The notes under the pieces: model-generated
The model's input: the letters and a program-made list of their open reading frames with translations, nothing else
The model's database searches: none
Told to the model about the DNA's origin: nothing
In this document: positions 1-41,941 of the stretch, in pieces
Numbering within the stretch: the first letter of the stretch is position 1
How the letters are laid out: every line of letters begins with the position of its first letter
From: Thauera sp.
GTDB taxonomy: Bacteria > Pseudomonadota > Gammaproteobacteria > Burkholderiales > Rhodocyclaceae
NCBI GenBank assembly: GCA_029286945.1
Contig: JAREIX010000028.1
Span: 1 to 41,941, forward strand
Direction: 5' to 3'
DNA length: 41,941 bases
Program-made: the position numbers and the translations under genes

Positions 1-1
1 G

Positions 2-178
2 ATCATGCTCACCGCCGCGGCGGCCATCCTGGCCATGGTGCCCTTGTCGCGCAGCACCTTCTTCGGGCCGATGGCGGTGGCGATCATGGGCGGGCTGACG
101 GTGGCGACCGTGCTCACCATCCTGTTCCTGCCGGCGCTGTATGCGGCGTGGTACCGGGTGCGGCCGGACGCGGCGTGA
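2..178 (+). CDS. RND efflux transporter permease (AcrB/AcrD/AcrF family), C-terminal fragment
   Basis: Own translation from position 2: IMLTAAAAILAMVPLSRSTFFGPMAVAIMGGLTVATVLTILFLPALYAAWYRVRPDAA*, typical of the last two RND TM helices; truncated by the window start. Confidence 0.85.
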   Translation: MMLTAAAAILAMVPLSRSTFFGPMAVAIMGGLTVATVLTILFLPALYAAWYRVRPDAA

Positions 179-281
179 TGCCGGCGGCGGCGTGGTCGCC
201 GCGTTCGCCTGGGGGCGGACGCGCGCGCCGGCTTTGGTGTAGCCTTCGCCCTTTTTCGCCCGCAGGGCGCCGGAACCGGGG

Positions 282-1013
282 ATGACGCAGGCTGCGCCGC
301 GAACGCGCTTCGATAGTGCCGGACTGGTCCGGGTGCTGGCCGAGCTGGCGGTGGCGGAGGTCGCCGATCCGAAGCAGGACCTCGCCGCGCGCCTGAGCGA
401 ATGGCTGGACCTCAAGGACGCGCTGGCCGTGTATGCGGCGCTGAATGCGTCCGCCGCCGAGCCCGCCGAGCCCGCCACGCGCGCGCTGCCGGCCGCGGCG
501 CTGCGCGCTGAACTGCAGCGCGTGCGCGCGGCGCTGGCGGCCGACGCCGGGCAGGGCCTGCCGACGCCGCTGCCGCACGCCACGGTCGAGGCCGCGGCGG
601 ATTTTGCGCCCTTCCACCGGCATTACCTGGCGCAGCAGCGCGCGATGGCCGCGCGCATCGCGCCGCTGCGCGCGGCGGCGCGCACCGCGCTCGCCCGCCA
701 GTCGCCGGCGCTGCGCCAGCTCGCCGCGCTCGACGCCGCGATGGAACAGGCGCTGGCGGCGCGCGAGGCCAGCCTGCTGGCGACGGTGCCGGTGCTGCTC
801 GGCCGGCGCTTCGCGCATCTGCTCGCCGCGCACCGGGCGGCGTGCGCGGACGTGCAGGCGGACGACCCGGCGCGCTGGATGCAGCCGGGCGGCTGGCTCG
901 CCCGTTTCTGCGCCGAGCTGCAGCGCGTGCTGCGGGCCGAGCTGGACCTGCGGCTGATGCCGGTGGCCGGCCTGCTGGCCGCAATGGACACGAACTCGAC
1001 GGAAACCGAATGA
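282..1013 (+). CDS. zorF: DUF3348-like protein, putative Zorya type III ZorF
   Basis: 243 aa helical ORF (RLSEWLD, FAPFHRHY..QQRAM, LDAAMEQAL, LRAELDLRLMPVAGLLAA); stop overlaps next start (ATGA at 1010-1013); first gene of a motA/motB-like operon. Confidence 0.7.
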   Translation: MTQAAPRTRFDSAGLVRVLAELAVAEVADPKQDLAARLSEWLDLKDALAVYAALNASAAEPAEPATRALPAAALRAELQRVRAALAADAGQGLPTPLPHATVEAAADFAPFHRHYLAQQRAMAARIAPLRAAARTALARQSPALRQLAALDAAMEQALAAREASLLATVPVLLGRRFAHLLAAHRAACADVQADDPARWMQPGGWLARFCAELQRVLRAELDLRLMPVAGLLAAMDTNSTETE

Positions 1014-3034
1014 ACAGAAGCATGAGCGTGGCCGCCTTCCTCGTTGGCGCGGCCGTGGTGGGATGGGTGGGGGCGGGCTATGTCGGCCTCAGCCCGCTGG
1101 CACTGGGCATGACCGCGCTGATCGGCGCGGTCTATCTGGGCGGCGCCGTCGAGCTGTGGCGTTTCGATCGCGCCACCGCGGCGCTGCAGCGCGCGCTCGA
1201 CACCATCCCGGCCGAGCTGGCCGATGCCGCCTCCTGGCTGCGCGCGCTGCCGCCCTCGCTGCAGAACGCGGTGCGCCTGCGCCTCGAGGGCGAGCGCGTC
1301 GGCCTGCCCGGGCCGGCGCTGGCGCCCTACCTGGTCGGCCTGCTGGTGCTGCTCGGCATGCTAGGCACCTTCCTCGGCATGGTGATGACGCTCAACGGCG
1401 CGGTGATCGCGCTCGAGACCACCACCGACCTGCAGACCATCCGCTCGGCGCTGGCGGCGCCGGTCAAGGGCCTGGGCGTGGCCTTCGGCACCTCGGTCGC
1501 CGGCGTGGCCGCGTCCGCCATGCTCGGCCTGATCTCGGCGCTGTGCCGGCGCGCGCGGCTGCAGACCTCGCAGGTGCTCGACGGCCGCATCGCCCGCGAG
1601 CTGCGCGACTTCTCGCTCGCGCAGCAGCGCCTGGATGCGTTCCAGGCGGTGCAGGAGCAGGCGCGCACGCTGCCGGCGCTGGTCGATGCCCTGCAGGCGA
1701 TGATGGCGCAGATGGAGCGCCAGAACGGCGCCTTGCACGCGCACATCACGAGCGCGCAGCAGCGCTTCCACGACGAGGCGCGCGGCAGCTACGCGGCGCT
1801 CGCGGCCTCGGTCGACGCCTCGCTCAAGGATAGCCTGGCCGCGAGCGCCCGCCTCGCCGGCGAGACCATGCAGCCGCTGGTGGCCGACACCATGGCCGCC
1901 ATCGCGCGCGAGACCACGGCGCTGCAGCAGCACGTGGCCGCGGGCGTGCAGGCCCAGCTCGACGGCGCCGCGCAGCGCCTGGATGCGGCGGTGGCCAGCG
2001 TGTCCGCCAACTGGGCGGCCGCGCTCGCGCAGCACGATGCGCGCAGCACGGCGCTCGCCGACCGCCTCGACGCCTCCTTCGCCACTACCGCCGGCAACGT
2101 CGCCGAGCGCTGGACGCAGGCGCTGGCCAGCCAGGAGCGCAGCGGGCAGATGCTTGCCAGCGCCCTGCAGGACAGCCTGCAGGCCTTCGCCGACACCTTC
2201 GCCGCGCGCTCGGCGACCCTCGTCGATCAGGTCGGCGCCACCGTCGCCGCGCTGCAGGCGGAACTCGCCGTGCGCGACGATGCACGCCAGGCTGCCCAGG
2301 GCGAGGCCCTGCAGGCGATGGCCGAGTCGCTGCGCAGCGACTGGCAGCAGATGGGCGCGGAGGCCGGCAGCCGCCAGCAGGCCGTCGTCGATCGCCTCGA
2401 CGACACCGCGCGCGCGCTCGCCGAAAGCACCCAGGCGCAGGCCGCCCGCACCATCGAGCAGGTGGGCGCGCTGCTGCAGACCGCCGCCGAGGCGCCGCGG
2501 GTGGCGGCCGAGGTCATCGGCGCGCTGCGCCATGAGCTCTCCGCCGGCCTCGCGCGCGACAACGCCGCGCTCGACGAGCGCAACCGCATCATGGCGACCC
2601 TGCGCGAGCTGCTCGACGCGATCAACCACGCCTCGGCCGAGCAGCGCCAGGCGATCGACGCGCTGGTGGCGTCCTCGGCGTCGGCGCTCGAGCGCGCCAG
2701 CGCCGGCTTCGAGCAGCGCATCGAGGCCGAATCCACCCGCCTCGCCGACTCCGCCGGCCAGGTCGCCGGCGGCGCGGTCGAGGTCGCCAGCCTGGCCGAA
2801 GGCTTCGGCCTCGCGGTGCAGCTGTTCAGCGACTCGAATGCGCGCCTGATGGCCAGCCTGGAGCGCATCGAGGGCGCGCTCGACAAGGCGATGACGCGCA
2901 GCGACGAGCAACTCGCCTACTACGTCGCCCAGGCGCGCGAGCTGATCGACCTCAGCCTGATGTCGCAGCAGCGCATCGTCGACGACCTTCAGCAGCGGCC
3001 CGGCCGTGCCGCCGCGGCGGCGAGCGAGGGCTGA
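1010..3034 (+). CDS. zorA: MotA/TolQ-like membrane protein with long helical tail (DUF802-like), putative ZorA
   Basis: Start at the ATGA overlap (MNRSMS..., 674 aa); N-terminal TMs; LLGMLGTFLG and GLGVAFGTSVAG are MotA/ExbB-type signatures; about 440 aa Ala/Gln-rich tail. Confidence 0.78.
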   Translation: MNRSMSVAAFLVGAAVVGWVGAGYVGLSPLALGMTALIGAVYLGGAVELWRFDRATAALQRALDTIPAELADAASWLRALPPSLQNAVRLRLEGERVGLPGPALAPYLVGLLVLLGMLGTFLGMVMTLNGAVIALETTTDLQTIRSALAAPVKGLGVAFGTSVAGVAASAMLGLISALCRRARLQTSQVLDGRIARELRDFSLAQQRLDAFQAVQEQARTLPALVDALQAMMAQMERQNGALHAHITSAQQRFHDEARGSYAALAASVDASLKDSLAASARLAGETMQPLVADTMAAIARETTALQQHVAAGVQAQLDGAAQRLDAAVASVSANWAAALAQHDARSTALADRLDASFATTAGNVAERWTQALASQERSGQMLASALQDSLQAFADTFAARSATLVDQVGATVAALQAELAVRDDARQAAQGEALQAMAESLRSDWQQMGAEAGSRQQAVVDRLDDTARALAESTQAQAARTIEQVGALLQTAAEAPRVAAEVIGALRHELSAGLARDNAALDERNRIMATLRELLDAINHASAEQRQAIDALVASSASALERASAGFEQRIEAESTRLADSAGQVAGGAVEVASLAEGFGLAVQLFSDSNARLMASLERIEGALDKAMTRSDEQLAYYVAQARELIDLSLMSQQRIVDDLQQRPGRAAAAASEG

Positions 3035-3036
3035 GC

Positions 3037-3711
3037 ATGGACGACATGCACGGCGGCGATGGCGCGCTCGAGCAGTCGGCGCCGGCCTGGGGGGTGTTCG
3101 GCGACCTGATGTCGGGGCTGCTCGGCGCCTTCGTGCTGATCCTGGTCGGCGTCCTCGGCGTGCAGCTCGAGCTGGCGACCACGCTCGAGGCCGAGGTGCA
3201 CAAGCGCCGCGTCGAGGAGCAGCGCCGCGAGGCGCTGGAGAAGGCGCTCGCGGTGCCGCTGGCGAGCGGCCGGGTGACGCTCGATGGCGGCCGCATCGGC
3301 ATCAGCGGCAGCGTGCTGTTCGCGCTCAACTCGGCCGAGCTGCAGCCCGAGGGCCGGCAGCTGCTGCAGAGCCTGGTGCCGCCGCTGGTCGCCTATCTCG
3401 CCACCCGCGACGAGCTGCTGATGGTGAGCGGCTTCACCGACGACCGCCCGGTGCTCGACTCCAACCGCCGCTTCGCCGACAACTGGGAGCTCTCCGCGCA
3501 GCGCGCGCTGACCGTGACGCGGGCGCTGATCGAGGGCGGCATCCCGTCGTCCACCGTGTTCGCCGCGGCGTTCGGTGCCGAGCAGCCGGTCGCCTCCAAC
3601 GCCGACGAGGCCGGCCGGGCGCGCAACCGCCGGGTCGAGATGGCGCCGGTGCCGCGCAATGGCGCCCAGGCGGCGAACACGGAGGCAGGCGCGGAGGCCG
3701 CGGGCGGATGA
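3037..3711 (+). CDS. zorB: MotB/OmpA-family protein, putative ZorB
   Basis: Single TM with conserved Asp (WGVFGDLMSGLL); OmpA-like peptidoglycan-binding domain (GFTDD, NWELSAQRA, NRRVE). Confidence 0.82.
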   Translation: MDDMHGGDGALEQSAPAWGVFGDLMSGLLGAFVLILVGVLGVQLELATTLEAEVHKRRVEEQRREALEKALAVPLASGRVTLDGGRIGISGSVLFALNSAELQPEGRQLLQSLVPPLVAYLATRDELLMVSGFTDDRPVLDSNRRFADNWELSAQRALTVTRALIEGGIPSSTVFAAAFGAEQPVASNADEAGRARNRRVEMAPVPRNGAQAANTEAGAEAAGG

Positions 3712-4466
3712 GTGCGCCGGCACGGCCCGGGGCGCTGGCCGGCGACGCGCTCGCGACCGGCTGCGAGGCCGGACTTGCGGCCGATTTCGAGGCCTTGCGG
3801 GCGACGGGCGCAGCGCGCCGCGATCCGGTCGGGGTGCGCGTCCTCGAGGCGATGCTTGGCCGGCTGCCGGGCCTCGAGGGTCCGGCGCGTACCGCCCTGC
3901 TGGCGCGCATCGAGCGTCGGCTGGCAGGCCTGCGTGCGCGTCTCGCACGGGCGCGCGACGAGGCCGGCGCGACCGCTGCGGTCGCCCGTGCGCCCGCAGC
4001 CGCAGGCGGGGCGCTCGGCGCTCTGCTCGAGCACATCGCGCACCAGGCCGGCGCACTGACTGGCGCCGGAACGACCGCCGCCGACGGCGCGGGCGGGGAA
4101 GCCGAAGGCACCGCCGGTTCGGCGGCCCCGGTGTCGGCGCCCGCCGCCGAGCTCAAGGCCCTGCGCCACTTCCGCAGCACCTGGTCGCGGCTCAGCCTCG
4201 AGCGCCAGCTGGCGCGCGCGCTCGCCCGGGCGCCGGACAATGCCGGGCCGCTCAACTCGCACTTCCTGGTGCTGCAGGCGCTGATCCGCATGCGAGACAT
4301 CGCGCCGCAGTACCTGGAAGGCTTCATCGCCCATGTCGATGCGCTGTGGTGGCTGGAGCGCGCCGATCCCGGCCGCGCGCCGGCGCAACGCGGCGCCGCG
4401 CCCAGAGCGGGCGGACGGGGGGCGGACGCCGCCGGCACGCGCGGGGCCAGGCGCAAGACGCGCTGA
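3708..4466 (+). CDS. zorG: DUF2894-like protein, putative Zorya type III ZorG
   Basis: ATGA overlap at 3708-3711 (MSAPARP..., 252 aa); motifs DPVG, ELKALRHFRSTW, PDNAGPLNSH, PQYLEGFIAHVDALWWL. Confidence 0.7.
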   Translation: MSAPARPGALAGDALATGCEAGLAADFEALRATGAARRDPVGVRVLEAMLGRLPGLEGPARTALLARIERRLAGLRARLARARDEAGATAAVARAPAAAGGALGALLEHIAHQAGALTGAGTTAADGAGGEAEGTAGSAAPVSAPAAELKALRHFRSTWSRLSLERQLARALARAPDNAGPLNSHFLVLQALIRMRDIAPQYLEGFIAHVDALWWLERADPGRAPAQRGAAPRAGGRGADAAGTRGARRKTR

Positions 4467-4469
4467 GCG

Positions 4470-4500
4470 CCCGCGCCGACGCATGCGCCCGCGGCGCGGG
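4470..4500 (+). terminator. GC-rich hairpin after the Zorya-like operon, possible terminator
   Basis: cccgcgccg (4470-4478) / cggcgcggg (4492-4500), followed by attgtct (weak U-tract). Confidence 0.35.
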
Positions 4501-4580
4501 ATTGTCTGCCGTGGGCCCGGATTGCAGCGCAGCATCTGCGCTAGAATGACGCGGTTTTGCCCCTATGGACAACGCTATCA

Positions 4581-4596
4581 ATTAGCGTGTGCTAAT
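4581..4596. promoter_or_regulatory. Palindromic operator candidate upstream of pcm-rhodanese-tolC
   Basis: ATTAGC-gtgt-GCTAAT, downstream of a TAGAAT -10-like hexamer (4542-4547) and 20 nt before the ATG. Confidence 0.45.
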
Positions 4597-4615
4597 ATTT
4601 CGCCGGGAGTCCCTG

Positions 4616-5165
4616 ATGAACTTCGAGAAAGCGCGCTTCAACATGGTCGAGCAGCAGATCCGCCCCTGGGAGGTGCTGGATCAGGACGTGCTCGACCTCC
4701 TGATGACGGGGCAAGGTGCTGCAGGCGCTGCGCCTGGCGAAGTCGGACTCGGTGCTCGAGATCGGCACCGGCTCGGGCTACTTCGCCGCGCTGCTGGCCG
4801 CCCGCACCGAGTGGGTGCGCACGATCGAACTCGAGTCCGAGCTGGTCAAGCTGGCGAGCGCCAACCTCGAGCGCAACGGCGTGCACAACGTGGTCGTGGT
4901 GCAGGGCGACGGCGTCGGCGGCTGGGCCGAGCGTGCGCCCTACGACGCCATCGTGGTGTCCGGCGGCCTGCCCTTCGTGCCGCAGGCGCTGCTCGAGCAG
5001 CTCAAGGTCGGCGGCCGCCTGTTCGCCTTCGTCGGCGAGGCGCCGGTGATGAAGGCGCGCCTGATCACCTGCGAGGCGGCGGGCCGTTTCCGCACCGAGG
5101 ACATTTTCGAGACCGTCGTGCCGATGCTGCGCAACGCGCCGCAGCGCGACGGCTTCAGCTTCTGA
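4616..5165 (+). pseudogene. pcm: Protein-L-isoaspartate O-methyltransferase with internal deletion and frameshift near 4709-4710
   Basis: N-terminus MNFEKARFNMVEQQIRPWEVLDQDVLDLLMT in one frame; GKVLQAL..VLEIGTGSGY (SAM motif) to the stop in another; the expected intervening RExFVP..D..IP segment is absent; span of 550 nt is not a multiple of 3. Confidence 0.8.
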
Positions 5166-5172
5166 GGCCGCC

Positions 5173-5496
5173 ATGCGCCAGATCAGTCCCGTCCAGCTCG
5201 CCGAGCGCCTGCACGATACGCAACAACCCGCGCCGCTGCTGCTCGACGTGCGTGAGCCCTGGGAGCTGGAGATCTGCCGGATCGACGGCTCGGTGGCGAT
5301 GCCGATGGGCAGCGTGCCGGCGCGCGTCGACGAGCTCGACCGTGGCCGCGAGATCGTGGTGATCTGCCACCACGGCGGGCGCAGCGCGCAGGTGTGCATG
5401 TTCCTCGAACGCCAGGGCTTCTCCAATGTCATCAACCTGGCGGGTGGCGTCGCCGGCTGGGCGGCGCAGGTCGACCCACGCATGGCCCAGTACTGA
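5173..5496 (+). CDS. Rhodanese-like sulfurtransferase
   Basis: LLDVREPWE, active-site CHHGGRS, NLAGGVAGW. Confidence 0.92.
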   Translation: MRQISPVQLAERLHDTQQPAPLLLDVREPWELEICRIDGSVAMPMGSVPARVDELDRGREIVVICHHGGRSAQVCMFLERQGFSNVINLAGGVAGWAAQVDPRMAQY

Positions 5497-5526
5497 GACC
5501 CGCCGCCCCCGATCGCGGAGAACACG

Positions 5527-6828
5527 ATGAAGCGCATCCTGGCAATCTGTATCGCAGGTGTCTTTTCCGGCGGCGCGCTCGCCGCCGATCTGATGCAGAC
5601 CTACCGCGATGCGCTCGCCAACGACGCCCGCTTCGCCGCTGCGCGCGCGCAGTACGAGGCCGGCCGCGAGAAGGTCGTCCAGGGGCGCGCCGGCCTGCTG
5701 CCGCAGGTCGGGCTGGCGGCGGACACGACGTGGACCGATCCTGACTACAAGCCCGACCTCGGCGGACGCAGCCAGTCGTTCAACAGCAACGGCTACGGTG
5801 TGCAGCTCACCCAGCCGCTGTTCCGCTGGCAGAACTGGGTGCAGTTCAAGCAGGGCGAGCTGCAGACGGCGCTCTCCGCAACCCAGTTCGGCCTCGCCCG
5901 CCAGGACCTCGTGCTGCGCGTCGCCGAGGCCTACTTCAACGTGCTCAACGCACAGGATGTGCTCGCTGCGGTGACCCAGCTGCGCACCGCGGCCGCCGAG
6001 CAGCTCGAGCTGGCGAAGACCAGCTTCGAGGTCGGCACCGTGACCATCACCGACGTGCACGAGGCGCAGTCGCGCTTCGATCTCGCCTCGGCGCAGGAGA
6101 TCGCGGCGCAGAACCAGCTCGAGGTGGCGCGCCAGAGCCTGGCGCAGGTCATCGGCAAGCAGCCCGAACCGCTCGCCGGCCTGCGCGAAGGCGTCGCGTT
6201 GCAGCGCCCGCAGCCCGAGGCCATCGCCGACTGGGTGGCGGCGGCGGAATCCGGCAGCTTCGGTGTGCAGGCCCAGCAGCTGGCGCGCGAGATCGCCGCG
6301 CGCGAGGTCGAGCGCGCGCGCGCCGGTCACCTGCCGACCGTCGACATCGTCGCCAGCCATGGTGTGGATACGCGTCCGCAGGTCGCCGTCGACCGCGTCG
6401 AGGCGACCACCATCGGGCTGCAGCTGAACATGCCGCTGTATGCCGGCGGGCGGGTGTCCTCGGTGTCGCGCGAGGCGGCCGCGCTGCGCATGAAGGCCGA
6501 CGCCGACCTCGAGGATGCCCGCCGCAGCGCTGCGCTGGCGGCTCGTCAGTCGTGGCTGGGCGTGACCAGCGGCCTGGCGCAGATCAGGGCGCTGGAGGCG
6601 GCGCGGGTATCGTCGATGTCGGCGCTCGAGGCCAACAAGCTCGGCTACGAGGTCGGCGTACGCATCAACATCGACGTCCTGAACGCCCAGACCCAGCTCG
6701 CCGACACGCTGCAGCAGCTGTCGCGCGCGCGCTACGACACCCTGCTCGCACAGCTGCGCCTGAAGGCGGCGGCCGGCACGCTCGGCGAGGACGACGTCGC
6801 CGCGATCAATGCCCTGCTGACACCCTGA
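5527..6828 (+). CDS. tolC: TolC-family outer membrane channel
   Basis: Signal peptide, two OEP repeats, YEVGVRINIDVLNAQ; usual pcm-rhodanese-tolC context. Confidence 0.93.
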   Translation: MKRILAICIAGVFSGGALAADLMQTYRDALANDARFAAARAQYEAGREKVVQGRAGLLPQVGLAADTTWTDPDYKPDLGGRSQSFNSNGYGVQLTQPLFRWQNWVQFKQGELQTALSATQFGLARQDLVLRVAEAYFNVLNAQDVLAAVTQLRTAAAEQLELAKTSFEVGTVTITDVHEAQSRFDLASAQEIAAQNQLEVARQSLAQVIGKQPEPLAGLREGVALQRPQPEAIADWVAAAESGSFGVQAQQLAREIAAREVERARAGHLPTVDIVASHGVDTRPQVAVDRVEATTIGLQLNMPLYAGGRVSSVSREAAALRMKADADLEDARRSAALAARQSWLGVTSGLAQIRALEAARVSSMSALEANKLGYEVGVRINIDVLNAQTQLADTLQQLSRARYDTLLAQLRLKAAAGTLGEDDVAAINALLTP

Positions 6829-6862
6829 GTACGCGCGCCGCGGCCCGGGTCGGGCGTGGGCC

Positions 6863-8140
6863 TCAGCCCGCAGCCGCGGCCGCCGGCTGCAGCTGCGCCA
6901 GGATGGCGACGCTGCGTGCCGTCGCGCCCTGATGGGTGGTGGCGAAGGCGCGGCCGGCGCGGACGAGCCGCGTGCGTCCTTCATCGTCGGCGAGCAGCGC
7001 GATCGCGGCGCGCATGCCGGCCTCGGCGTCCTCCGCGCGCAGCGCGGCGCCGGCGCGCACCGCATCCTCGGCGACGGCCTGGAAATTGAACGTGTGCGGA
7101 CCGACCACCACCGGCGTGCCGACCGCGCAGGCCTCGATCAGGTTCTGGCCGCCGAAGGGCAGCCAGCTGCCGCCGATCAGGGCGACATCGGCGGCGGCGT
7201 AGTAGGCGAACATCTCGCCCATCGAATCCCCCAGCAGCACCCGCGTCGCGGCCGCCACCGCCGCGTCCTCGCTGCGGCGCTGCAGCGCGAGCTGGCGTGC
7301 GCGCACCCGCGCTGCGACCTCGTCAAAGCGCTGCGGGTGGCGGGGCACGAGCAGCAGCAGTGCGTCGGGCGGGGCGTGGCGGGCGAAGGCGTCGATCAGC
7401 AGCGCCTCCTCGCCCTCGCGCGTGCTGGCGGCGAGCACGACCGGACGCGCGCCGATGCGCGCGCGCAGGGTCTGGCCGAGGGCGAGCAGCTCAGGAGGGG
7501 GCGTGATGTCGAACTTGATGTTGCCGGTCACCGTCACCCGGCGGGCGCCGAGCTGGGTGAGGCGCGCGGCGTCGGCTGCGGTCTGCGCGCCGATGGCGCT
7601 GAGCGCCTTCATGGTCAGCGCGGTCAGCGCCGGCACGCGCGCATAGCGGCGCGCCGAGCGCTCGGACAGGCGCGCGTTGGCGAGCATCACCGGGATGCGG
7701 CGGCGGCGGCAGGCGGCGAGCAGATTGGGCCACAGCTCGGTCTCCATGATCACGCCGAACAGTGGCCGGAAGTGGCGCAGGAAGGCATGCGCGAAGCAGC
7801 CGAGGTCGTAGGGCAGGTAGGCGCGCAGCACGCGCGCCTCGTCCTTGAACAGCGCGTGTGCGGTGTCGCGCCCGGTGGGGGTCATGTGGGTGAGCAGCAC
7901 GCTGTGCTCGGGCCAGCGCGCGAGCAGTGCGCGCACCAGCGGCTCGGCGGCGCGCGTCTCGCCGACCGACACCGCATGCACCCAGATCACCGCCAGCGGC
8001 GCCCGCACCCGGTAGCGCCCGAAGCGCTCGCCCACGTGCCGCAGATAGGCCGGCTGGCGGCGGGCCCGCCACAGCAGGCGCAGCAGCACCAGCGGCAGGG
8101 CGAGGATCCACAACAAGGTGTAGGGCAGGCGGGTCAGCAT
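6863..8140 (-). CDS. waaA: 3-deoxy-D-manno-octulosonic acid (Kdo) transferase
   Basis: [39 protein letters not shown]; start chosen at MLTRLPY. Confidence 0.95.
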
Positions 8141-8304
8141 CGAGGCGGGATGGATCGCGACCGCGCAAGTATAAGCAGGATGAGGGGCGCACGCAGGGCG
8201 GCGCCCATGGATCACGCCCGCCGGGCGCTGCAAGAAACGCGTCACACGCCCGCTGGCGGCGTGCGTGCGATAATCCCGTCCGGTTTCCCCAAGGTCCCCC
8301 GTTC

Positions 8305-9312
8305 ATGAAGATCCTCGTCACCGGTGCCGCCGGCTTCATCGGCATGCACACGTCCCTGCGCCTGCTCGCCCGCGGCGATGAAGTCGTCGGTCTCGACAAC
8401 CTCAACGACTACTACGACCCCACGTTGAAGGAGGCGCGGCTGGCGCGTCTCACACCGCACGCGGGATTCCGCTTCGTGAAGATGGACGTGGCCGACCGCG
8501 CCGGCATGGAGGCGCTGTTCGCCGCCGAGAAGTTCGACCGCGTGATCCACCTCGCCGCCCAGGCCGGGGTGCGCTACTCGCTGCAGAACCCGCATGCCTA
8601 CATCGACAGCAACGTCGTCGGCTTCATGAACGTCCTCGAGGGCTGCCGGCATGCGAAGGTGCAGCATCTGGTGTATGCCTCGAGCTCGAGCGTCTATGGC
8701 GGCAACACGAAGATGCCGTTTGCCGAGGCCGACAGCGTCGACCATCCGGTGAGCATCTACGCCGCCACCAAGAAGGCCAACGAGCTGATGGCGCACACCT
8801 ACAGCCACCTATACGGCCTGCCGACCACCGGCCTGCGCTTCTTCACCGTGTATGGCCCGTGGGGGCGGCCGGACATGGCGCTGTTCCTGTTCACCAAGGC
8901 CATCCTCGAGGGCCGGCCGATCGACGTCTTCAACCACGGCCGCATGAAGCGCGACTTCACCTACATCGACGACATCGTCGAGGGCGTGATCCGCACGCTG
9001 GACCACGTCGCCGCGCCCGATCCCGCCTTCGATGCGCTGCAGCCCAACCCGGGCACGAGCGACGCGCCCTACCGCGTGTTCAACATCGGCAACCACGACC
9101 CGGTCGAGCTGATGGGCTTCGTGGCTGCGATCGAGGACGCGCTCGGCATGACGGCCGAGAAGAACTTCCTGCCGCTGCAGGACGGCGACGTGCCCGCCAC
9201 CTACGCCGACACCGCCGCGCTCAATGCGTGGACCGGCTTCGCACCGGCGACCAGCGTGCGTGACGGGGTGGGGCGCTTCGTGGCCTGGTACCGCGAGTAC
9301 TACCGGGTCTGA
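8305..9312 (+). CDS. NAD-dependent epimerase (UDP-glucuronate 4-epimerase-like)
   Basis: [29 protein letters not shown] (YxxxK), [15 protein letters not shown]. Confidence 0.93.
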
Positions 9313-9335
9313 TCCGGCGCGCCCGGCGGACGGCG

Positions 9336-10133
9336 ATGGCCACCTACGCAATCGGCGACATCCAGGGCTGCTGGGCGCCGCTCGCGCGCATGCTGGACAA
9401 GGTCGCCTTCGACCCCGCGGCCGACCGCCTGTGGATCGTCGGCGACCTGGTCAATCGCGGCCCGGAGTCCCTGCGCGTGCTGCGCTTCCTGCGCGACCTC
9501 GGCGATGCAGCGCGCATCGTGCTCGGCAACCACGACCTCTATCTGCTGATGGTGGCGGCCGGCTTCAAGCGCCGCGACGGCGACGACACGCTGTTCCAGG
9601 TGCTGGAGGCGCCGGATCGCGACGAGCTGATCGACTGGCTGGCCTGCCTGCCGCTGTTCGAGGTGCATGGCGAGCATGTGCTGGTGCATGCGGGCCTGCT
9701 GCCGGGGTGGACGGTGACGCGGGCGCAGGCCCTGGCCGATGAGGTGCGGGTGGCGCTGGGCGGCGCGCGTGCGCGCGAATTCCTCCTCAACCTCGCCGGC
9801 AACCGGCCCGAGCGCTGGTCGGACGGGCTCAAGGGCTGGGACCGCCTGCGGGTGATCGTCAATGCGCTGACCCGGCTGCGCTTCTGCAGCGCCGACGGCC
9901 GCATGGACCTGCGCGCCAAGGGGGCGCCGGACAAGGCGCCGCCGGGCATGATGCCGTGGTTCCGCGTGCCCGACCGCTTCAGCCGCACCCACACCGTGGT
10001 GTGCGGGCACTGGTCGGCGCTCGGCTTCTATCGCGAGCCGGGCCTGATCGCGCTCGATTCGGGCTGCGTGTGGGGCGGCAAGCTCACCGCGATCCGCATC
10101 GAGGATGACGCGGTGTTCCAGGTCCCGGGCTGA
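9336..10133 (+). CDS. apaH: Symmetrical bis(5'-nucleosyl)-tetraphosphatase
   Basis: AIGDIQGC, GDLVNRGP, LGNHD, GHWSA, LDSGCVWGG. Confidence 0.95.
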   Translation: MATYAIGDIQGCWAPLARMLDKVAFDPAADRLWIVGDLVNRGPESLRVLRFLRDLGDAARIVLGNHDLYLLMVAAGFKRRDGDDTLFQVLEAPDRDELIDWLACLPLFEVHGEHVLVHAGLLPGWTVTRAQALADEVRVALGGARAREFLLNLAGNRPERWSDGLKGWDRLRVIVNALTRLRFCSADGRMDLRAKGAPDKAPPGMMPWFRVPDRFSRTHTVVCGHWSALGFYREPGLIALDSGCVWGGKLTAIRIEDDAVFQVPG

Positions 10134-10137
10134 CGAG

Positions 10138-10172
10138 GCCCGCCGCGCCCGTGCGCAGGGTGCGGCGCGGGC
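10138..10172. terminator. GC hairpin between convergent apaH and the acyltransferase
   Basis: gcccg-ccgcgccc / gggtgcgg-cg-cgggc stem; no U-tract. Confidence 0.35.
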
Positions 10173-10185
10173 GGCTGCGGCGGCT

Positions 10186-10944
10186 TCACGCCGGCGGCGT
10201 GGTGGTGCTGGCGGTGGCAGGCGCAAGGCCGAGCACGCCGGCGATCTCCGCATGCGCCCGGGCAGCCAGCGTGCGCCGATCGCATCCGCCGGCAGTGGCG
10301 ATCGGCGCTGCCAACGTGACGCGCGCGATCGTGCGCGGCGCAGCGACGATGTTGGCGATGCATGCGCCCAGGCTCATCTCGCCGATGTAGGCCGGTGCGG
10401 CGCTGAAGTGGTCGTCGGGTGTGCGGTACTGCAGCGCCAGCGTCTGCACGGCGTGGCCGCAGGCGATGGCCGGTTGCAGCAGCGCGGCGTGGAAGTGCAG
10501 CAGCTGGCTGCCGTCGGTGGTCGTGCCTTCCGGGAAGATCGCCACGTTGCAGCCGGCGTCGAGCAGCGCGGCGGTCTCCCCGTTGATGATCCGGGCATGA
10601 CCGCGGCTGCCGCGGCGCAGGAAGATGGTGTCGTTGCGCGCCGCCAGCCAGCCGATCACCGGCCAGCCGCGCACCTCGGCCTTGGACACGAAGGCCGCCG
10701 GGGCGAGCGCGTTGATGACGAAGATGTCCACCCACGAGACATGGTTGGCGACCAGCATGCAGCCGGGCACGACCGCCTCGCCGCGGGCGTCGAGCTCGAT
10801 GCCGAGCACGCGCAGCATGCGCAGTGACCAGCGCCGGCGCAGGGCCTGGTGCGTGACGCGCGCGGTGAAGGGATACACCAGGGCGATGGTCAGCACGCCC
10901 TGCAGCAGGTGCAGCGCCAGGCGCAGATGGCGTCCGGCGCGCAC
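10186..10944 (-). CDS. olsA: Lysophospholipid acyltransferase (PlsC family), probable lyso-ornithine lipid O-acyltransferase
   Basis: NHVSWVD (NHxxxxD) and FPEGTT motifs; directly downstream of the olsB-like gene; start uncertain because the frame stays open past 11088. Confidence 0.75.
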   Translation of the reverse strand: MRAGRHLRLALHLLQGVLTIALVYPFTARVTHQALRRRWSLRMLRVLGIELDARGEAVVPGCMLVANHVSWVDIFVINALAPAAFVSKAEVRGWPVIGWLAARNDTIFLRRGSRGHARIINGETAALLDAGCNVAIFPEGTTTDGSQLLHFHAALLQPAIACGHAVQTLALQYRTPDDHFSAAPAYIGEMSLGACIANIVAAPRTIARVTLAAPIATAGGCDRRTLAARAHAEIAGVLGLAPATASTTTPPA

Positions 10945-11084
10945 GAGCGCGCCGTTGCGGGCGGGCGTCTGCGCTGCGCCGGCGCTCGCCGGCGGTGGCA
11001 GGCTGGCCGTTGCGGCGCAGGCGGTGGCCGGGTCCTGCGGGGACAGGGTGGCGTCGCGCGCGTTGGCGGGGTGGGCGGTGGGCT

Positions 11085-11852
11085 TCAGTCCTGGCGTCCC
11101 ATGAAGTGGCGGGCGTAGCGCTCATCGACGCGAGTGATCGGCATCAGGATGGGCAGGTCCGCGGTGTTGAAATCGGGATCCCACGCCGGCTCGCCGCAGA
11201 TCCACGCGCCGGCGCGAAGATAGCCCTTGATCAGCGGCGGCGCTTCCGCCTCGAGGTCGCCCCGCAGGCTGCCAAGCGGCAGCGGATGGCGCGGAAACAC
11301 GTGGTACTCGAGCGGCGCGAGGTGCTTTTCGCGCAGGCGATTGTACAGGCTGGCGGCCTGGTGCCCGCCGTCGGCCATGCTCACCGAGGCGCAGCCGATC
11401 AGGTAGTCGTAGCCGTTCTCCTGCAGGTAGCGCGCCAGGCCGGACCACAGCAGCGCGATCACCGCGCCGCTGCGGTAGTCGGCGTCGATGCAGGAGCGGC
11501 CGATCTCCACCAGGCGGCTGCGCAGGTGCTGCAGCCGGGTGAGGTCGAATTCGTTCTCGGAGTAATAGCCGCCGACCTTGCGCGCTGCGGCCGGGGAGAG
11601 GATGCGGTAGGTGCCGACGATGCGCCCGGCGGCCTCGTCGCGCACGATCAGGTGCTCGCAGAAGGGATCATAGATGTCGCGATCGACGCCCGGCGTGCGG
11701 CTGGCGAGGCGGGCGCCCATCTCGTCGGCGAACACGCGGTAGCGCAGCTTCTGCGCCTCGAGGATCTCGGTCTCGCAGGTGGCGAGCCCGACATGCAGCG
11801 TGCGGGCCTTGCGCGCGGCGCCGTCCTGGCGCGGCTGGATGTGCTGGAGCAT
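11085..11852 (-). CDS. olsB: GNAT-family N-acyltransferase, probable ornithine N-acyltransferase
   Basis: AQKLRYRVFADEMGA, DIYDPFCEHL, VGTYR, EIGRSC, PPLIKGYLRAGA..GEPAWDPDFNTAD. Confidence 0.85.
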   Translation of the reverse strand: MLQHIQPRQDGAARKARTLHVGLATCETEILEAQKLRYRVFADEMGARLASRTPGVDRDIYDPFCEHLIVRDEAAGRIVGTYRILSPAAARKVGGYYSENEFDLTRLQHLRSRLVEIGRSCIDADYRSGAVIALLWSGLARYLQENGYDYLIGCASVSMADGGHQAASLYNRLREKHLAPLEYHVFPRHPLPLGSLRGDLEAEAPPLIKGYLRAGAWICGEPAWDPDFNTADLPILMPITRVDERYARHFMGRQD

Positions 11853-11882
11853 GGTCGTCTTCCGTGCTGTTCGGGTCGGGCC

Positions 11883-11938
11883 ATTGTCGAAACCCGGCGT
11901 TGCGACGCAGTGACGCGCTGGTTACGATGCGATGACGC
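11883..11938 (-). promoter_or_regulatory. Tandem Pho-box promoter for olsBA
   Basis: Minus strand: GCGTCAT-4-TCGTAAC-4-GCGTCAC-4-TCGCAAC (11-bp period), then 10 nt, then GACAAT -10. Confidence 0.65.
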
Positions 11939-11989
11939 GCGGCTGGCCGGCGGACCGGCGCGCGCTGCAACCCGAGGAGGATGACCCGC

Positions 11990-12430
11990 ATGACCGAATC
12001 CCACGCCGACGACAACTGCGTCTTCTGCCGCATCGCCCGCGGCGAGCTGCCGGCATCGCGCGTCTTCGAGGACGCGCACACGCTGGCGATCATGGACATC
12101 CAGTCGGTGAACCCGGGCCACATGCTGGTGCTGGTCAAGCCGCACCGCGCCAACATCTACGCGCTCGACGACGCCCTCGCCGGCGCCGTCTTCCGCACCG
12201 CGGCGCGCATGGCGCGGACACTCAAGCGGGCGCTCGGCTGCGAGGGGGTGACGCTGTTCCAGGCCAACGAGACGGCGGGCGCGCAGACGGTGTTCCATTT
12301 CCACATCCACGTGCTGCCGCGCTGGGAAGGCGACGGCATGGCGCTGGCCTGGCCGGTGAAGAACCCGCCGCGCGAGGCGCTGGAGGAGATGGCCGCCACG
12401 CTGCGCGGCGCGCTCGCGGCGGAGGGCTGA
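11990..12430 (+). CDS. HIT-family hydrolase
   Basis: CVFCRI, GHMLV, HFHIHVLPR histidine triad; RBS gaggagg favours ATG 11990 over 11981. Confidence 0.92.
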   Translation: MTESHADDNCVFCRIARGELPASRVFEDAHTLAIMDIQSVNPGHMLVLVKPHRANIYALDDALAGAVFRTAARMARTLKRALGCEGVTLFQANETAGAQTVFHFHIHVLPRWEGDGMALAWPVKNPPREALEEMAATLRGALAAEG

Positions 12431-12462
12431 GCGGGCGCGGCGGGTGCGCTGCGGGCGCTGCG

Positions 12463-12468
12463 TATAAT
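12463..12468 (+). promoter_or_regulatory. sigma70 -10 element
   Basis: Perfect TATAAT 40 nt upstream of the kinase ATG in a GC-rich background. Confidence 0.55.
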
Positions 12469-12507
12469 TGCGGCCTCGATCACCCACCGCCAACGCGCCC
12501 CCCACCC

Positions 12508-13443
12508 ATGTCCATCCTCGTCTGCGGATCGGTCGCCTACGACTCGATCATGGTCTTTCACGACCGCTTCAAGCACCACATCCTGCCCGAGCAGATCCAC
12601 ATCCTGAACGTCTCCTTCCTGGTCCCCGACCTGCGCCGGGAGTTCGGCGGCTGCGCCGGCAACATCGCCTACAGCCTCAGGCTGCTCGGCAGCGATCCGC
12701 TGATCGTGGCGACGGTGGGCGAGGACGCCGGCCCCTACCGCGCGCGCCTGCGCGCGCTCGGCCTGCGCGAGGATTTCGTGCGCGAGGTGCCGGGGACCTT
12801 CACCGCGCAGGCCTTCATCACCACCGACCTCGACGATAACCAGATCACCGCCTTCCACCCGGGGGCGATGTTCCATTCCCACCTCAACGACGTGCGTACC
12901 GCGCTCGGGGCGGAGCTGGGCATCGTCTCGCCCGACGGCGCCGACGGCATGCTGCGCCACGCAGCGGGCTTCGCCGAGGCGGGCGTGCCCTTCGTGTTCG
13001 ATCCGGGCCAGGCGCTGCCCATCCTCGGTAGCGAAGCGTTACTCAATTGCCTGCAACAGGCGCGCTACTGCACGGTCAATGATTACGAGGCCCGCCTGAT
13101 GTGCGACAAGACCGGCCGCAGCGAGGTCGAACTCGCGCGCGAGGTCGAGGCGCTGGTGGTCACGCTCGGCGCAGAGGGGGCACGTGTGCATTGGCGCGGC
13201 GATGTGTTCCAGGTGCCGGCGGTGCCGGCGGAGGCGGTCGTCGACCCCACCGGCTGTGGCGACGCCTACCGTGCCGGTCTGCTGCACGGCATCGCCAATG
13301 GCTGGGACCTGCGCCGCAGCGCGCAGCTGGCCGCGGTGATGGGGGCGATCAAGATCGCGCATCGTGGGGGACAGAATCATCAACCGTCGCGGACGGACAT
13401 TGCGTCCCGCTACCGCGAGGCTTTCGGGGAGGAACTCTGGTGA
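12508..13443 (+). CDS. PfkB-family carbohydrate kinase (adenosine kinase-like)
   Basis: MSILVCGSVAYD, FGGCAGNIAY, NQITAFHPGAM, VNDYE, DPTGCGDAYRAG. Confidence 0.9.
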   Translation: MSILVCGSVAYDSIMVFHDRFKHHILPEQIHILNVSFLVPDLRREFGGCAGNIAYSLRLLGSDPLIVATVGEDAGPYRARLRALGLREDFVREVPGTFTAQAFITTDLDDNQITAFHPGAMFHSHLNDVRTALGAELGIVSPDGADGMLRHAAGFAEAGVPFVFDPGQALPILGSEALLNCLQQARYCTVNDYEARLMCDKTGRSEVELAREVEALVVTLGAEGARVHWRGDVFQVPAVPAEAVVDPTGCGDAYRAGLLHGIANGWDLRRSAQLAAVMGAIKIAHRGGQNHQPSRTDIASRYREAFGEELW

Positions 13444-13925
13444 ACGACAAGCACATCGACAGCCGTGGGCTGAAGCTGCGTGCGATGGCCGCCGCTGCGG
13501 TGGCGGTGCTGGTGCTAGGCGGTTGCGCCCAGGGCCTGGGTGGCGGGACATATTCGCGCACCGAGGCGCGGCGGGCGATGACGGTGCAGTTCGGCACCAT
13601 CGAATCGGTACGCGGCGTGCAGCTCGAGGGCACCAAGACGCCGGTCGGCACGGTCGCCGGTGCCGCCGTGGGCGGCATCGCCGGCAGCACGATCGGCGGT
13701 GGTCGCGGCCAGGCTGTGGCGACGGTGATCGGCGCGGTGGCCGGTGGTCTGGCCGGTTCGGCGGTCGAGGAGGGGGCGACCCGCACACCGGGGGTCGAGG
13801 TCACGGTGCGTCTCGACAACGGCCAGTTCCTCGCCGTGGTGCAGGCGGACGAGGGTGAGCGTTTCCGCCCCGGCGAGCGCGTCCGCGTGCTGCGCGACGG
13901 CGGCACCACGCGCGTGTCGCGCTGA
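13440..13925 (+). CDS. slyB: SlyB-like glycine-zipper 2TM outer membrane lipoprotein
   Basis: GTGA overlap start (an alternative ATG lies a few codons downstream); lipobox LGGC; GAAVGGIAGSTIGGGRG glycine zipper. Confidence 0.85.
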   Translation: MNDKHIDSRGLKLRAMAAAAVAVLVLGGCAQGLGGGTYSRTEARRAMTVQFGTIESVRGVQLEGTKTPVGTVAGAAVGGIAGSTIGGGRGQAVATVIGAVAGGLAGSAVEEGATRTPGVEVTVRLDNGQFLAVVQADEGERFRPGERVRVLRDGGTTRVSR

Positions 13926-13948
13926 GTGGCGTCGGAAGACAGCCAGGC

Positions 13949-13983
13949 ACGCGGACGGGACCCCAGGCGGGTCCCGTCCGCGT
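13949..13983. terminator. Probable bidirectional terminator hairpin
   Basis: Perfect 15-bp stem acgcggacgggaccc / gggtcccgtccgcgt with 5-nt loop, between convergent genes. Confidence 0.7.
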
Positions 13984-15207
13984 TTACGGATAGAAGGCGT
14001 AGATGCGGTAGCCGGTCGGCGCCAGCTCCTGCACCTGGAAGGGGAGCCGCAGCTCGATCGCCGTGCGGGCGGGAAAGGCTTCGGCGACCTCGTCGGCGCG
14101 CTGCCACTCCGCCGGCGCGAGCACGCGCCGCGAGATCGGCTTGTCGCCGGCGTCGGTGAGGGTGAGCTCGAGGTAGGGCCAGCGCTGGGGATACTCGGCG
14201 CGATTGTTCAGGGTGGCGTGGAGCAGGTAGTGGCCGGGCCTGCCGGGCTCGGCCTGCAGGTCCGAGGCTTCGATCGCGATCCGCTCGGCATCCTGCGGGT
14301 ACGGCACCACGCAGCCGATCCGGGCGCAGGCTTCGGTGAGCAGCGGCCGCAGTCCGGGCAACTCGCGGGCGATCTCCGTGCGGTAGAGATAGACGGTCTG
14401 GGCGCCCAGCAACGCCGTCAGCGCGAGGGCCAGCAGCGAGCCCAGCACGCGCACGACCGGGTGGGTCCGGCGCGGCGCAGGGCCGTAGGCGGCGTCGAGG
14501 CGGGCGAGATCGGGCTCCTCGCGTTCGCTCGCCGGCGCTGCGGATTCGTCGGCGGGCGGTTTGGTCGACGGCCAGTCGGGCTCGTCGGCGAGTGGTTCGG
14601 CCGACGGCCAGTGGGGCTCCTCGGCGGCGGGCGCAGCGGTCGTCGTCGCGTCGAGGGTGATCGTCGGCACGGGCGGCGGCACGGCCGGGGCTTCGGGCAG
14701 GGCATCGATCGGCGGCGCGGGGCGCCTGCCGCTGCGTAGCACGCCGGGGAAAATCCTTGGCGGCGGAGTGTCTGCCATCGCGTGCGCGGCGGGCGGCGCC
14801 GGCGTGCGTGCCGCGGACCATTGAGGCTCGGGCTCCGGCTCGGGTTCGGGCACAACGGGTCGCGCCGGCGCGCGTGTGGCGGGGCGTTCGGGCTCGGGCG
14901 CACGGGGCCGCTCCGGCTCGGGTGCGGCAGGGCGTTCGGGCTCGGCTTCGTCAGGGATGCCGAATTCGAGCATCGACGTCCGCGGCGGACTGGCGGGTGG
15001 CGCGGGGCGCTCCTCCAGGATGAGGAGCGCCGGCGCGGGTGGCGGCGCGGTGGCCGGGCGCGGCTCCGCCTGCGTCTCGAGCGCATGCTCGAGGGCGTTG
15101 AAGGGATGGAAGCAGTGGCCGCAGCGCACCTCTCCCCGCCGCGCATGAAGCTGTTCGGGCCGCAGCCGGAACACCGTCTGGCAGGCGGGGCAGCGGGTCA
15201 GCATCAT
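13984..15207 (-). CDS. Zinc-ribbon and DUF3426 domain membrane protein
   Basis: MMLTRCPACQT..VRCGHC zinc ribbon, Pro/Glu-rich linker, TM, C-terminal WPYLELTLTD..GYRIYAFYP; ATGA overlap with prmA. Confidence 0.88.
   Translation of the reverse strand: MMLTRCPACQTVFRLRPEQLHARRGEVRCGHCFHPFNALEHALETQAEPRPATAPPPAPALLILEERPAPPASPPRTSMLEFGIPDEAEPERPAAPEPERPRAPEPERPATRAPARPVVPEPEPEPEPQWSAARTPAPPAAHAMADTPPPRIFPGVLRSGRRPAPPIDALPEAPAVPPPVPTITLDATTTAAPAAEEPHWPSAEPLADEPDWPSTKPPADESAAPASEREEPDLARLDAAYGPAPRRTHPVVRVLGSLLALALTALLGAQTVYLYRTEIARELPGLRPLLTEACARIGCVVPYPQDAERIAIEASDLQAEPGRPGHYLLHATLNNRAEYPQRWPYLELTLTDAGDKPISRRVLAPAEWQRADEVAEAFPARTAIELRLPFQVQELAPTGYRIYAFYP
14546..14626 (-). repeat. 36-bp tandem repeat (about 2.2 copies) in the DUF3426 linker
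   Basis: AEEPHWPSAEPL / ADEPDWPSTKPP / ADE; tc(g/c)tcggcg at 14546, 14582, 14618. Confidence 0.75.
14881..14946 (-). repeat. 24-bp tandem repeat (about 3 copies, EPERP units) in the DUF3426 linker
   Basis: ggctcgg recurs at 14891, 14915, 14939; protein AEPERPAA/PEPERPRA/PEPERP. Confidence 0.75.
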
Positions 15208-16106
15208 GGCCCGGGGCGGCGGCCTTCCAGGCGGATCCAGCCGTCGAGGCATGCGCCGACTTCGAGCGCGATGAACGGGGCCCAGGCCTCGATGACCTGT
15301 GCGGCCTGGGTCTCGAGCACCCCGGACAGCGCCACCCGTCCGCCGGCGGCGACGCGCGCGGCGATCGCCGGCGCCAGCACGCAGAGCGGATTGGTGAGGA
15401 TGTTGGCGACCACCAGATCGAAGGTGTCGCCGAGCGGTACGGCCGAGTGCTGCAGACGCATCGCGGCGTGGTTGCGCGCGGCGTTGTCGCGCGCGGCCTC
15501 GACCGCCTTGTCGTCGATGTCGATGCCGAGCACCTCGCCGGCGCCGAGCTTGGCCGCGGCGATGCCGAGGATGCCGGAGCCGCAGCCGTAGTCGAGCACG
15601 CTGCAGCCCGGCGTTACCGCGTCGCACAGCCATTCGAGGCAGAGGCGCGTGGTCGGGTGCGAGCCGGTGCCGAAGGCCATGCCCGGATCGAGCTCGATGT
15701 TGATCGCGCGGGGGTCGGGGGCGTCGTGCCAGGACGGTACGATCCACAGCCGGTCGGTGATCCGGATCGGGTCGAACTGGCTCTGCGTCAGCTGCACCCA
15801 GTTCTGCTCGGCCACTTCGGTGGTCGAGAACGGCGGCGCGGCGTCGAGCCCCGCGGCGTGGCTCGCTTCGGCGAGCGCCGCCTCGAGCTCGGCGGGCCCG
15901 GTCCCGCCATCGAACAGCGCGATCACGCGGCTATGGTCCCACAGCGCGGTCGGCAGGTGGCCGGGTTCGCCGAACTGCGGCTTTTCGGCGTCGGTACCGG
16001 CATCGGCATCCTCGATCGACACCGACAGCGCGCCGGCCTCCATCAATGCGTCGGAGAGGGCCTCGGCCTTGTCGGCGTCGGCGTGCAGGGTCACCGAGAT
16101 CCACAT
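15204..16106 (-). CDS. prmA: Ribosomal protein L11 methyltransferase
   Basis: LDPGMAFGTGSHPTT, LDYGCGSGIL, VVANIL. Confidence 0.96.
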   Translation of the reverse strand: MWISVTLHADADKAEALSDALMEAGALSVSIEDADAGTDAEKPQFGEPGHLPTALWDHSRVIALFDGGTGPAELEAALAEASHAAGLDAAPPFSTTEVAEQNWVQLTQSQFDPIRITDRLWIVPSWHDAPDPRAINIELDPGMAFGTGSHPTTRLCLEWLCDAVTPGCSVLDYGCGSGILGIAAAKLGAGEVLGIDIDDKAVEAARDNAARNHAAMRLQHSAVPLGDTFDLVVANILTNPLCVLAPAIAARVAAGGRVALSGVLETQAAQVIEAWAPFIALEVGACLDGWIRLEGRRPGP

Positions 16107-16113
16107 GGCGCGC

Positions 16114-17472
16114 TCAATCGTGCACTTCGTTGCGGTCGGCCAGCTTGTGCTCCAGATAGTGGATGCTGGTGCCGCCCTCGTTGAAGCGCGGATCCAGCAT
16201 CAGGGTCTGGTGCAGCGGGATGTTGGTCTTGATGCCCTCGACCATCATCTCGGACAGCGCGATGCGCATGCGGCGAATGGCCTGCTCGCGGGTGTCGCCA
16301 TAGGCGATCAGCTTGCCGATCATCGAGTCGTAGTGCGGCGGCACCGTGTAGCCGTTGTAGACGTGCGAGTCGACGCGGATGCCGGGACCGCCCGGCGTGT
16401 GCCAGTTGCTGATGCGCCCAGGCGAGGGAGTGAACTTGAACGGGTCCTCGGCGTTGATGCGGCATTCGACCGCATGGCCGCGGAACTCGATGTCGCGCTG
16501 GCGGAACCACAGCTTCTCTCCGGCGGCGACGCGGATCTGCGCCTGGACGAGGTCGATGCCGGTGATGAACTCGGTCACCGGATGCTCGACCTGCAGCCGC
16601 GTGTTCATCTCGATGAAGTAGAACTCGTCGTTCTCGAACAGGAACTCGAAGGTGCCGGCGCCGCGATAGCCGATCTTGCGGCAGGCCTCGGCGCAGCGCT
16701 CGCCGACCTTGGCGATCAGCTTGCGGTCGATGCCGGGGGCGGGCGCTTCCTCGATCACCTTCTGGTGGCGACGCTGCATCGAGCAGTCGCGTTCGCCCAG
16801 ATAGACGGCGTTGCCGTGCTGGTCGGCGAGCACCTGGATCTCGACGTGGCGCGGGTTCTCGAGGAACTTCTCCATGTACACCACCGGGTTGCCGAAGGCC
16901 GCCTGGGCTTCGGCGCGGGTGGTGGTCACCGCGTTGAGCAGCGCGGCCTCGGTGTGCACCACGCGCATGCCGCGCCCACCGCCGCCGCCGGCGGCCTTGA
17001 TGATCACCGGGTAGCCGATCGAGCGCGCGATCTTGACGATCTCCTTCGGCTCGTCGGGCAGGGCGCCGTCGGAGCCGGGCACGCAGGGCACGCCGGCGGC
17101 CTTCATCGCGTCCTTCGCCGACACCTTGTCGCCCATCAGGCGGACGGTGTCCGGGCGCGGGCCGATGAAGACGAAGCCCGACTGCTCGACGCGCTCGCCG
17201 AAGTCCGCGTTCTCGGACAGGAAGCCGTAGCCGGGGTGGATGGCCTCGGCGTCGGTGACCTCTGCCGCCGAGATGATGGCCGGCACGTTGAGGTAGCTCT
17301 GCGCCGACGGCGGCGGACCGATGCAGACGGACTCGTCGGCCAGGCGGACATACTTGGCCTCGGTGTCGGCGGTCGAGTGCACGGCGACGGTCTTGATGCC
17401 GAGCTCCCTGCAGGCCCGCAGGATGCGCAGGGCGATTTCGCCGCGGTTTGCGATCAGGATCTTCTCGAACAT
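16114..17472 (-). CDS. accC: Acetyl-CoA carboxylase biotin carboxylase subunit
   Basis: [44 protein letters not shown]. Confidence 0.97.
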
Positions 17473-17480
17473 GGGTGCGC

Positions 17481-17930
<450 letters not shown>

Positions 17931-18447
17931 TTCATTCTCCGGACATGACCGCGTGATCGTCGGGAAGCAGGCGGTCGGGGGTGATCGATGTGTTTGGGTC
18001 GCCTCGTCAGGGACGCGCGGACACGGCCGTGCGTGCTGGCGGACGCAGGTCGGTGCAGCGGCACGGTTCGCGCCGCGAGGCTTCGATGAGTCGATTCGAG
18101 AGGAGGGCAAGGCGCGGAGCCGAACGCGAGTCAGCATGCGGCACGAGCACGCCCTGCGCCGCCAAGCATCCGTTCCGCCCGCCCCGCGCGGCGCGCCAAG
18201 GCGTCGCAGGGATGAGCCGGAACGAGCTTTTTGGCTGCTTCATGTCGGCAAGTTTGCCGCACTACGCTGCATTTTGTCCACTTTTGGCTTCGTGGACTAG
18301 GCGCTGTGCCAAGCACCCGTGCCGTGGTGATGCGCGGATTCTGCGCCCGCTGCCGGATCGCGGCAAGGGGCGGCAAGGTGCCGGAATGCGCTTCTGCGTC
18401 GCGACCGCCGGCGGCCTCCGTGCCGGCTTGCGCGCGCCGGAGACCTG

Positions 18448-19065
18448 TCAGGCGTGCTCGTCCGGGGCTTCGGCGCCGGCGGGCGAGGCGAGCAGGGCCT
18501 CGACCTGCGCCAGGCGCGCACGCTCCTGGCCACGGCGGATCGTCCGCTCCGCCGTCGAGGGGTAGATCGACACCTTCACCGGTACCTCGTCCCAGTCGAA
18601 GCTCAGGATCGCCTCGGGCGTGTGCGGCGCCGGCCGCCGCGGCTCGCGGTGCTCGTAGGGGAAGTCCTGGTTGAGGAAGAAGATCTCCACGTCCTTGGCG
18701 CTGTCGGGGAAGATCTCGATCTCGAGTTCCGAGTAGCGCCCGGCCGTGCCGTCGAGTGCGCCGCCGGTGAGGTAGGGCCGGAAGGGCTCGAGCATGCGCA
18801 TGACCTCGACCGCCGCCGAGCGCATCTCGACCAGCCGCTCGGCCTGCTCCTCGTCCTGGTAGAGCGCCTGCCAGGCGCGCAGCTCGGCCTCGATCTCGCT
18901 GTTGTTGGGCAGCGCGTCGGCCTCGGTGGCGCCGAGCTGGCGCGCGGCCTTGCGCTTGGCGAAGCCGAAGTCGCTGATGCCGTCCTCGGCCATCATGCGT
19001 GCCGCGAGCGCGGCGATCTCGCGCCGGAGGCTGGCGCTGCGGGACACGTGAGCATGTGAGGGCAT
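18448..19065 (-). CDS. Conserved hypothetical protein with nucleotidyltransferase-like domain
   Basis: REIAALAARMMAEDG..AKRKAA helical N-terminus; LTGGALDGTAGRYSELEIEIF resembles a degenerate pol-beta NTase motif; divergent from mpl. Confidence 0.7.
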   Translation of the reverse strand: MPSHAHVSRSASLRREIAALAARMMAEDGISDFGFAKRKAARQLGATEADALPNNSEIEAELRAWQALYQDEEQAERLVEMRSAAVEVMRMLEPFRPYLTGGALDGTAGRYSELEIEIFPDSAKDVEIFFLNQDFPYEHREPRRPAPHTPEAILSFDWDEVPVKVSIYPSTAERTIRRGQERARLAQVEALLASPAGAEAPDEHA

Positions 19066-19077
19066 GATGAGGCTCGG

Positions 19078-19099
19078 GTAGAATGCCGGGCCATTCTAC
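19078..19099. promoter_or_regulatory. Symmetric pair of -10 elements, bidirectional promoter candidate
   Basis: gtagaatg-ccgggc-cattctac: TAGAAT on + (19079-19084) and on - (19098-19093). Confidence 0.5.
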
Positions 19100-19146
19100 A
19101 CGGGCCGGTTTCATGCGGATGACGGCCCTCCGAGCTCGAGTTCCAC

Positions 19147-20496
19147 ATGCACATTCACATCCTGGGTATCTGCGGCACCTTCATGGGGGGCGTCGCGCTG
19201 CTGGCGCGCGCGGCCGGGCACAAGGTCACCGGCTGCGACGCCAACGTCTATCCGCCGATGAGCACCCAGCTCGAGGAACAGGGGATCGGCCTGGTCGAGG
19301 GCTACGACGCCGCGCAGGTCGATCTGGCGCCGGACGTGTTCGTGGTCGGCAACGCCGTCTCGCGCGGCAATCCGCTGCTCGAGGCCATCCTCGACCGCGG
19401 TCTGCCCTACGTGTCCGGGCCGCAGTGGCTGGCCGAGCACGTGCTGGCCGGGCGCTGGGTGCTGGCGGTGGCAGGCACGCATGGCAAGACGACCACGACC
19501 TCGCTGCTGGCCTGGATGCTGGAGGACGCGGGGCTCAACCCGGGCTTCCTGGTCGGCGGCGTGCCGCAGAACTTCGGCGTGTCGGCGCGGCTGACCGAGT
19601 CGCCCTTCTTCGTCATCGAGGCCGACGAGTACGACACCGCCTTCTGCGACAAGCGTTCGAAGTTCGTGCATTACCGCCCGCGCACCGCGATCCTCAACAA
19701 CCTCGAGTTCGACCACGCCGACATCTTCGCCGACCTGGCGGCGATCGAGACGCAGTTCCATCACCTGGTGCGCACGATCCCGGCGAGCGGACGTATCGTC
19801 GCCAATGGCCGCGAGGACAGCCTCAGGCGCGTCGTCGCGCGCGGCTGCTGGTCGGAGCTGGAGTGGTTCAACGATGCCGCGCAGTGGTCGGTGACGACCG
19901 GGGCGTCGGAGGCCGAGGCGGTGTTCAGCCTCGGCGGCGTGGAGCAGGGGCGGGTGGCGATGCCGCTTGCCGGCAGCCACAACCGCGAGAACGCGCTCGC
20001 CGCGATCGCCGCCGCGCGCCATGTCGGCGTCACCCCGGCGCAGGCGATCGCCAGCCTGGGACGCTTCCAGGGCATCAAGCGGCGGCTGGAGCTGCGCGGC
20101 GTCGTTGACGGGGTCAGCGTCTATGACGACTTCGCCCATCACCCGACCGCGATCGCGCTCACCGTCGGCGGCCTGCGCCGGCGCGAGCCGGCCGGGCGCA
20201 TCCTGGCCGTGCTCGAGCCGCGCTCGAACACGATGAAGCTCGGCGTCATGAAGGCCCAGCTGCCGGCCAGCCTCGGCGAGGCGGACGCGGTGTTCTGCTA
20301 CGGTGCCGGACTGGGCTGGGATGCCGGCGAGGCGCTGGCGCCGCTCGGTGCGCGCGCACGCGCGTACGCTGCGCTCGATGCGCTGGTGACGGACGTCGTC
20401 GCCACTGCGCGCGCGGGCGATCACATCCTGGTGATGAGCAACGGCGGCTTCGGCGGCGTGCATCAGAAGCTGCTCGACGCACTCGCCGCGCGCTGA
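19147..20496 (+). CDS. mpl: Murein peptide ligase
   Basis: [51 protein letters not shown]. Confidence 0.97.
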   Translation: MHIHILGICGTFMGGVALLARAAGHKVTGCDANVYPPMSTQLEEQGIGLVEGYDAAQVDLAPDVFVVGNAVSRGNPLLEAILDRGLPYVSGPQWLAEHVLAGRWVLAVAGTHGKTTTTSLLAWMLEDAGLNPGFLVGGVPQNFGVSARLTESPFFVIEADEYDTAFCDKRSKFVHYRPRTAILNNLEFDHADIFADLAAIETQFHHLVRTIPASGRIVANGREDSLRRVVARGCWSELEWFNDAAQWSVTTGASEAEAVFSLGGVEQGRVAMPLAGSHNRENALAAIAAARHVGVTPAQAIASLGRFQGIKRRLELRGVVDGVSVYDDFAHHPTAIALTVGGLRRREPAGRILAVLEPRSNTMKLGVMKAQLPASLGEADAVFCYGAGLGWDAGEALAPLGARARAYAALDALVTDVVATARAGDHILVMSNGGFGGVHQKLLDALAAR

Positions 20497-20564
20497 CGCG
20501 GCCCGCCGCCGCGGGGCGGGCTGGCGGCTGACGGACCGCCCTGCGTGGGGCTGGCCGGTGCGGC

Positions 20565-21242
20565 TTACTGGCGGCGTGCGCCGGTCGGGTTGTCGAGGCG
20601 GCGCGCGTCCTCGTCGCTGATGTATTCGAACACCCGCACCACCTTGCGCACCCCCTTGCTGGTGCGCGCGACTTCGGCGGCGGCGTCGGCCTCGGTGCGG
20701 GTGACGATGCCCATCAGGAACACCACGTTGGCCTCGGTGACGACCTTCACGTTGTGCGCCGAGAAGCGTCCGGCATCGACGAAGCGGGCCTTGACGTTGG
20801 AGGTGATCAACGCATCGTTGCCACGGGCGGTCAGCGCGGAGTTCGGACCGACCACGACCTCGTTGATGACCCCGCGCACATGCTCGACCCCGGCGACGAT
20901 GCCGTCGAGCTGGCCGCGCACGGTGTCGCTGGGCACCTCGCCGGTGAGCAGGACGTTGCGGTTGTAGGACGTGACGTTCACGTGGACGCTGTTGCCGAGG
21001 CGCTCGCTGATGCGGTTGGACACCTTCCACTCGATGCTCTCGTCCTCGACGTAGGTGCCGCTGGTGCGGCGGTCGGAGACCATGGCCGCCCCCGCGCCGA
21101 CGCCGGTGGCGACGACCGGGAAGCAGCCCTGCACCAGCGGCAGCAGCGCCGCCGCGCCAAGGCCGAGCAGCAGGCTGCGGCGCGAGGCACGCGCGCGTTC
21201 CGGGGTGCTTGCGATGCTGGAGATAGGGCGCAGGGTCTTCAT
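20565..21242 (-). CDS. dolP: Dual-BON-domain lipoprotein (DolP/YraP-like)
   Basis: Lipobox VQGC, DRRTSG, two BON domains (VLLTGEV, VFLMGIVT); 1-nt overlap with the upstream stop. Confidence 0.88.
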   Translation of the reverse strand: MKTLRPISSIASTPERARASRRSLLLGLGAAALLPLVQGCFPVVATGVGAGAAMVSDRRTSGTYVEDESIEWKVSNRISERLGNSVHVNVTSYNRNVLLTGEVPSDTVRGQLDGIVAGVEHVRGVINEVVVGPNSALTARGNDALITSNVKARFVDAGRFSAHNVKVVTEANVVFLMGIVTRTEADAAAEVARTSKGVRKVVRVFEYISDEDARRLDNPTGARRQ

Positions 21243-21835
21243 CAGTCTTCCACTCCGAGTAACAGACAGTCGATACCGTCGCACAGGCAATGCAGGATCA
21301 GCAAGTGCAGTTCCTGGATGCGCGCGGTGCGATCGGCGGGGGCGCCGAGCAGGATGTCGCCCGGTGCGAGGGCCTCGGCGATGCGACCACCGTCGGCGCC
21401 GGTGAGGGCGATCACCCGCATGTCGCGTTCATGGGCGGCGGCGATCGCGCCCAGCACGCGCGCCGAGCCGGGGTTGGTCGACAGCGTGACGAGGATGTCG
21501 CCCGGATGGCCGAAGGCCGCGATCTGGCGTGCGAAGAGGGCCTGGGGATCGAGCTCCGCCGCCACCGGTGCCAGCGTCGAGGTGTCGGCGCTGAGCGCCA
21601 GCGCGGCGAGCGCCGGGCGTTCGAGCTCGAAGCCATTGACCAGCTGCGCGGCGAAGCGGCGCGCGTCGCCGGCCGACCCGCTGCCGCCGCACACCAGCAC
21701 CTTGCCGCTGTCGAGCAGGCTCGCGGTGATGAGCTCGACCGCGCCGGCGATCGGCGCGGCGAGCAGCTCGAGCGCCTCGAGCGAGGCGCGCATGTTGTCC
21801 TCGAACTGGTGCGAGATGCGGTCGATGAGATTCAT
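21242..21835 (-). CDS. SIS-domain GmhA/DiaA-family protein with degenerate catalytic motifs
   Basis: GKVLVCGGSGSAGDA, FELERPALAALAL, FARQI, ARIQELH..ILHCLCDGID; occupies the diaA position between yraN and dolP. Confidence 0.85.
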   Translation of the reverse strand: MNLIDRISHQFEDNMRASLEALELLAAPIAGAVELITASLLDSGKVLVCGGSGSAGDARRFAAQLVNGFELERPALAALALSADTSTLAPVAAELDPQALFARQIAAFGHPGDILVTLSTNPGSARVLGAIAAAHERDMRVIALTGADGGRIAEALAPGDILLGAPADRTARIQELHLLILHCLCDGIDCLLLGVED

Positions 21836-21879
21836 GCGGGTCGGGTCGGCTGCAGGGCGCTGGAGTCTAGCATGGCGGG

Positions 21880-22368
21880 TCAACCGGCATCGAAGGCGCC
21901 CGGTAACCAAGTGATTCGGTCCGCATCGAGGGCGTCGAGCAGCACCGCGTCGAAACGGCAGGCGGCGCCCGCGAAGCGCCGCCCGGCGCCGCCGAGCCAC
22001 CACTGGGCGGCGATCAGCACGCGGCGGCGCTTGGCGGCGGTGATGCTCTCGGCCGCCCCGCCGTAGCGCAGGTTGCTGCGCAGGCGGACCTCGACGAACA
22101 CCACGTGTGCGCGATCGAGGCAGATCAGGTCGACCTCGCCGCCGCGGCAGCGCACGTTGCGGGCGACGATGCGCAGCCCGCGCGCGGCCAGGTGCGCCGC
22201 GGCGAGGGCCTCGGCGGCGGCGCCGCGCGCTTGCGCCGGCGTCCGGCGTGCGCCGATACTGTCGGCCCCGTCCGCGGCAGTCGCGGACGCAGACCGTCCC
22301 CCGCCCGCCCGTCCGGGGCTTGCAGCGCGCGCGGCTCGGCGCCGAGCCGCAAAGTCGAAGTCATCCAT
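21880..22368 (-). CDS. yraN: YraN (UPF0102) family putative endonuclease
   Basis: [26 protein letters not shown]; nearest canonical start is ATG 22368. Confidence 0.88.
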
Positions 22369-23254
22369 GTCTGCCACCGTCTCCCTTCCCGATCGTCCGC
22401 TCTCTAGTACGCCGTCATTGTATGTGGTGGCGACGCCGCTCGGTAACCTGCATGACATGACGCTGCGCGCGCTCGCCGTGCTCGGCGCGGTCGACGTGGT
22501 CGCGGCCGAGGACACCCGCCACAGCCAGCGCCTGCTCGACGCCTACGGCCTCAAGGTGCGCATGACGGCGGTGCATCAGCACAACGAGCAGGCGGCGGCG
22601 GGGCTGCTCATCGAACATCTGGTCGCGGGGCGCCATGTGGCGCTGATCACCGACGCGGGCACGCCGGCGGTCTCGGATCCCGGCGCGCGCCTGGTTGCAC
22701 GCGTGCGCGAGGCCGGTCATCCGGTGGTGCCGCTGCCCGGGCCCTGCGCCGCGGTGGCGGCCCTGTCGGTGTCGGGCTTCGCCGAGGGCGGCTTCCGTTT
22801 CGTCGGCTTCCTGCCCGCCAAGGGCGGCGCGCGGCGGGCGGCGCTCCTGGCGCTGCGCGACGAGCGCGACGCGATGGTGTTCTACGAGGCGCCGCACCGC
22901 ATCCTCGAGTGCATCGCGGACATGACCACGGTCTTCGGGGGCGCGCGCGAGATCCTGATCGCGCGCGAGATGACCAAGCTGCACGAGCAGATCGTGCGCA
23001 TGCCGCTCGCCGCCACCGCGGACTGGTTCGCCGCCGACGCCAACCGGATGCGTGGCGAGTTCGTCCTCGTGCTTGCGGGGGCGCCGGCCGGGGAGGGGCT
23101 GGATGCCGAGGTGCTGCGCGTGCTCGACCTGCTGCTCGCCGAGCTGCCGGTGAGGACGGCGGCGAGCCTTGCCGCCGAGATCACCGGCGCCCCGCGCAAG
23201 GCGCTCTATGCGCAGGCCCTCGCCGCCCGCCGCGAGGAGCCGGACGCGGGGTGA
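22367..23254 (+). CDS. rsmI: 16S rRNA (C1402) 2'-O-methyltransferase
   Basis: [48 protein letters not shown]. Confidence 0.95.
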
Positions 23255-23305
23255 CCGAGGCCCGCCGGCTGTGGCGGCAGGCGGCCGAAGGCGGGCCGGA
23301 GCGCC

Positions 23306-23311
23306 TATAAT
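23306..23311 (+). promoter_or_regulatory. sigma70 -10 element of pyrC
   Basis: TATAAT 27 nt upstream of the pyrC ATG, with RBS gagg between. Confidence 0.55.
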
Positions 23312-23337
23312 CCCGGGTTCCAACGAGGACCCGCTCC

Positions 23338-24387
23338 ATGCAATCGATTACCCTTGTCCGCCCCGACGACTGGCACCTCCACGTGCGCGACGACGCCGCG
23401 CTCGAGGCGGTGGTGCCCCATACCGCCGCGCGTTTCGGGCGCGCGCTGATCATGCCCAACCTCAAGCCGCCGGTCACCACGACCGCGCAGGCGCTGGCCT
23501 ACCGGCAGCGGATCCTGGCCGCGGCGCGCGGCACCGGCTTCCAGCCGCTGATGAGCCTGTACCTCACCGACAACCTGCCGGCGGACGAGATCGATCGCGC
23601 CCGCGACAGCGGTCACGTCATCGCCTGCAAGCTCTATCCGGCGGGGGCGACGACCAACTCCGACGCTGGCGTCACCGCGATCGACAAGGTCTATCCGGTG
23701 CTCGAGCGCATGGAGAAGCTCGGCATGGTCCTGTGCGTCCATGGCGAGGCGACCGGCGCCGATGTCGACGTGTTCGACCGCGAGCGCGTCTTCATCGAGC
23801 GCACCCTGTCGCCGCTGGTGCGCCGCTTCCCGGGGCTGAAGGTGGTGTTCGAGCACATCACCACCGCCGAGGCGGCGCAGTTCGTGCGCGCCGCCGGCGC
23901 CAACGTGGCGGCGACGGTGACCGCGCATCACCTGCTGCTCAACCGCAACGCGATGTTCGCCGGCGGCATCCGGCCGCACCATTACTGTCTGCCGGTGCTC
24001 AAGCGCGAAACCCATCACGAGGCGCTGGTGTCCGCGGTCACCTCGGGCAATCCGCGCTTCTTCCTCGGTACCGACTCCGCGCCGCATGCGCAGAGCACCA
24101 AGGAGAGCGCCTGCGGCTGCGCCGGCTGCTACACCGCGCACGCCGGCATCGAGCTCTATGCGGAGGTCTTCGATGCGGCGGGCGCGCTCGACCGTCTGGA
24201 AGCCTTCGCCAGCCTGAACGGCCCGGCGTTCTATGGCCTGGCGCCGAACGCCGACACCATCACGCTGCGCCGCGAGGCCTGGGGCGTGCCGGCGAGCTAC
24301 CCCTATCTCGGCGACGACCCCCTGGTGCCGCTGCGCGCGGGCGAGCAGGTGGCGTGGAAGCTGGTCGCGTCGGGAGTGGGCGCGTGA
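23338..24387 (+). CDS. pyrC: Dihydroorotase
   Basis: [39 protein letters not shown]. Confidence 0.97.
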
Positions 24388-24815
24388 TGCGCGCGAGGCG
24401 GGCGGCGCGCGTGCTCGCCGCGGCCGCGCTGCTGGGCGTGCTCGCGGGCTGCGAGAACAGCGCTACCTCGTACATGATCGACGGTAGTCAGCATGCGCTG
24501 ATCCTGGTGCGGGAGCAGAAGTTCTTCTGGGACGACGAGCTCGGTCAGGCGGTGGTGGTGTCGCGCCTGCCGGCGTGCCAGAAGCGCGTCCGCATCCATC
24601 CGGGGGCGGTGGACCTGGTCGAGATGAAGGTCTACACCGCGGGTGACGGCCTGTGGGCGCTGCATCAGGGCAGCCGCTGGTACCTCGCCGGCACCGAGGA
24701 GTGTCGCCTGCAGGACTGGGACAACCCCGGCAACCAGCCGCCGGGCAAGCTGGTCGGAAGCTTCGTGCTCAAAGACGGTGCCCCAGCCTTCGTGCCGGCT
24801 CCAGCGGCAAACTGA
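24387..24815 (+). CDS. Hypothetical lipoprotein
   Basis: TGATG overlap with pyrC; signal peptide with lipobox LAGC; 142 aa with host-like codon usage. Confidence 0.8.
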   Translation: MRARRAARVLAAAALLGVLAGCENSATSYMIDGSQHALILVREQKFFWDDELGQAVVVSRLPACQKRVRIHPGAVDLVEMKVYTAGDGLWALHQGSRWYLAGTEECRLQDWDNPGNQPPGKLVGSFVLKDGAPAFVPAPAAN

Positions 24816-24841
24816 GCCGGACGGTGGCGCGCCGACCTGCG

Positions 24842-24847
24842 TATAAT
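24842..24847 (+). promoter_or_regulatory. -10 element of rnpB
   Basis: TATAAT 7 nt before the P1 5' strand. Confidence 0.7.
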
Positions 24848-24854
24848 CGTCGGC

Positions 24855-25390
24855 GGGAAGTTCGCCAGGCAGTCGCTGCGCGCCATGTCGCGCGTGGAGG
24901 AAAGTCCGGGCCCCGCAGAGCAGGATGCCGGCTAACGGCCGGGCGCCGTGAGGCGACGGAAAGTGCAACAGAGAGCAGACCGCCGATGGCCGCGAGGCGG
25001 CAAGGCCTCCCTCCTGAAGAGGAGGGCGTTCCGCGGTACGAGAGTGCCGCTGGGACGGGAGGCTGGCGCGCAAGCGCCAGCGGCCGGCGCGGCGAACGCC
25101 GCGTCGGCCGGCACAGGCAAGGGTGAAACGGTGTCGTGGCGTGCGCAAGCGCGGCGCGGGCCGGTGCGAGAGTGCCGGCGGGTAAGAGCCCACCGCAGGA
25201 CTGGCAACAGGACTGGCACGGTAAACCCCATCCGGGGCAAGGCCAAATAGGGGAGCATCGGCGTGGCTCGCGTCGCTCCCGGGTAGGCTGCTAGAGCGTC
25301 ACGGTAACGTGTCGCCCAGAGGAATGACTGCCCGATGTCGCCGGCTCGCCGGCGGCGTTCGACAGAACCCGGCTTATCGGCGAACTTCCC
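24855..25390 (+). ncRNA. rnpB: RNase P RNA, bacterial type A, with large insertions (about 536 nt)
   Basis: P1 gggaagttcgcc/ggcgaacttccc; conserved GAGGAAAGTCC, GAAAGTGCAACAGA, GGGTGAAA, GGTAAAC..GCAAGGCCAAAT, AGAGGAATGACTG, ACAGAACCCGGCTTAT. Confidence 0.97.
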
Positions 25391-25644
25391 CACTTCCCCA
25401 CACCGTTTCATCCTCGCGGCCCCTCGTCCGCGGTCCGGCGCTGCGTTTCTGCGTGCCGGCGGTCCGGCCGCAGCGCCGTTTTGGGCCCGATTTCCCACTC
25501 TCTCCCACTTCGGCCTTCGCCGCGCCCGGGTTCGCGCAACGCGTGAGCCCGAATTGCCATCGTCCTTGATTTTTCAGGATTTATTGCCTTGCCGGTGTTG
25601 TGACATAAGTCATTGTGTCACAACGAGATTCCGCTCGAGCTGCC

Positions 25645-25673
25645 TTGACCGGGCATTGCCTTTCCACTAAAGT
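25645..25673 (+). promoter_or_regulatory. dcw operon (mraZ) promoter
   Basis: TTGACC (25645-25650), 17-nt spacer, TAAAGT (25668-25673). Confidence 0.75.
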
Positions 25674-25706
25674 GGGTTTAAGTGGAAAAAAGTGGGGAAA
25701 AGTGTC
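25670..25706 (+). promoter_or_regulatory. MraZ operator, direct repeats at 10-bp period
   Basis: aaGTGGG, aaGTGGA, aaGTGGG, aaGTGTC with cores at 25672, 25682, 25692, 25702, overlapping the -10 and start site. Confidence 0.85.
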
Positions 25707-25741
25707 ATTCAGATGCTTTTCCGATGCCGTCAGGGGGGACG

Positions 25742-26185
25742 ATGTTCCAGGGAGCCACCGCGCTCAATCTCGATGCCAAGGGTCGCCTTGCGATTCCGGC
25801 GCGGCATCGTGACGCCCTGGCCGTCGACAACGGGCAGATCGTGCTGACCGCCCATCCTCATGGCTGCTGCCTCGTCTATCCCGTTCCGGCCTGGATTCCG
25901 ATTCGCGATCAGGTGCTCGCGGCGCCCGGCCTGGACCCGCAGTCCGCGATGTTCAAGCGCCTGCTGGTGGGTTTCGCGCAGGACGAAACGCTCGACGCCG
26001 CCGGCCGCGTGCTGGTCGCGCCGTCGCTGCGCAAGTTCGCCAAGCTCGACAAGCAGGTGTGGCTGATCGGGCAGGGTACGCATTTCGAGCTCTGGTCCGA
26101 CGAGGGCTGGGAGAAGCAGCAGGAGGCGATGCTCGACCTGGTCAATACCGGGTTGCCGCCCGGGTTCGAGAGCCTGGCGCTGTGA
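25742..26185 (+). CDS. mraZ: Division/cell wall cluster transcriptional repressor
   Basis: [19 protein letters not shown] and LDAAGR (two DxxGR motifs). Confidence 0.96.
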
Positions 26186-27120
26186 GTGCGGCGCAGCAGC
26201 ATGTCAGCGTCCTGCTTGCCGAGGCAGTCGACGCGCTCGCGATCCGTGCCGACGGCATTTATGTCGACGGCACCTTCGGGCGCGGAGGGCACAGCCGGGC
26301 GGTGCTCGAGCGGCTCGGGCCGGCGGGGCGACTGATCGCATTCGACCGCGACCCGGCGGCGATCGCGGCAGGGCGGGCGCTCAACGATCCGCGGCTGACG
26401 CTGGTGCATTCGGCCTTCAGCGCGCTCGACGCGGAGCTCGAGCGCCTCGGCGTGGTGGCGGTGGATGGGGTTTTGCTGGATCTGGGGGTGTCGTCACCCC
26501 AACTGGACGATGCGGCGCGGGGCATGAGCTTTCGCTTCGACGCCCCGCTCGACATGCGCATGGACACCAGCCGCGGGCAGACCGTGGCGGATTGGCTGGC
26601 GGACGCTTCCGTCGGCCAGATCACGGAGGTACTCAGGGATTATGGAGAGGAACGGTTTGCTCATGCGATTGCAAAGGCGATTGCAGCTGCTCGGACAGGG
26701 GGGCTTGTCGCAACCACTGGACAACTTGCCGCGATCGTGGAGAAAGCGGTCCGCACACGCGAGCCGGGGCAGCACCCGGCGACACGCTCCTTCCAGGCTC
26801 TTCGGATTTTCATCAATCAGGAACTCGAGGAGCTGACGCGTGTGCTGCCGGACTGCGTGGCCCGCCTGCGCACGGGCGGGCGGCTCGCGGTGATCAGCTT
26901 CCACTCGCTCGAGGATCGCATCGTGAAGCGCTTCATGCGTGACGAGTCGCGCCCGCCGGTGCTGCCGCGCCGGCTGCCGATCAGGGCGGCGGATCTGCCC
27001 GCGCCGCGCCTGCAACTCGTCGGCAAGGCGCTGCGCCCGGGCGAGGCCGAGGTCGCCGCCAACCCGCGTGCGCGCAGCGCGGTGATGCGCGTGGCCGAAC
27101 GCACGGAGGCGCCGGCATGA
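26182..27120 (+). CDS. rsmH: 16S rRNA (C1402) N4-methyltransferase
   Basis: GTG start overlapping mraZ stop; [40 protein letters not shown]. Confidence 0.96.
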
Positions 27121-27383
27121 TCCGCGCCGATGCCGTCCTCGTGGCCCTGGTCGTCGCCAGTGCGCTCGGCGTCGTCGCCGCGCAGCACCAGGCGCGCCGG
27201 CTGTATGCCGAATACGAACGCGAGCAGGCGCGCGCGCAGGCGCTCGAGGTCGAGTGGGGCCAGCTGCAGCTCGAACAGAGCACCTGGGCCACCCATGGCC
27301 GGGTCGAGAAGCTGGCACGGGAAAGACTCGGCATGCGCCTGCCGCCGGCCGGGCAGGTGCTCGTCGTGGAGCCGCAATCATGA
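27117..27383 (+). CDS. ftsL: Cell division protein FtsL
   Basis: TM plus coiled coil with [11 protein letters not shown]; position between rsmH and ftsI. Confidence 0.92.
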
Positions 27384-29146
27384 AGAAACAGCGTGCCGTC
27401 ACCTTCAACCACAATCCGCTGCTCAAGCGCGAGCTGCCCGCCTGGCGCGCGCGCCTGGTGATGCTCGGCCTGATGGGCTGCTCGCTGGCGCTGGCCGGGC
27501 GCGCGCTCTACCTGCAGGGCGTCAATAACGACTTCCTGCAGGCCAAGGGCGAGTCGCGCTACGCGCGCACGCTCGAGGTGCCCGCCACCCGCGGCCGCAT
27601 CACCGACCGTCAGGGCGACATCCTGGCGGTGAGCACGCCGGTGCGTTCGGTATGGGCGATCCCGTCCGATGCGCAGCTCGAGCCGGCGCAGGCGCGCGAA
27701 CTTGCCCGCCTGCTCGAGATGGACGTCAAGGAACTCAACGCCCGGCTGGCGACCGGGCGGGACTTCGCCTACCTCAAGCGCCAGGTGCCGCCCGAGGTCG
27801 CGCAGCAGGTCGCCGACCTGCGCCTGCCCGGCATCCACCAGCAGCAGGAATACCGCCGCTACTATCCGGGCGGCGAGGTGATGGCCCACATCCTGGGCTT
27901 CACCGACGTCGAGGACAAGGGTCAGGAGGGTATCGAGCTCGCCTTCGACAAGCGCCTGGCCGGCCGCCCGGGGGCGCGGCGCGTGATCAAGGACCGCCGC
28001 GGCCAGATCGTCGAGGACGTCGAGGCCATCCGTCCGCCGCGCGACGGCGAGGACGTGGCGCTGTCGATCGACGGCAAGATCCAGTACCTCGCCTGGTCGG
28101 CGCTGCGCGATGCGATGCATCAGCACAAGGCCCAGGCCGGCGCCGTGGTCGTGCTCGATGCGCGCAGCGGCGAGATCCTGGCGCTGGCCAACGCGCCGAC
28201 CTTCAACCCCAACAACCGCACCAACCTCAGCGGCGCGCAGCTGCGCAACCGCGTGTTCACCGACGCCTTCGAGCCCGGCTCGGTGATGAAGCCCTTCATC
28301 GCCGCGCTCGCGATGGACCGCGGCAAGGTGAAGTTCGATACCCAGATCGACACCGGCAACGGGCGCATGACGATCGGCACGGCGACGATCTCGGACACCA
28401 AGCGCCACGGCATGATGACCGTGGCCCAGATCGTGCAGAAGTCGTCCAACATCGGCACCGTCAAGATGGCGCAGCAGTTCAGCCCCGACGAGATGTGGCA
28501 CCTCTTCGACCAGCTCGGCTTCGGCACGCCGCTCAACCTCGGCTTCCCGGGCGAGACCTCGGGGCGGCTGCGTCCGGTAAAGAGCTGGCGGCCGATCGAA
28601 CAGGCCACCATGTCCTATGGCCACGGCATCTCGACCAGCCTGATCCAGATGGCGCGTGCGTACATGGTGTTCGCGCGTGACGGCGAGCTGGTGCCGCTGT
28701 CGCTGACCCGCGTCGAGGGCGCGCCGTCCTCGGGCCGCCGCATCTTCTCCGCGCACACCGCGCAGCAGATGCGCAGCATCCTGGCGATGGCGGCCGGGCC
28801 AGGCGGCACCGCGCCGCGCGCGCAGGTTCCGGGCTATACGGTGGCGGGCAAGACCGGCACCGCGCACAAGCTCGAAGGCGGGCATTACGCGCGCAAGTAC
28901 GTGTCGTCCTTCGTCGGCTTCGCGCCGGCGACCAATCCGCGCATCGTCGTCGCGGTCATGATCGACGAGCCCAGCGCCGGCCAGTACTTCGGCGGCACGG
29001 TGGCGGCACCGGTGTTCGCGCGCATCACCGAGGGCACGCTGCGCTCGCTCGGTGTGGCGCCGGACGTCCCGCTCACGCCGCTGCAACTCGCCCGCCGCAG
29101 CGCGGACGAGGCGGCCGGCAGCGCGGTCGGCAGGGAGAACATGTGA
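27380..29146 (+). CDS. ftsI: Septal transpeptidase PBP3
   Basis: RGRITDR, SVMK (SxxK), SSN, KTG. Confidence 0.96.
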   Translation: MKKQRAVTFNHNPLLKRELPAWRARLVMLGLMGCSLALAGRALYLQGVNNDFLQAKGESRYARTLEVPATRGRITDRQGDILAVSTPVRSVWAIPSDAQLEPAQARELARLLEMDVKELNARLATGRDFAYLKRQVPPEVAQQVADLRLPGIHQQQEYRRYYPGGEVMAHILGFTDVEDKGQEGIELAFDKRLAGRPGARRVIKDRRGQIVEDVEAIRPPRDGEDVALSIDGKIQYLAWSALRDAMHQHKAQAGAVVVLDARSGEILALANAPTFNPNNRTNLSGAQLRNRVFTDAFEPGSVMKPFIAALAMDRGKVKFDTQIDTGNGRMTIGTATISDTKRHGMMTVAQIVQKSSNIGTVKMAQQFSPDEMWHLFDQLGFGTPLNLGFPGETSGRLRPVKSWRPIEQATMSYGHGISTSLIQMARAYMVFARDGELVPLSLTRVEGAPSSGRRIFSAHTAQQMRSILAMAAGPGGTAPRAQVPGYTVAGKTGTAHKLEGGHYARKYVSSFVGFAPATNPRIVVAVMIDEPSAGQYFGGTVAAPVFARITEGTLRSLGVAPDVPLTPLQLARRSADEAAGSAVGRENM

Positions 29147-30648
29147 GTCCGCTCCAGGCCCAGTCGATCCTCGACCACCTGCGCGCGCAGGGCGTGGTGC
29201 CGCAGGACATCACCGCCGATTCGCGCAAGGCCGGCCCGGGGGCGGTGTTTGCCGCCTGGCCCGGGCAGCGCACCGATGGCCGCCGCTATCTCGCCGACGC
29301 CGCCGGACGTGGCGCGGCGGCCCTGCTGTGGGAGAACGGCGACGGCTTCGAGTTCGCCCCCGCCGGTGTTCCCGGCCTCGGGGTGGCGCAACTGCGCGAG
29401 CTCGCGGGGCACCTCGCCCACGCGGTGCACGGACGCCCCTCCGCGTCGCTGTGGGTGGCGGGCGTGACCGGCACCAACGGCAAGACCACGGTTACCCAGA
29501 TGCTGGCGCGCGCGCTCGGCGAGCTCGGCGAGCCCTGCGGGATCGTCGGCACGCTCGGCTGCGGCTTTCCGGACGCGCTCGAGGAAGGCCTCAACACCAC
29601 CCCCGATGCGCTCGAGCTGCACCGCTGGTTCGCGCGCTTCCTCGCCGCCGGCGCCAGCGGCGCGGCGATGGAGGTGTCGTCGATCGGGCTCGACCAGGGG
29701 CGCGTCAACGGCGTGCAGTTCGACGTGGCCGTGTTCACCAACCTCAGCCGCGACCACCTCGACTACCACGGCACCATGGACGCCTATGCCGAGGCCAAGG
29801 CGCGGCTGTTCGCGTGCCCCGAGGTGCGAACCAGCGTCATCAACATCGACGACGCCTACGGGCTGACGCTCGCCCGCCGGCTGGTGGCCGAAGGGCGGGA
29901 CCTGATCGCCTGCACCCTCTACGTCGCCAACCTCGCGGCGGTGCCCGGTGCGCGCGTGCTGCATGCCGACCGGCTGCAGGCGGCCCCTGCCGGCCTGCGC
30001 TTCGCGCTGGGGTGGGCCGGACAGGAAGTCGACGTCAGCGTGCGCATGGTGGCGCCGTTCAATGTCTCCAACCTGATCGCGGTGGCCGCGGCGCTGCTCG
30101 CGCGCGGGGTGGAGTTCGACAGCCTGGCGCCGGTGCTCGCGCGCCTGGTGCCGCCGCAGGGCCGCATGCAGCTCGTCGGCGGGGTGTGCGAGCCGCTGGT
30201 TGTGGTCGACTATGCGCACTCGCCCGACGCCCTCGCCAAGGTACTCGAGGCCCTGCGCGCCACGGTGCATACGCGCGGCGGGCGTCTCGTCTGCGTGTTC
30301 GGCTGCGGCGGCGATCGCGACCCGGGCAAGCGTCCGATGATGGGTGAGATCGCCCGCGCGCTCGCCGACCGCGTGGTGATCACCAGTGACAATCCGCGCT
30401 CCGAGGATCCCTTGCGCATCATCGAGGCGATCGCGGCGGGCGCAGGGCCCGCGGCCGAGCAGGTGGTCGATCGTGCGCAGGCCATTGCGCGCGCGATCGC
30501 CGACGCGGGCGCGGACGACGTGGTGCTGATCGCGGGCAAGGGCCATGAGCCGTATCAGGAGATCCTCGGCCAGCGCCTGCCCTTTTCTGATCTGGAGCAG
30601 GCGCGCCTGGCCCTGCGCGGCTGGCAGGCGCGGGGAGTCGGACGATGA
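29143..30648 (+). CDS. murE: UDP-MurNAc-dipeptide:meso-DAP ligase
   Basis: [25 protein letters not shown] (DAP specificity), AGKGHE. Confidence 0.96.
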   Translation: MSPLQAQSILDHLRAQGVVPQDITADSRKAGPGAVFAAWPGQRTDGRRYLADAAGRGAAALLWENGDGFEFAPAGVPGLGVAQLRELAGHLAHAVHGRPSASLWVAGVTGTNGKTTVTQMLARALGELGEPCGIVGTLGCGFPDALEEGLNTTPDALELHRWFARFLAAGASGAAMEVSSIGLDQGRVNGVQFDVAVFTNLSRDHLDYHGTMDAYAEAKARLFACPEVRTSVINIDDAYGLTLARRLVAEGRDLIACTLYVANLAAVPGARVLHADRLQAAPAGLRFALGWAGQEVDVSVRMVAPFNVSNLIAVAAALLARGVEFDSLAPVLARLVPPQGRMQLVGGVCEPLVVVDYAHSPDALAKVLEALRATVHTRGGRLVCVFGCGGDRDPGKRPMMGEIARALADRVVITSDNPRSEDPLRIIEAIAAGAGPAAEQVVDRAQAIARAIADAGADDVVLIAGKGHEPYQEILGQRLPFSDLEQARLALRGWQARGVGR

Positions 30649-32057
30649 TGACGCTGCAGGACGCCGCGCGTGCGCTCGGTGCGCACGAGGCTCGTTTCAC
30701 CGCGCTGGCCCGCTTCGAATGCGTGGGCACCGACAGTCGCGCGCTGTCGCCCGGCCAACTCTTCGTCGCGCTGCGCGGCGAGCGCTTCGACGGCCACGAC
30801 TTCGTGGCGGCCGCCGCGAAGGCCGGCGCCGCCGCGGCGATGGTCGATGCCGCCTGGGCCGACGCGCATGCGGACGCCGCGCTGCCGCTGCTGGTGGTCG
30901 ACGACACCCGCCTGGCGCTCGGCTCGATGGCGGCAGCCTGGCGCGCACGCTTCGCCTTTCCGGTGATCGGCGTCACCGGCAGCAACGGCAAGACCACCGT
31001 CAAGGAGATGTGTGCGGCCATCCTGCGCGCGCAGGCGCGGCGCGACGGCTTCGGCGAGGAGTCCGTGCTCGCCACTCGCGGCAACCTCAACAACGACATC
31101 GGCCTGCCGCTCACCCTGCTCGAGCTGCGCGACTTCCATCGCGCCGCGGTGGTCGAGATGGGCATGAACCACCCGGGCGAGATCGCCTATCTCACCGCGC
31201 TCGCGCAGCCCACGGTCGCGCTGGTGAACAACGCCCAGCGCGCGCACCTGGAGGGCATGGGTGGGGTCGAGGAGGTCGCACGCGAGAAGGGCACGATCTA
31301 CCAGGGCCTGGGGAGTGCGGGTGTCGCGGTGGTCAATGCCGACGATCCCCACGCCGACTACTGGTGCGGACTCAACGTCGGGCGCCGGATTGTGACATTC
31401 GGTGTCGATGACGCGGCGGACGTACGCGGGCGGTGTACCCTGCGCGGCCTCGGCTCGCGGCTCGAACTCGACACCCCTCAGGGGACGGTCGAGTTCGCCC
31501 TGCAGGTGCCGGGTCTGCACAACGCGCGCAACGCCGTCGCGGCCGCGGCCGCCTGCCTGGCGGCGGGGGTGACGCTCGACGCGGTCGCCGAAGGCCTGGG
31601 CGAGTTCGCCGGCACCCGCGGCAGGCTGCAACGGCGCGTGGGGCCGAACGGGGCGCTGATCCTCGACGACTCCTACAACGCCAATCCCGACTCGGTGCGC
31701 GCCGGGATCGACGTGCTGGCCTCGATGCCGGGCCACACCTGGCTGGTGCTGGGCGACATGGGTGAGGTCGGCGAGACCAGCGCCCAGGTGCACGACGAGA
31801 TCGGCGGCTACGCCAAGAGCAAGGGCATCGACGGCCTGTTCGCGCTGGGCGACATGAGCGCGGTGGCGGTGCGCAACTTCGGCGAGGGCGGGCGTCATTT
31901 CGCCTCGCACGAGGCCCTCGTCAAGGCGCTCGCGCCGCGGCTGGATGCAGATTCGGTGGTGCTGGTGAAAGGCTCGCGTTTCATGGCGATGGAAAGGGTG
32001 GCGGACGCGCTTGCGGCAATGCACAATTCCGCCCCTTCGAACGGAACCGGCTCCTGA
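30645..32057 (+). CDS. murF: UDP-MurNAc-tripeptide:D-Ala-D-Ala ligase
   Basis: [36 protein letters not shown]. Confidence 0.96.
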
Positions 32058-32058
32058 C

Positions 32059-33147
32059 ATGCTGTTGGAACTTGCTCTCTGGCTCGGCCAGGACATTCGT
32101 GGCTTCAACGTCTTCGGCTACATCACGCTGCGGACGGTGCTCGCCGCCCTCACCGCGCTGGCGATCTCGCTGATCGCCGGCCCGGCCGTCATCCGCTGGC
32201 TCGCCGCCAAGAAGATCGGCCAGGCGGTGCGCGACGACGGCCCCAAGTCGCACCTGACCAAGGCCGGCACGCCGACCATGGGCGGCGCGCTGATCCTGAT
32301 CGCGATCGGCGTCACCATCCTGCTGTGGGGCGACCTGAAGAACGACTACGTGTGGGTGACGCTGCTCGTCACCCTGGGCTTCGGCGCGGTGGGCTGGGTC
32401 GATGACTGGCGCAAGGTCGTGCATCGCGACCCGAAGGGCCTGGCGAGCCGCTGGAAGTACCTGTGGACTTCGGCGATCGCGCTCGCCGCGGCGATCTACC
32501 TCGGCCTCACCGCCGACACGCCGGCCGAGACCGAGCTGATCGTGCCCTTCTTCAAGGCCGTGGCCTATCCGCTGGGCATCTTCGGCTTCATCGCGCTGAC
32601 CTATTTCGTCATCAACGGCACCAGCCACGCGGTGAACCTCACCGACGGCCTCGACGGCCTGGCGATCATGCCCACGGTGATGGTGGCGGCGGCGCTGGCG
32701 ATCTTCGCCTACGTCGCCGGCCACGTCGGCTTCTCGAAGTACCTCGGGGTGCCCTATGTGGCGGGCGCGGGGGAGCTCGCCGTGTTCTGCGGCGCGATCT
32801 GCGGCGCCGGGCTGGGCTTCCTGTGGTTCAACGCCTATCCCGCCGAAGTCTTCATGGGTGACGTCGGCGCGCTCGCGCTCGGCGCCGCGCTCGGTACCAT
32901 CGCCGTCATCGTGCGCCAGGAGATCGTGCTCTTCATCATGGGCGGCCTGTTCGTCGCCGAGACCCTGTCGGTGATGGTGCAGGTGCTGTACTTCAAGGCC
33001 ACCGGCGGCAAGCGCATCTTCCGCATGGCGCCGCTGCACCATCACTACGAGCTCGGCGGCTGGAAGGAGACCCAGGTCGTGGTCCGCTTCTGGATCATCA
33101 CCATCATGCTGGTGCTGTTCGGGCTGTCGACGCTGAAACTGCGATGA
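32059..33147 (+). CDS. mraY: Phospho-MurNAc-pentapeptide transferase
   Basis: [30 protein letters not shown]. Confidence 0.97.
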
Positions 33148-34544
33148 GCGCACTGACCGGAAAACACGTCCTCGTCCTCGGGCTCGGCGAATCGGGCCTC
33201 GCGATGGCGCGCTGGTGCGCGTTGCGAGGCGCGCGCGTGCGGGTGGCCGACAGTCGCGCCACCCCGCCCGGGCTGGACGCGCTGCGCGCCGATGCGCCGC
33301 TGGCCGAGGTTGTCACCGGCAGCTTCGGCGCCGAGGTGCTCGACGGCATCAAGCTGGTCGCGCTCAGCCCCGGACTCGATCCGCGCGTGGGGGTCGCCGC
33401 CGAGGCGCGCCGCCGCGGGCTGCCGATCAGCGGCGAGATGAGCCTGCTCGCGCAGGCACTGGACGAACTCGGGGTGCGCGCGCAGACCCGCATCCTCGCC
33501 ATCACCGGCACCAACGGCAAGACCACCACCACCGCGCTTGCCGCCGCGCTCGCGCAGTCGGCCGGCATCGATGCGGTGGCCGCCGGCAACATCAGCCCGG
33601 CCGCGCTCGACGTGCTGATGGAGCGCCTCGAGATCGGCGCCGAACTGCCCGCCTGCTGGGTGCTCGAGCTCTCCAGCTTCCAGATCGAGACCATGCGCGG
33701 CCTGGACGCCGAGGCGGCGACCGTGCTCAACGTCACCGACGACCACCTCGACCGCTACGCCGACCTCGCGGAGTACGCCGCCACCAAGGCCGCGATCTTC
33801 CAGGGCGAGGGCGTGCAGGTGCTCAATCGCGACGATGCGCGCGTGGCCGCGATGGCGCTCGCCGGGCGCAGGGTGATCCGCTTCGGCGCCTCGGCGCCCG
33901 CGGCCGCCCACGACTACGGCATCGTCGATGCCGCCGGCCAGGCCTGGCTGATGCGTGGCGACGAACGCCTGCTCGCGCTCGCCGACCTGCCGCTCGCCGG
34001 TCGCCACAACGCGGCCAACGCGCTCGCCGCGCTCGCGCTGTGCGAGGGCGGGCTGGGCATCGCGCCGCAGCGCCTGATCCCCGGCCTGCTCGCCTTCCGC
34101 GGCCTGCCGCACCGGGTCGAGCTGGTCGCCCAGCGCGCCGACGGCGTGCGCTTCTACGACGACTCCAAGGGCACCAACGTCGGCGCCACGGTGGCGGCGC
34201 TGGCCGGCATGGAATGCCCGGTGGTGCTGATCGCAGGCGGCGATGGCAAGGGGCAGGACTTCTCGCCGCTGGCCGCGGTGTTCGCACGCAAGGCGCGCGC
34301 GGTGGTGCTGATCGGTCGCGACGCCGGCCGCATCGAGGCCGCCGTCGCCGGCTGCGGCGTGGCGCTCGAGCACGCCGCCGACCTCGACGCCGCGGTGCTG
34401 CGCGCCAATGCGCTGGCGCAGCCGGGCGACGCGGTGCTGCTGTCGCCGGCCTGCGCCAGTCTCGACATGTTCCGCAACTACGCGCATCGCGCCGAGGTCT
34501 TCATCGCCGCAGCGCGCCGGCTGCCGGAGGTGACGCCGCGATGA
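33144..34544 (+). CDS. murD: UDP-MurNAc-L-Ala:D-Glu ligase
   Basis: [38 protein letters not shown]. Confidence 0.96.
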
Positions 34545-35770
34545 AGCTCACAAGCACCCTGGCCGGACTCCTGCGCCGTGGCGAGCGCGCGCCCGACCCG
34601 GCGCGCGCCGCCGCCGGACGCCTCGCCCGCCACGCCGCGCCGGCGCGCGAGCTCGACCTCATCCTGATCTGGTCGGCGGTCGGCCTGCTGCTGCTCGGCT
34701 TGGTCATGGTCTATTCGGCCTCGATCGCGATCGCCGAGGGCAGCCGTTTCACCGGCTACCAGTCGCACTACTTCCTGATGCGCCACGCGGTCTTCCTCGC
34801 GGTGGGCATCGGCCTCGGCCTGGTCAGCTTCCAGTTCTCGATGGCGCGCTGGCAGCAGCTGGCGCCGGTGCTGTTCGTTGCCGGGGTGGTGCTGCTGGTG
34901 GTGGTGCTGATCCCCGGGGTGGGGCGCGAGGTCAATGGCGCGCAGCGCTGGCTCTCGCTCGGGCCGGTGAACCTGCAGCCCTCCGAGCTGATGAAGATCT
35001 TCGCCGCGCTCTACGCCGCCGACTACACCGTGCGCAAGCTCGACGTCATGGGCAGCTTCGTGAAGGGCTTCGTGCCGATGATGTCGGTGATCCTGCTCGT
35101 CGGCTTCCTGCTGCTGCGCGAGCCCGACTTCGGCGCCTTCGTCGTCATCACCACGATCGCCTTCGGCGTGCTCTTCCTCGGTGGCGTCAATGTGCGCGTG
35201 TTCATCCTGCTCGCGGTGGTGGCGCTGATCGGCTTCGTGCTGCTGATCTGGACCTCGCCCTACCGCCGCGACCGCATCTTCGGCTTCATGGACCCGTGGC
35301 AGGACGCCTTCGGCAAGGGCTACCAGCTGTCGCACTCGCTGATCGCCTTCGGCCGCGGCGAGTGGTTCGGCGTCGGCCTCGGCGGCAGCGTGGAGAAGCT
35401 CTTCTACCTGCCCGAGGCGCACACCGACTTCCTGCTCGCGGTGATCGCCGAGGAGCTCGGCTTCGTCGGCGTGCTCGCCGTGGTGGTGCTGTTCGCGCTC
35501 GTGGTTCATCGCGCCTTCATCATCGGCCGCGAGGCGATCAAGCTCGAGCGCTACTTCTCCGGGCTGGTCGCGCAGGGCATCGGGCTGTGGTTCGGCGTGC
35601 AGTCCTTCATCAACATGGGCGTCAACATGGGCCTGCTGCCCACCAAGGGCCTGACCCTGCCGCTGATGAGCTTCGGCGGCTCGGGCATCGTCGCCAACTG
35701 CGTCGCGCTCGGCATCCTGCTGCGGGTGGACTGGGAGAGCCGTCAGCTCATGCGCGGAGGCCGCACGTGA
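34541..35770 (+). CDS. ftsW: SEDS peptidoglycan glycosyltransferase FtsW
   Basis: [32 protein letters not shown]. Confidence 0.96.
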
Positions 35771-36837
35771 AATCGCTGATGGTCATGGCCGGCGGCACCG
35801 GCGGCCACATCTTCCCGGGCATCGCCGTGGCCGAGGAGCTGCGCGCGCAGGGCTGGCGCATCGTGTGGATGGGTAATCCGGATGGCATGGAGGCGCGCAT
35901 CGTGCCGGCGCGCGGCTACGAGACCGCCTGGGTGCGCTTCGGCGCGCTGCGCGGCAAGGGCCTGCTGCGCAAGCTGCTGCTGCCGGTGAATCTGCTCTCG
36001 GGTTTCTGGCAGGCCTGGCGCGAGCTGCGCCGCATCAAGCCCGACGTGGTGCTCGGCATGGGCGGCTACATCACCTTCCCGGGCGGCATGATGGCCGCGC
36101 TGCTCGGCCGGCCGCTGGTGCTGCACGAGCAGAACTCGGTCGCGGGTCTTGCCAACCGGGTGCTCGCGCGGGTCGCCGACCGCGTGCTGAGCGGCTTCCC
36201 CGAGGTGCTGGAGAATGCCGAGTGGCTGGGTAATCCGGTGCGTGCCGAGATCGCGGCGGTGCTGCCGCCGCCCGAGCGCTACAACGGACGGCGCGGCCCG
36301 CTGCGCGTGCTGGTGGTGGGCGGCAGCCTGGGCGCCGCGGTGCTCAACGAGACCGTGCCGCAGGCGCTCGCCCGACTCGCGCCCGAGGTGCGCCCCGAGG
36401 TGGTGCACCAGGCCGGCGAGCGCCAGATCGAGGCGCTGCGCGCAGCCTACGCGCGGGCGCAGGTCGAGGGCGAGCTGCGGCCCTTCATCGACGACATGGC
36501 CGCCGCCTATGCCGACGCCGACCTGGTGATCTGCCGTGCCGGCGCGCTGACCGTGGCCGAGCTCGCGGCCGCGGGCGTGGCCAGCCTGCTGGTGCCCTTT
36601 CCCCATGCGGTGGACGACCACCAGACCGGCAACGCGCGCTTTCTCGCCGACCGCGGCGCCGCCTACCTGCTGCCGCAGACCGAACTCTCGCCCGACCGCC
36701 TGGCGGGCATCCTTTCCAGCCTGGATCGCGGCCGCCTGCTGAACATGGCCGAGCACGCGCGCACGCTCGCCAAGCCGCTCGCGGCGGTGGCGGTGGCGCA
36801 GGTGTGCACCGAACTGGCCGGTGGAGACGCGACATGA
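35767..36837 (+). CDS. murG: Lipid I N-acetylglucosaminyltransferase
   Basis: GTG start; [40 protein letters not shown]. Confidence 0.96.
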
Positions 36838-38249
36838 AACACAAGGTCAGGAACATCCATTTCGTCGGCATTGGCGGCGCGGGCATGAGCGGCATCGCCG
36901 AGGTGCTGGTCAACCAGGGCTATCGCGTCAGCGGCTCCGATCTTGGCGAGAGCGCCGTCACCCGGCGCCTGCAGAAGATGGGCGCGCGGGTGGTGCGCGG
37001 GCACGCCGCCGAGAACACCGCCGACGCCGACGTGGTCGTGGTGTCGACCGCGGTGAAGGCCGACAACCCGGAGGTGGTGGCCGCGCGCGAGCGCCACATC
37101 CCGGTGGTGCCCCGCGCGCAGATGCTCGCCGAGCTGATGCGCTTCAAGCACGGCATCGCGATCGCCGGCACCCACGGCAAGACCACCACCACCTCGCTGG
37201 TGGCGAGCATCCTCGCCGAGGGCGGCATCGACCCCACCTTCGTCATCGGCGGTCGCCTCAACGCCGCCGGCGCCAACGCGCGCCTGGGCACCGGCGACTA
37301 CCTGGTGGCCGAGGCCGACGAGTCGGACGCCTCCTTCCTGCTGCTCAATCCGGTGATCTCGGTGGTGACCAACATCGACGCCGACCACATGGACACCTAC
37401 GGCCACGACTTCGGCCGCGTCAAGCAGGCCTTCGTCGATTTCCTGCAGCGCCTGCCCTTCTACGGCGTCGCCGTGCTGTGCGAGGACGACCCCAACGTGC
37501 GCGAGATCATGCCGCAGGTGTCGAAGCAGATCGTCCGCTACGGCCTGTCGCCGACCGCCAACATCCGCGCCGAGAACGTCCGCGCCGACGGCGGACGCAT
37601 GCTGTTCGACTGCGTGCGGGTCAATGGGACGACCACCCGGCTGCCGATCGAGCTCAACCTGCCAGGCGTGCACAACGTGCTCAATGCGCTCGCCGCGATC
37701 GCGGTGGCGACCGAGGTGCAGGTGCCGGACGCGGCCATCGTCAAGGCGCTCGCCGAGTTCAACGGCGTCGGCCGGCGCTTCCAGCGCTATGGCGAGGTCG
37801 CGCTGCTCGACCGGGACGGTGACGAGGGCGGCAGCTTCACGCTGATCGACGATTACGGCCACCACCCGGTGGAGATGGCGGCGACCATCGCCGCGGCGCG
37901 CGGCGCCTTCCCCGGCCGCCGCCTGGTGCTGGCCTTCCAGCCGCACCGCTACACCCGTACCCGCGACTGCTTCGAGGACTTCGTCAAGGTGCTGTCGACC
38001 GTCGATGGCCTGCTGCTGGCCGAGGTCTATGCTGCCGGCGAGTCGCCGATCGTCGCCGCCGAAGGGCGCTCGCTGGCGCGCGCGATCCGCGTGGCGGGAA
38101 CGGTGGAGCCGGTGTTCGTCGAGGACATCGCCGACATGCCGAGGATGATTCTTTCTGCCGCGCGCGATGGCGACGTGGTGATCACCATGGGAGCGGGCAG
38201 CATCGGCGCGGTGCCGGGCAAGCTCGCCCGTATCGAGGAAGCAGCGTGA
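36834..38249 (+). CDS. murC: UDP-MurNAc:L-Ala ligase
   Basis: [36 protein letters not shown]. Confidence 0.97.
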
Positions 38250-39160
38250 AGGCGCGTTTCGGAAAGGTTGCGGTGCTGTTCGGCGGCTCGTCCGCCGAGC
38301 GCGAGGTGTCCCTGATGTCGGGCAACGCGGTGCTCGCCGCGCTGCAGGCGGCCGGGGTGGACGCGCATGCCTTCGATCCGGCCGAGCGCGACCTGCACAT
38401 CCTCAAGGAGGAAAGTTTCGAGCGAGTGTTCATCGCCCTGCACGGCCGCGGCGGCGAGGACGGCACGGTGCAGGGCGCGCTCGAGCTGATGGGCATCCCC
38501 TACACCGGCAGCGGCGTCATGGCCTCGGCGCTGTCGATGGACAAGTGGCGCACCAAGATGGTGTGGCTGGCGAGCGGCCTGCCCACGCCGCGCTACGCGA
38601 TCCTCGAGGCCGGCACCGACTGGGACGCGGTGGTCGCTGAGCTCGGCCTGCCGATCTTCGTCAAGCCGGCGCACGAGGGCTCGAGCATGGGCGCCACCAA
38701 GGTGACCGAGCCCGCGCAGCTGAAGGGGGCCTGGGAGCTGGCGGCGCGCTACGACAGCCTGGTGATCGCCGAGGAGTTCATCGCCGGCGAGGAGCTGACC
38801 GCGCCTTTCCTCGACGACCGCGCGCTGCCGCTGGTGCGCATCGTCGCCCCCGATGGCAACTACGACTACCAGCACAAGTACTTCACCGACGACACCCGCT
38901 ACGACTGCCCCTGCGGCCTGCCCGCCGACCAGGAGGCCGCGCTGCAGGCGCTGGTGATGAAGTCGGCGCAGGTGCTGGGCTGCCGCGGCTGGGGCCGCGC
39001 CGACCTGATCCTGACCGCCGACGGCCGCCCCTACCTGCTCGAGATGAACACCTCGCCCGGCATGACCGGCCACTCGCTGGTGCCGATGTCCGCGCGCGTT
39101 GCCGGACTCGACTTCACCGCGCTCTGCCTGCGCATCCTCGAAGGAGCGCGCCTTGGCTGA
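38246..39160 (+). CDS. ddlB: D-alanine--D-alanine ligase
   Basis: [37 protein letters not shown]. Confidence 0.96.
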
Positions 39161-40016
39161 TGTCGTCGCCCGCCCGGCCTCGATCCGTTCCGCCCGTCCG
39201 GCGGCCGCGGGCGGGCGGGCACGCGCCGGCACGGAGAAGGGGCTGTGGCATCGTCCGGCGCTGCTCAACCTCATTTCCGACCTGCTGACGCTGGCGGCGG
39301 CGGTGGCCTTGGGCTGGGCGCTGGTGCTGTGGTTCGTGTCGCGACCGCTGTTCCCGCTGCGGGAGCTGGTGGTGATCACCAATCCCACCCAGGTGACCGA
39401 GGAGCAGCTCGACTACGCCGCCCGCCTGGCGGTGCAGGGCAACTTCTTCACCGTCGATCTGGATCAGGTCAAGGCCACCTTCGAGAAGCTGCCCTGGGTG
39501 CGCAAGGCCGAGGTGCGCCGGCGCTGGCCGGACGCGCTCGAGCTGCGCATCGAGGAGCACGATGCGGTGGCTTACTGGACCGTCTCGGAGAGTGGCGATG
39601 CCCGCCTGGTCAATCGCCAGGGCGAGGTCTTCGTCGCCGCCTCGAACGCCGACCTGCCTCAGTTCGACGGCCCGCAGGGCTCCTCGAGCTGGCTGCTCGC
39701 GCGCCACGGCGAGTTTTCGGCGATGCTGCAGCCGCTCGGCGTGCGCCTGGTCGGGCTGGCGCTGTCGGCGCGCGAGGCCTGGCAGCTGCAGCTCGACAAC
39801 GGCATGACCATCGTGCTCGGTCGCGAACAGGACAAATCCACGCTGGTGCAGCGGCTGCAGCGTTTCATCGCGGTGTGGCCGCGCGTGCAGCAGGAAATCG
39901 ATATCGAAATCAGGGTCGCGGATCTGCGCTATCCGGGCGGGATCGCGCTGACCCCGGCCGATGCCTCGGTGCTGCAGCAGGCCGTGGCCCCCGCAGGCAG
40001 GAAAGGCAAGCAATGA
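39153..40016 (+). CDS. ftsQ: Cell division protein FtsQ
   Basis: TTG start after RBS aaggag; TM, POTRA domain ([14 protein letters not shown]), DLRY. Confidence 0.92.
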
Positions 40017-41242
40017 GCAAGCAATACAACGAACTGATCGTCGGCCTCGACATCGGCACCGCCAAGGTCACCTGCATGGTGGCCGAGGTCAAGCCCGACG
40101 GGCGGCTCAACGTCGTCGGCCTCGGCACGCAGCCCACCAGCGGGCTCAAGCGCGGCGTGGTGGTCAACATCGAGGCCACGGTGGATGCGATCTCGCGCGT
40201 GGTGCAGGAGGTCGAGGTCATGGCCGACTGCAAGATTCACGAGGTCTACACCGGCATCGCCGGCAGTCACATCAAGAGCTTCAACTCCAGCGGCACGGTC
40301 GCGATCAAGGAGAAGGAAGTCTCGCCGATGGACGTCGAGCGTGTGATCGAGGTGGCGCGCGCGATGCCCATCCCGGCCGAGCAGCAGATCCTGCACATCC
40401 TCACCCAGGAATTCATCATCGACGGCCAGGGCGGGGTGCGCGAGCCGATCGGCATGAGCGGGGTGCGCCTCGAGGTGAAGGTGCATATCGTGACCGGCGC
40501 GGTGTCGGCGGCGCAGAACGTGATCAAGTGCGTGCGCCGCTGCGGCCTCGAGGTCATGGACCTGAGCCTGCAGCCGCTCGCCTCCAGCCACGCGGTGCTG
40601 ACCGAGGACGAGAAGGAGCTCGGCGTGTGCATGGTCGACATCGGCGGCGGCACCACCGACATCGCGGTGTTCACCCAGGGCGCCATCCGCCACACCGCGG
40701 TGATCCCGGTCGCCGGCGACCAGATCACCAACGACATCGCGATGGCCCTGCGCACGCCGACCTCAGAGGCCGAGGAGATCAAGATCCGCCACGGTGTGGC
40801 GATGCACCAGATGGCCGATCCGGAAGAGATGATCGAGGTGCCCGGCGTGGGCGACCGTCCGCCGCGCAAGCTGTCGCGCCAGGCGCTGGCCGACGTGATC
40901 GAGCCGCGCGTGTCCGAGCTCTTCGAGCTGGTGCAGGCCGAGCTGCGGCGCAGCGGCTACGAGGAGCTGCTGTCCTCCGGCATCGTGCTCACCGGCGGCT
41001 CGGCGGTGATGCGCGGCATGGCCGAGCTGGCCGAGGACGTGTTCCACATGCCGGCGCGGGTCGGTGCGCCGCAGTACGACGGCGCGCTCGCCGACGTGGT
41101 CTGCCAGCCGCGCTACGCCACCGCGATGGGGCTGGTGATGGAGGGCGCGGTGCAGCGGCGCAGGGGGCTTCAGGCGCGCGAGACGCGCAGCGTGAAGCAG
41201 GTTTTCGGGCGTATGAAGGCGTGGTTCGAACGCAATTTCTGA
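40013..41242 (+). CDS. ftsA: Cell division protein FtsA
   Basis: GLDIGTAKV, VDIGGGTTD, LTGG, C-terminal amphipathic WFERNF. Confidence 0.97.
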   Translation: MSKQYNELIVGLDIGTAKVTCMVAEVKPDGRLNVVGLGTQPTSGLKRGVVVNIEATVDAISRVVQEVEVMADCKIHEVYTGIAGSHIKSFNSSGTVAIKEKEVSPMDVERVIEVARAMPIPAEQQILHILTQEFIIDGQGGVREPIGMSGVRLEVKVHIVTGAVSAAQNVIKCVRRCGLEVMDLSLQPLASSHAVLTEDEKELGVCMVDIGGGTTDIAVFTQGAIRHTAVIPVAGDQITNDIAMALRTPTSEAEEIKIRHGVAMHQMADPEEMIEVPGVGDRPPRKLSRQALADVIEPRVSELFELVQAELRRSGYEELLSSGIVLTGGSAVMRGMAELAEDVFHMPARVGAPQYDGALADVVCQPRYATAMGLVMEGAVQRRRGLQARETRSVKQVFGRMKAWFERNF

Positions 41243-41389
41243 GTGCGCCATCAAGGCGCTATCGATTTGAATGATCGCCGGTTTGTCCTGGCTTATTTAG
41301 TAGTAGACTGCTGTCTTCATACTAAATGCAGGCTGAACGGCGTTCGATTTTGATGTTGGGCAGGGCCGTCAATTCAGGAGGCGAGGCTG

Positions 41390-41941
41390 ATGTTTGAAAT
41401 TGTCGAGAAGGAACCGTCGGGCACCGTGATCAAGGTGGTCGGCGTCGGTGGTGCAGGGGGTAACGCGGTCGACCACATGATCCGCGAGGGCGTGAAGGGG
41501 GTGCATTTCATCTCCGCCAATACCGACGCCCAGGCGCTCAAGCGCTGCCTCGCACCGACCAAGGTGCAGCTGGGCAACACCGGCCTCGGCGCCGGTTCGA
41601 AGCCCGAGGCCGGCCGCGCCGCGGCGCAGGAGTCGCGTGAGGACATCGCCGCCGCGCTCGAGGGCGCGCACATGGTGTTCATCACCGGCGGCATGGGCGG
41701 CGGCACCGGCACCGGCGCGGCGCCGGTGGTGGCCGAGATCGCCAAGGAGATGGGCGTCCTGACCGTGGCCGTGGTCACCAAGCCCTTCGACTTCGAGAAC
41801 CGCATCCGCGTCGCCGAGAGCGGCGTCGAGGAACTCACCCGTCACGTCGACTCGCTGATCGTCGTGCTCAACGACAAGCTGCTCGAGGTCTTCGGCGACG
41901 ACGCCGGCTTCGAGGAGTGCTTCCGCTCGGCCGACAACGTG
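41390..41941 (+). CDS. ftsZ: Cell division protein FtsZ, truncated by the window end
   Basis: Own translation MFEIVEKEPSGTVIKVVGVGGAGGNAV..NTDAQAL..GGMGGGTGTG (tubulin signature); RBS aggagg. Confidence 0.97.
   Translation, partial: MFEIVEKEPSGTVIKVVGVGGAGGNAVDHMIREGVKGVHFISANTDAQALKRCLAPTKVQLGNTGLGAGSKPEAGRAAAQESREDIAAALEGAHMVFITGGMGGGTGTGAAPVVAEIAKEMGVLTVAVVTKPFDFENRIRVAESGVEELTRHVDSLIVVLNDKLLEVFGDDAGFEECFRSADNV

What the first reader, a model, noticed from the sequence alone, without database searches (positions are those of the whole stretch)
24855..25390. Oversized RNase P RNA (about 536 nt) with intact catalytic core
Seen: all conserved regions and P1 are intact, yet the RNA is about 160 nt longer than E. 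coli M1 RNA (377 nt). Most of the extra sequence lies in the specificity domain as stable, largely GNRA-capped hairpins with G-U pairs, which suggests selection at the RNA level. Inference: an elaborated S-domain that may add tertiary contacts, bind a partner, or change substrate range. Covariance-model annotation may truncate or split it.
Basis: partly seen in the sequence, partly recalled or inferred. Interest (0 to 1): 0.72.

Follow-up and report, generated by a model that had tools for sequence, protein, structure and literature searches.

The report
RNase P RNA with optional arms
This is the bacterium's single gene for the RNA enzyme that trims tRNA precursors, about 150 bases longer than in its shortest relatives because two outer helices carry extra predicted hairpins that many close relatives lack, so the arms are likely tolerated, exchangeable decorations rather than a new function.

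Summary
Confirmed: one full-length class A RNase P RNA gene (Rfam RF00010, 231 bits, 536 nt), between pyrC/lipoprotein and mraZ, with rnpA elsewhere in the genome. All 154 nt of excess over short congeners lie in the specificity domain: +108 in P12 (five-hairpin branch) and +46 inside P13 (two hairpins, predicted four-way junction); both covary as structure while sequence drifts. Long and short alleles sit in sister species (555 vs 384 nt), and either insert occurs alone, so they are likely dispensable; growth by local duplication and exchange by recombination are inferred. The window copy probably lacks 17 nt of P12 (four contigs from four studies have them), so the real RNA is likely about 553 nt. 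The expansion appears uncut in RNA-run contigs. P12 expansions and lengths to 550 nt are in print. The scan already noted the P13 branch, and other oversized RNase P RNAs, on other DNA.

The parts
24842..24847 (+). -10 promoter box (TATAAT) 7 nt before the P1 5' end; likely rnpB promoter
   Evidence: sequence; same hexamer upstream in 37 of 37 genus members with enough flank; not picked up by the consensus scan, which needs a -35 box
24855..25390 (+). rnpB, class A RNase P RNA, 536 nt as assembled (likely about 553 nt)
   Evidence: RF00010 24857-25392, 231.3 bits, model 1-367; single copy; 17-nt longer form in runs X1, X6, X7, X9
24855..24866 (+). P1 5' strand
   Evidence: complementary to 25379-25390 (alignment)
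24980..25118 (+). P12 region, 139 nt against 29-31 nt in short congeners; multibranch expansion
24988..24989 (+). site where the window lacks 17 nt (5' strand of the P12 extension stem and 5' arm of hairpin A) relative to near-identical sequences; assembly slip or private deletion
   Evidence: gap against G001, G008, G022, G211, G134, G178; 17 letters put in behind 24988 in contigs of X1, X7, X6, X9
24989..25008 (+). P12 hairpin A, remnant (tip with GNRA loop and 3' arm)
   Evidence: alignment to congeners; intact hairpin A in 10 of 10 other genus members with P12 of 77 nt or more
25009..25026 (+). P12 hairpin B (7 bp, non-GNRA loop)
   Evidence: fold; homologues in G001, G022, G211, G134
25027..25057 (+). 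P12 hairpin C (GNRA loop), most variable arm; 21-nt stretch is 86% identical to P13 hairpin 2
   Evidence: fold; internal direct repeat 25034-25054 / 25162-25182
25062..25081 (+). P12 hairpin D (8 bp, GNRA loop)
   Evidence: 100% of cells paired, 3 of 8 pairs with two-sided changes in 7 sequences
25082..25109 (+). P12 hairpin E (12 bp, non-GNRA loop here)
   Evidence: 92.9% of cells paired, 3 of 12 pairs with two-sided changes
25134..25159 (+). P13 in-stem insert, hairpin 1 (11 bp, GNRA loop)
   Evidence: 92.5% paired, 5 of 11 pairs with two-sided changes in 17 sequences
25160..25179 (+). P13 in-stem insert, hairpin 2 (8 bp, GNRA loop)
   Evidence: 97.1% paired, 2 of 8 pairs with two-sided changes
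25180..25190 (+). P13 tip (2 bp) and conserved 7-nt loop L13, kept intact beyond the insert
   Evidence: loop invariant in 17 of 17 carriers; tip pairs 100% paired with one two-sided change
25333..25361 (+). P19 hairpin, present in all genus members parsed
   Evidence: segment of 33-36 nt in 38 of 38
25379..25390 (+). P1 3' strand

Best explanation
This is the organism's ordinary class A RNase P RNA gene, and its extra length is two self-folding add-ons at the outer edge of the specificity domain (a multi-hairpin branch at the tip of P12 and a two-hairpin branch inside P13) that are likely tolerated rather than needed. Shown: the core and the motifs around both inserts are intact, the hairpins keep their pairing while their letters drift, many congeners lack one or both inserts, and some relatives carry tandem copies of insert hairpins. 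Inferred: the arms grow and shrink by slippage at short GC-rich repeats, purifying selection only asks that they fold on themselves and leave the core and the L13 loop in place (hence hairpin pairs that make a stacked four-way junction when the insert falls inside P13), and long and short alleles move between related species by recombination through the highly conserved flanks. The RNA would be made from the TATAAT promoter, fold with RnpA and cut pre-tRNA leaders as usual, with the arms pointing away from the tRNA and staying attached.
For: Full-length single-copy RF00010 match and an rnpA gene with no stop. Genus lengths 381-617 nt, 18 of 38 at 381-384; graded P12 series 29-31, 47-48, 77-78, 104, 139-156, 218 nt. 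Closest long/short pair G001 (555 nt) and G007 (384 nt): tree distance 0.043, core difference 0.4%. Presence/absence is no more clustered on the flanking-gene tree than shuffled labels (P13: 11 changes vs 12.9; P12: 10 vs 11.6; both P about 0.19). Insert p-distance 0.25 vs core 0.04; hairpin A 0.225 vs rsmH 0.163. Tandem copies inside P12 of G035 (3 x 37 nt), G199, G093, and a 21-nt internal repeat in the window. In-stem P13 inserts fold as two hairpins in 58 of 60 cases, in-loop inserts as one in 50 of 51. Identical or one-letter-different short P12 tips in separate clades and a P14 of non-genus type in G006. RNA-run contigs tile the expansion into both flanks (X9). Post-LBCA expansions lie away from the tRNA interface (PMC12974513 section 12); P12 is described as sometimes dispensable (PMC2858038 passage).
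Against: The inserts are old and kept: the P13 branch has a fixed 46 nt in 17 of 18 genus carriers and hairpin A recurs in other genera of the family, which pure drift does not obviously give. The two inserts co-occur more than expected (12 of 14 P12-expanded members carry the P13 insert, against 6 of 24 others), though they lie 15 nt apart and would travel together. 16 of 17 P13 hairpin-1 loops are GNRA. Insert distance does follow species distance (Mantel rho 0.37, P 0.0025), so repeated loss from a long ancestor explains part of the pattern without transfer. In T. indicus, replacing an expanded P12 impaired complementation (PMC9945441), so expansions are not always neutral. No activity or fitness data exist here.
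Confidence: 0.7

Rival explanations
1. The arms are optional struts: GNRA loops of one module dock on helices of the other or of the core and stabilise folding under some conditions, so long alleles are favoured in some niches and lost in others.
For: Fixed stem lengths of the P13 branch within the genus and mostly GNRA loops; co-occurrence 12 of 14 vs 6 of 24; precedent of a lineage-specific P9-P12 pseudoknot needed at low Mg2+ in Deinococcus radiodurans (PMC8457005 abstract passage).
Against: Either insert occurs alone (6 and 2 genomes); among 55 in-stem carriers from many taxa P12 runs from 15 to 143 nt and the insert from 20 to 49 nt; 4 of 17 hairpin-2 loops are not GNRA; no 11-nt receptor motif in the RNA; all-GNRA loops cannot pair with each other.
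Confidence: 0.17
2. The P12 expansion is an intervening piece that is cut out after transcription, as in Thermodesulfatator indicus, leaving a fragmented enzyme of normal size.
For: Direct precedent for excision of a P12 expansion in vivo (PMC9945441 abstract and passages). Contigs cannot show ends of molecules, so a cut majority is not excluded.
Against: The T. indicus cut sites are A/U-rich; this insert is 23% A+U with no U run over 2. Overlapping RNA-run contigs cover the expansion and join it to both flanks in X9, and cover most of it in X5 and X7.
Confidence: 0.07
3. The arms are a platform for an extra protein or RNA partner, or widen the substrate range.
For: [quoted passage not shown] Hairpin A is recognisable across genera (pattern-selected).
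Against: Position-selected hairpin A diverges as fast as the P13 insert and faster than rsmH; sister species lack the arms; gene neighbourhood is the same in long and short species; RnpA is an ordinary Pfam PF00825 protein.
Confidence: 0.04
4. The arms are copies of a mobile palindromic repeat or relics of a selfish element that inserted into rnpB.
For: Such cases were noted by this scan in other genomes (unchecked notes).
Against: blastn of the RNA against its own genome finds only short GC-rich chance matches (best E 0.003); G001's P12 matches only rnpB; a hairpin-A pattern with up to 2 mismatches hits rnpB in G001 and G035 and one other place in 5 genomes.
Confidence: 0.02

Closest known systems
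Bacterial class A RNase P RNA (Rfam RF00010; E. coli M1 RNA, Thermotoga maritima P RNA)
   Same: Full model match, all core helices, P13/P14, P6/P16/P17, P18, single copy, rnpA in the genome.
   Different: About 160 nt above the class A mean of 374 nt but inside the published range of 250-550 nt as assembled (PMC7191817 passages); branched P12 and branched P13.
P12 expansion segment of Thermodesulfatator indicus P RNA (Gossringer et al. 2023, PMC9945441; abstract and passages read)
   Same: Large insert at the tip of P12 in an otherwise class A RNA.
   Different: There A/U-rich sites are cut and about 70 nt excised in vivo, in an organism that also has HARP; here the insert is GC-rich and multibranched, appears uncut in RNA-run contigs, and no PF08745 (HARP) match was found in the 81% complete genome.
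P13 inserts of Gemmata and anammox planctomycetes (Butler et al. 2007, PMID 17328750; title seen in a reference list; paper not held; content recalled)
   Same: Extra helix associated with P13.
   Different: The planctomycete, Bacteroidota and Acidobacteriota records in my scan have one hairpin inside loop L13 (50 of 51); the window has two hairpins inside the P13 stem (58 of 60 of that class). That the published insert is the in-loop class is my inference.
Repeat-built P12 extensions of heterocyst-forming cyanobacteria (STRR; recalled, also named in scan notes)
   Same: P12 tip lengthened without harming the core.
   Different: Here the arms are not made of a dispersed genomic repeat.

Membership tests
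Bacterial class A RNase P RNA (RF00010) | Score above the gathering threshold over the whole model | tested here: met
   231.3 bits vs 100, positions 1-367
Bacterial class A RNase P RNA (RF00010) | Conserved regions CR I-V, P4 pseudoknot and P1 closing helix | tested here: met
   alignment; landmarks located
Bacterial class A RNase P RNA (RF00010) | P13/P14 in the S-domain, P6/P16/P17 and P18 present, no P5.1/P10.1 | tested here: met
   P13 base, tip and loop conserved around the insert; segment lengths outside the inserts equal those of short congeners
Bacterial class A RNase P RNA (RF00010) | RnpA protein subunit encoded | tested here: met
   PF00825 94.5 bits at G000:C19:15591-15911, next to rpmH-like ORF
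Bacterial class A RNase P RNA (RF00010) | Transcribed as a discrete RNA | tested here: inconclusive
   RNA-run contigs cover the gene span and, in X7, nothing at 24729-24844 or 25396-25550; contigs cannot give ends, strand or level
Bacterial class A RNase P RNA (RF00010) | Cleaves pre-tRNA 5' leaders | not testable with these tools
   follows from family membership and single copy only
Excised P12 expansion (T. indicus type) | A/U-rich cut sites flanking the distal P12 | tested here: not met
   23% A+U, longest U run 2
Excised P12 expansion (T. indicus type) | Mature RNA fragmented in vivo | tested here: inconclusive
   uncut form present in RNA-run contigs; share of cut molecules cannot be read from contigs
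Mobile or dispersed repeat inserted in rnpB | Further copies elsewhere in the genome | tested here: not met
   (genome 81% complete)
In-loop single-hairpin P13 insert (planctomycete/Bacteroidota/Acidobacteriota class) | One hairpin plus short linker inside L13 with the P13 stem unbroken | tested here: not met
   window insert splits the stem 5 bp / 2 bp with two hairpins

The most novel reading that the evidence does not exclude
The specificity domain of an essential ribozyme is polymorphic for whole structural cassettes that co-occurring Thauera-like bacteria swap by recombination, and a geometric rule governs what can be accepted: an insert inside P13 comes as a hairpin pair forming a stacked four-way junction, repeatedly and across phyla. 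In the long alleles the P13 pair and the nested P12 junctions dock to form an extra strut that tunes folding, which would make this genus a natural 381-617 nt series for watching RNA accretion in action.
Probability: 0.15. Interest if true: 0.55.

Novelty: new variant of a known kind. Interest (0 to 1): 0.27.

Why it matters
As a single long RNase P RNA it matters little: the length is within or at the edge of the published range and is matched or exceeded by relatives. What is useful is the series around it: sister species with nearly identical cores differ by up to 170 nt of peripheral structure, which gives ready-made pairs for testing whether RNA expansion segments are neutral, and the two-hairpin rule for in-stem P13 inserts is a clean example of a folding constraint on RNA growth. 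It is also a warning that hairpin-rich RNA genes in metagenome bins can carry small deletions.

Tried and rejected
Mobile-repeat origin: no dispersed copies (a loose 16-letter motif had 14 hits in G000, too unspecific in a 70% GC genome to count). Second RNase P gene or HARP back-up: one rnpB, no PF08745 match (genome 81% complete). Whole feature as misassembly: rejected, a DNA contig of run X1 spans 24700-25393 with 12 substitutions and the 17 extra letters. Run X4 has pieces identical to the window on both sides but none over 25002-25061, so it does not decide the 17-nt question. Contig depths were not used to rank expression; joints that skip P12 in RNA runs have other letters between the sides and come from short-allele relatives, not excision (tables 5, 5c). 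Sequence-level conservation of hairpin A looked striking when picked by pattern but vanished when picked by position. The constrained fold mis-modelled the in-loop class; redone. Overlapping long ORFs on both strands were judged GC-rich chance frames and not followed. The promoter/terminator scan found no rnpB promoter or convincing terminator. Four of the 20 family loci and four early loci failed my landmark parser and were left out of segment tables. One search was a malformed alignment and was ignored. Literature: eight searches found no description of this architecture in Rhodocyclaceae or of a two-hairpin branch in P13; older RNase P database drawings and subscription papers are not in the library, and I opened no supplements (those of PMC12974513, with 337 bacterial structures, may show it).

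Full report
Observation. cmscan finds one RNA family in the window: RF00010 (bacterial RNase P class A) at 24857-25392 on the plus strand, 536 nt, 231.3 bits, covering model positions 1-367 without a cut. It is the only match in genome G000. The gene lies between a dihydroorotase-like amidohydrolase gene with a small lipoprotein-like ORF and mraZ-rsmH (the name pyrC is my reading), an order kept in most congeners. A TATAAT box lies 7 nt upstream and is present in 37 of 37 genus members with enough flank. An intact rnpA lies on contig C19; no HARP-family match was found in the 81% complete genome. The genus is inferred to be Thauera (Rhodocyclaceae), because named Thauera records carry the same P13 inserts as same-genus handles.

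Where the extra sequence is. Against the shortest congeners (381-384 nt) the window has 108 more nt in P12 and 46 more in P13; every other segment has the same length. The P12 region folds into hairpins A (remnant), B, C, D, E (z -6.5). The P13 insert splits the helix into a 5-bp base and a 2-bp tip and adds two hairpins with no linker, a predicted four-way junction; loop L13 is invariant in 17 of 17 carriers. Five of the seven hairpins end in GNRA. Pairing is kept through compensatory change: 95.5% of 442 cells paired and 8 of 26 pairs changed on both sides for P13 (17 sequences, 0 of 500 shuffles reach the covariation score, slid controls 30-51% paired); 95.7% of 140 cells and 6 of 20 pairs for hairpins D and E (7 sequences). 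These controls do not remove relatedness, and hairpins B and C were not counted.

How unusual it is. All 41 genomes of the genus were searched: 38 full-length matches (one cut at a contig end, one fragment, one without match) run from 381 to 617 nt; 18 are 381-384 nt, 6 reach 500 nt, and the window is fifth. In 150 family genomes, 143 full-length matches (5 partial and 2 missing dropped) have median 384 nt, 23 reach 450, 6 reach 500, 3 reach 536. In 150 genomes of the order, I count 8 matches of 500 nt or more, 5 of them 536 or more (read from coordinates). Of the 119, 60 are in-stem inserts, 58 folding as two hairpins (Betaproteobacteria above all, also Nitrospirota, Elusimicrobiota, Gemmatimonadota, WOR-3, an alphaproteobacterium, a deltaproteobacterium, a Brocadiia bin), 51 are in-loop inserts, 50 folding as one hairpin (Acidobacteriota, Bacteroidota, Planctomycetota), and 8 did not fit either rule. 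Published: prokaryotic RNase P RNAs span 250-550 nt with a class A mean of 374 (PMC7191817, passages); a P12 expansion segment is described and excised in T. indicus (PMC9945441, abstract and passages). So the RNA is in the upper few percent but is one point on a continuum.

How the arms behave in evolution. On a tree of four flanking genes for 38 genus members, long and short alleles are interleaved: G001 (555 nt) is sister to G007 (384 nt) at distance 0.043 with a 0.4% core difference; G027 (474) sits among 382-nt species; the window's nearest relatives have 501, 429 and 382-384 nt. Parsimony needs 11 changes for the P13 insert and 10 for an expanded P12, no fewer than shuffled labels give (P about 0.19). 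Eighteen members have neither insert, 6 only P13, 2 only P12, 12 both. Insert sequence diverges by 0.25 against 0.04 for the core, and hairpin A by 0.225 against 0.163 for rsmH DNA (8 genomes): structure is kept, letters are not. Tandem copies of hairpin units in G035 (three of 37 nt), G199 and G093, and a 21-nt repeat shared by window hairpin C and P13 hairpin 2, show local duplication. The arms are not dispersed repeats. Insert distance correlates with species distance (rho 0.37, P 0.0025), which fits an old long allele; but loss alone would have to restore the same canonical P13 and a 29-31 nt P12 a dozen times or more, near-identical short P12 tips recur in separate clades, and G006 has a P14 like that of other families. 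I infer allele exchange by recombination through the conserved flanks, on top of vertical descent; this is not shown, and the tree comes from genes next to rnpB, not the whole genome.

The window copy is probably 17 nt short. Aligned to long relatives it has a clean 17-nt gap behind 24988 that removes the 5' strand of the P12 extension stem and the 5' arm of hairpin A. Of seven runs laid (X4 and X5 twice), four from four studies list a contig that crosses this place into the window-type expansion, and all four have the 17 letters: X1 (DNA, 24700-25393, 12 substitutions), X6 (DNA, 5), X7 and X9 (RNA, 24962-25096, no other difference). The piece tables are cut (9072 and 654 pieces not shown), and the source sample may not be among the runs, so a private deletion is not excluded. 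The likely true length is about 553 nt, with two nested junctions in P12 as predicted for G001 and G022.

Expression. Nine of the 24 listed runs are on record as RNA. In X9 overlapping contigs tile the expansion into both conserved flanks; X5 and X7 cover most of it. In X7 nothing is laid at 24729-24844 or 25396-25550, which fits an RNA origin. So uncut molecules likely exist; whether some are cut cannot be read from contigs. The insert lacks the A/U-rich sites of T. indicus.

Mechanism and verdict. Shown: intact core, structured arms, lineage-wide but patchy occurrence, free sequence drift, local duplication. From established knowledge: class A RNA plus RnpA cleaves pre-tRNA leaders; bacterial expansions lie away from the tRNA interface, P14 docking on P8 (PMC12974513, section 12 and passages); L13 docking near P12 is recalled, not looked up. 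Inferred: the arms are tolerated because they fold on themselves and preserve stacking, and are exchanged between species (0.7). Rivals: conditional strut (0.17), excised segment (0.07), partner platform or new substrates (0.04), mobile repeat (0.02). Eight literature searches showed no description of this architecture, but the older RNase P literature is mostly outside the library and no supplements were opened. The scan had already noted the two-hairpin P13 branch in another Rhodocyclaceae genome and several longer RNase P RNAs elsewhere. New variant of a known kind; interest 0.27.

Noticed in passing
window 25669-25704 (+), with opposite-strand look-alikes at 25386-25403 and 25491-25510: Three purine-rich direct repeats at 10-nt spacing upstream of mraZ, resembling the known MraZ operator (recalled); similar boxes on the other strand lie at the 3' end of rnpB and 100 nt after it.
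   Followed up: partly
window 25597-25624: 12-bp A/T-rich inverted repeat with a 4-nt spacer between rnpB and the mraZ promoter-like site at 25645-25673; possible regulator site.
   Followed up: no
window 25393-25480: No clear intrinsic terminator after rnpB, yet RNA-run cover stops near 25395.
   Followed up: partly
L049:3337-3447 (G035): Longest genus member (617 nt) has a 37-nt unit in three tandem copies inside P12; could be real slippage or an assembly repeat.
   Followed up: partly
L171 (G178): 597-nt family member whose P13 branch has grown to an 80-nt insert with a further nested branch.
   Followed up: no
L185 (G065), L045 (G050), L182, L183, L187, L188, L190: Other family and order members are long through inserts of about 90-100 nt elsewhere, in the 5' part of the S-domain, in G065 and G050 right inside the conserved stretch before P12.
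   Followed up: no
L172 (G199): 582-nt RNA with a duplicated P12 hairpin and a parse that suggests an altered L13 or longer 3' part.
   Followed up: no
G204:C10:100148-100501 and 101590-101818: A second, weak 229-nt RF00010 match 1.1 kb after the main rnpB in one family member; G259 also has a second match.
   Followed up: no
window 24387-24815: 142-aa lipoprotein-like ORF just upstream of rnpB, no Pfam family, found in most congeners and missing beside rnpB in several.
   Followed up: no
L081, L086, L092 (Brocadiaceae/Planctomycetota records): Core lengths of 495-553 nt with P12 of 91-211 nt together with the in-loop P13 hairpin: equally large RNAs by a different route.
   Followed up: no
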